Shown: positions 1-64,000, numbered from the stretch's first letter. The stretch is DNA of 64,000 nucleotides from Candidatus Eiseniibacteriota bacterium (GCA_963717935.1 CAVQXP010000004.1:1280001-1344000), one strand, 5' to 3'. Notes: a model not told the origin generated them from the letters alone. Made by a program: numbers and translations.

Positions 1-140
1 CGCGACATCAGCGCCGGCACCTCGACCTGGAGATCGATCCGGTCCAGCACCGGTCCGCTCACCCGCGCGTGGTGCTGCGCGAGATCGGTCGGCGTGCACT
101 TGCAGCCCCGGCGTGGATGTCCGAGCCAGCCGCACTTGCA
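1..140 (-). pseudogene. comM: Detached 3'-half fragment of comM starting at the CKCG motif; runs off the left edge of the window
   Basis: Minus strand reads CKCGWLGHPRRGCKCTPTDLAQHHARVSGPVLDRIDLQVEVPALMS. By hand alignment it is 111/140 nt and 41/46 aa identical to 5397-5536 of the intact comM. No start codon or 5' half is attached. Confidence 0.92.
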
Positions 141-580
141 CCGTTGCGTTGCCTTTCTGCAATCTCCGCCTTGTTGGCCGCCGACCTCGTGTGTTCCCAA
201 GGGGTTACCCGCAGGCGCCCCGGTCGCTCGGGGAGCGCATACGCCAGCGACGGATGGACCTGGGGCTGACGCAACGAACCCTTGCCGAGCGGCAGGGCTG
301 CTGGCCGGAGACGGTCGCGGCGTGGGAAAGGGGCGAGAGCGAGCCACTGGCCCGGCGGTGGCCAGCGATCGAGGCGGTCCTCGGAACGGGGCTCGTCCTG
401 GAATGGGGCGGCCTCCCGGGGCGGGTCCGGGCCGCCCGGCTCCGGCTGGGACTCACGCAGGAGCAGGTCGCTGCCCGTACCGGGCTCGATCCTCGGACGG
501 TTCGGAACGTCGAGACCGGGCGGCATGGGCCGAGCCGGAGGACTGCCGAGCGGTTGGCGGCGGTCCTCGGCACACTGTGA
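113..580 (+). CDS. XRE-family regulator with two tandem HTH domains (start uncertain)
   Basis: Two Cro/CI-type HTH units: LGERIRQRRMDLGLTQRTLAERQG...WERGESEP and GRVRAARLRLGLTQEQVAARTGLDPRTVRNVETGRHGP. Confidence 0.85.
   Translation: MDVRASRTCTVALPFCNLRLVGRRPRVFPRGYPQAPRSLGERIRQRRMDLGLTQRTLAERQGCWPETVAAWERGESEPLARRWPAIEAVLGTGLVLEWGGLPGRVRAARLRLGLTQEQVAARTGLDPRTVRNVETGRHGPSRRTAERLAAVLGTL
121..140. repeat. 20-bp identical core CCGAGCCAGCCGCACTTGCA (att-like), copy 1
   Basis: Identical to 5517-5536. Homology to comM stops abruptly at position 141. Confidence 0.85.
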
Positions 581-3071
581 GCCCCAGCCCGCCAATGAGG
601 GCGGGACGAGCGTTGCGGCTCGGCTTCGCCGCCCGGAAACTTCCCTTGCCCGCCGTCTGCCATGGGGGTGTACTGTGCAACGGACGCACGCCCCGCCGCG
701 GAAACAAGGACTGCTGACCACCGGACCTCATCTCCGACTCTCTGGCACGGCGGGATCGTGGGGGCCGCCGGCGGGACTCGACTCGCTAATCGAAATGAGT
801 GCGCAAGCGCCCGCTGGCTTGTTGGCGTGCGGAATCACACGTGTTCTGACGATGGGAGGCCCACCCATGACAATCAGACTGGCTGTCTTGGTGCTGGTGT
901 TCGCCGCGTTCCATCCCTTGCCCGTGGTGGCGCGAACTCCGACCAACGATGCGGCCGCCTTCCGCACCTTTGATCTTTACTCGGACCGCGCCGGGGCGGT
1001 AGGGACTCTGGATCACCTCAACTTCTCCTCCTCCTACCCTTCCTACCTGATCAGTCCCGCCTACATGGTGATCCACACGGTCGGAGGCGTTCCCGATACG
1101 GTTGCGCTCCTTCACCTGCAGCCGAACGATGCCACGGGGATGGAGGTGAACGGGAGTACCCCGACGTCCTACGCCGAGTACGCGGTGGTACCGCCAATAC
1201 TCGCCACCTCCATCAGCGTCAGCGTCAACGCCGATGTCGTCTTCGCGGGGCTCGGTCAGTACTACGACTTCCTGAAGCCCCTGGCCACGATCACGGTCAC
1301 CTACGAAGACGCTTCGACGTGGATGGACACGTTGCGCGTGGGCCAACACATCAGGACCTGGCTGAGCGGGAGCATCACCTGTTTGGGGGATCTCTGGTAC
1401 ACCTACAACACGCCGCCGTTCGACCAGTACGCGGTCCCTCTGTATGCCAGCGGGGGCGTGTTCATGGACATGCAAGAGGTCCGGCTCCCGCACGTGCCCA
1501 AGAAGATAGCCCTGATCCGAGTGCAAGCCATCGCGCTCGACCACTTCTGCAGCATCTACAATCCGCACCTCTACGCTGGCTACCATCTCCACGCTGTCTC
1601 GATCTGGCCGACGTTCAACGTCGCAAACGCCTCGTCGCAGCCTGTCGTGTGGCAGTCCCAGTTCACGAACGTGGACCACGGCGGCTACATGTTCGGCGGC
1701 ATCCCCGTCGGCACCCGACGACTGATGAACCAGACCGCGTGTCAGGTCGCATCCCAGGCGATGTGCTACACGTACAGTGGCTTCAATTGCACGCCGACAG
1801 CTCTCAACACGTATCTTCAGCAGAATAGAGGCTACGTGCCAGATCAAGTGGCCATCGTGACGTCCGTCGCACCGGGCGGAGCCTCGATTCGCTATACGGC
1901 TACAGGAAAGACAACTCTGAAGGTCGGCGACAGATTCCTCGTTGAGCACGGCACCTACACGAACCCGCTCGCAACGTACCAGGTGACGGTCGCGGGTCGC
2001 CTTGGCCAAGCATCTCGCGTCGCAACCCACAACGCGGCTGTTCCCTCGGGCGACGATCCCGGTCGTGTGTACTGGAAGATGAAGCCTCGGGTTGCCGACG
2101 GGTTCACCAGCAGCCCACAGCTTCGCTCGATTGACCTCTACGACTCGCCGCAGCTTGCTGCTCAGGTCGAGAGCCTGCTCGTGCGGGACATCGCGGTGCA
2201 ACTGAACGTGCCCGACCACTTCGTCGTCGCGTCGGGCTGGACCTCGTCGTTCCGCCCGGATGGCAGCGCACGAGGGACCTACGCGATCAAGGACCCCTTC
2301 GACGACAGGGACTACACCAAGCTCATCGAAGGGAAGTACGCCAACAAGTTCGCGATGGCCCGCTACGTTGTCCCGACTGGCGCGCTGGAGGTGGCGGGCA
2401 GTGTCGCGGCGCTGAGTGACCCCCCGGGGCTTGGCATCCTCGCCAGTGGCGCTCGCCGCGTCGAGGTCATCGACCCGCTCGGCCGACACATGCTGCGCGA
2501 CGCCAGTACGGGGGAAGGCATCTACGAGATTCCGGACGCCTGCATCGAGGACGTCTCCTCAGAGCACGACAACGGCGGGGACGTGGACGACCCGCTGACC
2601 GGCTACGACATTGAGATTCCGACGACGGTCGATGGGCACTACACGGTGACCGCGTACTCAGACGACGGCCTCTCGCTGAGCGCGAACGGCTACACGTCGT
2701 CGGGCATCTTCGCTTCGGACGGCGCCGTGGACACGACTGCGGCGCCCGTGGGCAATATCTACGACGTGCTCTACTCGGGGTCGGGGCAATCGGTCTCGGT
2801 AAGCCACACCGCCACGCTTGGCGTGAACATCACGTCGCCCCTGTTCGGCCCGAGCCGTCTGCGGGTGCGCCAGAGCCCTGCTACGGGTCCCGTGGAGTTC
2901 GTCATCATTGCCGCGGAGATGACCGCAGACGTCATCGACGTGTTCGACGTTAGTGGTCGCCGTGTGGACGCGGTGCAGGTGGACGGCGGCACAGGCACGC
3001 GGACGATGCTTTGACCCCCAGTTCAGCGAGACACCTCCGCAGGGTACCATTGAGGTCCTGGGAGGGCAGTC

Positions 3072-3446
3072 ATGGAGAACGTGGCCAAGGGTTCCGATGG
3101 GCGCCGACTGTTCACCGCCGAGTTCAAGCGCACGCAGATCGATCGGATCTTGAAGGGGGAGATCACCGCCGCGGAGCTGAGTCGTGAGCTCGGCGTGGCG
3201 CGCACGCTGATCCAGCGCTGGAAGTACTTGGTTACCAAGGGGGCGGAGGCCGCGGTGGGCTCGAACGGCGAGGTCGTCGCCGTGGCCGAGCTGCGGGCGG
3301 CGCAGGGGCGGATCAAGGAACTCGAGCGGCTGGTGGGTAAACAGGCCATGGAGTTGGAGATCCTGCGCGTGGCGCGCGACGAGGTAAAAAAAAGACCGCG
3401 CTACTACGGCGTGTCCGCGAAGCGACCGGAGGGTCGGTCGCGATGA
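3072..3446 (+). CDS. IS3-family transposase OrfA (HTH)
   Basis: RRLFTAEFK...ELSRELGV...LIQRWK and coiled coil IKELERLVGKQAMELEILR, ending at the -1 frameshift motif. Confidence 0.92.
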   Translation: MENVAKGSDGRRLFTAEFKRTQIDRILKGEITAAELSRELGVARTLIQRWKYLVTKGAEAAVGSNGEVVAVAELRAAQGRIKELERLVGKQAMELEILRVARDEVKKRPRYYGVSAKRPEGRSR

Positions 3447-4267
3447 TCTGCCGCACGCTGCACATCGGCCGCGCGACGGCCTACCGCAAGGATCGCCCGC
3501 GACCTCGGCGCTATCGCCGGCAGGAGGACGAAGTGGTGCTGGCCCAACTGCGGCAGATGCTACGCGAGCGCGCCAGCTACGGCTATCGCCGCGCCCGCCG
3601 GATCGTCAATCGCCAGTTCGGCACCACCTACAACCGCAAGCGGATCCAGCGGGTGATGCGCCTCTATGGCCTGGCACTGCCGGTCCGGGGTCGCCGTCGC
3701 CGCGGGCGCCGGCACGAGGGCCAGGTCGAGTGCGTGATCTCGAACCAGCGGTGGTGCTCGGACGTGCTGGAGATCGCGTGCTGGAACGGCGAGGTCGTGC
3801 ACCTGGCGTTCGCGCTCGACTGCTGCGACCGCGAGGTCCCGGCCCACGTCGCGACGCCGTACCCGACGTCGGGGATCGAGATCCGCCGGCTGATCCGCAA
3901 GACCGTCTTCGCGCGCTACGGGAACGAGAAGCCCGCGGTGCCGATCGAGTGGCTCACCGACAATGAGGGGATCTACACCGCACTCGAGACGGTGATCGAG
4001 GCCGAGCGGCACCACCTGGCGCCGATCACGACGCCGGTGGCGAGCCCGGAATCCAACGGCATGGCCGAGGCGTTCGTGAACACCTTCAAGCGCGACTACG
4101 TGGCAGGTGGCGACTTGGCCTCGGCGGCACGCGTGCTGGAGCAGATCCCTGGCTGGATCGAAGACTACAACACCTTCGCGCCGCACTCCTCGCTCGGGAT
4201 GCTGTCCCCGGCCGAGTTCCGACTCGAACAGCAGACAGTTGCAGACACCGGGTGTCTCACGAAATAG
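3443..4267 (+). CDS. IS3-family transposase OrfB (DDE/rve)
   Basis: YGYRR, WCSD, ALDCCDRE, WLTDNE, SPESNGMAEAFVNTFKRDY, HSSLGMLSPAEF, all typical of IS2-group OrfB. Confidence 0.95.
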   Translation: MICRTLHIGRATAYRKDRPRPRRYRRQEDEVVLAQLRQMLRERASYGYRRARRIVNRQFGTTYNRKRIQRVMRLYGLALPVRGRRRRGRRHEGQVECVISNQRWCSDVLEIACWNGEVVHLAFALDCCDREVPAHVATPYPTSGIEIRRLIRKTVFARYGNEKPAVPIEWLTDNEGIYTALETVIEAERHHLAPITTPVASPESNGMAEAFVNTFKRDYVAGGDLASAARVLEQIPGWIEDYNTFAPHSSLGMLSPAEFRLEQQTVADTGCLTK

Positions 4268-4388
4268 GGGTCAAAGCAACGATCACATGGGACTGGCGCA
4301 CAATCGGCACCCGCTCTGGCGTCTACCTCGCCCGGCTGCGCTCTCGGGCCAACGAGACGGCTCGGTTCGTCATCCTCCGTTGACGAAC

Positions 4389-5003
4389 ATGAAGCGAGCG
4401 TTCTACGGGGTAGTGGCCTGCGTGGTCCTGGGCGTGGGAGCATGCGCGTTGCGCTCCAGCGCGCCCTCCAGCACTTCCGGGAAGTTCTTGCAGGTGCTCG
4501 TGAGCATCTACGCCTTCGGTGATGCGCGTGTGGGTGCTGTGCTCATCGACCGCGAGGGCCGCCGAACGGGCTGGAACGTTGATCGACCGATCCGGCAGAT
4601 ACCGGGAGTGTTGAACGGGTACGGCTCCGACGTGGGCATTACTGACGAGAGCACGCCGGCGGATACGACGGAACCACCCCCCGCTGACACGGTACCCGGA
4701 CATCCCGAGCCGACGCCCATTTACTACTACCTCTCGATTCAGGATTCAGCAGGAACACCCGGCCTGCTCCGGGAGGGCGGGTGTGAGCTCCGCCTCGTCC
4801 CCGTTGCGGGAGGTCGCGTCAGCCTCGCGATTACCGGGACGGGGGCCGGATTCAGCCCGTGCCAAGACACGACCTCGTTCACGGTCACACCTGGCGTCCC
4901 CACGCGATGGTGGCTGAGTTGGAGCAAGAGTGGGAACAAGTGCGTCGTGGACCTCTCCAGAATGAACCGGAGCAGGCCGCGACCTCAGTCGCGCGTCAGG
5001 TAG
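4389..5003 (+). CDS. Putative lipoprotein of unknown function
   Basis: ATG 5 nt after the reconstructed stop of the upstream gene. MKRAFYGVVACVVLGVGAC is a basic/hydrophobic/lipobox-like signal. Confidence 0.7.
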   Translation: MKRAFYGVVACVVLGVGACALRSSAPSSTSGKFLQVLVSIYAFGDARVGAVLIDREGRRTGWNVDRPIRQIPGVLNGYGSDVGITDESTPADTTEPPPADTVPGHPEPTPIYYYLSIQDSAGTPGLLREGGCELRLVPVAGGRVSLAITGTGAGFSPCQDTTSFTVTPGVPTRWWLSWSKSGNKCVVDLSRMNRSRPRPQSRVR

Positions 5004-5062
5004 CATCTTTGGGCTTGCGCTTCGCGCAGGCAATGAACGAAAGCCGTGTGTTGCGGGGCTGA

Positions 5063-6577
5063 TTACCGGGCTGCGGCATGCCACCTTACTTCGGTTGCCC
5101 GGTACTGCAACGCCTCCGCCAACGCGCGCACGCTGATGCGCTCCTCGCCTGCCAAGTCCGCGATCGTGCGCGCCACGCGCGTCGCGCGGTGCACGGCCCG
5201 GGCGCTCATCCCGCCGCGGTCCACGGCGTCGGCGACGAGCCGGCGCCCGACCTGATCCAGCGCGCAGCACTCCTCGAGCCGAGCGGGCGGCAGGAGCGCG
5301 TTCAGGCAACCGCGCTCACGCTGATGCGCCCGCGCCGCAAGCACGCGCGCGCGTACCACTGCGCTCGACTCGCCCGGCATCGCCGCCTGCAGCTCGCGTG
5401 ACGTGAGCGCCGGCACCTCAATCTGAATATCAATCCGATCCAACACTGGCCCACTAACTCGCGCGTGATGTTGTGCTATATCAGTCGGAGTGCAGCGGCA
5501 GCCGCGTCGCGGATGCCCGAGCCAGCCGCACTTGCAGGGATTCATCGCCGCCACGAGCAGTGCGCGGGCGGGGAACTCGCTGGCGCCGCTGGCGCGGACG
5601 ATGGTGACCGTGCCGTTCTCGAGCGGCTGGCGCAGGGCGTCGAGCAGGCCGCGCGCGAACTCCGACAACTCGTCGAGGAAGAGCACGCCGTGGTGGGCGA
5701 GCGAGATCTCGCCGGGGCGCGGCGGGGAGCCGCCGCCCACCAGGCCCGCGGGCGAGACCGTGTGGTGCGGTGCGCGGTAGGGGCGGCGCGTCATGAGTCC
5801 CCGCCCGGGGCGGCGCAGCCCGGCGGCGGAGTGCAGGCGCGTGACCACCAGCGCCTCGTCGGGCTCGAGCGGCGGGAGGATGCCGGGCAGGCGCCTGGCG
5901 AGCATGGACTTGCCCGCGCCGGGCGGGCCGATGTAGAGCAGGTGGTGCCCGCCGGCAGCGGCGATCTCGAGCGCCCGGCGCGCCACGGCCTGCCCGCGCA
6001 CCTCGCCGAGGTCCTCGCTCGTGGCGGGCTCCGGGTCCGGCGGCGCCGGGGCCTGGCGGGGCGACTCCGCGCCGCGCAGCCACTCGACCGCCTCGTGCAG
6101 GGTGCCCACGGCGTGCACGACGAGGCCCTCGACGAGCGCGGCCTCCGGGGCGCAGGCGGAGGCGCACAGCAGGCTCGTTACGCCCGCGCGCCACAGCGCC
6201 TCGGCCAGGGGCAGGGTGCCCCGCACGCCGCGCAGGCGGCCGTCGAGCGCGATCTCGCCCAGCGCGGCCGCGTCTTCGAGACGCTCGCGCGGGGCCTGGC
6301 CGGTGGCGACCAGCACGCCGAGGGCGACGGCGAGGTCGGCCGAGGCGCCTTCCTTGCGGCGCTCGGCGGGCGCGAGGTTCACGGTGACCTTGCGGTCGGG
6401 GAGCTGGAAGCCCGCGTTGCGCAGCGCGGGCCAGACCCGGTCGCGCGCCTCGCGGCCGGTGGCGTCGGGGAGCCCGACGAGGACGAAGCCGGGCAGGCCG
6501 GGCCCGACATCCACCTCGCACTCGACCGGGAGCGCCTCCAGGCCCCAGAGGGCGGCCGTCCGCACGCGGCTCAGCAT
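5063..6577 (-). CDS. comM: ComM / YifB family Mg-chelatase-like AAA+ ATPase (intact, 504 aa)
   Basis: [10 protein letters not shown]..., VGLPD, VNLAPA, Walker A GPPGAGKS, RAPHH, PGEISLAHHGVLFLDE, AAMNPCKCG, SGPVLDRID, EALQYR. Confidence 0.96.
   Translation of the reverse strand: MLSRVRTAALWGLEALPVECEVDVGPGLPGFVLVGLPDATGREARDRVWPALRNAGFQLPDRKVTVNLAPAERRKEGASADLAVALGVLVATGQAPRERLEDAAALGEIALDGRLRGVRGTLPLAEALWRAGVTSLLCASACAPEAALVEGLVVHAVGTLHEAVEWLRGAESPRQAPAPPDPEPATSEDLGEVRGQAVARRALEIAAAGGHHLLYIGPPGAGKSMLARRLPGILPPLEPDEALVVTRLHSAAGLRRPGRGLMTRRPYRAPHHTVSPAGLVGGGSPPRPGEISLAHHGVLFLDELSEFARGLLDALRQPLENGTVTIVRASGASEFPARALLVAAMNPCKCGWLGHPRRGCRCTPTDIAQHHARVSGPVLDRIDIQIEVPALTSRELQAAMPGESSAVVRARVLAARAHQRERGCLNALLPPARLEECCALDQVGRRLVADAVDRGGMSARAVHRATRVARTIADLAGEERISVRALAEALQYRATEVRWHAAAR
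5517..5536. repeat. 20-bp identical core (att-like), copy 2, inside intact comM at codons 348-354
   Basis: Identical to 121-140. Confidence 0.85.
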
Positions 6578-6640
6578 GGGCCTGCTCCCGGGGAGGCGGG
6601 TCGCGGGGGTGACGCCCGGAGCAACGCAAGCACCGCGCCA
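6440..6640. repeat. 201-bp direct repeat copy 1 (comM codons 1-46 plus 63 bp upstream)
   Basis: Matches 10811-11011 at 200/201 positions (A6632 vs G11003). Confidence 0.95.
6626..6640 (-). promoter_or_regulatory. sigma54 (-24/-12) promoter of comM
   Basis: Minus strand TGGCGCGGTGCTTGC fits TGGC-N7-TTGC with GG-N10-GC spacing, 49 nt above the ATG. Confidence 0.7.
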
Positions 6641-6868
6641 ACCCCAGGAACGCAACGGGCTCTCAATCCCGCGCGCCGGTTCGACCCTCCAGCGTGAGCT
6701 ACAGCACGCTCCGGGGCCACGCAGACCCTCGCGGCCAGGACCAGCCTCTCGATAAGCCACGCCCCCAAAAATACCCAATGGTCGACCTCTTCTTCGGATT
6801 GCCCCGAGGACAATCACGCAGTGCTTGCGGTAGCAGGGCTCGGCCGGGCACGTGCGTATATCTTTCCC

Positions 6869-6896
6869 TTGACACTGACCTGGCGAGGAATATCTT
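6869..6896 (+). promoter_or_regulatory. sigma70-type promoter upstream of the S8 peptidase
   Basis: TTGACA-16 nt-TATCTT. Confidence 0.55.
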
Positions 6897-7183
6897 CCGC
6901 ACAGGTTCTCAGGGGAACCCAAAGCAAGGGTTCACGTGACCTTGCCTAGGAGGGTTGTGATTGGTGCAACGCCTCTCTCGATTCGTGAGGCAACCGAATC
7001 GCTCCATAGTTCCAGACTACATTCTAACTGAGCGGCAGAACGCACCTCGTGACACGCGACTCACCCGTCTCCTGTCCATTCATCGTCCAATGGAGGAAGG
7101 ATGAGGAAGTAGCATGGGCCGCATCATGACCACACTACCCGGAAGTTTTCTGCGTCTCAGCAAGCCGCCCTGTGGAGGGTTCT

Positions 7184-9943
7184 ATGCGCTGGTACACAGT
7201 AGTGCTTCTCCTGGGATGTTGTGGCGTGGCATACGCAGGAGACAACCAAACGGGCCAAGCATGTCTGAGTTGGTCCGCAGAAGGCGTGGTCACAAGGGAC
7301 GACGCTGCTCCTCAAGCGCTATTCCCGGTCTTCGTACACGTTGACGGCGCTCCAAGCATCAGCGGTCTCTCTGTATGTCTCCGCTGGAACCCAAGCTCGT
7401 ACGTGTTGGTGAATCCACCGGCGGATTGGAAGGCTGATGTCGGATACAACGTTAATGTGGCTCCGCACGCCACGTTCGCAGACGACGCCGCATTTGACGC
7501 GACAATTGTCTTTCCAGCCCCTCCTGGCGATCACGCAGTCGTAGCCTATTGGTTCCGATATGCGGCCACGGGGGCACCGCCCCCTGCCACGTTCTGCCTC
7601 GCTCAAGTCAAGGCAATGGATGGCGCTGGCGCAATCGATGATCTCGCGCTGCTTGATGGATTGAGTCTGGGCGGCCGCGCCGTGACTGACGGGTGTCCGC
7701 CGACTCCTTCGCACATTGCCAGGGGAAAGCTGCTCGTGCTGATGCGTGCGGAGGCTCTCAGCTCAGGGAGTGACCAGGAGCTAGCGTCCCCTGAGCAACT
7801 GTTGGCTTCTCGCGGAGCAGCAGACTCCCTTGCCGCCGCCGGGGTGCTTGCCATGGTGCGGATCTCCCCGGTGGGCCTGAGCGGCGGCACGTGTTCGCGC
7901 AATCTGATCGGTGAACCGATTGTGCTGCCTGACCCCGGCGCGGTCTACGTGGCCCATCTGCGTCCTGACGTTCTGGCGAAACGTGCCGCATTCGCGCTCT
8001 CGGACGTTAGCGCCGTCAGATCCGCACGACCAATTCCCCTCGTGCAACTCTACCACACGCCACAGGATCCTATGTTCAGCCGGCAATGGGCGCTCAGCAA
8101 CACGTCCCAGACCTATGGCTGTACGCTTCCTGCCTTCAATGCGAACACAGATATTCATCTGCCTGCTGCACTGGACATGACGGTCGCTCGTGGAGCTGGG
8201 GTGCGCGTCGGGGTATTGGACTCAGGGGTTCAAAGTGACCACCCGGAGCTTATAGGTCGCGTTGAGGCAGGTCACAACGCCATAGCACACTCATATGGGT
8301 TGGACTGGGCGACTGAAGACAGCACGTCGCACGGCACGGCGGTGGCCGGCATCATCGCGGCTGCAAGTGACAACGGCATTGGTATAGCTGGCATCGCGGA
8401 TGCCGCGACGATCGTGCCAATCCGCCTTAACTCCGGATACTACTTTCCGCTGGAGGTTGGGACCAGTTGCATGTCTGACTTCCCCAGCTTCCCGCTAGAT
8501 GCTGCGCTAGACGGGTTATGGTGGGCGACTGATTCTACGTCGACGATACCGATTCTCAACATGTCGTGGGGCACCGTAGCTCCGGAGGAGTACACTCCCT
8601 ATCTTGCGACGGCCTGCCTTGCGGGACTGTTGAAGGGGCAGTTTCTGGTTGCGGCATCTGGAAACGACAACTGGGGCCATCCCGACTGGGTTCCGGCACC
8701 AGCCAGGTACGCGAAGCGGGTGTTTTCGGTCGGGGCGGTCTTCGGTAATGGTCTGCGATGGGATGACCGAGTGCTCCCCCAGCCGCTAGGTGGCTGGGGA
8801 ATGTTCAGCGCGTTGTCAAGCTGGGTGTTGGGCTACCCGGTCCCCATCGGCTCGAACTGGGGCCCTCACCTAACTGCCGTGGCCCCTGGCGGACACATGA
8901 TCGCTGCGCTGCGTATGTACACCTTGGTCGACTCGCTCTATCGCTGGAAATACATTTTCGACTGCGCCCACAAGTATTTCGAAGTTGACTCGTGTGGCGT
9001 GAGTTATGCAGACATGGACTCCGTGGAATTCGGTGGGACATCTGCGGCGGCGCCAACCGTTGCGGGTGTGGCCGCTCTGATACTCGGAGAGCATCTAGGG
9101 GCCTTGGTGGGCGAGGACATAACCCAAACACTTATCCGGACGGCGGTGGATCCGATCACTGGCGCTCCAAGCAGTGGGAGAAGCGACACGTTAGGGGCAG
9201 GGATGATCCGTGCCGACCGGGCACTGGCCTTTCTCGCTTCCCCGAAAATCATCGATCATCCCCGTGCCACCAGCCTCGCTGTTGCGGACGTAGACACGGT
9301 ACAGGTCAGCTTCACAGGAGGCACGCCCGGGATTCCTGATGGCCAGTACGATGCTGTTAGGTATCGCCTGGCCGGTCGCGCAGCGTTCTCTCAAGCGTTG
9401 TACGCAGATACTGGGTCGACATGGGTGCGGGCATCAGGAACTCAAGGCATGCTGGATGTCTCTACGTACAACTACTTGGCGGATGTGCCGTTTGGGCGAA
9501 TCACGTCCATAGACACATTGGGCGTTGACGTGGAGACCTTTGTCTACCAGGTCTTGAGTGGTGGCAACGTGCTCGCGTGGTATCCGTGCGACACCGCGTC
9601 AGCCGCGGTGGCAACGACTGCTGTCGGGTATCCCCCCGCCGTAGCGGGAGTGGGTGTAGAGCCTGCGCTTCGCTTTGGAATCACGGTTTCCCCTACCCCA
9701 ACCCGAGGACGGGCAGTGCTGAGCCTCCTCTGCCCGGGGCCGGCAATTGTCGAGGCAGGTATCTACGACGTGCAGGGGCGGGTTGTGCGTCACCTTGGTC
9801 GTCGGTCAGTGGCAGGAGGAACTGTGCAGTATGTCTGGGACGGTCGGCGAGATGACGGTGGATATGCAGCGGACGGCGTGTACTATGCGCGCGGGATCGC
9901 CAATGCTCAGTCGAAGGTCGTAAGGGTTGTCTTACTCAGATGA
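7184..9943 (+). CDS. Secreted S8 (subtilisin-like) serine peptidase with C-terminal FlgD Ig-like/T9SS-like domain
   Basis: Signal peptide MRWYTVVLLLGCCGVAYA. Triad motifs VGVLDSG, HGTAVAGIIAA, GTSAAAPTVAG. Tail IYDVQGRVVR...VWDGRRDDG...GVYYAR...VVLLR. Confidence 0.93.
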   Translation: MRWYTVVLLLGCCGVAYAGDNQTGQACLSWSAEGVVTRDDAAPQALFPVFVHVDGAPSISGLSVCLRWNPSSYVLVNPPADWKADVGYNVNVAPHATFADDAAFDATIVFPAPPGDHAVVAYWFRYAATGAPPPATFCLAQVKAMDGAGAIDDLALLDGLSLGGRAVTDGCPPTPSHIARGKLLVLMRAEALSSGSDQELASPEQLLASRGAADSLAAAGVLAMVRISPVGLSGGTCSRNLIGEPIVLPDPGAVYVAHLRPDVLAKRAAFALSDVSAVRSARPIPLVQLYHTPQDPMFSRQWALSNTSQTYGCTLPAFNANTDIHLPAALDMTVARGAGVRVGVLDSGVQSDHPELIGRVEAGHNAIAHSYGLDWATEDSTSHGTAVAGIIAAASDNGIGIAGIADAATIVPIRLNSGYYFPLEVGTSCMSDFPSFPLDAALDGLWWATDSTSTIPILNMSWGTVAPEEYTPYLATACLAGLLKGQFLVAASGNDNWGHPDWVPAPARYAKRVFSVGAVFGNGLRWDDRVLPQPLGGWGMFSALSSWVLGYPVPIGSNWGPHLTAVAPGGHMIAALRMYTLVDSLYRWKYIFDCAHKYFEVDSCGVSYADMDSVEFGGTSAAAPTVAGVAALILGEHLGALVGEDITQTLIRTAVDPITGAPSSGRSDTLGAGMIRADRALAFLASPKIIDHPRATSLAVADVDTVQVSFTGGTPGIPDGQYDAVRYRLAGRAAFSQALYADTGSTWVRASGTQGMLDVSTYNYLADVPFGRITSIDTLGVDVETFVYQVLSGGNVLAWYPCDTASAAVATTAVGYPPAVAGVGVEPALRFGITVSPTPTRGRAVLSLLCPGPAIVEAGIYDVQGRVVRHLGRRSVAGGTVQYVWDGRRDDGGYAADGVYYARGIANAQSKVVRVVLLR

Positions 9944-10039
9944 TAGCCGAGCTATCACATGCCCGATCGATGGCGTCGGACGGTTGAGGACTCACCCACG
10001 GCCACCCGGACGAGGGACGTGCTCGGGGCGTTTCGTCTA

Positions 10040-10068
10040 TTGACGCGATGGGATCTTTGGCGCATGCT
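10040..10068 (+). promoter_or_regulatory. sigma70-type promoter candidate
   Basis: TTGACG-17 nt-CATGCT upstream of GGAGG/GTG10145. Confidence 0.45.
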
Positions 10069-10144
10069 TGTTGTGGCCGGGACAGGGGCAACCTGTCGTC
10101 ACTTGCCTCTGAAATCGGTCGGAGGCAATTGTTCGGGAGGAACC

Positions 10145-10744
10145 GTGAAGACGCTCATCGCCATTCTTGTCCTCGCGATGGTGGGTTTAGTGCCCCCGAT
10201 CGCCCGAGCGACGGCCGCTGACAGCTGCGGATATGCATATGCGGACGACTTCACCACGAACGCCGTAGAGGTCGACAGCTACTCGCATACAAAGATTGAG
10301 GAGAGCTTCTGCTTTACGTGTGGAAGTGGATGGCTCATGTTTGCCACCGATTCGACCGGGAACCGCGGCCTTGGCTTCTATCCTGGCCTGCTATACGGCT
10401 CGCAGAACGCCTATGTGACGTACCGATTTCCGCAGGACGGCATCGCAGGAGGGATGGTCGGCAGTCTGGCATTCGACGCTCTGTGCTATGTCGGTCTTAC
10501 TGGGGATGGTGGGTTTGCTTGGGCCGATGTAGTCGTCCTCTATGACGACGTGTACGCAGCAACGGCGCACATCTCAGAACCTGGCCACTACAGGTTCGAA
10601 CTAGCACCGCCCCTGACGGCGTCGAAGGTGTACCTCCACATCACTGGTCAGCTGTTCCGGTTGGACAATCTGTCCGTATGCTTGGACGTCTCGACGCCAA
10701 CCCGCACCACGACGTGGGGAAGGCTCAAAGCGTTCTACCGTTGA
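10145..10744 (+). CDS. Secreted hypothetical protein with C-terminal TWGRLKAFYR tail
   Basis: GGAGG RBS, GTG start, signal peptide MKTLIAILVLAMVGLVPPIARA, ends STPTRTTTWGRLKAFYR. Confidence 0.8.
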   Translation: MKTLIAILVLAMVGLVPPIARATAADSCGYAYADDFTTNAVEVDSYSHTKIEESFCFTCGSGWLMFATDSTGNRGLGFYPGLLYGSQNAYVTYRFPQDGIAGGMVGSLAFDALCYVGLTGDGGFAWADVVVLYDDVYAATAHISEPGHYRFELAPPLTASKVYLHITGQLFRLDNLSVCLDVSTPTRTTTWGRLKAFYR

Positions 10745-10750
10745 CGGTAA

Positions 10751-10948
10751 TCAGCCAACACTCTTGCGGGCCGGTCCTCTTGGATTGGTCCGCATCGTCT
10801 TGTATCCTAAGTCGCGCGCCTCGCGGCCGGTGGCGTCGGGGAGCCCGACGAGGACGAAGCCGGGCAGGCCGGGCCCGACATCCACCTCGCACTCGACCGG
10901 GAGCGCCTCCAGGCCCCAGAGGGCGGCCGTCCGCACGCGGCTCAGCAT
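10751..10948 (-). pseudogene. comM: Truncated comM 5' fragment (46 codons fused to 19 unrelated codons)
   Basis: [46 protein letters not shown] is followed by [19 protein letters not shown]. Confidence 0.92.
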
Positions 10949-11011
10949 GGGCCTGCTCCCGGGGAGGCGGGTCGCGGGGGTGACGCCCGGAGCAACGCAA
11001 GCGCCGCGCCA
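10811..11011. repeat. 201-bp direct repeat copy 2
   Basis: Matches 6440-6640 with one mismatch. Confidence 0.95.
10997..11011 (-). promoter_or_regulatory. sigma54 promoter, second copy (in front of truncated comM)
   Basis: Minus strand TGGCGCGGCGCTTGC. Confidence 0.65.
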
Positions 11012-11197
11012 GCTTGCGGTCAGGCCGGCGGGGGCGGGGCGGCCGCTGAGCTCCGGAGCCTCTGCAGGCCCGGGCGCCGCGGCCATCTGCCACTGCCCGG
11101 GCCGATGCCCGCCGGGGACGCTGCGGCAGCACTCGATTTGCGCTCAACCTCCTGGGCTGCTGGTCGATAACCCACTCCTGGACGCCCACCACCGGGA

Positions 11198-13534
11198 GTG
11201 ACGCCATTGCGGCAAGGACGCTCGGAACCCACTCATCATCCAGAGCACGATCTCGCACGAACGCTGGTGGGTGAACTCACCGCGGCGTTCTCGCCACGCG
11301 AGGCCGCGGCCGAGGTCCGGCTTCTCCTGAAGTCGCTGCGGATCGCGCTGCCCGGTGCGGGTCAGCGTCGATTGCGTGTCGTCCTCACGCGTGCGGCCCG
11401 CCGCTGGCGTCGGCGGGGCCTGGGTGACGACGCCGTGGCGCGGATGGTGCTGGAGTTGGCCGCGCCGGGGGTCCTCCGCACCATCCCGCGCGCCCTCCCG
11501 GGGTCCGGCTGCGCGCTGAGGGCCGTGTTGGACTCGGTGCCCATCCCCATGATCACCGGGGACCGGGATCTGCGGGTCACCGTGTGCAATGCCGCCTTCG
11601 AGGAACTCGTCCACGAGTCGAACGCCGCGCTCGAGGGCAGGCCGCTGTCGGAGCTGCTGGGGCCCGAATGCCGTGAGGACCTGCCCCGGCAGCTCGAAGC
11701 GATGAACTCCGGCGCCGGTGCGATGCAGATCGGCCGCATGACCCTGGTCAGCGTGCCCGGGGCGGAGTTCCTCGGGGCATGGATCCCGCTCCGGCAGCCT
11801 GACGGAGTGGGGACCTGGCTGCTGCGGTTGGCCTCGGGCTCCGCCGCGTCGCTCGAGACCCTGGGCGAGCAGTTGCGCCAGGAGGAATCGCAGAAGGAAA
11901 AACTCACCGCGCTGCTCACCGTGAGCAACGCGGTGGTGACCTCGCTCGAGCTGGACCAGATCCTCGACACCATCGCGCGTGAGGTCCGCAAGGTCATCCA
12001 GGTGGACGAGTGCATCGTATTCCTGCTCGACGAGGCGCAGAAGGTGCTCGTGCCGGCGGCCTGCGACGTGCAGGAGTTCCGCGACGAGGTCATGGCCATC
12101 CGCCTGCCGGTGGGCCAGGGCGTGACGGGCAGCGTGGTGCTGACCGGAAGGGGCGAGATCGTCAACGGTGCCCTGGATGACCCGCGGGCCGTCCAGGTGC
12201 CGGGCACGCCGGTCGAGCAGTCGGCGCTGCTCTGCGTCCCCCTGCTGGTGCGCGAGGAGGTGGCCGGGGCCATCACGCTCACGCGGGCCGGAGGCCGCGT
12301 CTTCCAGAACGAGGACCTGGAGCTGGCGACGCTGTTCGCCGGCCAGTGCAGTGCGGCCATCTCGAATGCGCGCCTCTACGAGGAGATCCGGCGCGCCTAC
12401 CACGAGCTGCGCGAGGCCCAGTCTCAGCTGGTGCAGTCGGCCAAGCTCAACGCCCTCGGCGAGATGGCGGGTGGCGTGGCCCACGACTTCAACAACATCC
12501 TGGCCGCGATCCTGGGGCGCGCGCAGTTGCTGCTGCAGGGTGTTTCGGACGAGGGGCAGCGCCGCCAGCTCGAGATCATCGAGCGGGCCGCCCTCGACGG
12601 TGCGCAGGCGGTGCGCCGGGTGCAGGAATTCACGCGCCTGCGGCAGGACGAGCACTTCGAGGCACTGGACGTAAAGGAGGTGCTGCAGGGCGTGCTCGAT
12701 CTGACGCGCTCGGCCTGGGAGGCGGAGTCCAAGCGGCGCGGCATCGCGCTGGCGGCCGTCCTCGACCTGCGCGCCGGGCAGCTCGTCGCGGGCAATGCCT
12801 CGGAGCTGCGCGAGGTCTTCACGAACCTGGTCCTGAACGCGCTCGACGCCATGCCGTGGGGTGGCACGCTCACGCTCTCGAGCGCCGACGCGGATGGCGA
12901 GGTCTGCATCCGCGTGAGCGACACCGGCGTGGGGATGGACGCCGAGACGCGCGGGCACATCTTCGACCCCTTCTTCACCACCAAGCTGGTCAAGGGCACC
13001 GGGCTCGGCCTCTCGGTGGCCTACGGCATCATCACGCGCCACCACGGCCGCATCGAGGTCGAGTCCGAGCCGGATTGCGGCAGCGTCTTCAGCGTCTGGC
13101 TGCCTGCGGCGCTGGCGCGCCAGGCGGAGCCCGAGGTGCCATCGGACGCGCCGTTGCCGCGCCTGCGCGTGCTGGCGGTGGACGACGAGGAGCCGGTGGT
13201 GCAGGTGCTCGGCGACCTGCTCGCCGCGCTGGGCCAGGAGGTGGAGATCGCCCTGGGCGGCGCGGCGGGGCTCGAGCGCTACTCACCCGAGCGTTTCGAC
13301 GTGGTGTTCACCGACCTCGGCATGCCCGGGGTGAACGGCTGGGACGTGGTGCAGACGGTCAAGTCGCGCTCACCGGACACGCCGGTCGTGATCGTCACCG
13401 GCTGGGGGGCGCAGATCGAGGGTGGGGCCTTGCGCGCGCGGGGCGCGGACTACGTGATCCCCAAGCCCTTCTCGCTCGAAGATGTCCGGGAGGTGCTGCG
13501 GCAGCTGAGCGTGGGCCCCGCACGTGCCGCCTGA
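11198..13534 (+). CDS. Hybrid sensor histidine kinase (PAS-GAF-HisKA-HATPase-receiver)
   Basis: H-box GGVAHDFNNIL, N-box NLVLNALDAM, DTGVGM, FDPFFTTK, GTGLGL, receiver LAVDDE...FTDLGMPG...KPF. Start uncertain. Confidence 0.93.
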   Translation: MTPLRQGRSEPTHHPEHDLARTLVGELTAAFSPREAAAEVRLLLKSLRIALPGAGQRRLRVVLTRAARRWRRRGLGDDAVARMVLELAAPGVLRTIPRALPGSGCALRAVLDSVPIPMITGDRDLRVTVCNAAFEELVHESNAALEGRPLSELLGPECREDLPRQLEAMNSGAGAMQIGRMTLVSVPGAEFLGAWIPLRQPDGVGTWLLRLASGSAASLETLGEQLRQEESQKEKLTALLTVSNAVVTSLELDQILDTIAREVRKVIQVDECIVFLLDEAQKVLVPAACDVQEFRDEVMAIRLPVGQGVTGSVVLTGRGEIVNGALDDPRAVQVPGTPVEQSALLCVPLLVREEVAGAITLTRAGGRVFQNEDLELATLFAGQCSAAISNARLYEEIRRAYHELREAQSQLVQSAKLNALGEMAGGVAHDFNNILAAILGRAQLLLQGVSDEGQRRQLEIIERAALDGAQAVRRVQEFTRLRQDEHFEALDVKEVLQGVLDLTRSAWEAESKRRGIALAAVLDLRAGQLVAGNASELREVFTNLVLNALDAMPWGGTLTLSSADADGEVCIRVSDTGVGMDAETRGHIFDPFFTTKLVKGTGLGLSVAYGIITRHHGRIEVESEPDCGSVFSVWLPAALARQAEPEVPSDAPLPRLRVLAVDDEEPVVQVLGDLLAALGQEVEIALGGAAGLERYSPERFDVVFTDLGMPGVNGWDVVQTVKSRSPDTPVVIVTGWGAQIEGGALRARGADYVIPKPFSLEDVREVLRQLSVGPARAA

Positions 13535-13556
13535 GGCGTCCGGTCTCCTCCGTGTG

Positions 13557-13602
13557 AACGAGTGTGCGCCCGCCCCGGGTGGGGGGCGGGCGCACACTCG
13601 TT
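13557..13602. terminator. 20-bp perfect-stem hairpin between convergent genes
   Basis: AACGAGTGTGCGCCCGCCCC-GGGTGG-GGGGCGGGCGCACACTCGTT. Confidence 0.7.
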
Positions 13603-13621
13603 GGGCGCGTGTTCCCGGCGG

Positions 13622-14227
13622 TCAGCGCGTGCTGCCGGGCAGGGTCGCGCCGGGTGCCGCGAGGACCAGGGCGGTCGAGACCAGCCGCGCGTAGCCGCCC
13701 TCGGGCACGCCCGTGCGGTCGAAGCCGCGGACGCGGCCCGAGCGGTCCACCACGAACCACGCGGGCGCGGCGTGACGCGTCGCGGGGTCGAGCGCGCTGA
13801 ACTGCGTGGCGATGATGTTCCGCGAGTCGGGGATGAGCGTGAAGTGCAGGCCGAGCCGGCGGGCCAGACTCGCGACCCCTGTCGCGCTCCGGTCCAACAC
13901 GGCAGCCGGCACCACGCGCAGGTCGAGCAGGCGGTCCCGGTCGCGCTCGAGCGCCAGCAATTGCGCTTCGGTCGGCGAGAACACGAGCAGCACGTGGCCC
14001 TGCGCCCTCAGGTCGCGCAGCCGCTGTGGACGCGAGCCCGGGCCGTCCCAGGCCACGTCGGGCGCCGAGTCGCCGGTCGTCACGACCAGGACGGGTGGCT
14101 CGACCCCGGTCGATGCGAGCGTGACAGGCACGTGCGACGTCTCGACGTTGGTGGGGATGTGGACCTGCGGGGTCGAGGCGACCAGAACGAAACAGGTCGC
14201 GGCGACGACGGCGGGGGAGAGTCTCAA
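13622..14227 (-). CDS. Exported redoxin/AhpC-TSA-fold protein lacking the redox cysteine motif
   Basis: TGDSAPD...LRDLRAQGHVLLVF...LHFTLIPD...PAWFVVDRSGRVR; hydrophobic N-terminus. Confidence 0.75.
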   Translation of the reverse strand: MRLSPAVVAATCFVLVASTPQVHIPTNVETSHVPVTLASTGVEPPVLVVTTGDSAPDVAWDGPGSRPQRLRDLRAQGHVLLVFSPTEAQLLALERDRDRLLDLRVVPAAVLDRSATGVASLARRLGLHFTLIPDSRNIIATQFSALDPATRHAAPAWFVVDRSGRVRGFDRTGVPEGGYARLVSTALVLAAPGATLPGSTR

Positions 14228-14380
14228 GTGGGCCTCCGGGCGTGCGTGGTGGCAGGAACGACGAACCGCCCAGAGTCATCGGCAGGGAGACGGACGGACT
14301 TGAGCCCGCCCGCCTCCCTGCCGCCTGCAAACGCACGGACGCGCGCCCGCCTTCGAGGGAGGCGCCGCCTCGCCCGGGCC

Positions 14381-14965
14381 TCAGGATCCGGTGACGGAGC
14401 TCTTCACCAGTGCCAGCATCTCGTCGAGGGCGATCTGCTGGCCGAGCAGGGCCATGCGCACCACACCCTGGCGGTCGATCAGCACGAAGCCCGGCCGCAC
14501 CAGCCGCATCTTGGTGTCGTAGAGCCCGTAGAGCTGACTGATCTCGCCGGTGACATCGGAGAGCAGGATGACGGGCAGTTGCTCCCGCTCGGCGTGGGAC
14601 TTCAGGACGTGCGCCTTGTCGGCGCAGATGCCGTAGGGCTTCACTCCCAGCCGGCGCAGGTCGGGTTCGATCTCCTTCAGGGGTGCCAGGTCCTTGCGGC
14701 GGTCGGCAAAGACCAGCAGGATCCGGTAGCCCTTGAGGTGCGCGAGCCGCACCGGCCGGCCCTGCGAGCCGTCGAGCTCGAAGTCGGGCGCCTGCTCCCC
14801 GACGTAGACCTGGCTCAGGATACGGCTCCCCTGCGGGGCGGGCGAGATCGGGCTCTCCTTGGTGGTCGGAGATGTCACGGGCGCCTTCGACTTGCTCGCC
14901 TCGTCGGCGCGGGTGGCACCCGCCAGCGCCAGCAGCATCACGATCGTGAAGAGTGAACGTCTCAT
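14381..14965 (-). CDS. Exported redoxin/AhpC-TSA-fold protein lacking the peroxidatic motif
   Basis: Signal peptide MRRSLFTIVMLLALAGA; VGEQAPDFELDGSQGRPVRLAHLKG...LLSDVTGEISQLYGL...FVLIDRQGVVR. Confidence 0.82.
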   Translation of the reverse strand: MRRSLFTIVMLLALAGATRADEASKSKAPVTSPTTKESPISPAPQGSRILSQVYVGEQAPDFELDGSQGRPVRLAHLKGYRILLVFADRRKDLAPLKEIEPDLRRLGVKPYGICADKAHVLKSHAEREQLPVILLSDVTGEISQLYGLYDTKMRLVRPGFVLIDRQGVVRMALLGQQIALDEMLALVKSSVTGS

Positions 14966-15005
14966 GGCCCCACCTCCCGGTTCGGGTACGAGCTTCAGCG
15001 CACGA

Positions 15006-16019
15006 TCATCTCTCCAATGACGTCGGCAGCCGCGTGGACGCCACCGCGTCCCGCACGGCGTGCAGGTTCTCCGCCGGAGTGCCCGGTGGGATCGAGCAAC
15101 CGGGTGCGGCGAGCCAGCGGCGTCCCGCAGTCTCGGCCAGCGCGGCGCCGTACTCCGCCAGCGCGGCCCCGGGACCGGCCGCCTGCAGCGCACCGTCCTG
15201 GGAGATCCCGCCCATCACCGCGGCCCCGAGGCGCTCGAGCGCCTCGCGCAGCGTGGGATTCGTCGGGTCGGTCGTGGCCCACGAGAAGGCCGCGACCGGG
15301 TAGTCCCCGAACTCGAACAGCAGGTTCCTGCGCTTGCAGACGTGCAGGACGTTGAAGGGAGCGCCCGCCGCCGCGGCCAGCACGCGCAGGTCGAAGGGGC
15401 GCGCCCAGGCGCGGTACTGCGCGGGCGTGAGCAGGTCCGCCGAGGCCCAGTCCACGGTGGCGAAGTAGATGCCGTCGGCCCCGGCGCGCAGCACCTCGCG
15501 CACGAAGGGCTCGTAGGTGGCCGTCACCGCCTCGAGCGCTCCGCGCACGAGGCCGGGATGCGAGTCGAGTTGAGCGCGCAGCTCCCCGGGGGTCTCGACC
15601 ATCTCGCCCAGCACGGCGAGCGGCGTGAAGATCGTCTCGATGAGCGGCACTTCGGCCGGCAGTGCCCGGCGCAGCAGGCGCACCGCCTCGATCTGCTCGC
15701 CCAGCGCCCCCGCGGTGGGCGGCCGCGGCGTGACGTGCGCCCAGTCCGTGGGGGCGTGCACGGGCCACGACTCGAGCCCGGGCTTCACGTCCGGCACGCC
15801 CGGGTAGCGGTAGCGCACGCCCCAGGGCTCGACGTGGCAGTGCTTCCGCGGGTTGAGCTTCACCCAGTCCCAGCGGTACTCGCGCCAGAACTCGAGCGTG
15901 GCCTCGACCAGCTCGGCCGCGCTGCTCTCGCGATGATAGAAGTGGCCCCAGAAGGACACCGGGGGCCGATCCACGGCACGGCCCTCGAGGGCAGCCCAGA
16001 CCCGTTCGCGAGACGTCAT
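15006..16019 (-). CDS. Uroporphyrinogen decarboxylase (URO-D)/MtaA-like family protein
   Basis: MTSRERVWAALEGRAVDRPPVSFWGH, GADGIYF, VLHVC, APGCSIPPGTPAENL. Confidence 0.85.
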   Translation of the reverse strand: MTSRERVWAALEGRAVDRPPVSFWGHFYHRESSAAELVEATLEFWREYRWDWVKLNPRKHCHVEPWGVRYRYPGVPDVKPGLESWPVHAPTDWAHVTPRPPTAGALGEQIEAVRLLRRALPAEVPLIETIFTPLAVLGEMVETPGELRAQLDSHPGLVRGALEAVTATYEPFVREVLRAGADGIYFATVDWASADLLTPAQYRAWARPFDLRVLAAAAGAPFNVLHVCKRRNLLFEFGDYPVAAFSWATTDPTNPTLREALERLGAAVMGGISQDGALQAAGPGAALAEYGAALAETAGRRWLAAPGCSIPPGTPAENLHAVRDAVASTRLPTSLER

Positions 16020-16202
16020 GCTGCCTCCCAGGGGTGCCCCGTGGCGGAGGCGCGGCCAATCGGCCCCGCCCGGCGGGGGCCGGTGGAACGGCCCGGGACG
16101 CAACCCGGCGCCACTCCTCTGCGATCACTCTAGACCCCGGGGTGGTTCGCGACAAGAGCCGGGCACTTTGCGCCGCGGGCGCTCTGCCCCTAGCGTTACG
16201 GC

Positions 16203-16820
16203 ATGCGGAAGGACCCGGGGTTGGGCTTCGGAGCGGGGGTGACCCGGGTGTGCCTTCCGCTCGCGCTCCTGCTCGCGGCCGGGTGCTCCCGGACCCCGTC
16301 GCCTGCGGCCTCGCGGCCGCCGGCTCCGCCCGTCTCCGTCCCGCTCGCCGTGCACGTCTACGCTGACACCGGCCGCGGTGGCCGCCTCGAAGTGCGTCCG
16401 CCCGCCGCCCGCGTCTGGCTCGCGAGGGTCTCCCCGACGCGCGCGCTCCCGACCGTGCCGGCTCTACCCGAGGCGCTCCCCGACAGCCTGCCGCCGCTCG
16501 AGGAGACTCCGCCCGGGCTCGAGGTGGACCCGGGGCTCAAGCCGCCCATCCTGCGCGCGCCCGGGACGCTGACGCTGCCGCCCGGCTGGGATGGCCCGCG
16601 GACGAGCGTGGATCTGGACGTGCGCGTGGACGAATCGGGCCGGGTGAGCGACGCGCTCCCGGCCCTGGTGGATGGCGACGCGGCGGCGATCGAGGCGGAG
16701 CTGGTCGAGGCGGCGCGCCGCTGCGCCTTCGGGATGCGCTTCTACCCGGCGCTCCAGGGCGGGCGAGCCGTGCCGGTGTGGTGCCGGCAACGCTTCGACT
16801 TCGGTGGGGCGCGGCGATGA
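16203..16820 (+). CDS. Pro-rich lipoprotein with TonB C-terminal-like domain (start uncertain)
   Basis: LLLAAGC lipobox, Pro-rich linker, VDLDVRVDESGRV...AARRC..MRFYPALQGGRAVPVW..QRFDF. Confidence 0.6.
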   Translation: MRKDPGLGFGAGVTRVCLPLALLLAAGCSRTPSPAASRPPAPPVSVPLAVHVYADTGRGGRLEVRPPAARVWLARVSPTRALPTVPALPEALPDSLPPLEETPPGLEVDPGLKPPILRAPGTLTLPPGWDGPRTSVDLDVRVDESGRVSDALPALVDGDAAAIEAELVEAARRCAFGMRFYPALQGGRAVPVWCRQRFDFGGARR

Positions 16821-18676
16821 GCCGCCGCCGCGCGAGCGCGGCCTGGGTGGGCCCGGCGCTGGCCCTGAGCCTGGTGGCGGCACTGGTCGCGATCGTCCTC
16901 TCGCTCTCGGGGGGGGGCTGCGACCTGCTCGATCCTTCGCGGCGCCTGGTGCGCGAGCGCATCCGCGAGCAACTCACCGCCCGCCAGGCCGCGCGGCGCT
17001 GGTTCCGGCGCTCGCGTGAGCGCGCGCTGGTGGGTAACTACGACGTCGCGCCCCTGGTGGTGCGCTTCTACGAGCGCCGCGGGTTCAACGCCGCCTGGAG
17101 CACGGCGCGGGGGCCGCGCGACGAGGCGCTCCAGCTGGCCGATGCGCTGGAGGCCGCGCCGCGCGAGGGCCTCGAGCCCGGGGACGCCCAGGCCGATCAG
17201 GTGCGCGTGCGGCTCGAGGCGCTGGCCGTGGCCCGCGAGCCGATCGGTCGCAGGCTCGAGCCGCGCGCGCTGGCCGAGACGGACGTGCTGCTGACGCGCT
17301 CGTTCCTCAAGCACGCCGCGCATCTGCACTCGGGACTCATCGACCCGGCGCGGCTGCCCTCGGACTGGCACCTGAACCCGCGGCGGGCGGATCTGGTGAA
17401 GGTGCTCGAGCAGGCGCTCGCCACGCACGACGTGGCCGCGGCGCTCGAGGGTCTCGAGCCGGCGCACCCGGGCTACGCGGCGCTGCGGGAGATGCTCGAA
17501 CGCTACCGGGAGATCGCCCGCGCGGGCGGGTGGCGCGGGGTGCCGCCGGGACGGGCGCTGCGGCGCGGGAGCGCGGGCGAGCGCGTGCGGCTGCTGCGCG
17601 AGCGGCTGGCCGCCGAGGGCGACCTCGACCGCTCGCTCGCGGGGAGGGGTATCTTCGACGCCGCGCTGGTCGCGGCGGTCAGGCGTTTCCAGGCGCGCCA
17701 CGGACTCGATACCACGGGGGTCGTGGGCGAGCACGAACTCAGGGAGCTCGGCGTGCCGGTGAAGGCGCGCATCCGGCAGATCGCGCTCAACCTGGAACGC
17801 TGGCGCTGGCTGCCCGCGACCCTGGGCGAGCGTCACCTGCTCGTGAACATCCCGGGCTTCACGCTCGAGGCGCGCGAGCAGGACCGCGCCGTGCTGGCCA
17901 TGCGCGTCGTGGTGGGCAAGGAGCTGAGCCGCACGCCCATGTTCAGCGACTCGATCACCTACCTCGTCTTCAACCCCATCTGGGAGCTGCCGGCCGAGAT
18001 CGCGAAGAACGAGGTGCTGCCCTCCATCCAGAATGACCCGGAGTACCTGGCGAAGAACCATCTGCGCCTCTACCGGGGTCACGGCCGCGCGGCGCGCGAG
18101 GTGGACCCCGCGAAGGTGGACTGGAAGCAGGTCACGCCGGAGGAGTTCGGCTTCGCGGTCAAGCAGGATCCCGGGCCCGAGAACTCGATCGGCCACGTGA
18201 AGTTCATGTGCCCGAACCAGTTCGCGGTCTACCTGCACGACACGCCGGCCGGGCACCTGTTCGGCGCGACCCGGCGCGACTACAGTCATGGCTGCGTGCG
18301 CGTCGAGCGCCCGCTCGAACTGGCGCTGTACCTGCTGCGCGGCAAGGCCGACTGGGACTCCGCGCGCATCGCGGCGGCCTTCGACACGCTGAGGAACAAG
18401 GTGGTCCAGCTGCCCGAGCCCGTGCCGGTCCACATCCTGTACTGGACGACCTGGGTGGATGACCGGGGGACGGCGCAGTTTCGGCGCGACGTCTACGCCG
18501 TGGACAGCCTGCTCACGGACGCGCTCAGTCGCGCCCGCAGGCTGCCCGCGCCCGCGCTCGAGTGGGCCCGTGTCCGCCCGGTCGATTCGACGAGCGCGGT
18601 GGTGCCGCCTCGCGCCGGAGCGGCGCCGGGCCCGGAGGCCGCGGGAGCGGCTCCCGGCGCGCCCACGCGCCGTTGA
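16817..18676 (+). CDS. L,D-transpeptidase, YcbB/LdtD family with PG-binding domain
   Basis: AVRRFQARHGL, NLERWRWLP, VNIPGF, VVVGK, NPIW, YLHDTP, SHGCVRV. Confidence 0.93.
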   Translation: MSRRRASAAWVGPALALSLVAALVAIVLSLSGGGCDLLDPSRRLVRERIREQLTARQAARRWFRRSRERALVGNYDVAPLVVRFYERRGFNAAWSTARGPRDEALQLADALEAAPREGLEPGDAQADQVRVRLEALAVAREPIGRRLEPRALAETDVLLTRSFLKHAAHLHSGLIDPARLPSDWHLNPRRADLVKVLEQALATHDVAAALEGLEPAHPGYAALREMLERYREIARAGGWRGVPPGRALRRGSAGERVRLLRERLAAEGDLDRSLAGRGIFDAALVAAVRRFQARHGLDTTGVVGEHELRELGVPVKARIRQIALNLERWRWLPATLGERHLLVNIPGFTLEAREQDRAVLAMRVVVGKELSRTPMFSDSITYLVFNPIWELPAEIAKNEVLPSIQNDPEYLAKNHLRLYRGHGRAAREVDPAKVDWKQVTPEEFGFAVKQDPGPENSIGHVKFMCPNQFAVYLHDTPAGHLFGATRRDYSHGCVRVERPLELALYLLRGKADWDSARIAAAFDTLRNKVVQLPEPVPVHILYWTTWVDDRGTAQFRRDVYAVDSLLTDALSRARRLPAPALEWARVRPVDSTSAVVPPRAGAAPGPEAAGAAPGAPTRR

Positions 18677-18711
18677 CCACCCTGCGGCACCGGTGTAGCG
18701 TCCGGCGCCAT

Positions 18712-19713
18712 ATGCGCACGCCCTCTTTCGACCTCGCGGCCCTCGAGGCCCTCGTCGCGCGCTTTGCCGGGCGCCGGGTCGCGGTGCTGGGCGACTGCAT
18801 GATGGACCGCTACCTGTGGGGCCGGGTCGAACGCATCTCGCCCGAGGCCCCCGTGCCGGTGGTCGAGGTCGAACGCGAGAGCAGCACGCTGGGCGGGGCG
18901 GGCAACGTGGCCGCCAACCTGCGCGCGCTCGGCGCGGAGCCCCTGCTGCTCGGCGTGGTGGGCGAGGACGATGACGGCCGGCGGTTGCGGGAGTCCTTCG
19001 CCGCGCGCGGGCTCGACCTCGGTGGCGTGGTGACGGATGCCGCGCGGCCCACCACGGTCAAGACCCGCATCGTCGCCCACGCCCAGCAGGTCGTGCGCGC
19101 CGACCGCGAGTCGCGCGCCGACCTCTCGGGCGCCGCGCTCGCGCGCCTGCTCGAGATCGTCGAGCGCGAGCTGCCCCGCTGCGAGGGCCTGGTGGTGAGC
19201 GACTACGGCAAGGGCGTGATCCACCCCGGCACCCTCGAGCCCGCCCTGGGCGCCGCGCGGCGCGCGGGCTGCGCGGTGAGCGTGGACCCCAAGGAGAGCC
19301 ACGTCGATGCCTACCATGGCGTGAGCATCCTCACGCCCAACCAGCACGAGGCCGGCTGGGTGCAGGGCAGGCGCATCACCGACGAGGCGAGCCTGATGGA
19401 GGTGGGCTGGGGGCTTCAGCAGCGGCTCGACGCCGCGGCCGTGCTGGTGACGCGGGGTGCCGGCGGCATGAGCCTGTTCGAGCGCGGCGGCCGCTACACC
19501 CATCTACCCACCGTGGCGCGCGAGGTCTACGACGTGACCGGCGCGGGCGACACCGTGGTGAGCGTGGTGGCGCTGGCGCTGGCGGCCGGGGCCGACTTCC
19601 CCGCGGCCTGCCTGCTCGCGAACCATGCCGCCGGCATCGTCATCCGCGAGGTCGGCACGGCGACGTGCACGCGCGAGCAACTGCTCGCCTCGCTCGCGGG
19701 CGCCAGGCCGTGA
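18712..19713 (+). CDS. rfaE1: D-glycero-beta-D-manno-heptose-7-phosphate kinase (RfaE domain I)
   Basis: GDCMMDRYLWGRVERISPEAPVPV, GGAGNVAANL, SDYGKG, DVTGAGDT. Confidence 0.93.
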   Translation: MRTPSFDLAALEALVARFAGRRVAVLGDCMMDRYLWGRVERISPEAPVPVVEVERESSTLGGAGNVAANLRALGAEPLLLGVVGEDDDGRRLRESFAARGLDLGGVVTDAARPTTVKTRIVAHAQQVVRADRESRADLSGAALARLLEIVERELPRCEGLVVSDYGKGVIHPGTLEPALGAARRAGCAVSVDPKESHVDAYHGVSILTPNQHEAGWVQGRRITDEASLMEVGWGLQQRLDAAAVLVTRGAGGMSLFERGGRYTHLPTVAREVYDVTGAGDTVVSVVALALAAGADFPAACLLANHAAGIVIREVGTATCTREQLLASLAGARP

Positions 19714-20210
19714 ACGCGGGCTCGCCCTCCGTCCCGCTGCCCGAAGAGGCGCGGCACGCCCTGGCCGCCTGGCGCGCGGCGGGGGAGAAGATCGTCTTCA
19801 CGAACGGTGTCTTCGACCTGCTCCACCGCGGCCACGCCGAGTACCTGGCCCAGGCCCGCGCGCTGGGCGGGCGGCTCGTGGTCGGGGTCAATTCCGACGC
19901 CTCGGTGCGGCGCCTGAAGGGCCCCGAGCGCCCCATCGTGGCGGCCGCGGATCGCGCCGCGCTGCTCGAAGCGCTCGCCTGCGTGGACCTGGCCGTGATC
20001 TTCGAGGACGACACGCCCGCCCGGCTCATCGAGGCCGTGCGCCCCGACGTGCTGGTGAAGGGGGGCGACTGGGCGGTGGGACAGATCGTCGGCCGCGAGT
20101 TCGTCGAGTCGTGCGGTGGCCGCGTGCTCAGCATCCCGCTGCGCGAGGGCTGCGGCACCTCCGTTCTGGTCGAGCGCATCCGGGCCGGCCGGAGCGCGCT
20201 GGAGCCGTGA
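19710..20210 (+). CDS. rfaE2: Heptose-1-phosphate adenylyltransferase (RfaE domain II)
   Basis: FTNGVFDLLHRGH, GVNSDASVRRLKG, PDVLVKGGDW. Confidence 0.93.
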   Translation: MNAGSPSVPLPEEARHALAAWRAAGEKIVFTNGVFDLLHRGHAEYLAQARALGGRLVVGVNSDASVRRLKGPERPIVAAADRAALLEALACVDLAVIFEDDTPARLIEAVRPDVLVKGGDWAVGQIVGREFVESCGGRVLSIPLREGCGTSVLVERIRAGRSALEP

Positions 20211-20265
20211 GCGCCGCGGTCCGCGGCGACGCGCCGGCGGACCTGCCCTCCCCCGGAGCGTGCCC

Positions 20266-21015
20266 GTGACCCTGAAGCCCACCGCCGGGCCGCCTGCGAA
20301 ACGCGCCGTCGTGATCGGCGCCTCGTCGGGCATCGGCCGGGCGCTCGCGCTGCGGCTCGCCCGCGAAGGCTACGCCGTCGGCCTCACCGCGCGACGCCTG
20401 CCCCTGTTGCTCGAGTTGCAGGCGGAGATCGGACAGCGCGCGTTCGTCCGGCAGATGGACGTCACGGACACCGCTCGCGCGATGGCGCTGCTGGAGGAGT
20501 TGATCGAGGAACTGGGGGGTGCCGACCTGATCGTGGTCAACGCCGGGACGGGGCACATCAATCCCGGCCTCGCCTGGGAGCCCGAGGAGGAGACCATCGG
20601 CGTGAACGTGCGGGGCTTCACGGCGATGGCGAACGTCGCCTACCGCCATTTCCTTCGCCGCGGCGCCGGGCACCTGGTCAGCATCTCCTCGATCGCGGCC
20701 CTGCGCGGTGGCGGTGGCGCGCCGGCCTACAACGCGTCGAAGGCGTTCGTGTCCAACTACATGGACGGTCTGCGGCACAAGCTGGCCCGGCTCGGCTCGG
20801 CGGTCGCGGTCACCGACATCCAGCCGGGCTTCGTGCGCACCGCGATGGCACAGGGGCCGCACGTCTTCTGGGCGGCCTCGCCCGAGAAAGCGGCGGAGCA
20901 GATCTGGCAGGCCATCCGCCGCCGCCGGAAGCGGGCGATCATCACCCGGCGCTGGCGGCCGATCGCCTGGCTGATGAGGATGGTGCCTGACGGCGTGTAC
21001 CATCGGATCGGATGA
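20266..21015 (+). CDS. Short-chain dehydrogenase/reductase
   Basis: IGASSGIG, VNAG, YNASK, IQPGFVRT. Confidence 0.9.
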   Translation: MTLKPTAGPPAKRAVVIGASSGIGRALALRLAREGYAVGLTARRLPLLLELQAEIGQRAFVRQMDVTDTARAMALLEELIEELGGADLIVVNAGTGHINPGLAWEPEEETIGVNVRGFTAMANVAYRHFLRRGAGHLVSISSIAALRGGGGAPAYNASKAFVSNYMDGLRHKLARLGSAVAVTDIQPGFVRTAMAQGPHVFWAASPEKAAEQIWQAIRRRRKRAIITRRWRPIAWLMRMVPDGVYHRIG

Positions 21016-21329
21016 GGGTGGGCAGCCCGGTGTCGAGCGCTCCGCTGCCGGGGATCCCTGCGTGAAGAACGGCCTGGTGACGGCCTGGCGCGTCCGGGAG
21101 TGGACGACGGTCATCGGGCCGGGGGCTGCGGTGACGTCGCCGGCCACGGGCCCGCAGGTCTCCGGTCGCCCGGTCCGACGGGTCGCCGTCCAGCGCTTCC
21201 CGCTTGCTTTGCACTCCCCACCCGGTTAGCGTATCCCGTCCTTTTCCCGGGTGCTCCCCACGGAGTGCTCCTCCTTCCCCGCTTCGGGTCCGCCGGAGCG
21301 GGGCCCTCGGCCGGCACGGGATTCAGGCC

Positions 21330-22814
<1,485 letters not shown>

Positions 22815-22880
22815 ACGGAGCGTCGAGCAGGTCGCGGACAGCGGTCCGGGACCGTCAACACCGGGCACACGGGGGCCGAG

Positions 22881-24041
22881 ATGAATCTCCACGAATATCA
22901 GGCCAAGGAGTTGTTCGCGCGCTACGGGCTGCCGGTGCTGCCGGGGCAGGTGGCGGTCACGCCCGAGGAGGCCGGCGACATCGCGGCCGCGCTGGGTGGC
23001 ACGGTGGTGATCAAGGCGCAGGTGCTGGTGGGCGGGCGCGGCAAGGCGGGCGGCGTGAAGCTGGCGCACACGCCCGAGGAGGCGACCGAGAAGGCCCGCG
23101 ACATCCTGGCGCTCACCATCAAGGGCCTGCCGGTGCGCAAGGTCCTGGTGACCCGGGCCGCCGACATCGCGCGCGAGCTGTACCTCTCGATCCTGCTCGA
23201 CCGCAGCCGCAAGCTGCCGCTGGTCATGCTCTCGGCCGAGGGCGGCGTGGACATCGAGGAGGTCGCGCGCACGGCGCCCGAGAAGATCATCAAGTGGCCG
23301 ATCCCGCTCGAGGGTCCGCGGCCCTACCAGGCGCGCGCCCTGTTCAAGCCGCTGCTCGGGGACGGCAAGCAGGTCCAGCAGGCGGCGGACATCCTGATGA
23401 AGCTGTGGCGGGTCTGGTCCGAGGGCGATTGCCAGCTGGCCGAGATCAACCCGCTCGCGGTCACGCCCGAGGGCAGGGTCCTGGCGCTCGACGCCAAGGT
23501 GTCGCTCGACGACAACGCCGACATCCGCCACCGCGACTGGGAGAACTGGCGCGACCCGGCCGACGAGACGCCGGGGCAGCGGCTGGCGCGCGAGAAGGGG
23601 CTCTCGTACGTCAAGCTCGACGGCGACATCGGCTGCGTCGTGAACGGCGCGGGGCTGGCCATGGCGACGATGGACCTGATCAAGCACTACGGCGGCGAGC
23701 CGGCCAACTTCCTCGACATCGGCGGCTCCTCGAGCCCCGAGAAGGTGACCGCGGCGCTGCGGATCATCACCGGCGAGCCGCCCGGCGGCGCGGCGGCGGC
23801 GGCGTGCGGGCCGATCCTCTTCAACATCTTCGGTGGCATCACCCGCTGCGACGACGTGGCGAACGGCATCGTGCGCTCGCTCGAGGAGTCGCCGCTCGCC
23901 GTGCCGCTCGTGATCCGGCTCACCGGCACGAACGAGGAGGCGGCGCGCAGGATCCTGGCGGACCACGGTCTGTCGGCCACCACCAGCATGGACGAGGGCG
24001 TGCGCACCGTGATCGCCCGGGCGCAGGAGGTGACGGCGTGA
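22881..24041 (+). CDS. sucC: Succinyl-CoA synthetase beta subunit
   Basis: [55 protein letters not shown]. Confidence 0.96.
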
Positions 24042-25151
24042 GCATCCTGATCGACAAGAGCACCCGTCTGGTCGTGCAGGGCATCACCGGGCGCGACGGC
24101 GCGTTCCACACCCGGCAGATGCTGGACTACGGGACCAAGGTGGTGGCGGGCAGCGACCCCGGGCAAGGGGGGCGAGGTGCGTGCACGGCGTGCCGGTCTT
24201 CGACAGCGTGGCCGAGGCGGTCGCCGCCACGAAGGCCAACGCCTCGGTGATCTACGTGCCCTCGGCCTTCGCGGCGGACGCCATCCACGAGGCCGCCGAC
24301 GCCGGGCATCGGGCTCATCGTCTGCATCACCGAGGGCCTGCCGGTGCGCGACGCGCTGGAGGCCTGGCACCACGTGGCGCAGATGCGCGAGCGGGGTACC
24401 CAGCCGAAGGCCGGGTCGGGGAACGGCAGGCCCCGCCTGCTGGGGCCCAACTGCCCCGGGCTGATCAGCCCCGGGCAGTGCAAGGTCGGCATCCTGCCCG
24501 GCCGCATCACGAAGCCGGGGCCGGTCGGCGTGGTCTCGCGCAGCGGGACGCTGACCTACGAGGTCGTCCAGCAGCTCACCCACGCCGGGCTCGGCCAGAC
24601 CACCTGCCTCGGGATCGGCGGTGACCCGGTCATCGGCACCAACTTCATCGACGCCCTGACCCTGTTCGAGGCCGACCCGAAGACCGAGGCCATCGTTCTG
24701 ATCGGCGAGATCGGCGGCACCGACGAGGAGGAGGCGGCCCTGTTCATCAAGCGCCGCGTGAAGAAGCCGGTGGTGGCCTTCATCGCCGGGCCAGACCGCG
24801 CCCCCGGGCAAGCGCATGGGGCACGCCGGCGCGATCATCGCGGGCGGCACGGGCACGGCGGCCGAGAAGATGGCGGCCTTCGAGGCGGTGGGCGTGCCGG
24901 TGGCGCGGATCCCCTCGGAGATCCCCGGCCTGATCGCCGGGGCTCTGGGGCGCAGGCGCTCGCACGGGACCCGCGTGACGCCGGGCCGGGCGAAGAAGAA
25001 GGCGGCGGGCCCGGCAAAGAGACGGCGCGCAAGGCGCGGCCCGCGGGCGGGCACGGCAAGGCCGCAGCACGTCCCGCGCGCAAGCCCGGCAAGTCCGCGC
25101 CGAAGGAAGCCGGCCAGCCGCAGGGTGCCGCGGAGCCGTCGGCCGCGCTGA
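24038..25151 (+). CDS. sucD: Succinyl-CoA synthetase alpha subunit (apparent frameshifts; basic C-terminal extension)
   Basis: [43 protein letters not shown] and MGHAGAII are spread over several frames. Confidence 0.9.
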
Positions 25152-25209
25152 ATCACCGACCACGATCCCGGGCGCCGCACGAAGGCCCGGGTCTACCGAG
25201 GAGCAACCA

Positions 25210-25633
25210 TTGGCGCTCGAACGCACCCTCTTCATCGTCAAGCCGGACGCGGTCCGGCGGAACCTCATCGGCCGGATCCTCGCGCACGTCGAGGCGCAGG
25301 ACTTCCGCGTCGTCGAGGCCCGGCTGGCCCGGCTCACGCGCGAGGAGGCCCAGACCTTCTACGCCGAGCACGTGGGCAAGCCGTTCTTCGACGACCTGGT
25401 GGATTACATGACCTCCGGTCCGGTGTTGCTGGTCTGCCTGGAGCGGGAAGGGCGCCGTGGCCGAACTGCGCCAGGTCGTGGGTGCGACCGACCCGGCCCA
25501 GGCCGCCCCCGGCACGGTCCGGAAGCTCTACGGGGAGAGCAAGCAGCTCAACTCGGTCCACGCCTCGGACAGCCCGGCCAGCTCCGAGCGCGAGGTGAGG
25601 TTCTTCTTCGGCACGGCGGCCCTCGTCCGGTGA
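25210..25633 (+). CDS. ndk: Nucleoside diphosphate kinase (one apparent frameshift near 25450)
   Basis: [28 protein letters not shown], then [23 protein letters not shown] in the next frame. Confidence 0.92.
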
Positions 25634-25799
25634 CGGGCTGGCCGTTGGACCCGGCCGGGTGCCCCGGTGCCCGGTCGGGTGCTCCGCAAACGACCGGCTG
25701 GCAGCATCCTGTCCGGGTTCGAAAGCCGGGTGGACGCGGCTCTCGGGCCTGTGCTAACTTCCCGGTGCTTCGCAGCCCGCTCAGGCGGGTTTATCTTGT

Positions 25800-26273
25800 A
25801 TGTCCAGATTTGCCATAGATCTCGGCTCGTTGCGCCAGGGCAGAACCCCTGTCGAGCTCGAGGCCGCGGCCCAGGATCTTGACTTGCCGCCCGACGGTTG
25901 GGTGGGTCCGGTCCGGGGCGTATTCGATGTCGAAAAGACGGGTGAGAAGGTGACGGTCCGCGGCTCGGTGGCCGCGACTGCACGACTCGAGTGTGTGCGC
26001 TGCCTGACGGAGTTCGACCTGCCGGTCGAGGCGCCGCTGGAGGTGTTCGCCGAGCGTGCCGGCAGCGGCCGGCAGCGCGACGAAGAGGCGCTCGAGCGCG
26101 ACGACTACATGAAGTTCCACGACGGGCGGCTGCTCGATCTGCGCGCCGACGCGCGTGAGTTGCTGCTGCTGGAGCTCCCGATGGGCCCTCATTGCCGAGA
26201 GGACTGCCGGGGGCTGTGTCCGAGGTGCGGCGCGGACTTGAACGCGGGGCCCTGCGGGTGCCCGCGCGCGTGA
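25800..26273 (+). CDS. yceD: DUF177/YceD family protein
   Basis: ECVRCL and CREDCRGLCPRCGADLNAGPCGC, directly upstream of rpmF. Confidence 0.9.
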   Translation: MSRFAIDLGSLRQGRTPVELEAAAQDLDLPPDGWVGPVRGVFDVEKTGEKVTVRGSVAATARLECVRCLTEFDLPVEAPLEVFAERAGSGRQRDEEALERDDYMKFHDGRLLDLRADARELLLLELPMGPHCREDCRGLCPRCGADLNAGPCGCPRA

Positions 26274-26312
26274 GCCGGCCCCGGGCGGTTTGAGCGAGGA
26301 GGAAGGACAGCC

Positions 26313-26495
26313 ATGGCGGTACCCAAGCGGAGACATTCCAGCACTCGCGGCAAGAAGCGCCGCACGCACTGGAAGCTCAAGCAGCCGGGGCTCAACACCT
26401 GCGGCCACTGCAGTTCTCCCAAGCAGCCGCACCGGATCTGTCCGAACTGCGGCTACTACGACGGCGAAGAGATCGTCCCGCCGCGCGAGGACTAG
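26313..26495 (+). CDS. rpmF: 50S ribosomal protein L32
   Basis: [19 protein letters not shown]...[11 protein letters not shown]. Confidence 0.96.
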
Positions 26496-26513
26496 GGGCC
26501 TTCCGGGACCCGC

Positions 26514-27548
26514 ATGATGGCGGACTCGGTTCCCCACATCGGTATCGACGCCATGGGCGGTGACCACGGTTCCCAGGCCGTGGTGAATGGCGTCGTGCTC
26601 GCCCAGCACGAGATGCCGGGCCGCTTCCGCGTCACCCTGGTGGGTGACGAGCCCGAGATCCGTGCCGCGCTCCGCCATGCCCGGGCGGAGTCGAGCCTGC
26701 CCCTCGAGGTGGTGCACGCGGCCGAGCGCATCGAGATGTCCGAGAAGGCCGCGAACGCGGCCCGGCGCAAGAGCGGCTCCTCGCTCGGCGTGCTGGCCCA
26801 ACTGCACAAGGACGGCAAGGTGGACGCGTTCTTCAGCGCCGGGAACACGGGTGCGATGGTGGCCACCTCGCTGCTCGGCCTGGGCCGGCTCGAGTCGGTC
26901 TCGCGCCCGGCTCTGGCGGCGGTCATGCCCAGCCCGGCCGGAGGCACGGTGCTGCTCGACGTGGGGGCCAACTCGGACTGCAAGCCCTCGTGGCTCGTCC
27001 AGTTCGCCCACATGGGCGCGGTCTACGCGCGCTACCTCATGGGCCGCGAGGAGCCACGGGTCGGGCTGCTCTCGATCGGCGAGGAGGACACCAAGGGCAA
27101 TTCCCTGGTCCTGGAGACGCTGCCGCTGTTGCGGCGCGCCCGGCACCTGAATTTCGTCGGCAACGTCGAGGGTCGCGACATCCTCAAGGGCACCTGCGAC
27201 GTCATCGTGACGGACGGTTTCACCGGCAACGTGGTGCTGAAGACCGCCGAGGGCGTGGCGACCATGCTGGGGCACAAGGTGAAGCAGGAGCTCAAGCACG
27301 ATCTGCTCGCCCGCCTCGGGGCCCTGTTCCTGCTGCCCGCGCTCCGGCGTGTCAAGGCCGAGGTGGACTGGGAGGAGTACGGCGCCGCGCCCCTGCTCGG
27401 GGTGAACGGGGTCTGCTTCGTGGGGCACGGCTCGAGCGGACCGAGGGCCGTCTGCAGCGCGATCCGCACCCTGAGCCGCTTCGTGGAGCTGCGAGTGAAC
27501 GAACGCATCCGTGAGGAAATCGAGGCGGACCATGACCCGGCGGCCTGA
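26514..27548 (+). CDS. plsX: Phosphate acyltransferase PlsX
   Basis: IDAMGGD, SAGNTGA, RPAL, LDVGAN, GNVEG, DGFTGNV, GAAPLLG. Confidence 0.95.
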   Translation: MMADSVPHIGIDAMGGDHGSQAVVNGVVLAQHEMPGRFRVTLVGDEPEIRAALRHARAESSLPLEVVHAAERIEMSEKAANAARRKSGSSLGVLAQLHKDGKVDAFFSAGNTGAMVATSLLGLGRLESVSRPALAAVMPSPAGGTVLLDVGANSDCKPSWLVQFAHMGAVYARYLMGREEPRVGLLSIGEEDTKGNSLVLETLPLLRRARHLNFVGNVEGRDILKGTCDVIVTDGFTGNVVLKTAEGVATMLGHKVKQELKHDLLARLGALFLLPALRRVKAEVDWEEYGAAPLLGVNGVCFVGHGSSGPRAVCSAIRTLSRFVELRVNERIREEIEADHDPAA

Positions 27549-27596
27549 CGCGGTGTGTGGCGCGGCACCAGTGACCGTGGCCAGCGGGATGGCCTC

Positions 27597-28556
27597 ATGA
27601 GGCTGGCGTTCCTCTTCCCGGGCCAGGGGGCCCAGGCGGTCGGCATGGGCAAGGCCCTGGCCGAGGCCTTCCCCGTGGCCCGCGAGGTCTTCGCCGAGGC
27701 CGACGAGGCGCTGGGCTTCCGGCTTTCCGAGATCTGCTGGGAGGGCCCGGCCGAGCGGCTCCGGGAGACGCGCTACACCCAGCCGGCGCTGCTCACGCAC
27801 AGCGTGGCGGCCTGGCGCCTGGCGGAGCAGGCGGGCCTGCGGCCCGACTGGACCGCGGGGCACAGCTTGGGCGAGTACTCGGCCTGCGTGGCCGCGGGGG
27901 CGACTCGAGTTCCGCGATGCCGTGCGGCTCGTGCACCTGCGCGGCACGCTGATGTTCGAGGCCGGGCGAGCAGCGGCCGGGCACCATGGCCGCGATGCTG
28001 GGCGTGGACCGCGAGGGGGCGGAGCGCATCTGCAGAGCGGCGGCTCAGAAGGGGATCGTGGTGCCGGCGAACCTCAATGCCCCGGGACAGGTCGTGATCT
28101 CGGGGGAGCGGCCTGCGGTCGAGGAGGCCGCGCGGATCGGCGCCGAGCATCGGCGCGAAGCGCGTCGTGATGCTCGAGGTGAGCGGCGCGTTCCACTCGC
28201 CGCTGATGGAGTCGGCGGCCCGTGGGTTGGCCGAGGCGCTCGACAGGACGACGTTCCGCGAGCCCCGCTGCCCGGTGATCGCCAACGTCTCGGCCGCCCC
28301 GCTGTCGCGGGCGGACGAGATCCGCGATGCCCTGAAGCGCCAGGTGCTGGGGACGGTGCGCTGGGAGGAGTCCATGCGCGCCCTGCTCGGACTGGGCGCC
28401 GAGGGCTTCGTGGAGATCGGCACGGGCCGTGTGCTGCGCGGCCTGCTGCGGAGCATCGAGAAGGCCGCCACATCCTGGAACATCGAGGACCCCGCGACGC
28501 TCGAAGCCGACGTGGGCGAGTTGGGCGTGCAGCGCGTGGTCCCGGAGGGCACCTGA
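27597..28556 (+). CDS. fabD: Malonyl-CoA:ACP transacylase (apparent frameshifts)
   Basis: FLFPGQGAQ, TQPAL, GHSLGEY, ANLNAPGQVVISG and VSGAFHSPLM across frames. Confidence 0.92.
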
Positions 28557-29340
28557 TGGAACAGAGCGTGGATCGGACCGTGTCCGGTGTGGGCCGGGAA
28601 CTGACGGGCCAGGTCGCCTTCGTCACGGGCGGGGCGGCGGGGATCGGGCTGGCGATCGCGAGGAAGCTGGGGACGCGCGGTGCGCGCCTGACGCTCTTCG
28701 ACCGCGACTCGGCCGCCGTGGCGACGGCCGCCGAGGAGTTGCGCTCGCAAGGGGTCGAGGCGCGCGCGCAGGCGGTGGACGTGGCTGACGCTGCCTCGGT
28801 GGAGGCCTCGTTCCAGGAGGCGGTCGAGGCCTGCGGGCGCGTGGACATCCTGGTGAACAACGCCGGGATCACGCGCGACGGGCTGCTCATCCGGATGACG
28901 CGACGAGCAGTGGGACCAGGTGCTTGGCGGTGAACCTCAAGGGTGCCTTCAACGGGTGCCGCGCGGTCGCGCGGCCCATGATGAAGGCGCGCTGTGGCCG
29001 CATCGTGAACATCTCGTCCGTGGTGGGACTGATGGGCAACAGCGGACAGACCAACTACTCGGCTTCCAAGGCCGGGCTGCTGGGCCTGACCCGCTCGCTG
29101 GCCCGCGAGTTGGCGTCGCGGGGCATCACGGTGAACGCCGTCTGTCCGGGGTTCATCGAGACGCGCATGACCGCGAACCTGCCCGAGACGGCGCGCACGG
29201 AGTTGATGGCCCGCATCCCGCTCGGGCGGCTGGGCCAGCCGGAGGACGTGGCGGAGGTCGTGGCGTTCCTGGCCTCGCCCCGCGCCGGCTACGTGACCGG
29301 TCAGACCTGGACGGTGGATGGCGGGATGGTGATGGAGTAG
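28556..29340 (+). CDS. fabG: 3-oxoacyl-ACP reductase (one apparent frameshift near 28900)
   Basis: [47 protein letters not shown]. Confidence 0.92.
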
Positions 29341-29403
29341 CCGCCGGGCGCGGACGCGCCCGGGCGGCCAGGTGACGGACAACCCAATCAGGAGGTGTGG
29401 ACC

Positions 29404-29646
29404 GTGGCAGCATTTTCGGAAGACCGCGTGAAGGAGATCATCGCCAAGGAGCTGGAAGTCGGAGTGCAGCAGCTGACCCCCGAGGCGAAGTTCATCGAGG
29501 ACCTGGGCGCCGACTCGCTCGACATCGTCGAGCTGGTGATGGCGCTGGAGGAGGAGTTCGGACTCGAGATCCCGGACGAGGACGCCGAGAAGATGAAGAC
29601 CGTCGGCGACGCGATGAACTACCTGAAGTCCCACGCGACCACGTAA
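29404..29646 (+). CDS. acpP: Acyl carrier protein
   Basis: [20 protein letters not shown]. Confidence 0.96.
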
Positions 29647-29738
29647 CGGATGTTGGACAGCCGGGCGCTGGCAGGCGCGGCCACACCCCCCGGGGGGAGG
29701 CGCGGGCCGGTGTGCCGGGAACGGGAGAAGGACGCGAC

Positions 29739-30988
29739 ATGGCAGATCCTGAGTTCGCCGCGTGATGGTCACGGGCGTCGGCGTGGTGTCGCCGCTCGGC
29801 AAGGACATCGAGACGCTCTGGTCGAACCTCGTCGCGGGGGTTTCGGGCGCAGGCCCCATCACCCGCTTCGACGCATCGGCCATGGACAGCCGCATCGCCT
29901 GTGAGGTGAAGGACTTCTCGACCGAGGGCGTGCTGGACCGCAAGGACGCCAAGCGGATGGACCGCTTCGTGCAGTTCGCGGTCGTGGCCGCCCACGGGGC
30001 CATGCAGTGGGCGCGGCTGGACCCGGACGCGGTGGACCGCGACCGGGTCGGCGTCGTGATCGGCTCCGGCATCGGCGGGATGGAGACGTTCGAGTCCCAG
30101 CACCGGATCCTGCTCGAGAAGGGGCCCGGCCGGGTCAGTCCCGTACTTCATCCCGATGATGATCCGGACATGGCGGCCGGACAGGTCTCGATCCAGTTCG
30201 GCCTCCGCGGGCCGAACTTCGGCACGGTCTCGGCGTGCGCCTCGGGGGCGCACGCGATCGGCGAGGCCCTCCGGCTCCTGCGAGCCGGTGACGCGGACGT
30301 GATGATCTGTGGTGGCGCGGAGTCCACCATCACACCCATGGCGATCGCCGGCTTCTGCTCGGCGCGCGCCCTCTCCACTCGAAACGACGACCCACAGCGG
30401 GCCAGCCGTCCCTTCGATCGCGATCGGGACGGTTTCGTGATCGGCGAAGGCGCCGGCGTGCTCGTGCTCGAGACCGAGGAGCACGCCCGGCGCCGCGGAG
30501 CGCCGATCCTGTGCGAGCTCGCCGGCTACGGAGCCTCGGCGGACGCCTACCATCTGACCGCACCATCGGAGGATGGGAACGGCGCCGCGCGCGCCATGCG
30601 GCGCGCGCTCCAGGACGCGGGCCTCGCTCCCGAGGACGTGGACTACATCAATTCCCACGGGACCTCGACACTCGCCGGTGACCCGGTCGAGGTGCAGGCC
30701 GTGAAGTCCGTCTTCGGCGAGCATGCCCACCACCTGATGATGAACTCGACCAAGTCCATGACTGGCCACCTGCTGGGTGCGGCCGGGGGACTCGAGGCGG
30801 CGATCACCGCGTCTGGTGCTGGCGCGCGGGGTCGTCCCACCTACGATCAACCTGGAACATGCGGATCCTCGATGCGACCTCGATTTCGTTCCCAATCAGG
30901 CTCGGACGCAAGCGTCCGGGCAGCCGTCTCGAACTCGTTCGGGTTCGGGGGGCACAACGCGACCCTGGTGCTGAAGGTGGCGAAGTAG
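29739..30988 (+). CDS. fabF: 3-oxoacyl-ACP synthase II (apparent frameshifts)
   Basis: [55 protein letters not shown]. Confidence 0.93.
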
Positions 30989-31058
30989 GGCCCCGCTCGC
31001 GCCGCGGCCGCGGCCGTCGTCGTCGTCCCCGGCCGTCCCAGCCGCCGCTCCGCCGCTC

Positions 31059-32615
31059 GTGGTGGAGCTGGCTCAGCGGCCTGTTCGTCCGGCCCCGTAC
31101 GGCCGGCGGGCGCGCCATCCGTCGCGGCGCGGCAGCGAGTCGTTCGACCAGCAGGAGGCCCGCGCCATCGCGGAGTTCTCCCGCCACTTCCAGATCACCT
31201 TCCACGATCCGGAACTGCTCCGGCTGGCGCTCACGCACCGCTCGTACCTGAGCGTGACCGGCATGGGCCCGCGCGAGTCCAACGAGCGGCTGGAGTTCCT
31301 GGGCGACTCCGTGCTCGGCCTGGTGACCAGCGAGTACCTCTACCGGCAGCTCCCCGACGAGCACGAGGGCCAGCTCACGAAGACCAAGTCGCTCCTGGTC
31401 TCGAAGGCCATCCTGTTCGCGCAGGGCGCTGCTCGATGGGGCTTGGCCGCTTCGTCCTCATGAGCCACTCCGAGGTCGAATCGGGCGGCCGGCAGCGGCT
31501 CTCGATCCTGGCCGACGCCTTCGAGTCGGTGCTGGGCGCCATCTACCTCGACCAGGGCTTCGAGGAGGCGCGGCGAGTTCATCGAGTACTGGCTGCTGCG
31601 CGGCTCGCGCGAGATCGTGGCGGACAAGCGCCACCGCAACTACAAGAGCCAGCTGCAGGAGTACGTGCAGAGCACGTTCCGCACGCACCCCGTGTACCGC
31701 ATCCGCAGCCAGATGGGCCCGGACCACTCGAAGCTCTTCCTGGTGGAGGTGATGGTCGGGCGGCGGGCGTTGGGTGAGGGGCGTGGCACCGAACAAGAAG
31801 GAGGCCGAGCAGGCCGCGGCGCGCGACGCCCTGGAGCGGGTCGAGCGGCCCGGCGCAGCGCCGCGGCGAGGAGCGCGGAGCCGCGCGAGGCGCGAGCGGA
31901 CCGCGAGCCGCGGGAGGCGACGTGAGCCGCGGGAGGGACGCGAGCCGAGGGAGGGACGTGAATCCCGCGAGGAGCCCCGCGAGTCCGGCGAGCCGCGCGA
32001 GGTGCGGAGGAGCCGCGGCCGGATCGCGAGTCCCGGGGAGTCCGCGAGGCACGCCGGGAGCCGCGCGAGGCCCCCGTGGTTCCGGCGGCGCCGGAACGCG
32101 AGTCGGCCGGCTCGGATCGCGAGGGGTTCCGCAAGGCGGCGGGGTGGCCGCGGCCGCCGTGGGCGGGGCGACGATGAGGCCGACTGCGGCCGAGCCGGTG
32201 GTCCGCGCGCGTCGAGCCGGTGGTCGAGCGGATTGGGCGGCCTGCGGAAGTGGAGCCGCCTCTCAGCGTCTACGAGGAGGACGACATCGAGGAGATCGGC
32301 CGGCCGGAGGGGCCGCTCGACGAACGCCACATCGACCCCTTTGGCATTGGTGCCGCCGAGGAGCCGGTGCTGGCGGTGGAATCCCCGGATCTCGTGGACG
32401 AGCCCTGGATCGAGGTGGATCCCGCGCCATCCTGGGAGCCATCCGACGTCCGCCAGGAGGAGTCCGCGACCGATCGCTTCGAGGGCGAGCCCGGGGCCGA
32501 GCCGCAGGCCGAAGAGGGGGCCGAGGAGGACGCGCCAGGTCCGGGTGCGACGCCGTCGAAGCCTGGACCCGTGGCTGAGCCGCGCTACGGGCGCCGCCGC
32601 GCGCGCCGTCGCTGA
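31059..32615 (+). CDS. rnc: Ribonuclease III with long low-complexity C-terminal extension (frameshifts; both ends uncertain)
   Basis: ALTHRS, NERLEFLGDSVL, LADAFESVLGAIYLD, NYKSQLQEY, GPDHSKLF, KKEAEQAAA, followed by R/E-rich and acidic coding-like sequence to the stop at 32615. Confidence 0.85.
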
Positions 32616-32626
32616 CGGACGAACCG

Positions 32627-32670
32627 AAAACACGGACGGGCGGCGAGGACTCCTGCCGCCCGTCCGTGTT
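32627..32670. terminator. Intrinsic terminator, 16-bp stem, with the U4 tract on the minus strand
   Basis: AAAACACGGACGGGCGGC-GAGGACTCCT-GCCGCCCGTCCGTGTT. Confidence 0.8.
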
Positions 32671-32886
32671 GTTGGCGCCGGGACGGTCTCCCGTGCTGGA
32701 AGACCGTGGGGGCCAACTGCTCCCCGGGGACGTGGGGAGTGAGCGGGCCCTGGCGCTTCGGTATTATGAAAGCGAGGGGCTTGCGCCCCTCGCTTCAAGA
32801 CTGTCGTCACGCACATTCAAGACAGGCCCCTCGGATCTTCCGTGTCCGTCATGCGGTGACGACAGAAACTGAATCAGTCTGTCGTC
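32627..32886 (-). ncRNA. Candidate sigma54-dependent small RNA (~260 nt; possible ~120-nt short form)
   Basis: Lies between a -24/-12 promoter and a terminator. It has several hairpins, including an 11-bp stem with a GCAA tetraloop at 32770-32795, and no credible ORF. Confidence 0.6.
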
Positions 32887-32897
32887 TCAGTCGTATC

Positions 32898-32912
32898 GCA
32901 TACCGGATGCCA
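32898..32912 (-). promoter_or_regulatory. sigma54 (-24/-12) promoter
   Basis: Minus strand TGGCATCCGGTATGC (GG-N10-GC). Confidence 0.7.
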
Positions 32913-33033
32913 TCGCCCGAATCCGTTGGCGCTGGAATCATATCTTGCTCTCCAGCAACGGATTAGATGGCGTGATCCTGGGGCGCTTCGAGGATCCTGG
33001 CCGGAAGCGACTGCGGATGCGGTTGAGACGAAT

Positions 33034-33131
33034 GCGACATAGTGTCGCGTATTCGGCGATTGCGATTGTGAACTGCCCAGAGCCACTTCCTGAACCGGGA
33101 CAGATTGGCGTCGGTTCGTGACAGAATGTCG

Positions 33132-33132
<1 letters not shown>
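33034..33132. promoter_or_regulatory. Palindromic enhancer-like sites GCGACA-N3-TGTCGC
   Basis: Perfect site at 33034-33048, near-perfect GTGACA-GAA-TGTCGC at 33118-33132, and degenerate GGGACA-GAT-TGGCGT at 33097-33111 (21 bp from the second). Confidence 0.62.
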
Positions 33133-34556
<1,424 letters not shown>

Positions 34557-34651
34557 GGGCTCCCATGATGCGCGTGGGCCTCCCGCGGCGCAAACCGCGG
34601 GACCGGGGGGCAGGCTGGCCGCTGCCGCGCGGCGCGTGCTAGGCTCTCCGG

Positions 34652-36387
34652 GTGATGGCTTCCGTCGCGCGCGTCCTCAGCCTCATCCTCCTCGCGGCCG
34701 CGACGGCGGGGCAGCCCTCAGGGGCGGCCGAGGCCCCTGCCGTCCCCGGACCTGGCGCTGCCGTGCCCGGTGCGGGGGCCCCAGCCGTGGGCCCCGCACC
34801 GGGCGACCCCGCGGCGCTCAGCCGCTACCTCTCCGGGCGGCTCCTGGAAGAGCGCGGGATGGAAGTGGACGCGCTCGAAGAGTACCTGCAGGCCCTGCGC
34901 CTGGACCCCGGGCGGTCGGGATCGAACTCCGGGTGAGCGAGGTCGCCGCCCGGCTCGGTGAATCGCAGCGCTCTCTCGAGTACGCCGGGCGCGTGCTGGA
35001 GCACGACCCCGGCAACGCACGGCCCTCTGGCTCCAGGGCAGCGCGCTGTTCAGCCTGGGCCGGCCGTGGGAGTCCCTGGAGGCGCTCCGGGCGGCCGTGG
35101 CCGCCGATTCGCAGCAGGCGGACTACTGGAGGACGCTGGCCCGCGTGGCCGAGTCGCTCGATCAGGTCGAGCTGATGGCCACGGGCTGGCGCCATGCCGT
35201 CGAACTCGACGACGGCGACGGCGAGGCCTGGTTCCAGTTGGCCGCGGTCGAGGCCCGGCGGGGCCACTTCGAGGCCGCCGATTCGATGCTGGCGGAGGCC
35301 ATGGCCCTCAATCCGGTGCGCCCGGGCGCGCTGTTCCTCGCCGGCTGGATCCAGGATGGCCTCGGGCACCCCGCCGAAGCCATGGGGCTCTACCGCCAGC
35401 ATCTGGAGCGTCCACCCGGGGGACCAGGCCACGCGCCGGCGTCTGGTGAACCTGCTCGCGGACGCGGGGAGGCATGCCGAGGCCTACAGGGAGGCCGTCA
35501 TCGTGCGGCGGGCGCAGCCCGACGACCCGGACGCGATCGGCGTCGAGGCCGACCTGGCGCTGCGCGTCGGTCATGTGGCGCAGGCCGACGAACTGCTCGA
35601 TCAGCTGATCGGGAGCCGATCCGGCCGACCCCGCGCGCGTGGCGCAGGCGGCCGGCATCCTGGTGCAGCGGGGACGCGGGCGCGAGGCCGTGGCGCGGAC
35701 CGAGGACTGGGCCCGGAGCCGCACCGCGGACTATCGCGGCCCGCTGCTGGTGGCCCAGGTCCGCTCGGACGACGGGCGATACGGCCGGGGCCGTAGCGAG
35801 CCGCGCGGCGCGCCGTCGAGATGGTGCCCGGACTCGCTGACGCCCCGTTTCGTGCTGGGTGGGCTGCTGCAGGCGTATGGCCGATTCGCCGCGGCCGAAT
35901 CCGTGTGGGCGGATCTGGCGCACCGCGGCCGGGCTCCCGTCCGGGCGGGGCTGCAGCTGGCCTATTGCCGCGAGCCGCTGGGCGACGTGGACGGCGCGGT
36001 GAGAGCGGTCCGCGACGTGCTCGCCCGCGAGCCCGACAACAGCTCGGCGCTCAACACCCTGGGCTATCTCTTCGCCGATCACGGACCGCGATCTGGCCGA
36101 AGCCGAGGACCTGGTGCGGCAGGGCCCTGGCGCAGGAGCCGGACAACGGCGCCTACCTGGACTCGATGGGTTGGGTCTACTATCGGCTGGGCCGGCTGGC
36201 CGAGGCACGCCGGGACCTCGAGCGGGCGGTCGAGCTGACCAACGGGGATCCGGTGGTCAGGGAGCACCTGGGAGACGTCTACAAGGACCTGAACCTCATC
36301 GAGTTGGCGAGGGAGCAGTACGCGCGGAGCCTGCGCCAGGACCAGGGCAATGCCAGGGTCCGGGCCAAGCTGTCGGAGTTGCGCTGA
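34652..36387 (+). CDS. Exported tetratricopeptide repeat protein (several apparent frameshifts)
   Basis: Signal peptide and TPR-like helices; C-terminal ALNTLGY...AYLDSMGWVYYRLG...EHLGDVY. Confidence 0.82.
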
Positions 36388-36428
36388 CCGCATGGAACCC
36401 CATTTCCCGGGCGGGGTAGGAACGATGG

Positions 36429-37064
36429 GTGAGGAGCCTGTTGCCGACTGATCGCGACGCATCGGCGCCTCCGATCCTGAGCCTCTCGGACGAGGATCTC
36501 ATGGACCGGGTGGCGGTGGACGACCAGAAGGCGTTCCCCGAGCTCGTGCGCCGTTTTCAGGGCCGGGTCACCAATCTGGTGAGCCGGATCCTGAACGATC
36601 GGGAGTGCGCCGACGACCTGGCGCAGGAAGTCTTCGTGCGGGTGTTCGTGCACCGCCGAAACTACCGGCACGGGTCGAAGTTCTCGACCTGGCTCTTCAC
36701 GATCGCCGCCAACCTCGCGAAGAACGAGATCCGGCGGCGGGTCCGTAGACGCAACTGGTTCAGTCTGGATGCGCTGGAAGAGACGCTGAAGGACCGCGCG
36801 ATCCAACTCGCGGATTCGACGGAGAGCCAGGAGACGACGCTCGAGCGGGAGCAACTCCAGGCCGCCGTGGGGCGGGCGATCGCGACGGTGCCGGAGAAAT
36901 ACCGGCTGGCCCTGGTCCTGCGGGACATCGAGGGTCTGCCTTACGAGGAGATCGCACAGGTGCTGGGCATCCCGGGCGGGACGGTGCGCTCGCGCATCAA
37001 CCGCGCTCGGGGCATGCTCAAGCACAAGCTCCAACCGCTACTCGCGAAAGCAGGAGACTCATGA
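36429..37064 (+). CDS. ECF RNA polymerase sigma factor (RpoE-like)
   Basis: DDLAQEVFVRV, KFSTWLFTIAAN, LRDIEGLPYEEIAQVLGIPGGTVRSRINRAR. Confidence 0.93.
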   Translation: MRSLLPTDRDASAPPILSLSDEDLMDRVAVDDQKAFPELVRRFQGRVTNLVSRILNDRECADDLAQEVFVRVFVHRRNYRHGSKFSTWLFTIAANLAKNEIRRRVRRRNWFSLDALEETLKDRAIQLADSTESQETTLEREQLQAAVGRAIATVPEKYRLALVLRDIEGLPYEEIAQVLGIPGGTVRSRINRARGMLKHKLQPLLAKAGDS

Positions 37065-37648
37065 TCTGCGACCGGGCCCGGCGGCTCTTCGGGGCCTGCT
37101 GGGATGACGAGCTCACGCAGGCCGAGCGGGATGGGCTCGAGGGCCACCTCGCGTCGTGTCCGCGGTGCCGGGCGGAGTACGACGAGTTCTCTCGCGCCCT
37201 CGAGTTGGCGGCCTCGCTGCCCAGGATCGAGGCGTCCGCCGATCTCATGGACCGGGTGCTGGCACGCTCGCGCCGCGCCACGACCGCGCCGGACATCGTC
37301 CGTGAGGCCGGCGCGCGCTGGGTGCCCGTTGCCGCGGCGGTCGCGGGCGCCGTACTCGTGGTCGCACTCGTGCTCGTCGGGTCCCGCCTCCAGTGGAGAG
37401 CTCCCGCATCGAGCCTGCCTCCCCAGATGGTCGTGATCAATGAGCCACGGGAGCCCGTTCTCGTGCCGAAGCCCAGCGCGAAGCCGGGGGAGCGCCGTCC
37501 GGAGACTTCCCGGGGGAACCCCGAGAGCCTGTTCGACCCCGACAAGAACGTCGAGTTCATCCTCGACCCAGTCAAGCTGCATCGCGGCCGCGCCACGGTG
37601 AACAGGCGGCCTGACGCCGAGGGACAGCAAGCGACCATCACCTTCTAG
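37061..37648 (+). CDS. Zinc-finger (zf-HC2/ZAS) transmembrane anti-sigma factor
   Basis: HLASCPRC motif and one TM helix; overlaps the sigma factor stop. Confidence 0.88.
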   Translation: MICDRARRLFGACWDDELTQAERDGLEGHLASCPRCRAEYDEFSRALELAASLPRIEASADLMDRVLARSRRATTAPDIVREAGARWVPVAAAVAGAVLVVALVLVGSRLQWRAPASSLPPQMVVINEPREPVLVPKPSAKPGERRPETSRGNPESLFDPDKNVEFILDPVKLHRGRATVNRRPDAEGQQATITF

Positions 37649-37666
37649 AAGAAGGCATCTGCCGGG

Positions 37667-38800
37667 ATGACGACGCAGGGCCATCGCGCGGCGCGCCGGG
37701 CGGCCTGGCTGGCCGGCGTTTTCGTGTTGCTCCTCGCTCCGGCTGCCCGCCCCCAGGGCGCGCCATCCCCTCTGTCGGTGAACGTGGATGAGATCGCGAA
37801 CCGGGCCGGGCGCAGCGTGGTCACGGTCTTCGCCCAGCGCACGGAGACCCAGGCCAAGCCCAGCGCCAGGCGACCCGCGAGCAGCGTGCACACCCGGGTC
37901 GGTTCGGGCGTGGCGGTGGAGGAGAGCGTCATCCTCACCACCGCGAGCGTCGTGCTGGGCGCCGAGCGCATCTTCGTGCGCACCTCCAACGGCCTCCAGG
38001 TCGAGGCGCAGCCGGTGGGCCTGGATTTCGTCTTCAACGTGGCCCTGCTCCGCGTGCCGGACCTGCGGCTTCCGCACCTGCGACCCGCCCGGCGCCCGGC
38101 CCAACTCGGCGACCGGGTGATCGCGGTGGGGACCTCGTACCGGGCGCAGTCCACGCAGTCGGTCGGCACGGTCGAGTACGTCTACCGGGAGCCACGCACC
38201 TCGCTCCTGCAGCTCACCAACATCGTCTACCCCGGCAACAGCGGCGGAGCGGTGCTCGACACCCAGGGCGAGTTGGTGGGCATCGTGCAGGGGGAATTGG
38301 GCTCGCCCGACCCCGGCGCGGGCGGGAGCATCGACCGCCGTCCGAGCGGCATGAGCTTCATCATGCCCATCCAGCAGGTGTGGCCCGTCTACGAGAGCCT
38401 CAAACGCGACGGGCGTGTGCGCCACGGCTATCTGGGCGTGAGCACGCGGGCGGAGGTGGTGCGGAGCGAGATCGACAACGCGGACGTGGGACTCGGTGCC
38501 CGGGTCGAGAACGTGCAGGCCGGCGGCCCGGCGGCGCGCGTGGGACTCAAGCCCCAGGATCTCATCGTGGGCTTCGAGAGCGAGCGGGTCGAGTATCCGG
38601 AGCAACTGGCCCGCTGGGTGGCCGAGACGCCGCCGGGGACGGTCGTGGCGCTGGTCTGGGTCCATGGCGATGAGCGGCGCTCCGGCCGCGTGAGCCTGGT
38701 GGAAGCGCGTGACTCGCTGCCCGCGTGGGCGCTGGGCGGTCTGCGCTGGGCCCCGGTGCCGAGTCCGGCGCCTGCCACGGGCGGCGGCCCCCGGCGCTGA
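37667..38800 (+). CDS. HtrA/DegS-like S1C protease-fold protein with one PDZ domain; catalytic His and Asp replaced
   Basis: GSGV, ILTTASVV, LDFVFNVALL, PGNSGG, GYLGV, PAARVGLKPQD. Confidence 0.85.
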   Translation: MTTQGHRAARRAAWLAGVFVLLLAPAARPQGAPSPLSVNVDEIANRAGRSVVTVFAQRTETQAKPSARRPASSVHTRVGSGVAVEESVILTTASVVLGAERIFVRTSNGLQVEAQPVGLDFVFNVALLRVPDLRLPHLRPARRPAQLGDRVIAVGTSYRAQSTQSVGTVEYVYREPRTSLLQLTNIVYPGNSGGAVLDTQGELVGIVQGELGSPDPGAGGSIDRRPSGMSFIMPIQQVWPVYESLKRDGRVRHGYLGVSTRAEVVRSEIDNADVGLGARVENVQAGGPAARVGLKPQDLIVGFESERVEYPEQLARWVAETPPGTVVALVWVHGDERRSGRVSLVEARDSLPAWALGGLRWAPVPSPAPATGGGPRR

Positions 38801-38884
38801 GGCTCGGCGGCGGCCGCGGCGGCTGCGCTGCAGCACGCCAGGGCCGCCTTCGTGCCCGCCGCGCGGACCCCTATACTGCCTCGC

Positions 38885-39988
38885 ATGGCCGATCTGCTGC
38901 TGCGTTATCCCGCCACCCGCGTCCGCTCCCGGGTGCGCATCGCGCGCGGTGGCCTCGACGGACTTGGTGCCTTCGTGCGGGCGGCCACCGGCGCCCGGCA
39001 CGTCGTGACGGTGAGCGATGCTCGAGTGGCTCGGCTCTACGGCGCGCGGGCCCTGCGCTCGCTGCGGGCCGCGGGGTGCGCCGCCGACCTGTTGCGCGTG
39101 CCCCCGGGCGAGTCCTCGAAGAGTCCCCGGCGCCTCGCCTGGCTGTGGGAACGCTGCGCGGCGCTGGGTCTCGACCGGGGCGGCGCGGTGGTCGCCCTTG
39201 GAGGTGGTGTCACAGGCGACCTCGCTGGCTTCCTCGCTGCCACGTACCTGAGGGGCGTGCCGTGGGTGGACGTGCCGACTTCTCTCCTGGCGCAGGTGGA
39301 CAGCGGTGTGGGGGGCAAGACCGCGGTGAATCTGGCGGCCGGGAAGAACCTGGCGGGAGCCTTCCACCAGCCGGCCGGTGTGCTCGTGGACCCGGACGTT
39401 CTGGGGACGCTGCCCGTCCGTCATCGCCGGGCGGGGCTCGCCGAGGTCGTGAAGCTGGGGCTTGCAGCGGACGCGCGGCTCTTCGCCTGGCTCGAGCGAC
39501 ACGCCGACGCGCTCGCGGCCGGCGAGTCGCAGGCCCTTGCCGGGGCCGTGGCCCGCTCGATCCGGGTCAAGGCCCGCGTGGTGCTCGCCGACGAGCGGGA
39601 GCGCGAGAGGGGACCGCGCGCCGCGCTCAATCTGGGACACACGACCGGGCACGCGCTCGAGGTCGTGACGGGCTATCGTGTTCTGTTGCATGGAGAAGCG
39701 GTAGCGCTGGGGTTGCGGGTGGCCACGGCGCTCTCGGTGCGTGAGGCGGATCTGCCGCTGGAGGACCGGATTCGCCTGGAGGTGTTGCTCGATCTCTTCG
39801 GCCTGCCCTGGAAGCTGCCTCCGGTCCCCGTGGCGCGCCTGCTCGAGGCCATGCGGTGCGACAAGAAGCGCTCAGCGCGAGCGATCCGGTGGGTATTGAC
39901 GCCCCGGATAGGCCATGCTAGCGTCCCGCGCCTGATTTCCGGGCGGCTGGTGCGTGCCGCCCTGCTGGAGGCCGGAGCCGTGGGATGA
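38885..39988 (+). CDS. aroB: 3-dehydroquinate synthase
   Basis: GGGVTGDLAGF, PTSLLAQVDSGVGGKT, KNLAGAFHQP, LNLGHT.GHALE, HGEAV. Confidence 0.95.
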   Translation: MADLLLRYPATRVRSRVRIARGGLDGLGAFVRAATGARHVVTVSDARVARLYGARALRSLRAAGCAADLLRVPPGESSKSPRRLAWLWERCAALGLDRGGAVVALGGGVTGDLAGFLAATYLRGVPWVDVPTSLLAQVDSGVGGKTAVNLAAGKNLAGAFHQPAGVLVDPDVLGTLPVRHRRAGLAEVVKLGLAADARLFAWLERHADALAAGESQALAGAVARSIRVKARVVLADERERERGPRAALNLGHTTGHALEVVTGYRVLLHGEAVALGLRVATALSVREADLPLEDRIRLEVLLDLFGLPWKLPPVPVARLLEAMRCDKKRSARAIRWVLTPRIGHASVPRLISGRLVRAALLEAGAVG

Positions 39989-40429
39989 GCGCCAAGGTGA
40001 AGCGAATCCTCGTCCTGCACGGACCGAACCTCAACACGCTGGGGACCCGGGAACCGGCCGTCTATGGCCGGTCGACCTTGGACGACATCCACGGCCTCCT
40101 CGAGGCCCTCGCCCTGCACCTGGGGTGCGAGGTCGAGTGCCGGCAGACCAACCACGAGGGTGTGCTGATCGACGCACTTCACTCGGCGAAGGGCAGCGCG
40201 GACGGGGTCGTCCTCAACCCGGGCGGGCTGACCCACACGAGCGTGGCCTTGAGGGACGCGGTGTTGGCCGCCGGGGTCCCCGTGGTCGAGGTGCACCTGA
40301 GCAATCCCCACGCACGCGAGACGTTTCGGCACATTTCACTGATCTCCGGGGCCGCCGTCGGGGTGGTCCAGGGATTCGGCCCGGCGGGCTACGAATTGGC
40401 ACTGCGCGGGCTGGTGGGAGTCCTCTCCC

Positions 40430-40443
<14 letters not shown>
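39985..40443 (+). CDS. aroQ: Type II 3-dehydroquinate dehydratase
   Basis: HGPNLNTLGTREPAVYG, NPGGLTHTSVALRDA, EVHLSNPHARE. Confidence 0.95.
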
Positions 40444-41014
<571 letters not shown>

Positions 41015-41045
41015 GCCCGGACCGGGCGCACGAAGGGTGCCGTTC

Positions 41046-42254
41046 ATGAACATCCGCCCCGTACTCGAGAAGATGATCGCGGCCCACGCCAGTGACCTGC
41101 ATCTCAAGGCCGGGACCGCGCCCGTAGTGCGCGTGGATGGTGTTCTCTACACCCTCGATGAGAGTTCGCCGTCGGCGCCCGAGTTGCGCGACGTGGTGGA
41201 CCAACTGCTCAACGACGAGCAGCGGCTCTACTTCTCCACCCACAGCGAGATCGACTTCGCCTTCGGCGTCTCGGGCCTGGCCCGCTTCCGCGCCAACTGT
41301 TTCATGCAGCGCGGCACGCCCGCCCTGGCCCTGCGTCACGTGCCGGTCGAGGTGCCGAGCATCGAGGACCTGACGCTGCCCCCGGTGGTGCGCGAGCTGG
41401 CGTTCTCGCCGCGCGGGCTGGTGCTGGTCACCGGGCGCACCGGCTCGGGCAAGTCCACGACGCTGGCGGCCATGATCGATGCCGTCAACCGGGTCACGAC
41501 GCGCAACATCATCACCATCGAGGACCCCATCGAGTTCCTGCACCGCGACCGCCTGTCCTTCATCCACCAGCGCGAGGTGGGCCTGGACACGCGCTCGTTC
41601 CACGACGGCCTCAAGTACGTGCTTCGCCAGGACCCGGACGTCATCCTGGTGGGTGAGATCCGCGACCTGGAGACGATGAGCACCACGCTCATGGCGGCGG
41701 ACACCGGGCACCTGGTGCTCTCGACCCTGCACACCACGGACGTCGTGCAGACGCTGCAGCGCATCATCTCCTTCTATCCGCCGCACCAGCACGACGAGCT
41801 GCGGCTGTCCATGGCCTCGAACCTGCGGGCGGTGATCTCCCAGCGCCTCATCCCGCGGCGCGATGGCGCCGGCCGTGTGCCGGCGATCGAGGTCATGACC
41901 GGCACGCCGACGGTGCGCGAGTACATCCTGAACCCGGAGAAGACCCAGCTGCTGCGCGCCCTGATCGCCGAGGGGATGACCCAGTACGGGATGCAGACCT
42001 TCGACCAGTCCATCATGGGCCTGCTGCGCGAGGGCCTGATCAGCGAGGAAGAGGCGCTCAAGAACGCCAACAACCCGAACGAGCTGGCGCTCAAGCTCAA
42101 GGGCATCGACGCTTCCTCCGACCGCACCTGGCAGCCGGTCCAGGCGAACGCGTCCCCGGCCGAGGCGAAGCCGGCTGGCGATACCCTCGCCAGCAGCGGC
42201 GGCGCTCCGCGCAGCGCCGCAGTCGCCCCACCCAGCGAGGGCTTCCTGAACTGA
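41046..42254 (+). CDS. PilT/PilU-family type IV pilus retraction ATPase
   Basis: [64 protein letters not shown]. Confidence 0.92.
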
Positions 42255-43643
42255 TGTTCCGCAAGGTCCTGGTGGCGAATCGGGGGGAGATCGCGCTGCG
42301 CGTCATCCGCGCCTGCCGCGAGCTCCGGATCTCGACCGTGGCCGTCTTCAGCACGGCCGACCGTGACAGCCTGCACGTGCGCCTGGCAGACGAGTCGGTG
42401 TGCATCGGGCCGCCCCCGCCGGTGCAGTCCTACAACCACATCGCGCGCCTGATCTCGGCTGCCGAGATCGCGGGCGCCGACGCCATCCACCCGGGCTACG
42501 GCTTCCTCGCCGAGAACGCGCACTTCGCCGAGGTCTGCGAGTCCTGCGGGTTCACCTTCATCGGCCCGACCGCCGAGATGATCCGCCGCATGGGCGACAA
42601 GATCGAGGCGCGCCGCACCATGAAGGACGCCGGCCTGCCGATCGTGCCGGGCAGCGAGGGCGCGATCCCCGACGTGGACGAGGCGGTGTCCCTGGCCCGC
42701 AGCATCGGCTTCCCGGTCATCATCAAGGCAGCGGCGGGTGGTGGTGGGCGGGGCATGCGCGTGGCATGGGACGAGAAGCAACTGCGCGTGGGCTTTGGCG
42801 TCGCGCAGGCCGAGGCGGGCGCGGCCTTCAGCAACAACGTGGTCTACCTGGAGAAGTTCATCGCCCGGCCGCGTCACATCGAGTTCCAGCTGTTCGGCGA
42901 CACCCACGGCAATCTGGTCCACCTGGGCGAGCGCGAGTGCTCGGTGCAGCGGAACCATCAGAAGCTCATCGAGGAGGCGCCCAGCCCGCTCTTGACGGAG
43001 GAGCAGCGTTGCCGGATCGGCGCCCTCGCCGTGCGGGGCGCGCAGTCCATCGGCTACCGGGGCGCGGGCACCATGGAGTTCCTGTTCGACCAGGACGGCT
43101 CCTACTACTTCATGGAGATGAACACACGCATCCAGGTCGAGCACCCGGTCACCGAGGAGGTGACCGGGACTGGATCTGGTGAAGGAGCAGATCCTGGTGG
43201 CGGCCGGCGAGAAGCTCTCGGTCCGGCAGGAGGACGTGCGCTGGGAGGGGCACGCCTTCGAGTGCCGCATCAACGCCGAGGACCACGAGCACGGCTTCCG
43301 TCCGAGTCCGGGTGCGATCACCTACTTCTACCGCCCCGGCGGGCCCGGCCTGCGCATGGACAGCCACGTCTACACGGGCTACACCGTGCCGCCCTACTAC
43401 GACTCGATGATCGGGAAGCTCATCGCGCGCGGGAAGGATCGGCCCGAGGCGCTGCGCCGCATGGAGATCGCGCTCGAGGAGCTGATCGTGGAGGGCATCA
43501 AGACCACGATCCCCTTCCACCTCCTTGCGGTCCGCGACCCCGCCTTCCAGCGGGGCGATCTCGACACCCACTTCGTCGAGCGGTTGCTGGGGCCGAAGCC
43601 CGCACCGGCCGGAGCTGCCGCCACGGCCGCCGCGGCGCCCTAG
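42254..43643 (+). CDS. accC: Biotin carboxylase (one apparent frameshift near 43170)
   Basis: [46 protein letters not shown]; next frame [16 protein letters not shown]. Confidence 0.94.
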
Positions 43644-43654
43644 CCCGCCGCACC

Positions 43655-44344
43655 GTGCCGGCGCAGGTCTCCGTCCTGCTCACTCCCGCGGGCGGGGCCG
43701 TGCCCTCGCGGGCCACCGCCGTGGTGGTGGACGTGCTGCGCGCCACGAGCGTCCTCACGCTGGCGCGGTTGCACGGCGCGCGCGCCGTCCTGCCCGCGGG
43801 CACGCCCGAGGAGGCCCTGGCGCTTCGTGCCCGGCGCCCCGGCGCCCTGTTGTGCGGGGAGCGCGACGGGCGGCGGATCGCGGGCTTCCACCTCGGCAAC
43901 TCACCTTTCGAGTACGGCTCCGAGGCCGTGGAGGGGCGTACGCTCATCTTCGCCTCCACCAACGGTTCGCAGGCGCTGCTCGCCGCGCGTGGCGCACGGC
44001 GGCGCGTGCTCGGCGCCTTCGTCAACGCGAGCGCGGTTCTGGAGACGCTCGACGCGGACGAGGTGGTCGCCGTCGTGTGCTCGGGCAAGCAGGGCCACTA
44101 CGCGCTCGAGGACGCGGCCTTCGCCGGCTGGCTGGTGGAGCGGCTGGCCGCGCGCGGCGCGCGCGTCACGGGAACCGCGGCCGCGTTCGCGCGCCGCACC
44201 GCCCCGCGCGACGCGGCCGACGTGCGCGCGCTGGTGCAGGGGGCGGCGCACGGGCGCTACCTGCGCTCGCTGGGGCCCGAGTTCGCGCGTGACGTGGAGT
44301 TCTGCGCGGGGCTCGATACGATCTCGCGGGCCTTCGAGGTCTGA
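43655..44344 (+). CDS. comB: 2-phosphosulfolactate phosphatase family protein
   Basis: [16 protein letters not shown]...[21 protein letters not shown]. Confidence 0.88.
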
Positions 44345-44371
44345 GCCGGAGCCGACCCCGGCCCCCGTCGC

Positions 44372-45452
44372 CTACCGCTTCTGGGCCTGGGCCATCATGA
44401 CGGCGCCCACCGCGCCGAAGACCAGGTCCCCCAGCCAGCCCGCCAGATACGGGTTCAGCGCGCCGCTGTGGCCCAGGGCCTGCCCGGTGCGCAGCAGGGC
44501 GTAGTAGCAGAAGGAGATGATGATCGAGAGCCCGAAGCCGAGCGCGGCGCTCTGCATCCGCAGGCGCGTGGCCACGGGCGCGCCGATGAGCACGACGATC
44601 AGGTTGACGAGGGGGAAGGCCAGCTTCACCTGCAGGTCCACCAGGTAGTTCGCCACGCGTGCCCCGCTGGCGCGCAGCTTCTGCACGTAGGACCACAGCT
44701 CGAAGAAGTTCATCTCGCCCGGGTTGCGGCTCTCCTTGGCGAAGTCCGCGGGCTGCTCGACGATCCCGTTCACCGCCATGCGGTCGAAGGCCTTCACCTG
44801 CTCCCGGTTGCCCGAGAACCTGCGCAGGAAGCCCGAGGAGAACACCCATCGTGTTCCGTCCCAACTGGCCTCGGCGGCGTCGATGCGCCGCACCAGGGCG
44901 CCGCCGAAGAACTCCTGCAGCGAGACCTCGTGCATGCGCTGCTCGCCCACCAGGTACAGCCGCATGTAGAAGATGCGGCCGCCCTCGCCGAGATAGGTGA
45001 CGTCGGCCCGCTCGGTCACCTGGCGGCGCCGCATGCCCTGGATCTCCTGGTCGTAGATCGCGTCCCGCTGGCGGTTCGTCTCCGGCACGACGGATTCGCT
45101 CAGGGCCAGGGAGAACAGCGTGGAGGCGACGGACACCGCCAGCACCGGCGCGAGGATGCCGCATCAGCGAGCGTCCGGACGTGCGCATCGCGGTCAGCTC
45201 GCCGAACTTGTTGAGCTGGCCGAGCGCGAGGAAGGTGGCCATCAGGAGCGCGATGGGCAGCACCTGCACCAGCCATTCGGGCAGACGGTAGAGGTAGTAG
45301 CGCCCGATCAGCGGGAAGGCGGCGTGGTGGTCGAGGAACACGTCGATCTTCTCGAACACGTCCACCACCACGAAGATGGCGAGGATGCCGACGAGCCCGA
45401 GGGCGAGGTAGCCGGCGAACTCCCGAAGCAGGTAGCGGTCGAGGATCTTCAC
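44372..45452 (-). CDS. LptF/LptG family permease (LptG-like; frameshift near 45160)
   Basis: MKILDRYLLREF, LPIALLMA..GELTAMRTSG, KLAFP, GFGLSI, LNPYLAGW. Confidence 0.88.
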
Positions 45453-46879
45453 GCGGGCGGTCCTCCTCCGGGTGGGCCCGCGGGCAGTGCCTCCCGGGAG
45501 CCTTCGCGCCAGCGGCCCCAGGACGTCGCGCGGGGGGCCCGGGGCCGCCAGACCTCGATCGAGCGCAGGGTGGCCAGCAGGCCCCAGGTCCCGAGTGCCA
45601 GATTCGGGAGCCACATGGCCAGCCAGGGCGGCAGCAGCAGCCGGTTGGCCAACTCCTCGCCACCGACCAGGCAGAGATAGTAGAAGAGGAAGAACGCCAC
45701 CGAGACGAAGGCCACCGCGGGGCCCGCGCGCCGCACGCGCATGCCGAGCGGTGCCCCGATGAAGACGAACACCACGCAGGCCGCCGGCAGCGAGAACTTC
45801 TTGTGGATCTCGACCGAAAGCGAGCCCGCCCGCCGCTCGAGCGCCTCGCGCTCCATCCGCCAGAGCTCCAACTCGATCCGCACCTGGGGGTTCTCCTGCT
45901 GCACGCGCTCGAGCATCGGGTTGCCGCCAAACAGCGCCCGCAGGGTCGTGGCCACCCGCGCGTCCCACGAGAGCCCGGCGGGGATCACGGCCTCCAGGTC
46001 GCGGGCGGTGAGCCCGTAGGTGGCGAGGTGCTCCAGGTGCTGGGCGGTCGAGCGCTGATCCTGCTCGATCACCCGTTGCCGCTCCTGCGCGAGCTGGCCG
46101 GCGCTCATCTCGCGATCGCTGCGCGCTTCGCGTACGCTGCGCTCCAGGATGGCGCCCGCGCCCTGGATGTGGATGATGTGGGTCTTGAAGACCATGCGCC
46201 GGTACTTCCGCGGGCCGCCCTCGTCGGCCGGGATCTCGTGGATCTCCCCGTCCTTCAGTTCGAGCACGGCCGTGCGGCCGTCGGGCGTGTAGGTCAGGAA
46301 GCCGCGGTTGGCCAGGATGAGGTTGGGGGGACCGCCGGCGTTCATCTGGTAGATGGTCACACCCCGCATCTCGTTGGTGCGCCCGTTCACGGACTGGACC
46401 AGCAGGTTGTAGCCCGGGAAGTCGGTGATGAAGACTCCCTCCTGGAGCTTTACCGTGGGCCGCATGCGGCCGATGTCGATGAGCAGGTTGGCGAAGGCAT
46501 GGTTGGACTCGGGCAATACCCGGTCGTTGAAGAACGTGAGGCCCGCCGCCAGCAGCGTGGCCGCCAGCAGCGGGCCGACGAGGATGGAGGCCAGGTTGAC
46601 GCCGCTGGCGCGCAGTGCGGTGATCTCGTTGTCCTGGGAGAGGCGGCCGAAGGTCATCAGCACGGCTACCAGGACCGCGCAGGGCACCGACAGCGCCACG
46701 ATGTAGCCCAGGGAGAGCAGGAAGAGCTGGAGCACCGCCAGGGGGGCCACGCCCCGGTTGATCACCAGGTCCAGGTAGTCGAACAGGACGTCCATCTCGA
46801 GGATGAACGTGACCACCCCGAAACCCAGCAGTAAGGGAACCAGATGCTGCTTCAGGATGTACCAGTGGAGGATACGCAT
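45449..46879 (-). CDS. LptF/LptG family permease (LptF-like)
   Basis: MRILHWYILK, GRLSQDNEITALRASG, EIHKKFSLPAAC, GAPLG, WLPN. Confidence 0.9.
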   Translation of the reverse strand: MRILHWYILKQHLVPLLLGFGVVTFILEMDVLFDYLDLVINRGVAPLAVLQLFLLSLGYIVALSVPCAVLVAVLMTFGRLSQDNEITALRASGVNLASILVGPLLAATLLAAGLTFFNDRVLPESNHAFANLLIDIGRMRPTVKLQEGVFITDFPGYNLLVQSVNGRTNEMRGVTIYQMNAGGPPNLILANRGFLTYTPDGRTAVLELKDGEIHEIPADEGGPRKYRRMVFKTHIIHIQGAGAILERSVREARSDREMSAGQLAQERQRVIEQDQRSTAQHLEHLATYGLTARDLEAVIPAGLSWDARVATTLRALFGGNPMLERVQQENPQVRIELELWRMEREALERRAGSLSVEIHKKFSLPAACVVFVFIGAPLGMRVRRAGPAVAFVSVAFFLFYYLCLVGGEELANRLLLPPWLAMWLPNLALGTWGLLATLRSIEVWRPRAPRATSWGRWREGSREALPAGPPGGGPPA

Positions 46880-46937
46880 GGCTGCGCAGCCTACCTCATG
46901 GGTCGGGACGGGAGCGACGGATTTCCTTCGATGGCCT

Positions 46938-46966
46938 TTGACCGGCAGGGGTTCCCCTGCTAGGGT
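46938..46966 (+). promoter_or_regulatory. sigma70-type promoter of sprA with a palindromic spacer
   Basis: TTGACC-17 nt-TAGGGT with TG extension; the spacer contains GCAGGGG-TT-CCCCTGC. Confidence 0.5.
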
Positions 46967-47015
46967 CACCGGCTGCGCCTCCTCCCACGGGGGCGCAGCC
47001 GTTTAGGCTGCCTGC

Positions 47016-50000
47016 ATGCTGACCGCTCTTCCGGCCCTCCTGTTGTTCATCGGGTTTCCCCATTTCGGGCTGAAGCCCAGCCGCCCGGCGTCCCCCGCGG
47101 ACTCTCTCCCGCCGGCCTGGAAGAGCGCGTCCCGGCTGGCGCTGGAGGACCAGTTCGTCCTGGGCGCCCTGCGCCCCCTTCGGCTGCGCTCCCCGGGCCT
47201 GCGGCTGAACCTCGACCCGCGCTCGCTGCGGGTGACCATGGACCCCGACTCCGGCACGGTGAGCACGTCCACGCGTCTGGGCGAGATCCCCCTGGGCCCG
47301 GGCGCGGCTCGCTCGCTCTCGGCTTTCTCCCGCGAGACCGGCCGGCTCACCTTCGAGCGGTTGTGGCTCGAGACCTCCACGCGGAACCTCAACGTCAAGG
47401 CGCAGGGCTCTGGCCGCGGGGCCTCCACGACGGGGCTCTCCTTCAAGCTGCCCTCGCCGCTGCCGGCGCGCGTGCAGAACCTGCTCGGGCCCGGCGGTCC
47501 GGCGCTGAACGTCTCCGGTTCCGAGAACATCCGGCTTTCGGGGCAGAGCGACTGGAGCAACCAGCAGGTGGGTCTGCTGGGCCAGCGGCGCTCGCTGTTC
47601 CCGACGCTGAACATGCAGCAGGACCTGGACATCCGCCTCGAGGGGCAGCTCTCCGATCGCATCAAGGTCAACCTGCTGCAGAACTCCGCCAACCAGATCC
47701 CGCTCGCCAACCGGATCGCCATCAACTACCGCGGCGATGAGGACGACCTGGTCCAGGCGCTCGACCTGGGCAACACCAGCCTGACGTTGCCGGGCACCCA
47801 GTACGTCTCCTACAGCGGCCGCAACGAGGGCCTGTTCGGCGTCAAGGCGGCGCTGCGCTACGGCCTGCTCGACTTCACGATTCTGGCGAGCAAGCAGGAG
47901 GGCAAGAGCGAGCGCGCGAGCTACGCCGGGGGCGCCTCGAAGCAGAACCAGACCCTGAACGACTTCGACTACGTGCGCGGGACCTATTTCTTCCTCTACG
48001 ACCCCAGCACCCCGACGCTCGACATCGAGGACGCCAGCATCGTGCTCTACCGTGACAACGCGGACTACACCAGCAACGTGAGCACGGTGCGCGGCCGGGC
48101 GCTGGTGGATCCGACCCTGGGCCCGGGCACGGCGCCCGACACGGCGGCGGTGCTCGGCCTCTTCACGCAGCTGACGGCCGGGGCGGACAAGGACTACGAG
48201 ATCCTGCGGGACATCTACGGTCCGAACTTCAAGGTCATCCGGCTCCGGCGCCAGATGGTGGGAGACCAACGCCTGGCCGTGACCTATCGTCGGCGCCCGG
48301 CGGGTTCGACGGGGCCCTACGAGCAGGTGGGGAGCACCGGGCTCGTGGACGACCTCGATGGGGTGCCGACCATCCAGATGAAGCTGCTGCGCGCGCCCGC
48401 CAACCGGCTCGTGCCGGACTCCACCGGCGTCAGGTTCGAGATCGGACCCTGCCCGGGCGCCATTCAACGCGACGCGGGAGCTCGAGCTCAGGAACTTCTA
48501 CCAGCTCGGCGGCCAGCGCATCGACCCCGGCACCATCAAGCTCAACGTCCGCCAGGGCTACTCCGATCCGCCGCACTACTCCGAACCCGATGCGCCCGGG
48601 ATCCCCTACATCGAGATGCTGGGCCTCGACAACTACGACGAGTCCGGGGGGTCGGCGGTGCGCGGCGCCCACGACAACCAGGTGGACGGCACGGTGGTGA
48701 CCTCGAACATGCGCGCCTTCGTGGACTTCGAGAACGGCGTCCTGTTCCTGCCCGACCCGCGTCCCTTCGCGCCGCGGCTCGGCCCGGACGGGAAGGCCTT
48801 CGACCGCGCGGTCAGCGACCTGCTCTCGCGGCGCGACTCGCTCATCGGATCCCCCGACCCCCACTCCAGCGCCGCCGGCCTGGAGCAGAACGCCTCCAAT
48901 CCCGCCATCTACGACGACTACAACCCGCGCCGCGACCTCGCGCTCGAGTTACTTCATCGACGTGGAGTTCACCGCGGCGATGGCCCAGGGCGAGATCATG
49001 CTGGGGCGCGGCAATCTGCTCGAGGGCTCCGAGGTCGTCTCGGTGGGCGGCGAGCAGTGGGTGCGCGACAAGGACTACACGATCGACTACGACCTCGGCC
49101 GCCTCACGCTCAAGCGCCAGTTGCCCGCCCGGCGGCCAGCTCAGCGTGAACTACTCCTACGCCCCGCTCTTCCAGCAGGCCGGCCGCACGCTGGTCGGGA
49201 GCGCCTTCCGCCTCGAGGGGCGCGAGAAGAGCCTTGGCGGGGCCTTCATGTACGAGAGCAAGGGCGCGCAGGACCTGCGTCCGCGGCTGGGGGAGGAGCC
49301 CTCGCGCAGTCTCATCACCGACCTCAACACCGAATGGACGTTCCACCCGGACTGGATGACCCGGATGGTGGACCGCCTGCCCGGGATCCGCACCACCGCC
49401 CCCTCGAGTTTCCACGTGCAGGCCGAGATGGGCATGTCGCTTCCCCAATCCCAACACCCGGAACGAAGTCTTCATCGACGACATGGAGGGGGTGCGCGAC
49501 GCGGTCTCCCTGGCCATGATGCAGGAACGCTGGCACTGGGCGAGCCCGCCGCTGCTCAAGCTGGTGACGGGCACGGAGATACCGATCACGGACCCGGACG
49601 TGAAGACGAACTTCGAGACCTACGGCCTCCACGCCACCGAACTGCACTGGTACTCGCCGCCCAACTACGTCAGGGAACGCGACCTCAAGCCCAATCTCAT
49701 CGACGCCCAGGGCGCGCTCAACCCGCACCAGGTGCTGTGCCTGAGCGTGCCGCGCCGGCCGCGCGGGGCGATCAGCGATTCCACCCGGCTGTGGGCGGGC
49801 GTGGGCTACGTGCTCGACCAGGTGGGCCTCGATCTCTCCCGCTCCCAGTTCATCGAGCTGTGGGTGAACGACTTCCGCGACCAGCATGCCGCGGATGGGT
49901 TGGGCCGCGTGCGCGGGCGCCACGTCCAGCTCCACGTGGATCTGGGCACGATGAGCGAGGACCAGATGCGCTCGCCGGACCAGCCGCCCAACGGTCTGCT

Positions 50001-53000
50001 GGACAGTGAGGACAAGGCCCGCGACAACGTGCTCACGGTGGAAGAGGACACGGGACTCGACGGGTTGATGAACCCCGACTCGAGCCGGGTGCGCGACCTG
50101 GTCACCTCGAACGGGACGGATCCCGAGGGCGATGACTTCCATCCGCCGGAGGAAATCGTGACCCGGGAGGAGGACAAGTCCATCGACCCGCGCAACTGGG
50201 TGTCGGTGAACGGCACCGAGGGCAACCGCACCATCAACCCCGTGCCGGACACCGAGGACCTCAATCTGAACGGCGCCCTGGATCCCAACAACGACTACTA
50301 CGAGTACACCATCGACCTGGGCGATGTCTCCCCGGACGCGCCCTACCTGGTGACGGACGTGCAGCGCGACTTCGGCCCCGACTTGCCGACCTCCTACCCC
50401 AACGGCTGGCGCCGTTACCGCATCCCGATCGCCGACTCCCTGGCCGTGAAGTTCGGGAACCCCAACCTGGCGATGGTCCAGGGCGTGCGAGTCTGGATCC
50501 AGGGCGTCGTGGAGTCGGACTCGTCGCTCGCGGACATCCGCAAGCCGCTGCTCATGCTGGGCGGGCTGGACATCGTGGGCAGCCGCTGGCAGCAGGCCGC
50601 GCTCGACTCGATCTCGCTCACCTCGCCGGTCACGACGCTGACCCTGAACTCGGTGAACACGCTGGACAACGCCGACGTCTACGTGGCGCCCTTCGACCCC
50701 GGCCTGACGCGCAACGGCAGCCAGGAACTCACCCGCCGCGAGCAGTCCATGAGCCTGGAGTTCACCGACCTCAAGCCCGGCGCGGCGCTGGAGACGTTCA
50801 AGACCTTCTCGCTGGACGAGAACTACAGCCGCTACGGCAAGCTCACCTGGTTTGCCGCGGGCTTCGACGTGCGCGACTCGAGCGATGCGCCCTACGACGC
50901 GGCCGTGGACACCGCGCTCTTCTACTACGTGCGTTTCGCCTCGGACGAGCAGGGGCGCAACTACTACGAGTACCGGGCGCGCCTGCCGGGCTCCTCGACG
51001 CCGCGCAGCATCAACTGGAGCCAGGTCGGCGCTGCAGCTCACCGACCTGTCGAACCTGAAGCTGAACCCGGACTTCCCGAAGACCGGGACGATCCGCTAC
51101 GTCGTGGCCGGGGCGGTCCCGGGGGAGAGCCTCATCGTGAACGGCAGGCCCTCGTTCACCCGGCTGCGGCGCATCTCCTTCGGCCTGCTGAACCTGAGCG
51201 GGAAGCGCTTCCGGTCGGGGCAGCTGTGGTTCGACGAGTTGCGGGCCACGGACGTGGCCAAGGACGTGGATCACGCCCAGCGCGTCCAGGTCAACGGACA
51301 GCTGTCCAACCTGATGAACTACAACCTGTCGTGGAACGGCCGCGGGGCGGACTTCCTCTCGGTGGGCGAGAGCCGTGGATCCGGCAGCTCGTTCGACCAG
51401 TTCTCGTGGAGCACTTCGATCCAGCCGCACCGCTTCTTCGAGCAGACGCGGATCTCGCTGCCCGTCAACCTCGGCTATTCACGCAACAGCTCGCGGCCCC
51501 GCTTCAGCGCCGGCGACGACATCGTCCGCACCGGGGCCCTCGAGGCCGCCAGCGAGACCCGCAACGAGTCGCGCTCGTTCTCGACCTCCTACTCGCGCGC
51601 CTGGAGCGAGCGCTCCAACCCGTTTCTGCGCTACACGCTCGGCGGCATCACCGCCAGCTACAACTGGAGCCAGTCCAAGGGCCGCAGCCCCTATTCGGTG
51701 GACAGCACCGTCGTCAAGTCCGCGACGGTGAGCTACCTCATCGCGCCCCGCAAGCTCCTCGCGATCGGGATCCCGTTGAGCAAGGCCCGCTTCTACCTTC
51801 TGCCGGAGCGCGCCTACTGGAACTATTCGGTCAACAGCACCCGCACCGTCTCCTTCGACCGGGTGGGTGCCCTGCGTGACTCGCTCCGCAAGCGCAGCGA
51901 CGTGACCGGCCGGTCCGCTTTCGTGAACTTCGGTGCCGACTCGCGGCCCCTCGATTTCCTCCACCACAACATCCAGGGAGTCCGCAACCTGATGCTGCCA
52001 GAGGGCGAGGTGCGCAACGACCGGCTCGGGTTCGTCAACCTGGGCCGGGTGACGAGCTGGCGGCAGAGCACGGACGCGCGCTACAGCCTCACGCGCGGGC
52101 CCTGGCTGCGGCCTTCGCTCTCCTGGAACTCGTCCTACAGCCAGAACAACGGGCCCGAGCTGTCGCGCGACCTGGGCCTGCGCTCGGTGAGCAACAGCCA
52201 GTCGCTGAGCATGACCATGGAACTGCCCTTCTCGCGCTTCGAAGTCGCGAGTGCCGCCCGGCCGCCCGCGCGGCCGGACACCGCCCGCCGCGGCGCGCCC
52301 TCCGACAGTTCCCGCGCCCCGGCCGCTCGGGCGGCGCGGTTCGAACTGCCCTGGCGCAGGCTCCTCGGGGCACTGGGCACGGTCTCGACGGACGCGGGGT
52401 TCAATCGCTCGAGCGGCTACAGCCGGCTCGCGGGCACGCCCGGCTTCGCCTATCTGTTCGGGCTCTCGAGCCGCCTCGACTCGGCGCGGACGCGGCCCGC
52501 GTTCGGCAACGGCGCTTCGGTCTCGACCGACTGGCGCGTGGGGGCCCGGACCCGCGTGAAGCTCCCGTACGGCAGCTCGGCCAACACGCGCTTCGACTTC
52601 ACCTCCCGCGAGTACGACAACAACGGGATGAGGAACCGGACGCGGACCCTTCGCTTCCCCGACGTCGAGATGGAGTACGGGCGGGTGGCCAAGGTGCTGC
52701 GCCTCGACCGCGTGCTCAATAATCCGCAGCTGCGCAGCGCCTACGGGCGCTCCGTGACCACCGAGTTCGCCAACAATCGCCCCAAGGCCACCGGCCGGTC
52801 GTCGAGCAGCGACTGGCGGCCGCTCGTCGGCCTGACCGGCAGCCTGAAGAGCGGGGCGCGCATCGAGTTCAGGACGGAGCGGCGTGTCACCGAGACCGAG
52901 AACCTCCTCGTGGGGCACTCGGTCACGACCACCCGCCTCACGACCACCTACTTCAGCGTCAACCGCTCCTATTCGCGGGGTCAGAAGGTGAACATCCTGG

Positions 53001-53287
53001 GCAAGCAGAAGACGGTCAGCAGCACGGTCGGCTTGGGCCTCACCGGCCAGTACGAGGCTCACAGCGGCGAGACGGTGTCGTTCGCCGACGCCACCCGCAA
53101 TCTCCCGACCGGCGTCCGCTTCCCGATCAAGGAGGACCGGCTTTCGTTGAACGGCACCGGTTCCTACTCCTTCAGCACCAACGTCACCGGGAACCTCACG
53201 CTCGGCTATGGGCAGAACAACGACCGCCAGAAGAAGTTCCAACGGAAGAACGTGCGCGTCGAGTTGCGCGCGCAGTTCACGTTCTAG
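47016..53287 (+). CDS. sprA: SprA-like outer-membrane translocon (T9SS), ~2090 aa, split by about five apparent frameshifts
   Basis: IAINYRGDEDDLVQALDLGNTSLTLP...GLFGVKA, PRLGEEP, FIDDMEG, VDLGTMSED, DTEDLNLNGALD, WRRYRIP, REQSMSL, WFDELR, and a terminal aromatic residue (RAQFTF). Confidence 0.85.
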
Positions 53288-53291
53288 GCAC

Positions 53292-54251
53292 ATGGCCCGC
53301 GTCCTGCGGAACCTGGCCCTGGTGGTGGCGCTCGCCGTGCCGACCGCCTGCACCGCCCGGCTCGGGGTGGACGGCGCGCGTGCCCAGGCCCGGGTCGCCT
53401 TTCAGGTCGCAGCGGGAGCGCGCGTGCCCGGCAGCGCCGCTCACGCGCGCATCCTCGAGTGGCTGGCCGGGGAGCTGACGCGGCTCGGTGGCCGCGTCGA
53501 GCGGCAGGCCTTCACCGACTCGTCTCTCGGCCGGCCGCTCGCGCTCACCAATGTCATCGCGCGCTTCGAGCCCGCCGCCGCCCCGGGAGGCGCGCGGCAG
53601 GTCGGGTCGGGCCGGGCCGGCGCCCCGGGGATCGTGCTGTGCGCGCACTGGGACAGCCGGGCATGGGCGGACCAGGACCCGGACCCGGCCTTCCGGGCCC
53701 AGCCGGTGCCGGGCGCGAACGACGGGGCTTCGGGCGTGGCCGTGCTGCTCGAGGTCGCCGAGCTCATGAGGCACCGGCCGCCCCCCCTGCCGGTGGACCT
53801 GGTCTTCTTCGACGGCGAGGACCAGGGACGCGCGGGTGAACCGCAGGGATTCTGCCTCGGTGCGGCGCACTACGCGCGCCAGCTCGGGACGACGGGGAGC
53901 GGCCGCTGGCGGCCTTCCTGTTCGACATGGTGGGGGACCGGGACCTCGAGATCCACCCCGAGGTGCAGTCGTCCAGAGCGGGCCGCGAACCTGGTGGCGC
54001 TGGTGCTCGAGGGCGCGCGGGTCACGGGGGCCCGCCAGTTCAAGCCGGATCCGCGCTACTCCATCATGGACGACCACATCCCGCTGCTCGATGCGGGTGT
54101 GCCTGCGGTGGACATCATCGACTTCGACTATCCGGCCTGGCACACGCACCGCGACCTGCCCGATCAGACATCCCCGGCCAGCCTGGCCGCGGTGGCCCGC
54201 GTGGCTGCCTGGATCGTCTACCGTTCGCCGCTGGCGAGCGCCGCGCGCTGA
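53292..54251 (+). CDS. M28 family peptidase / glutaminyl cyclase-like lipoprotein (compensating frameshifts)
   Basis: CAHWDSR, GANDGASG, FFDGED, DMVGD, DDHIP, IDFDYPAWHT..D. Confidence 0.88.
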   Translation: MARVLRNLALVVALAVPTACTARLGVDGARAQARVAFQVAAGARVPGSAAHARILEWLAGELTRLGGRVERQAFTDSSLGRPLALTNVIARFEPAAAPGGARQVGSGRAGAPGIVLCAHWDSRAWADQDPDPAFRAQPVPGANDGASGVAVLLEVAELMRHRPPPLPVDLVFFDGEDQGRAGEPQGFCLGAAHYARQLGTTGSGRWRPSCSTWWGTGTSRSTPRCSRPERAANLVALVLEGARVTGARQFKPDPRYSIMDDHIPLLDAGVPAVDIIDFDYPAWHTHRDLPDQTSPASLAAVARVAAWIVYRSPLASAAR

Positions 54252-54367
54252 GACCCGCCCGCCCGGAGTCCAAATCTCTGGCGTGACGTGGGTTGGAACC
54301 GCGTTGTGGCAGCTTCGAGTCCGGGCCTCCGGACCGCTCCGACTCCGGCTCGTGGGCCAAAGTGCAC

Positions 54368-54396
54368 TTGCCGATTCCGGGCCGCTCGGTTATCGT
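54368..54396 (+). promoter_or_regulatory. sigma70 promoter of the rimP-nusA-infB operon
   Basis: TTGCCG-17 nt-TATCGT. Confidence 0.55.
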
Positions 54397-54404
54397 GCGC
54401 GCAA

Positions 54405-54436
54405 GGAGTGGGTTCGGCGCGACCACTCCGTTTTTT
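54405..54436 (+). terminator. rimP leader attenuator-like terminator
   Basis: GGAGTGG...CCACTCC followed by GTTTTTT between the promoter and rimP; resembles the known rimP-leader hairpin. Confidence 0.75.
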
Positions 54437-54455
54437 GTCCTTATCCGGAGCCAAG

Positions 54456-54998
54456 TTGGAAGTTCGAGAGGAAGTCCGTCAACTCGCGGCGCCGTTGGCC
54501 GGCGAGGCGGGCTTCGAGCTGGTCGATGTCGAGTTGGTCGTGCAGGGCCGCCAGCGCGTCATCCGCGTGCTGCTGGACAAGCCCGGTGGCGTGACGGTGG
54601 GCGATTGTGCTGCTTTCAGCCGGCACCTGGGCGATTGCCTTGACATGAACCAGACGGTGGCAAGCAGTTACCGGCTCGAGGTCAGTTCGCCGGGGATGGA
54701 CCGGCCGCTCACCAGCCTGGGAGCGGTCGCGCGCTTCGCCGGCCGACGCGCCACGCTCACGAGCGTGGCAGCGCGTGAGGGCCGGCGGCATTATGACGGC
54801 GAGTTGCTCGGACCCGTGGGAACGACCCTCGGGATCCGGACCGAGGACGAGATGGAACACTGGTTCGACTGGACCGAGGTGAAGGTGGTCCGGCTGGCCG
54901 TGGACCCGTGGGAAGAGGCGCGGAACGCTCGCGGGGCCGGTTCACCCGCGCGCGAGCGTGGGGCCGGGTTGCGGCGTCCGCGCGGGGGGGCTCGATGA
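54456..54998 (+). CDS. rimP: Ribosome maturation factor RimP
   Basis: GFELVDVE, DKPGGVTVGDC, YRLEVSSPGMDRPL. Confidence 0.92.
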   Translation: MEVREEVRQLAAPLAGEAGFELVDVELVVQGRQRVIRVLLDKPGGVTVGDCAAFSRHLGDCLDMNQTVASSYRLEVSSPGMDRPLTSLGAVARFAGRRATLTSVAAREGRRHYDGELLGPVGTTLGIRTEDEMEHWFDWTEVKVVRLAVDPWEEARNARGAGSPARERGAGLRRPRGGAR

Positions 54999-56476
54999 AT
55001 CACGAGATCCTGGATGCGTTGAGCCAGATCACGCGCGAGAAGAGCGTGGACCGGGCGATGCTCATCGAGACGCTCGAGGTCGGCCTCGCGAGCGCGGTCA
55101 GGCGCAAGTACGGCGCGACCGCCGAGGTCGAGGTCAGGTTCTCGAACGAGAGCGGCGCGATCAGCATCGCGCTGCGCAAGACCGTGGTCGAGAGCGTCGA
55201 GGACCCCGCGCTCCAGCTCACCGTCGAAGAGGCGCGCGTCTTCCCGCAGGGCCGGAGCGCCCGCCCCGGCGACGTGCTGACGTTCCCGCTCAGGATCGAG
55301 GAGTTCGGCCGGAACGCCATCCAGACCGCCAAGCAGGTGCTCATCCAGCGGGTGCGCGAGGCCGAGCGCGAGCGCGTGTTCAGGGAGTACTCGGACAAGA
55401 TCGGCGTGCTGGTGCGTGGCGTGGTCCAGCAGGTGGATCGCGGCAACGTGATCGTGAAGCTCGACCATTCCGAGGGTTTCCTGCCGGCGCGCGAGCAGAT
55501 CCCGCGCTCCTACCACCGCCAGGGCGACTACGTCCGCGCCGTGGTCATCAACGTGGACAAGTCCGCGAAGGGCCCGCAGGTCATCCTGTCGCGCACCCAC
55601 CCGGACTTCCTGCGCCGGCTGTTCGAGGCCGAGGTCCCGGAGATCGCCGAGTGCATCGTGGAGATCAAGGCCGTGGCCCGCGAGGCTGGCGCGCGCTCGA
55701 AGATCTCGGTCTACTCGACCGACCCGCGCGTGGACGCGGTGGGCTCGTGCGTGGGCATGAAGGGCTCGCGCGTACAGAGCATCGTGCGCGAGCTGGGCGG
55801 CGAGCGCATCGACATCGTGCCCTGGTCGCAGGACCCGACCGTGTTCGTCTCCCGCGCCCTCTCGCCCGCACGCGTGATGGACGTGCGGGTGGTCGAGGCC
55901 GAGAAGCGCATGGTGGTGATCGTCGCGGACGACCAGCTGTCGCTGGCCATCGGCAAGGGTGGCCAGAACGCCCGCCTGGCCGCGCGGCTGACGGGCTGGA
56001 AGATCGACCTGGTCGCCAAGAGCGAGGAGAAGAAGCGCCAGGACCTGGAGCGGGCGAGCCGCGTCGAGGTCGAGAAACTCTCGCTCGGCGAGGCCACGAC
56101 GCAGAAGCTCATCTCCGCCGGCATCGAGACCGTGCAGGAGCTGGTGAACGCCCCGATCGAGAAGCTGACGGAGATCCCGGGCATCGGCGAGAAGACCGCG
56201 GAGAAGTTGCTGACAGCGGCCCAGGAGTACCTGGCGGCTCACCCGCCGGTGCCGCTCGAGGCGGTGCCCGGCGAGCTGGAGTTCACGCCGGAGATGGAGG
56301 CCACCCCCGAGGTCGCTACGGCCGAACCGAGTACGCCCCAGGAGACGCTGGACGCTCCGGACCCGGCACCTGCCGAGAGTGGAACGAGCGTGGACACGCC
56401 GGATCCGGGCACCCCGGGCGACGCCCCGGCCGGTGGCCCGGCGACCCCGGACGAGGGAGGGGACCGTGTCGACTAG
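54995..56476 (+). CDS. nusA: Transcription termination factor NusA
   Basis: FGRNAIQTAKQV, LSRTHP, EVPEI, CVGMKGSRV, LSLAIGKGGQNARLA. Confidence 0.96.
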   Translation: MNHEILDALSQITREKSVDRAMLIETLEVGLASAVRRKYGATAEVEVRFSNESGAISIALRKTVVESVEDPALQLTVEEARVFPQGRSARPGDVLTFPLRIEEFGRNAIQTAKQVLIQRVREAERERVFREYSDKIGVLVRGVVQQVDRGNVIVKLDHSEGFLPAREQIPRSYHRQGDYVRAVVINVDKSAKGPQVILSRTHPDFLRRLFEAEVPEIAECIVEIKAVAREAGARSKISVYSTDPRVDAVGSCVGMKGSRVQSIVRELGGERIDIVPWSQDPTVFVSRALSPARVMDVRVVEAEKRMVVIVADDQLSLAIGKGGQNARLAARLTGWKIDLVAKSEEKKRQDLERASRVEVEKLSLGEATTQKLISAGIETVQELVNAPIEKLTEIPGIGEKTAEKLLTAAQEYLAAHPPVPLEAVPGELEFTPEMEATPEVATAEPSTPQETLDAPDPAPAESGTSVDTPDPGTPGDAPAGGPATPDEGGDRVD

Positions 56477-58901
56477 CCAGGGGCCGAAGAAGCTGCGCGT
56501 CTACGAGGTCGCGCGCGACCTCGACATGTCGAGCGAAGCCGTGCTGCAGATCGTGCGACGGCTCGGCGTCGAGGTGAAGAACCACATGAGCACGCTGGTA
56601 CCCGAGACCGTCCAGCAGGTGCGGGCCGAGATCGGGAAGGAGAAGACCGCCGTCAAGGAGGAGTTGCACCGCCAGCACGAGCAGGAGGTGCAGCGGGCCC
56701 GTGAGGAGCGCGCCCGCGCCGCCGCGGCTGCGGCGCCTGCCGCGCGCGCGGGTGCGCCAGCTCCGCCGGCCCGGGCCGGTGCCCGGCCGGGCGCGTATCC
56801 GGCGAGCCCGCCGCGGCCCGGTGCGCATCCCGCGAGCCCGCCGCGGCCCGGCGCACGTCCCGCGAGCCCCCCGCGGTCGGGCGCGTATCCGGCGAGCCCG
56901 CCGCGGCCGGGTACGTATCCGGCGAGCCCGCCGCGGCCCGGCGCCCCGTCCCGTCCTGGCGCGCCTTCGACCGCGGGCCGCTCCCAACCGCACGGGTTCC
57001 GCCGCCGCGACCGCAAGAAGAAGAAGACCGTGGACGAGAAGCTCGTGGCGGAGAGCGTCCGCAAGACCCTTGCGAGCCTCGACCAGAGTCAGCGTCGCCG
57101 GCACCACCATCGCGATGAGGAAGGTGGCGAAGCCGCGACCGAGGCGGCAAAGCTCATCCGGGCCGCCGAGTTCATCACCGTGGCCGAGCTGGCGAACCTC
57201 CTCGAGGTGCGTCCCCAGGAGGTCATCACCACCTGCATGGGGCTCGGCCTCATGGCCACCATGAACAAGCGGCTCGACAAGGACTCCATCCAGGCCATCG
57301 CGGACGAGTTCGGTTTCGGCGTCGAGTTCGTCTCCGAGTACGCGGAGGAAGTGGAGACCGAGACCGAGGAGGCCGTCGAGGGGCGCCTGGCCTCGCGGCC
57401 GCCCGTGGTGACCGTGATGGGTCACGTGGACCACGGCAAGACCTCGCTGCTCGACCACATCCGCAAGACCAACGTCATCGCCGGCGAGGCCGGTGGCATC
57501 ACCCAGCACATCGGCGCCTACGAGGTGAAGGTGGCGGGCGGCAAGGACATCACGTTCCTCGACACGCCCGGCCACGAGGCCTTCACCGCCATGCGCGCTC
57601 GCGGCGCCCAGGTCACGGACCTGGTCGTGCTGGTGGTGGCGGCCGACGACCGCGTCATGCCTCAGACCATCGAGGCCATCGACCACGCCAAGGCTGCCGG
57701 CGTGCCGATCGTCGTCGCCATCAACAAGATCGACCTGCCGGGGGCCCGGCCCGACCTCGTGAAGCAGGAACTGGCCGCCCGCGGAGTGGTGGTCGAGGAG
57801 TACGGCGGGAAGACCGTGGCGGTCGAGGTCTCGGCCAAGAAGGGCATCAACGTCGACAAGCTCCTCGAGATGATCGTGCTCGAGTCCGACCTGCTGGACC
57901 TCAAGGCCGATCCCACGCGCCGCGCCAAGGGCGCGGTGCTGGAGGCGCGGGTCGAGCAGGGCCGTGGCATCGTGGCGAGCGTGCTGGTGGATTCGGGCAC
58001 GCTGCGCGTCGGCGACGCGTTCGTGGCCGGCCAGCACTGGGGCCGCGTGCGGGCGATGTTCGACGAGCGCGGCCGCACGGTGAAGGCGGCGGGGCCTTCG
58101 ACGCCCGTCGAGGTGCTCGGCTGGAACGGTACGCCGGGCGCGGGCGACATCTTCACGGCCTTCGACGACGAGCGAGAGGCGCGTGACCTGGCGAACAAGC
58201 GCCAGGCGCTGCACCGCGAGCACGAGTTCCGCGCCGCCACGAAGATCCGGCTCACCGACTTCCACGCGCGCATGGCCCAGGGCGAGACGTCCGAGCTCAA
58301 GATGATCATCAAGGGCGACGTGGACGGCTCGGTCGAGGCGCTCTCGGAGTCGCTCGCCAAGCTCAGCACCGCCGAGGTGCAGGTGCGCGTCATCCGCCAG
58401 GCGGTGGGGCAGATCTCGGAGTCGGACGTGCTGCTGGCGGCGGCCTCCGATGCCATCATCCTGGGATTCCACACGCGGCCCGACCCCAAGGCGCGCGAGC
58501 TGGCCGAGCGCGAGAAGGTCGAGATCCGCTTCTACGACATCATCTACAAGGCCGTGGAAGAGGTGCGGTCGGCGCTCGAGGGCCTGCTCAAGCCCGAGCT
58601 CAAGGACGTCATCATCGGATCGGCCGAGGCCCGCCAGGTGTTCCGGCTCTCGAAGGCGGGCACGGTCGCCGGCTGCATGGTCACCTCGGGCACCATCCCG
58701 CGCACGGGCAAGGTGCGGCTGTTGCGCGCCGGCGCCGTGGAATGGACCGGCCGCATCGCCGCGCTCAAGCGCTTCAAGGACGACGTCCGCGAGGTCGCGA
58801 GCGGCTTCGAGTGCGGCATCACCCTCGAGGGGCGCGACGACATCAAGGTCGGCGACGTCATCGAGGCGTTCAACATCGAGGAGCTGGCCCGGACGCTGTA
58901 G
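56466..58901 (+). CDS. infB: Translation initiation factor IF-2
   Basis: [55 protein letters not shown]. Confidence 0.97.
56791..56940 (+). repeat. Five in-frame 30-bp tandem repeats in infB (unit ~[10 protein letters not shown])
   Basis: GCGCGTATCCGGCGAGCCCGCCGCGGCCCG-like units with a period of 30. Confidence 0.9.
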
Positions 58902-58931
58902 TCCAGGCCGCGCTTCCCCGGGCGGCTCGCC

Positions 58932-59213
58932 ATGTTCGTCGGTGTCGTGCGCATCGAGCTGCATCTGCCCGGCGCCTCGTCGCTCAAGGACAAGCGCGCG
59001 GTGGTGCGCAGCCTGAAGGAGCGCATCCGCCAGCGCGTGCGGGCCGCGGTCGCCGAGGTGGACCACCAGGATCTCTGGCAGCGCGCCGCGCTCGGTGTGG
59101 CGGTGGTCTCGGGGGAGCGGCGCCAGGTCGGGGAATTGCTGCAGTCGGTGCGCCAGCTTGCCGACGGCACACCCGGCGCCGAGGTCATCGACTGGCAGGA
59201 GACGCTGCTGTGA
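58932..59213 (+). CDS. DUF503 (YlxP) family protein
   Basis: SLKDKRAVVRSL, AEVDHQDLWQRA.LG, located between infB and rbfA. Confidence 0.9.
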   Translation: MFVGVVRIELHLPGASSLKDKRAVVRSLKERIRQRVRAAVAEVDHQDLWQRAALGVAVVSGERRQVGELLQSVRQLADGTPGAEVIDWQETLL

Positions 59214-59587
59214 GGATCCGTCCGGAACGCGTGGCCGAGCTCATGAAGCGGGAGATCGCGGGCATCCTCGCCCGCGACCTGCGCGACCCGCGAGTCTCGA
59301 CCATGGTGAGCGTCACCGAAGTCGAGGTGAGCCACGACCTGTCCTTCGCGCGCGTCTTCGTGAGCCTGCTCGCGGACGGTGAGGAGCGCGAGCGCACGCT
59401 CGCGGCGCTCCAGCGCGCGGCGGGCTTCGTCCGTCACCAGCTCGCCCCGCGCCTCGGCCTGCGCGAGGTCCCTGGCCTGCGTTTCGTGCACGACGCCTCC
59501 ATCGAGCGCGGCGCGCGCGTCGAGGAGATCCTCAAGAAGCTCGAGCGTGGCGAACCGGTTGGGGACGAGGGGGAAGGGGAGGCGTGA
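59210..59587 (+). CDS. rbfA: Ribosome-binding factor A
   Basis: RPERVAELMKREI, DPRV, VTEVEVSHDLSFARVF, LREVPGLRFVHDASIERG. Confidence 0.94.
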   Translation: MRIRPERVAELMKREIAGILARDLRDPRVSTMVSVTEVEVSHDLSFARVFVSLLADGEERERTLAALQRAAGFVRHQLAPRLGLREVPGLRFVHDASIERGARVEEILKKLERGEPVGDEGEGEA

Positions 59588-60573
59588 CCGCGCCGCCCGC
59601 CGGGAGCGGCCCCGCCGTGCCCGGGGAGCCGCGGGAGACGTGGTCGGGTCTCCTGCGGGTGGACAAGCCCACGGGCGTCACCTCGCACGACGTCGTGGAC
59701 CTCGTGCGGCGCCGTCTCCGGGTGAAGAGCGCGGGGCACCTCGGCACGCTCGATCCGGGTGCGAGCGGGCTGCTCGTCCTGGTCCTCGGCGCGGCCACGC
59801 GCTGTGCGCAGGTCTGGCAGACGGGCCTGAAGACCTACGAGGCGACCGTGCGCTTCGGCGTCGTCACCAGCACGCAGGACCTGCAGGGCGAGGTGCTGGA
59901 GCGGCGCGAGGTGATGCTCGACGAGTGGCAGGTGCGCGAGGCGGCGGCCGCGTTCGACGGGCGAGATCGAGCAGGTGCCTCCCATGGTCTCGGCGCTCAA
60001 GGTGAGCGGTCAGCGCCTGCACCGGCTGGCGCGGCGCGGCGAGGTGGTCGAGCGCGGTCCGCGGCGCGTCACGGTCCACTCCTGGGAGTGGACCGGCTTC
60101 GCGCTGCCCGAAGCGAGCTTCCGCGTGGTCGTCTCGGGGGGCACCTACGTCCGCACGCTGGCGCACGACCTCGGCGAGCGCCTTGGCCCCGGGGGCGCCC
60201 TGAAGAGCCTGCGGCGGCTGCGCAGCGAGCCCTTCGGCCTCGAGGGCGCCGTCGGGCTGCGCGACCTCGATTCGTCCACGCCGGCAGAGGTGCTCGCGCG
60301 CGCGGGTGTGCCGCTGGCCGAAGCGCTGCGCGTGCTGCCGACCGTGGCCCTGGATGCGGCGGGGGCTGCGGAGTTGGGTTTCGGCCGCCGGCCCACCGTG
60401 GAGCCGGGGACAGCGCCCCTGCGCGCGGGCCCGCGCTCCGTGGTCTTCTGCGGCCCCGGAGGGGAACCGCTCGCCCTCGGCGAGCTCGAGCCAGCCCCCG
60501 CGCGGCCCGGCGCTGGCGCTGGCCTGTCCCGCACGTGGTCTTTCCCTGGGCCGTGCGGCAGGGCCGGCCGTGA
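59584..60573 (+). CDS. truB: tRNA pseudouridine(55) synthase (two apparent frameshifts)
   Basis: DKPTGVTSHDVV, GHLGTLDP, PPMVSALKVSG, SGGTYVRTLAHDLG. Confidence 0.92.
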   Translation: MTAPPAGSGPAVPGEPRETWSGLLRVDKPTGVTSHDVVDLVRRRLRVKSAGHLGTLDPGASGLLVLVLGAATRCAQVWQTGLKTYEATVRFGVVTSTQDLQGEVLERREVMLDEWQVREAAAAFDGRDRAGASHGLGAQGERSAPAPAGAARRGGRARSAARHGPLLGVDRLRAARSELPRGRLGGHLRPHAGARPRRAPWPRGRPEEPAAAAQRALRPRGRRRAARPRFVHAGRGARARGCAAGRSAARAADRGPGCGGGCGVGFRPPAHRGAGDSAPARGPALRGLLRPRRGTARPRRARASPRAARRWRWPVPHVVFPWAVRQGRP

Positions 60574-61502
60574 CGGCCCCACCGCGGGGCGCCGCCGTGA
60601 GCGTCGGCGTCTTCGACGGAGTGCATCTCGGGCACCAGGGGATCCTCCAGGCCGCGCTCGACCGCGCGACCCGCGCGCCGCACGGGTGCCCCGGCGGCCG
60701 CTGTGCCGTGGTCTCCTTCGACCCGCACCCCGACCTCGTCCTCGCTCGTTCCTTCCGCGCCCCGGCACCGCTCACTCCGCTGCCCGAGCGACGCGAGCGC
60801 ATCGCCGCGCTCGGCATCCGCGAGCTGGAGGTGATCCCTTTCACGCGCGAACTGGCCGCGCTCGAGCCCGAGGAGTTCGTCGCTCGCCACCTGGTGGGGC
60901 CGTACCATCTGCACACCCTGGTGGTGGGCGAGGGCTTCGCGCTCGGCCGTGGGCGCGGTGGTGACGTGCCGCGCCTGCGCGCGATCGGCGCGCGCGAGGG
61001 CTTCGAGGTGGTCGCGGTGCCGCTGCTCGAGCTGGACGGCGCCCCGGTGAGCAGCACCCGTGTCCGCGCGCTGCTCGCGACCGGGCGTGTGGTCGAGGCG
61101 GCCCGCCTGCTCGGGCGCTGCTACGACCTGCGCGGACGCGTGGTGCGTGGCGAGGCCGTCGGGCGCACGCTCGGTTACCCGACCGCGAACCTGCGGCTGC
61201 ACGAGGAGAAGTTCGTGCCGGGCGACGGGGTCTACGCCGCGCGGGCGCGCATCGGGGACGCGCCCGCATGGCGTCCGGCCGCGATGAGCATCGGCGTGCG
61301 CGCCACCTTCGACGGCCAGACCCGCGCCCTCGAGGTGCACCTGCTCGACTGGGACGGCGATCTTCTGGGTCTCGACCTCGAGGTCGAGCTGGTGGACTGG
61401 ATCCGCGCGCAGGAGCGCTTCGAGAGCCGGGAGGCGCTGGTCGCGGCGATGGGCCGGGACGTGGACGAGGCGCGGCGGCGGCTCGAGACTGCCTCCGGGT
61501 GA
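60570..61502 (+). CDS. ribF: Bifunctional riboflavin kinase/FAD synthetase
   Basis: GVFDGVHLGHQ, FDPHP, VSSTRVR, GRTLGYPTAN, GVYA, EVHLLD. Confidence 0.94.
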   Translation: MTAPPRGAAVSVGVFDGVHLGHQGILQAALDRATRAPHGCPGGRCAVVSFDPHPDLVLARSFRAPAPLTPLPERRERIAALGIRELEVIPFTRELAALEPEEFVARHLVGPYHLHTLVVGEGFALGRGRGGDVPRLRAIGAREGFEVVAVPLLELDGAPVSSTRVRALLATGRVVEAARLLGRCYDLRGRVVRGEAVGRTLGYPTANLRLHEEKFVPGDGVYAARARIGDAPAWRPAAMSIGVRATFDGQTRALEVHLLDWDGDLLGLDLEVELVDWIRAQERFESREALVAAMGRDVDEARRRLETASG

Positions 61503-61660
61503 GCATCGCCGGGACGGGCCAGGACCGAGCGCACGGTGCCTCTGCTCGGCCCTGGCCCGTCTCGGCGATGCGGCCGCAAGGCGATGCGACAGGAGGGGCT
61601 GGAGTGGTCAGGACCGAGCGCATGGTGCCTCTGCTCGGTGCTGACCACTCCAGCCCCTCC
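61503..61660. repeat. Two 69-nt hairpins (61503-61571, 61592-61660) sharing a 29/30-nt identical apical core
   Basis: Core CAGGACCGAGCGCAYGGTGCCTCTGCTCGG at 61520-61549 and 61609-61638. The basal stems differ in sequence but are each self-complementary. Confidence 0.85.
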
Positions 61661-61709
61661 GCCCAAGAGGTGCCGGATCCGGCCCCCGTCGGGGCTCCCG
61701 GCCCGGTCT

Positions 61710-61738
61710 TTGCCAAGGGCCCGCCCGGGTGGTAGTTT
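61710..61738 (+). promoter_or_regulatory. sigma70 promoter of rpsO-pnp
   Basis: TTGCCA-17 nt-TAGTTT with TG extension. Confidence 0.55.
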
Positions 61739-61847
61739 CACCCGTCCGCCCCCGGCAGGGGGGCGGCTCTCCAACGCTCGGCCATGCGGGAGCTTGAACC
61801 CGATGGTCTGGGCCATCCACTTCCTTCGCAGGCGGGAGGAGTTCGCC

Positions 61848-62117
61848 GTGACGCTCTCCAAGGATCAGAAGCAGGGGATCATCGGCAAGTTCAAGCTTCA
61901 TGAAGGCGACTCGGGCTCGCCCGAGGTGCAGATCGCGCTGCTCACCGAGAAGATCCACTACCTCACCGAGCACTTCAAGATCCACAAGCGCGATCACGCG
62001 TCCCGCCGCGGCTTGCTCCGCATGGTGGGCCAGCGGCGCCGGCTGCTGGATTACCTCAAGGCCACCAAGGTGGACCGCTATCGCAAGGTCGTGAAGGATC
62101 TGGGTCTGCGCCGTTAG
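61848..62117 (+). CDS. rpsO: 30S ribosomal protein S15
   Basis: [43 protein letters not shown]. Confidence 0.96.
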
Positions 62118-62275
62118 CCGGGCCCGATGCGGGAAGTGCCCGATCGACGCGGTGCTTCCCTTCGTGCGGGGGAACCGTTCCCCCGACCGCGCCCCCGTTG
62201 GACCGCTTCCCCGGGGAGCGCTCGTTGGACCCTGGCGGGTGCCCGGGTCGCAAGGCGAGAGGACAGGACTGGTTG

Positions 62276-64000
62276 ATGGAAGAACGGAAGGTAGAGGTGC
62301 AGCTGGGGGAGCAGACGCTCTCCATTCGCACCGGCAAGTGGGCCAAGCTGGCGGGCGGGTCCGCCGTGGTCCAGCTGGGTGGCACGGTCGTGCTGGTGGC
62401 GGCGAGTGCCGCCAAGTCGGCGAGCCCCGATCGCGACTTCGTTCCCCTCACGGTGGACTACCGCGAGCGCACGTACGCGGCGGGCCGGATCCCGGGCGGG
62501 TTCTTCAAGCGTGAAGGCCGCCCCACCGAGAAGGAAGTGCTGTCGTCGCGGCTGATCGACCGGCCGGTGCGGCCGCTCTTCAACAAGGCGTTCCCCTTCG
62601 AGACGCAGATCATGGCCACCGTGGTGTCCTCCGACCAGGAGAACGACGCCGACGTGCTGGCCCTGGTCGGGGCGTCCACCGCGATGTGCCTCTCCGACAT
62701 CCCGTTCCCCGAGCCCTTCGCCGGCGTGCGGGTGGGTCGCGTGGCAGGGGCCTTCGTCGTGAACCCCACCACGGCCCAGCTCGAAGAGAGCGACATGGAC
62801 ATGGTGGTGGCGGGCACGGCGGACAACATCATCATGGCCGAGGGCGGCACGCGCGAGGTGGCCGAGGCGGACCTGCTCGCGGCGCTCCAGTTCGCGATGG
62901 AGCACATCCGGCCGATCGTCGCCGCGCAGCGCGAGCTCATGGCCTGCTGCGGCAAGGCCAAGCGGCCGCTGGTGACCCCGCCCGACACCGCGGAGCTCCG
63001 CTCGGCGCTCGAGCAGGGCTACCGCGAGCGCCTGCGCCAGGCGATCCGCATCCCCGGCAAGGAACCGCGCCAGGAGGAGGTGGACCGCATCAAGACCGAC
63101 GCGGTCGCCGCCCTCAAGGAGCGCTTCGCCGCGCAGGAGCTGTACATCGGCCGCATCCTGCACGACATCGAGCGCGACGAGCTGCGCGAGATGGTGCTCG
63201 GCGAGGGCGTGCGCGCCGACGGTCGCGGCGTGAACGACATCCGCAAGGTGACGGTCGAGGTGGGCGTGCTGCCGCGCACCCACGGCTCGTGCCTCTTCAC
63301 CCGCGGCGAGACCCAGGCGCTGGCGGTGTGCACGCTCGGCACCAAGCAGGACGAGCAGCGCATCGAGGAGCTGGAAGGGCAGTCGTGGAAGAGCTACATG
63401 CTCCACTACAACTTCCCGCCCTACAGCGTGGGCGAGGTGCGTCCCATCCGCGGCCCGGGCCGGCGCGAGATCGGGCACGGAGCGCTGGCCGAGCGGGCCA
63501 TCGAGCCGATGATCCCGTCGGACACTTCCTTCCCCTACACGATCCGCCTGGTGAGCGACATCCTGGAGTCCAACGGCTCGTCCTCGATGGCGACCGTGTG
63601 TGGCAGTTCGATGGCCCTCATGGACGCTGGCGTGCCGGTCAAGGCGCCGGTGGCCGGGATCGCCATGGGGCTCGTCAAGGAGGGGGACCGCGTCGCGGTG
63701 TTGACCGACATCCTGGGCGTCGAGGACCACCTCGGCGACATGGACTTCAAGGTCACCGGGACGCGCGACGGGCGTGACCGCCTTCCAGATGGACACCAAG
63801 ATCGGCGGGATCTCCTTCGACGTCCTGCGGGACGCCATGGACTGCGCGCGCCGCGGGCGCGTGCACATCCTCGACATCATGGCGACCGCGCTCAGCGAGC
63901 CGCGCGCCGAGATGTCGCCGTTCGCGCCGCGCATCACGATCATCAACATCCCGCCCGACAAGATCCGCGAGGTCATCGGGCCGGGTGGCAAGATCATCAA
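62276..64000 (+). CDS. pnp: Polynucleotide phosphorylase (partial; apparent frameshift near 63770)
   Basis: Translation from ATG62276 gives [72 protein letters not shown]. Confidence 0.95.

Follow-up and report, generated by a model that had tools for sequence, protein, structure and literature searches.

What allows a gene that mobile elements usually break to stand whole between two insertions? As a recurrent insertion dock comM is already in print (in parts of PMC10083194, PMC4774983 and PMC10293859), and according to the relevant part of PMC10083194, Mg-chelatase homologues are the commonest target of predicted site-specific large serine recombinases, being the target of 12.4% of them. 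In the window analysed here, a 64,000-nt stretch from the chromosome of an uncultured, high-GC, Eisenbacteria-like bacterium, the competence gene comM is whole at a site where such elements usually break it, and inserts lie at opposite ends of the gene. The order is a comM 3' fragment, the left cargo, the intact comM, the right insert and a comM 5' copy (Table 1). A preliminary description had given this order, with sharp junctions, two independent cassettes that left comM intact, and comM as an established insertion target; all of these points stand. On the left, similarity stops at 140/141, beside a 20-nt core that encodes the CxCG motif, and on the right it stops at 6439/6440, at codon 46/47. 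The explanation that we favour, with a probability of about 0.6, is that two unrelated insertions flank one comM: on the left a site-specific element, and on the right an insertion of circular DNA.

Table 1. Features of the comM locus, in coordinates of the 64,000-nt window.
Feature	Position	Strand	Description
Displaced comM 3' fragment	1-140	-	codons 348-393 visible, continues past the window's left edge; Pfam Mg_chelatase; GC3 0.87
Core, left copy	121-140		20 nt; encodes C-K-C-G-W-L-G on the minus strand; presumed crossover region
Xre-like gene	149-580	+	TTG start; two HTH_3 domains (Pfam)
Large secreted protein, part before the IS	849-3006	+	signal-like N-terminus; C-terminal sorting-type domain interrupted; GC3 0.82
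IS3-family element	3007-4278	+	orfA 3072-3446, orfB 3443-4267
Large secreted protein, rest of the sorting-type domain beyond the IS	4279-4383	+	frame-2 translation fits the C-terminal pattern of the S8 protein
Small lipoprotein-like secreted protein	4389-5003	+	GC3 0.77
Intact comM	5063-6577	-	504 codons; ChlI, Mg_chelatase and Mg_chelatase_C domains (Pfam)
3' part of comM, read as element-borne	5063-5516	-	codons 355-504 and stop
Core, right copy	5517-5536		inside intact comM; exact match to 121-140
Native 5' part of comM	5537-6577	-	codons 1-347; GC3 0.97
Direct repeat, copy A	6440-6640		comM codons 1-46 and 63 nt upstream; contiguous with the comM body
Right insert	6641-10810	+	4170 bp; 530-nt non-coding leader and two secreted-protein genes
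S8 subtilase with FlgD_ig-type C-terminal domain	7172-9943	+	Pfam Peptidase_S8, FlgD_ig
Secreted protein, 199/261 aa	9959-10744	+	right-insert cargo
Direct repeat, copy B	10811-11011		contiguous with native upstream DNA
PAS-GAF-histidine kinase-receiver gene	11198-13534	+	native neighbour, divergent from comM; Pfam; syntenic with relative L001, 73% DNA identity

The 504-aa product of the intact gene matches the YifB family TIGR00368 above its cut-off (NCBIfam). Among columns that are at least 90% conserved in 120 homologues, it matches 200 of 200 in the N-terminal part and 80 of 81 in the C-terminal part. Beyond the pieces listed in Table 1, the 64-kb window holds no comM-like sequence. The gene is a chimera, because GC3, about 0.97 up to the core, drops precisely there to about 0.5: codons ending in A or T number 34/157 from the core onward versus 10/347 before it, and the 30-codon minimum is 0.47, values of 0.60 or less occurring in only 1.6% of 798 host windows. 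A patch rich in A and T at synonymous sites covers codons 355-393 (5399-5515). Identity to the nearest full-length relatives is 95% for codons 1-347 and 82-85% for the C-terminal part; in these relatives C-terminal divergence is three times the N-terminal value (15% versus 5% for P0001), and the ratio across all 120 relatives is 1.27. Over residues 348-393, the intact C-terminus is 91-98% identical at the protein level to the closest relatives and the displaced fragment 83-89%; because the intact C-terminus resembles these relatives, the call as to which 3' end is ancestral rests mainly on composition.

The left insertion lies inside the coding sequence, and the 3' end that the element would have brought keeps the comM reading frame intact. 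A second comM end, starting at the core, is kept at the far side of the cargo. This displaced fragment and 5397-5536 differ at 29 positions (79% identity); third codon positions account for 22 of the differences, and five change an amino acid. When the arms are compared, the block of identity is 20 nt long; the Xre side and the comM 5' part are dissimilar, the other pair of arms is 79% alike, and no arm-type repeats common to both arms of the left element were found. A database ORF, P0228, is the same as the fragment over 19 overlapping residues and then continues into a normal ComM C-terminus.

The left insert is not a one-off: its junction recurs in many genomes. In public data, 41 of 120 short ComM C-terminal ORFs have the same junction, with the non-ComM residues (K/M)ATQx immediately before CxCGW (strict pattern in 38 of the 41), and the window's own ORF at 3..347 on the minus strand carries residues of the same type at this place. 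Several of the contigs with junction-type fragments are 11 to 395 kb long, which rules out a contig-end artefact. The conserved junction is the antisense of the N-terminus of the Xre-like gene, which bears the motif ALPFC and whose TTG start at 149 is only 9 nt from the breakpoint; P0143 resembles the window across all 69 residues upstream of the motif, that is, across the antisense of the Xre gene. The same boundary appears from the Xre side, for which a family set of 610 representatives was assembled at E<=1e-10. An ALPFC-type N-terminus is present in 77 of 150 representative homologues, 21 of which start exactly at the motif; the strict antisense-CxCGW signature occurs in 12 of the 42 homologues with an upstream extension, and the homologue P0292 has antisense comM in another frame. 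The Xre-like gene is the signature gene of the left element's family.

Such breadth could also stem from a single old event in the ancestor of a large Eisenbacteria clade, vertically inherited and now immobile, with the integrase lost and the cargo turned over by ordinary gain and loss. This account fits the lack of an integrase and the sharing of the junction by lineages with a ComM C-terminal identity to the window of only 68-93%, and in a tree the junction-type fragments are scattered among full-length ComM C-termini, as vertical descent would also give. The fragments, however, are undecayed, full-length ORFs. Their median distance to the nearest full-length protein is 0.160, equal to that between full-length proteins, and at 69 conserved columns their mismatches number 2.29, compared with 2.10 in full-length proteins, so they are not old pseudogenes. 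Moreover, a fragment from another genome, P0121, is nearest to the window's intact C-terminus (p-distance 0.08), which is unexpected if intact and displaced ends have been separate lineages since one old event, and a break at the motif is found in many full-length relatives and many short contigs. We regard a single fixed event as quite unlikely.

Both inserts are foreign by composition: the right one has a GC content of 0.56-0.61 and a GC3 of 0.64-0.68, against a host GC3 of about 0.92. All cargo ORFs in both inserts begin with a hydrophobic, signal-like segment and two cargo proteins have the same C-terminal sorting-type domain, so that the secreted-type cargo of the preliminary description is borne out at the level of prediction. 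Its statement that no recombinase is present holds for integrases, which both inserts lack, and fails for the left cargo, which contains an IS3-family element. This element has overlapping HTH and DDE/rve ORFs (HTH_Tnp_1, rve and rve_3; Pfam), scores 175.6 bits against the NCBIfam model transpos_IS3 (cut-off 160), and is bounded by TG...CA inverted repeats and by a 4-bp target duplication, ACGA, at 3003-3006 and 4279-4282. The element arrived secondarily, interrupting the sorting domain of the large secreted protein, and did not mobilise the cassette. Searches of Pfam and NCBIfam found no family for either the large secreted protein or the small lipoprotein-like one.

Which enzyme could have moved the left element? 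Domain searches found no integrase in either insert or elsewhere in the 64 kb, a gene with Resolvase, Recombinase and Zn_ribbon domains at the element end is absent from the window, and 23 stop-free segments of non-coding cargo DNA contain no integrase remnants. The locus has the form of an integrase-less cis-mobilisable element, with core repeats at 121-140 and 5517-5536 and no integrase between them. The combination of a 20-nt identity block with a gene end borne by the element is more usual for a tyrosine integrase. In the complete genome of Acetoanaerobium phage ANDSL2_ph1, an integrase gene (546 aa; Resolvase/Recombinase/Zn_ribbon) overlaps at its 3' end with an ORF that corresponds to ComM aa 189-350 and ends in '...NPCPC'. 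The left junction falls at the same comM codons as the end of this piece, and thus coincides with the attachment point of a serine-recombinase phage. A large serine recombinase is judged the most likely enzyme for the left element, a tyrosine integrase being the second choice; the link to serine recombinases rests on the coincidence of sites and on the literature, no recombinase having been seen with the left element's own family.

We propose that the left insertion (141-5536) belongs to a widespread family of site-specific integrative elements whose attachment site would be the CxCG-coding sequence of comM. The element would carry its own comM 3' end on one arm and the Xre-like HTH gene on the other, the first codons of that gene being no more than about 25 nt from the crossover. 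Integration would join the 5' part of the host comM to the 3' end of the element and displace the former 3' end of the host gene to the far side of the left cargo; comM would stay whole because the element carries a replacement 3' end. Since the recombinase is missing from this copy, the element is either non-autonomous, and would then be moved in trans, or decayed.

The right insert is flanked by two direct copies of a 201-nt segment that agree at 200 positions (192 exact bases, a mismatch at 6632/11003 and 8 matches); a new 5' end has been supplied to comM, and a remnant has been left. For an element from elsewhere, a repeat that is 99.5% identical is unexpected. A stub ORF of 65 codons (10754-10948, minus strand) runs from copy B into the cargo; its tail is absent from all 18 short database ORFs compared, so no conserved element end was found at the right junction. 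In the relative L001, the kinase gene is about 220 nt from comM and the right cargo is absent, leaving an empty 5' site, the genomic context of relatives being one 5.8-kb contig. Most likely, a circular DNA already bearing a comM 5' piece would have been inserted, either through a RecA-type single crossover or through a dusA-like site-specific event near codon 46/47 followed by homogenisation of the repeats.

Homologous recombination might be invoked for the whole locus, comM pieces serving as arms for transforming DNA and cassettes being exchanged with no site-specific recombinase at either end. The preliminary description had raised such arms. At the right side this is a live option: a 201-nt, 99.5% repeat is ample for RecA and is the product of a single crossover with circular DNA, no integrase is seen, and the junction showed no conserved cargo-side end. 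At the left side the proposal fails, as the comM piece of the element begins exactly at the crossover core and the arm beside it has a conserved sequence, foreign to comM, that no fewer than 41 further ORFs show at that codon. An exact start and a conserved arm are the signature of site-specific recombination rather than of crossovers along 474 nt of 79% homology, and exchange by double crossover would leave no displaced fragments. As an account of both ends, homologous recombination is improbable. An assembly artefact, joining strain variants or a small circle to the chromosome through shared comM at the right or at both inserts, is very improbable: mis-joins classically arise at perfect repeats such as this one of 192 nt, and a chromosome plus a 4.37-kb circle with a shared repeat would give the same graph as a true insertion, but dozens of independent assemblies show the same type of left junction, a single mismatch tells the repeat copies apart, which speaks for both being real, and P0228 lies on a 2.1-Mb contig, which suggests long-read-grade assembly for that contig, possibly not the window's source.

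Two unrelated insertions being our preferred reading, a wider one may be set beside it as a doubtful proposal: that the CxCG site of comM in Eisenbacteria-like bacteria is a self-regenerating landing pad, where integrase-less cargo is stacked, swapped or excised in trans. If this were true, the element arm would be a working comM 3' end, so that each integration would regenerate a whole comM along with an attachment site ready for use, and integrase-less cargo modules (here secreted and T9SS-type proteins) would be exchangeable through a trans-acting recombinase. The opening codons (ALPFC) of the Xre-like gene at the element's end would also serve as a recombinase half-site. Displaced fragments would be undecayed because current and displaced 3' ends alternate as the expressed end, both being under selection, and the synonymous AT-rich patch by the core would act either as an att arm or as an Xre promoter formed only in the excised circle.

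Several known systems share parts of this arrangement. At icd of E. coli, e14 and phage 21 are target-restoring lambdoid elements that bring an alternative 3' end; the displaced native icd end stays beyond the element, the two ends differ mostly synonymously, and each element has a tyrosine integrase gene of its own beside its attachment site. The comparison with icd, already drawn in the preliminary description, suits the left side, given the drop in comM GC3 at the core: integration inside a coding sequence, restoration of the 3' end and retention of the displaced end are common to both, whereas the left element has no integrase, and target gene and host phylum differ. CIMEs (cis-mobilisable elements), known from tRNA and fda-type sites of streptococci, and other integrative-element derivatives that lack an integrase hold cargo between attachment-site repeats without recombination genes of their own, and are presumed to be moved by the recombinase of a related element. 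The left element likewise has core repeats flanking cargo and no recombination genes, although no helper element was identified here. The geometry of the right insert is that of dusA islands and prophages, in which, according to part of PMC4482086, the 5' end of the target is replaced by island sequence and a remnant 5' end is left. These islands have a dedicated tyrosine integrase and a short core, whereas the right insert has no dedicated integrase and no conserved short core (0/18 stub tails), and has a 201-nt, 99.5% duplicate.

Among elements that target comM itself, Tn6022/AbaR-type Tn7-like transposons and Tsy leave 5' and 3' portions of the gene at their ends, and Tsy includes a small HTH protein (part of PMC10293859). 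As described there, they enter at Walker B (here residues 299-305, about 45 codons upstream of CxCG), disrupt comM, and require TnsF with TnsABC or a tyrosine recombinase, none of which is in the window. With its junction at codon 348 and no TnsF, TnsABC or tyrosine recombinase, the left element was rejected as a member of either group. The serine-recombinase elements at comM/yifB, sr1WO and ANDSL2_ph1, have the same target gene as the insertions here. In the relevant part of PMC9203015, the serine recombinase of phage WO sr1WO integrates into a Mg-chelatase gene, with HTH_XRE genes at the 3' end of the phage, and the left element is alike in having an XRE-type HTH gene at its end, abutting the 3' part of the target. 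Elements of the sr1WO/ANDSL2_ph1 type are described as splitting the gene, whereas the left element brings a complete new 3' end; the comM piece in ANDSL2_ph1 is not a 3' end but an internal one from the 5' side (aa 189-350), and elements of its type have a recombinase gene that the left element lacks. A target-restoring element without its own integrase, the left insert is a variant of the known comM-targeting kind.

The left side of the comM locus is best read, from sequence comparisons, as a target-restoring member, lacking an integrase of its own, of a widespread element family. The host chromosome around it is GC-rich: the 64-kb window has about 72% GC, third-position GC (GC3) averages 0.92 in host genes, and a domain scan places housekeeping genes past 11 kb (fatty-acid synthesis, IF-2, S15, PNPase, LptF/G and a SprA-type T9SS protein). 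Of the genomes in the reference collection the closest is L001, a 5.8-kb MAG contig of Candidatus Eisenbacteria. Its ComM is 75% identical in amino acids, and L001 is the sole close relative among the 80 loci of the genome scan; public ComM proteins reach 92% identity to the window ComM, and those with names are from Eisenbacteria.

Repeat comparison bears out the order and coordinates of the comM pieces in the preliminary description, and the label "two-sided dock that stays intact" given there is reasonable: comM is whole, with a duplicated end at either side, and neither tblastn nor self-blastn found further comM pieces within the window. The intact protein agrees with its homologues at 200 of 200 conserved columns of the N-terminal part and 80 of 81 of the C-terminal part (columns at least 90% conserved among 120 homologues). 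The right repeat comprises 63 nt before the start codon plus comM codons 1-46. In the left repeat the exact block, here called the core, codes for C-K-C-G-W-L-G; 22 of the 29 differences between the copies fall at third codon positions and five change a residue, and the copies are two diverged working alleles rather than a gene and a rotted copy.

Coordinates of the comM pieces and associated features
Feature	Position	Strand	Description
comM	5063-6577	minus	504 codons; three expected Pfam domains; YifB equivalog model match
Left repeat	1-140 vs 5397-5536		79% identical; exact 20-nt block 121-140 = 5517-5536
Right repeat	6440-6640 = 10811-11011		200/201 identical: 192 exact, one mismatch, 8 matches
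Xre-like gene	149-580	plus	TTG start; adjoins left junction
IS3-family insertion sequence	3007-4278		orfA/orfB, inverted repeats, 4-bp duplication ACGA intact
Right insert	6641-10810		530-nt leader, S8 subtilase with FlgD_ig-type C-terminal domain, secreted protein without known family
ANDSL2_ph1 comM ORF and overlapping recombinase gene	L083 4929-7089; PP197248.1 15550-17710		complete Acetoanaerobium phage genome

No Rfam family matched positions 1-12000 at E<=0.1; a promoter and terminator scan returned two promoter-like and three terminator-like hits, about as many as in shuffled sequences, and did not place the comM promoter; and alignment of the comM upstream regions of the window and L001 gave no conserved block. 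Farther along, the histidine-kinase gene is directly followed by a 20-nt inverted repeat (13557-13602), perfect apart from its 6-nt spacer, that has the look of a terminator stem. Self-blast also showed that the stretch separating the riboflavin kinase/FAD synthetase and S15 genes (61503-61660) contains two neighbouring palindromes, imperfect (82-84% identical) and about 70 nt long.

Both inserts are foreign in composition: the right one has a GC of 0.56-0.61, with GC3 of 0.64 and 0.68 in its two genes, and GC3 in the left cargo genes is 0.77-0.83, below the host mean. The expressed comM is itself composite. AT-ending codons make up 10 of the 347 ahead of the core but 34 of the 157 that start with it, the switch point being exactly the core, and 19 of the 39 codons of a patch that starts immediately past it (codons 355-393, positions 5399-5515) end in A or T, against 3% in the rest of the gene. 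GC3 over 30 codons drops to 0.47, where only 1.6% of 798 host windows reach 0.60 or less. The nearest full-length relatives are 95% identical over residues 1-347 and 82-85% over residues 348-504, a threefold excess of C-terminal divergence that compares with a ratio of 1.27 across all 120 relatives. The compositional switch and the divergence excess therefore make the gene a chimera, in which a native 5' part passes, at the core, into a 3' end of other history. Against this reading, at the protein level the intact gene is 91-98% identical to its nearest relatives over residues 348-393 and the displaced fragment 83-89%. Since a tree and p-distances place both 3' ends in one narrow clade, the donor was a close relative; which of the two ends is ancestral in this lineage is argued from composition and geometry. 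The AT-rich patch could be an att arm, a promoter of the Xre-like gene in an excised circle, or simply the composition of the donor. Its plus strand holds a TGnTATAT-like motif, which in a circular form would precede the Xre start by about 63 nt.

The left junction recurs in many genomes. In a protein-collection search for short proteins matching ComM residues 348-504, 41 of the best 120 matches (38 by a strict pattern) carried a non-ComM [K/M]ATQx directly ahead of CxCGW, the same reading as in the fragment ORF of the window (3..347, minus strand); a database protein, P0143, is similar to the window along all 69 residues upstream of the motif. Several junction-type matches sit on contigs of 11 to 395 kb, so these fragments are not contig-end truncations. 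The "KATQ" junction is the antisense reading of the first codons of the Xre-like gene. When the ORF at 113-580 was searched against 1.84 billion representatives, 610 homologues were found at E<=1e-10, many of them starting at query residue 13, that is, at the TTG at position 149. The N-terminal motif ALPFC[H/N] was present in 77 of 150 homologues, with 21 ORFs beginning exactly there; among the ORFs extending farther upstream, 12 of 42 had an antisense-CxCGW extension (strict pattern), and in the database ORF P0292 antisense comM reads in another frame. In many genomes, then, no more than about 10 nt separate the start of an Xre-like gene from a comM 3' fragment whose first codons are those of CxCG, a recurrence that marks a site-specific element family with a conserved arm. 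Some Xre proteins from genomes with this arrangement are only 35-45% identical to that of the window. The two arms of the left insert have no arm-type repeat longer than 9 nt in common, neither the cargo nor the Xre-like gene occurs in the 80 genome loci, and the Xre protein gave only generic HTH matches in the plasmid collection. Three ComM C-terminal ORFs (P0128, P0179 and P0193) have other non-ComM sequence directly before the (N)PCxCG motif; these junctions, unlike the Xre type, hint at further element families at the CxCG site.

The displaced fragments are not old relics. A tree of 241 sequences, built on the C-terminal 125 residues, intersperses the 41 junction-type fragments among full-length C-termini; their median p-distance to the nearest full-length sequence (0.160) equals that between full-length sequences, and mismatches at 69 conserved columns are similar (2.29 in fragments versus 2.10). 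The sequence nearest to the intact C-terminus of the window is P0121, a fragment from another genome, at a p-distance of 0.08. Such a pattern fits recent or repeated displacement, or selection on both ends while the element comes and goes, and it counts against a single ancient insertion.

Domain scans found no integrase domain in either insert or in the rest of the window, nor did Pfam searches of 23 stop-free segments of non-coding cargo DNA reveal a decayed one; the only recombinase-type gene in the region is an IS3 transposase. The earlier statement that the cassettes lack a recombinase thus holds for integrases and is strictly incorrect, because the left cargo contains that IS3-family element. 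The insertion sequence has a host-like GC3 (0.86-0.90) and splits the large secreted protein within its C-terminal sorting-type domain; what is left of that domain continues in frame (4279-4383) and matches the S8 protease in C-terminal pattern. The insertion sequence arrived in a later, independent event, and the 4-bp duplication that it made within a cargo gene rules it out as the mobiliser.

A large serine recombinase is the leading candidate, at somewhat less than even odds. Excerpts of PMC10083194 give Mg-chelatase homologues as the target of 12.4% of predicted site-specific large serine recombinases and report competence genes as enriched among their targets. According to excerpts of PMC9203015, phage WO sr1WO enters the Mg-chelatase gene by means of a serine recombinase and has HTH_XRE genes at its 3' end, a polarity that the left element shares. 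In the Acetoanaerobium phage ANDSL2_ph1, an ORF equivalent to ComM residues 189-350 ends in "...AAMNPCPC", followed by a stop, in overlap with the 3' end of a gene whose 546-aa product has the domains Resolvase, Recombinase and Zn_ribbon_recom; the attachment point of this phage thus falls in the same CxC codons as the window junction, in a different phylum, and the integrated phage would join this ORF to the 3' part of host comM, giving an N-terminally truncated ComM. Most comM matches in the phage collection are full-length genes or contig ends. Counting against the serine assignment, this Xre-comM family has yielded no recombinase, and a 20-nt identity block with a carried gene end is more usual for tyrosine integrases. 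A tyrosine integrase is the less probable of the two, at something under one chance in three, and another recombinase, or none, takes what is left. Tn7-like and Tsy elements are rejected, the window junction lying about 45 codons downstream of their comM site and their genes being absent; domain scans found no integron-type integrase, and the window repeats are comM gene ends.

Two observations stand beside this question. Distant matches of the Xre-like gene included P0340 and P0368, large serine recombinases of about 1000 aa with several C-terminal Xre-type HTH_3 domains and at most a putative link to the family. In the Evtepia phage NatCom_42594 (PV036445.1, annotated as a complete genome; L084 4205-5104), a 299-aa ORF corresponds to ComM from the N-terminus to about the Walker B region, with an antitoxin-like gene and a SacI-type restriction-modification pair after it; the 10 kb inspected contained no integrase.

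The right insert is a second insertion besides the left one, with several mechanisms in play. In L001 the PAS-GAF-histidine-kinase gene and the comM start are about 220 nt apart with no cargo between, which is the ancestral arrangement; in the window, 4170 bp separate two copies of a 201-nt segment. The kinase-side copy heads a 65-codon stub running into the cargo, and the copy on the side of the comM body leaves the intact gene only 63 nt of native upstream DNA. According to excerpts of PMC4482086, dusA islands put a new 5' end on their target while a remnant stays behind, and the right insert shares this geometry of new 5' end plus remnant. Near-identical repeats with no conserved arm, however, suit a single RecA crossover by a circular DNA carrying a comM 5' piece just as well. 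A mis-join through the repeat is possible, and a very long target-site duplication as the source of the 201 nt was dropped.

A search with the stub returned 18 short ORFs, none with the stub tail. In three of them the ComM similarity stops at residues 40-47 and gives way to a different sequence each time: P0241 (98% identical, diverging past residue 47), P0254 (running on into a DsbA-like thioredoxin domain) and P0257. Their source contigs measure only 569-1054 nt, and two more of the 18 are frameshift-like, one ORF ending in adaptor sequence; at most this weakly suggests another insertion hot spot near the right junction of the window, or else chimeric contigs. Extra comM pieces occur in only two of the 80 loci, neither at the CxCG site nor at codon 46. 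On a Desulfobacteraceae MAG contig (L037), an 86-nt piece of the comM 3' end, beginning at about residue 435, is repeated with 97.7% identity (6824-6909 and 7925-8008), the copy being at the contig end, some 890 nt past comM; this may be one more small insertion that duplicated a comM end, at another codon. On an Aerophobetes MAG contig (L049 3960-4342), a three-piece mosaic 1.6 kb downstream of comM was copied from inside and upstream of the gene (87-95% identical to 1758-1856, 152-353 and 703-757).

Each of the four cargo ORFs has a hydrophobic, signal-like segment at its start, one of them with a lipobox-like GAC, and the cargo is predicted to be secreted, as had been proposed; the description "exported enzymes" suits one of the four. 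The S8 protease and the large secreted protein have a sorting-type C-terminal domain in common which, with the host SprA gene, makes type IX export plausible. For the large secreted protein, Pfam and NCBIfam gave no family beyond a hint of Peptidase_C39_2 (E=0.034), and the protein atlas had no usable match; a 199-aa protein matched only nameless Krumholzibacteriota clusters (scores 0.89-0.91). The locus thus shows the acquisition of T9SS-type secreted proteases and uncharacterised exported proteins, and the view of it as a hypervariable cassette locus is put forward as a hypothesis.

The left-side family is apparently undescribed and sits at a well-known recombinase target; full-text searches on comM/yifB insertion brought up no account of comM restoration or of the Xre-type junction. 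The undecayed displaced ends, and a regulator gene that starts inside the attachment arm, provide handles on how the element is built, and if a serine recombinase were confirmed, integration that recreates its target site may interest users of integration tools. Insertions in comM are commonly read, in excerpts of PMC4774983 and PMC10293859, as mobile elements disabling natural transformation and so avoiding being cured. Here a widespread element family uses the same conserved site yet repairs the gene, so that comM as a convenient conserved landing site can be separated from comM as a gene hit to block transformation.

Follow-up and report, generated by a model that had tools for sequence, protein, structure and literature searches.

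Sequence comparisons strongly support the conclusion that the intergenic region between an NtrC-family sigma-54 activator gene and the RNase III gene rnc, in a 64,000-nucleotide stretch of Candidatus Eiseniibacteriota DNA (the window), encodes a real and undescribed small RNA (sRNA) family, whose regulatory type is already known and which is so far confined to one Candidatus Eisenbacteria family. Read along the minus strand, the 3' end of the activator gene is followed by three palindromes, a sigma-54 promoter, a GC-rich structured stretch and a hairpin with a GCAA loop, beyond which lie another structured stretch, a distal hairpin, a UUUU tract and finally the end of rnc. A sequence-only reading of this region had proposed an undescribed sigma-54-dependent sRNA beside a two-component-type activator. 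All of the motifs that it named are present, at frequencies far from chance, and its proposal is supported by the promoter, the palindromes, the conserved synteny, the joint absence of RNA and activator from some genomes, the covariation of the fold, the lack of an Rfam match and the presence of rpoN. The RNA gene, its fold, its promoter, the geometry of its enhancer and its coupling to the activator gene are all borne out by comparison of related loci.

Of 40 relatives searched by blastn with positions 33160-32600, 24 belong to the same family and 14 of these gave matches, while none of the 16 from outside the family did; the shared part was always query 295-391, which corresponds to window positions 32866-32770. 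A strict gapped pattern derived from the alignment matched 35 times among 185,579 species genomes. Twenty-five of these matches are found in records titled Candidatus Eisenbacteria and eight in other MAGs with the same gene order, while the remaining two are chance matches inside coding sequence and were discarded. A covariance model (R1) built from 35 distinct sequences was positive for 32 of 59 family genomes, with one strong copy in each; in 91 further genomes, drawn from 16 other families of the phylum, it returned a single weak match (32 bits). As expected for a new RNA, no Rfam family matched: searches against Rfam 15 gave no match at the gathering threshold in the window or in 12 related loci, and a search of the region with E-values up to 10 returned unrelated microRNA/sRNA noise only (E-values of at least 0.18). 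In the full-text literature, nothing was found on sRNAs or sigma-54 regulation in Eisenbacteria; one CsrA paper dealt with another subject.

The conserved core of the RNA (32866-32770, minus strand, ~97 nt) is represented by 35 distinct sequences, all from one Candidatus Eisenbacteria family, and consists of a long interrupted helix (~22 bp) and the putative terminator hairpin SL2. In helix P1, positions 32865-32856 pair with 32810-32801, so that CUGUCGUCAC pairs with GUGACGACAG, followed by four to five more inner pairs. Helix P2 is formed by GGACA(C)GG and CCUGUCU. The 13-nt apical loop contains the sequence CCGAGGGGCC (32834-32825), which is invariant in 35 of 35 sequences. SL2 begins 4 nt past the long helix and corresponds to the GCAA-tetraloop hairpin recognized in the sequence-only reading; it spans 32796-32769 and comprises 12 pairs. 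In the predicted short form of the RNA (32886-32765, minus strand, ~120 nt), a variable leader of ~20 nt precedes P1.

Covariation among relatives, which had been named as a check on the RNA, is seen as double-sided changes at 16 of 32 pairs. In the alignment of the 35 sequences, 95.3% of cells are paired; none of 500 shuffles reached such a high value and slid controls remained at 40-54% paired. Five covarying pairs are located in P1 and 10 of 12 in SL2, whereas P2 exhibits almost none. The window RNA itself folds with z = -5.7. As U-G pairs are frequent in P1 (25 of 35 sequences at one pair) and fit only the minus strand, the conserved fold can be assigned to this strand and not to the rnc strand. 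Applied to the 35 sequences, RNAalifold preferred a different inner fold with two small hairpins, which shows no double changes and is less stable than the P2 fold in single-sequence folding. P2 is considered tentative, since it is too conserved to covary and RNAalifold proposes another inner fold.

The 5' part of the RNA had been read as a hairpin starting exactly at the predicted +1. Its two arms, GACGACAG (32886-32879) and CTGTCGTC (32865-32858), do exist and are complementary, but the hairpin is not conserved. Instead, CTGTCGTCAC pairs with the downstream GTGACGACAG (32810-32801) in the MFE fold and in 35 of 35 relatives, and the 5' hairpin was rejected as an RNA fold, being outcompeted by P1 and having an upstream GACGACAG that relatives do not conserve. 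In this genome, GACGACAG occurs twice, at the predicted 5' end (32879-32886) and as the 3' arm of P1 (32801-32808), and the upstream copy is absent from relatives. Because of this duplication, either copy could pair with the 5' arm of P1. The alignment also suggested a possible switch, in which the 3' arm of SL2 would pair either with its own 5' arm or with the loop sequence CGAGGGGC, identical to that arm. The idea was dropped because the two are identical only with a stem that reads GCGAGGGGC, found in some members of the genus.

The predicted sigma-54 (-24/-12) promoter, TGGCATCCGGTATGC (32912-32898, minus strand), has its GG and GC elements spaced 10 nt apart, within the pattern TGGCA-N7-TGC. 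This element had been annotated from the window alone, and its conservation among relatives strengthens the assignment: 32 of 37 non-redundant loci carry the motif TGG[CT]A-N7-TGC on the same strand, no more than 200 nt upstream of the core, and the remaining 301,482 bases of the loci do not contain it once. Two of the 37 are chance matches, which leaves 35 true loci, 32 of them with the promoter. The five misses consist of these two chance matches, one locus whose upstream sequence extends to only 74 nt, and two one-letter variants (TGGCC... and ...TGA). The distance between promoter and core varies from 36 to 165 nt among the loci and the leaders are not conserved. From the usual spacing between -12 and +1, transcription would be expected to start near 32886. 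A gene for sigma-54, rpoN, was identified in the genome (210.8 bits for its DNA-binding domain).

Three enhancer-like palindromes precede the promoter. UAS1, GCGACATTCTGTCAC (33118-33132), lies directly 3' of the expected stop codon of the activator gene and agrees with 8/8 template positions; UAS2, ACGCCAATCTGTCCC (33097-33111), is located 21 bp from UAS1; and UAS3, GCGACACTATGTCGC (33034-33048), agrees with 8/8 positions. They had been described as three GCGACA-N3-TGTCGC palindromes. Three sites do exist, but only UAS3 is a perfect palindrome, as the right half of UAS1 reads TGTCAC instead of TGTCGC and UAS2 is weak, with 6/8 template positions. Among 34 related loci, a GNGAC-N5-GTCNC palindrome is found at about -214 from the promoter in 29 (range -228 to -202) and at about -125 in 28 (range -137 to -110). 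A weaker palindrome at about -194 (-200 to -188) shows at least 7/8 matches in nine and at least 6/8 in 16 of the 34 loci. The palindrome density amounts to 8.7 per kb upstream compared to 0.71 per kb elsewhere in the loci, and the palindrome positions are fixed relative to the promoter despite the variable distance between promoter and core (34 loci). The palindromes of the window, at -220, -199 and -136, depart from the relatives' -214 and -125. In related loci, the first palindrome starts at the stop codon of the activator gene. The genome contains 109 sites with the promoter pattern, and palindromes of this type occur upstream of only one of them, the promoter described here.

Between UAS3 and the promoter, an A/T-containing element (32939-32970) of the form AATC-N2-3-TTGC...GCAA-GATA is kept in the genus and reads TAATCCGTTGCTGGAGAGCAAGATATG in the window. 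Similar AA(C/T)NCGTTGC strings were seen by eye in other genera. The element may represent an IHF-type bending site.

The activator gene (33134-34556, minus strand) has several broken frames in the ORF list of this assembly. The intact, 475-aa orthologue at the related locus L031 exhibits Response_reg, Sigma54_activat, AAA_lid_14 and HTH_8 domains, i.e., a receiver (REC), an AAA+ domain with its lid and a Fis-type HTH, and a GAFTGA motif is present in the translated activator. The L031 orthologue passed none of the NCBIfam equivalog cut-offs, including those for GlrR and LuxO. Of the 35 true loci, 33 have an activator gene directly upstream of the RNA and on its strand; in the other two, upstream sequence is lacking. 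This synteny is kept while activator identity falls to 42-47%, and the gap between activator gene and core measures 258 nt or more in relatives. A divergent tpr gene comes first in the locus, followed by the activator gene, the RNA, convergent rnc and fabF. In a sister genome, the wider neighborhood consists of plsX-fabD-fabG-fabF-rnc on one side and of genes for a TPR protein, an ECF sigma factor and an HtrA-like protease, followed by aroB, on the other. No kinase gene is adjacent at the locus. In R1-negative family genomes with the locus available (a 7.1-kb stretch), the activator is also absent from the locus in four of four cases and tpr abuts rnc; the contig of a fifth genome ended too early. 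From this arrangement we infer that synthesis of the RNA would depend on the adjacent activator.

Compared to the L031 orthologue, the activator gene in the window carries 11 small indels, and both the activator gene and rnc are spread over several reading frames. Extra letters at 33618, 33636 and 34268, as well as at several places in rnc, are missing from RNA contigs of close relatives. These indels are probably assembly errors and the assembly itself indel-prone; if the frameshifts were real, activator and rnc would be pseudogenes and the RNA module would be dead in this genome. Three metatranscriptome runs each contain 5-6% of the words of 31000-35000. Their contigs, which derive from relatives and are 90-95% alike, cover parts of rnc and of the AAA+ region of the activator gene and leave 32742-33277 uncovered, and they are uninformative on transcription.

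At the 3' end of the core, SL2 is predicted to act as an intrinsic terminator, ending the RNA near 32765. Good U runs follow SL2 in other genera (e.g., L010 and L048), whereas the tail in the window, UUUCAUAAU, is weak; a strict terminator scan identified none in 32300-33300. Because of the weak U tract in this genus, the RNA is also likely to exist in a ~260-nt form reaching to the rnc terminator (32627), and both a ~120-nt and a ~260-nt form are plausible here on the basis of the sequence. The additional structured extension (32764-32680, minus strand), which would be part of such a read-through form, folds with z = -8.55 into a three-way structure, in which an outer stem GCGCC.GGG/CCCGGCGC surrounds two hairpins. 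This structure is common to four of seven distinct genus sequences, with six of 36 pairs compensated, while L004, L005 and L007 differ.

The extension is followed by a long, GC-rich distal hairpin (32669-32631) and a UUUU tract (32630-32627). Another 16 nt past the UUUU tract, the stop codon of rnc is reached in reverse complement (32615-32613), and the hairpin adjoins this stop codon in all seven distinct genus sequences. It probably terminates transcription in both directions, serving rnc as well as the distal end of the sRNA. The earlier description of a terminator at this position is correct as to hairpin and UUUU tract, but the hairpin, 16 nt after the rnc stop codon, is primarily the terminator of rnc. 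The convergent orientation of sRNA and rnc, likewise noticed from the window alone, recurs in 30 of 35 loci, the other five lacking downstream sequence.

The rnc gene (31059-32615, plus strand) is frameshifted in this assembly and was recognized from its ORFs and from the domains of the L031 orthologue, a 587-aa ORF with Ribonucleas_3_3 and dsrm domains. In the L031 ORF, RNase III carries a C-terminal extension of ~260 residues with Arg/Glu-rich repeats, followed by an acidic tail that ends in RRRxRRR. The extension corresponds to 31774-32615 in the window and to 2020-2812 in L031. Such an extension seems to be general in this Eisenbacteria family, since a distance of 800-1300 nt separates the sRNA from the end of the catalytic and dsRBD parts in most related loci.

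A dedicated module of an enhancer-binding protein (EBP) and an sRNA, in which the RNA acts in trans and presents its loop as the recognition surface, appears to be the probable function of the locus. In this model, the NtrC-type response regulator (34556-33134) would presumably be phosphorylated by a kinase and bind UAS1/UAS2, just past its own stop codon, and UAS3, ~85-90 bp further. The bound activator would then activate the sigma-54 RNA polymerase at TGGCA-N7-TGC (32912-32898), yielding a non-coding RNA that starts near 32886 and ends near 32765 (or 32627). The interrupted helix would present the 13-nt apical loop with the invariant CCGAGGGG, and the G-rich loop would contact a partner in trans. 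Its most likely partners would be C-rich mRNA segments, paired without Hfq, as has been proposed for the SL1 loop of Pxr. Base-pairing through the loop, argued from this analogy, is put forward as a tentative mode of action that may well prove incorrect.

Hfq was not found in the genome (93% complete). Searches for targets of the loop gave the following results. Among exact complements of the loop of at least 11 nt in its own genome, the only one of at least 13 nt is the sRNA gene itself, and 19 of 323 complement sites are located near putative starts, which is about the chance level. Complementary k-mers showed no enrichment near starts and a duplex target scan was uninformative in this 71% GC genome. 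No 11-nt perfect loop complement is common across the genus: the 11-mer complement occurs 13 times in eight genus genomes, seven of these matches are the sRNA gene itself, and it is the sole copy in four of the seven genomes with a match. Feedback on the activator mRNA was considered and rejected, as complementarity to its 5' region was no better than background (mean percentile 0.52, 31 loci). One secreted peptidase-like gene (856 aa; G000:C2:137955-140560, minus strand) reads GAGGGG, then GGCCCCUCG, then AUG, so that its Shine-Dalgarno sequence abuts a 9-nt complement of the sRNA loop; chance would give such sites.

The main rival to base-pairing is the titration of a protein, either CsrA via an ACGGA motif in or next to the loop or another RNA-binding protein. 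No conserved complementary target was found for the invariant 10-nt loop, the genome encodes CsrA while Hfq was not found, and GGA is located beside the loop in most aligned sequences, where the inner fold proposed by RNAalifold would expose it in a loop. Known CsrA sponges, however, carry many GGA-type sites, whereas each copy of this RNA has one. Moreover, in the better-supported fold, 30 of 35 sequences pair one of the two G residues and 33 pair the other, and L048 has CUGAAG at the GGA position. Titration is regarded as rather unlikely, though less so than a more speculative reading, in which the two-component system has one Hfq-independent RNA as its only output and the CCGAGGGG loop mimics a Shine-Dalgarno sequence, which unmasks ribosome-binding sites or binds a ribosomal or RNA-binding protein. 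In the case of unmasking, the loop would capture C-rich, anti-Shine-Dalgarno-like segments that mask ribosome-binding sites, which would lead to activation and not to classical anti-Shine-Dalgarno repression. We consider this mimicry doubtful; if true, the uncultured phylum Eisenbacteria would have in this RNA its first defined riboregulator.

Other alternatives concern the gene itself rather than the partner of its loop. With ~16 sigma-54 activators encoded in the genome, promoter and RNA could be real but driven by another activator, the neighboring gene being merely adjacent. This is improbable given that adjacency persists in 33 of 35 loci at such low activator identity, that RNA and neighboring activator are jointly absent in four of four genomes, and that the palindromes start at the activator stop codon and are peculiar to this one among the sigma-54-like promoters of the genome. 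Slightly less credit still is given to the possibility that the structure is no independent transcript but belongs to the 3' UTR of the activator mRNA or to the terminator region of rnc. The structure does lie downstream of the activator gene on the same strand and the strict scan detected no terminator-like site between the two. A conserved sigma-54 promoter with a fixed enhancer is nevertheless located between gene and RNA and is kept while the region from promoter to core varies in length and sequence, and the rnc strand is excluded by the U-G pairs. A very small protein gene under the control of this promoter is hardly credible. In this window, ATG 32851 opens an 11-codon frame and ATG 32816 a long frame, but no small ORF has a common start and frame across the 35 sequences, L034 contains no ORF above 12 codons, the core carries 1- and 2-nt indels, stem substitutions are compensatory, and the 452-aa frame is antisense to rnc. 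The earlier statement that the region contains no credible ORF consequently holds by comparison of the 35 sequences; the window alone is uninformative in this respect, since 1-nt indels throughout the assembly make any ORF-based reading unreliable. The dedicated EBP-sRNA module remains the preferred reading.

Further sigma-54-like promoters were observed near activator genes of the same genome. At G000:C4:85263-85779 (minus strand), another activator gene is followed by two such promoters ~520 nt apart; no coding-like ORF lies between the first promoter and the second, and G-rich runs occur after the first. This arrangement may represent a second activator-RNA module. At G000:C4:20231 (minus strand), a promoter is located ~700 nt past the AAA+ region of another activator and no coding-like ORF was found in the next 1.5 kb, which makes a further non-coding target possible. 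At G000:C4:1883312 (plus strand), a promoter lies just past an activator gene and ahead of a type IV pilin-like gene (MFRSQKGFTLIELMIVV... N-terminus), an arrangement of the classical PilR type.

The RNA described here is the first well-supported regulatory RNA for a candidate phylum without a cultured member. Its whole cis-regulatory apparatus, comprising activator, three enhancer sites whose helical positions are fixed, sigma-54 promoter, covarying fold and terminator, is readable from sequence. The module is compact, consisting of the activator gene, ~250 nt of control DNA and an RNA of ~120 nt, and could be reconstituted in a laboratory host, making it tractable for studying the signal and the targets of single-output two-component systems.

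The layout of activator gene, enhancer, sigma-54 promoter and sRNA is known from Pseudomonas, where CrcZ is encoded downstream of cbrB. The resemblance of the Eisenbacteria locus to cbrB-crcZ, to which the sequence-only reading had drawn attention, is confirmed at the level of this layout. CrcZ is ~400 nt long and acts via repeated A-rich Hfq/Crc-binding motifs, whereas the Eisenbacteria RNA measures ~120 nt, is G-rich, has no Rfam match and belongs to a genome in which Hfq was not found. GlmY/GlrR and Qrr/LuxO likewise combine sigma-54 promoters and binding sites for response-regulator EBPs with sRNAs encoded beside the regulator genes. The Eisenbacteria RNA shows no Rfam match to GlmY/GlmZ or Qrr and its activator scores below both NCBIfam cut-offs, for GlrR and LuxO. 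The GlrR site is TGTC-N10-GACA; here, the half-sites are GNGAC and GTCNC and are separated by 5 nt.

A similar organization exists in myxobacteria, where, according to PMC5568312, Pxr is encoded downstream of nla19/pxrR, after a ~262-nt intergenic region that holds an enhancer and a sigma-54 promoter. In both systems, the sRNA gene is situated directly 3' of the gene for a sigma-54 response regulator (PMC5568312), and both RNAs measure ~110-120 nt and have multiple stem-loops (PMC5568312, PMC5684412). The conserved SL1 loop of Pxr is stated to be essential for function in Myxococcus xanthus, which is without Hfq (PMC5684412). The two systems belong to different phyla and differ in the downstream gene (rnc here, an NADH dehydrogenase gene in myxobacteria) and in the number of stem-loop domains (two here, three in Pxr), and the published 26-nt Pxr SL1 probe does not match the window at up to three mismatches. 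Judged by neighbors, fold and SL1 probe, the RNA appears to fall outside the Pxr family.

For the Desulfovibrio vulgaris EBPs DVU0653 and DVU0679, the only target listed in the pertinent part of a regulon survey is an ncRNA located immediately downstream (Kazakov et al., 2015; PMC4641369). Such single-target EBPs parallel the sole palindrome-bearing promoter in the present genome, although they belong to another lineage, are likened to this system by arrangement, and concern ncRNAs that are also predictions from comparative genomics. The Eisenbacteria locus adds to the growing evidence that the placement of an sRNA gene directly behind that of its sigma-54 activator recurs in phyla distant from one another. 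As read from its sequence, the locus fits the EBP-coupled sRNA module known from Pxr/PxrR, CrcZ/CbrB and the DVU0653-type systems and belongs to none of their RNA families.
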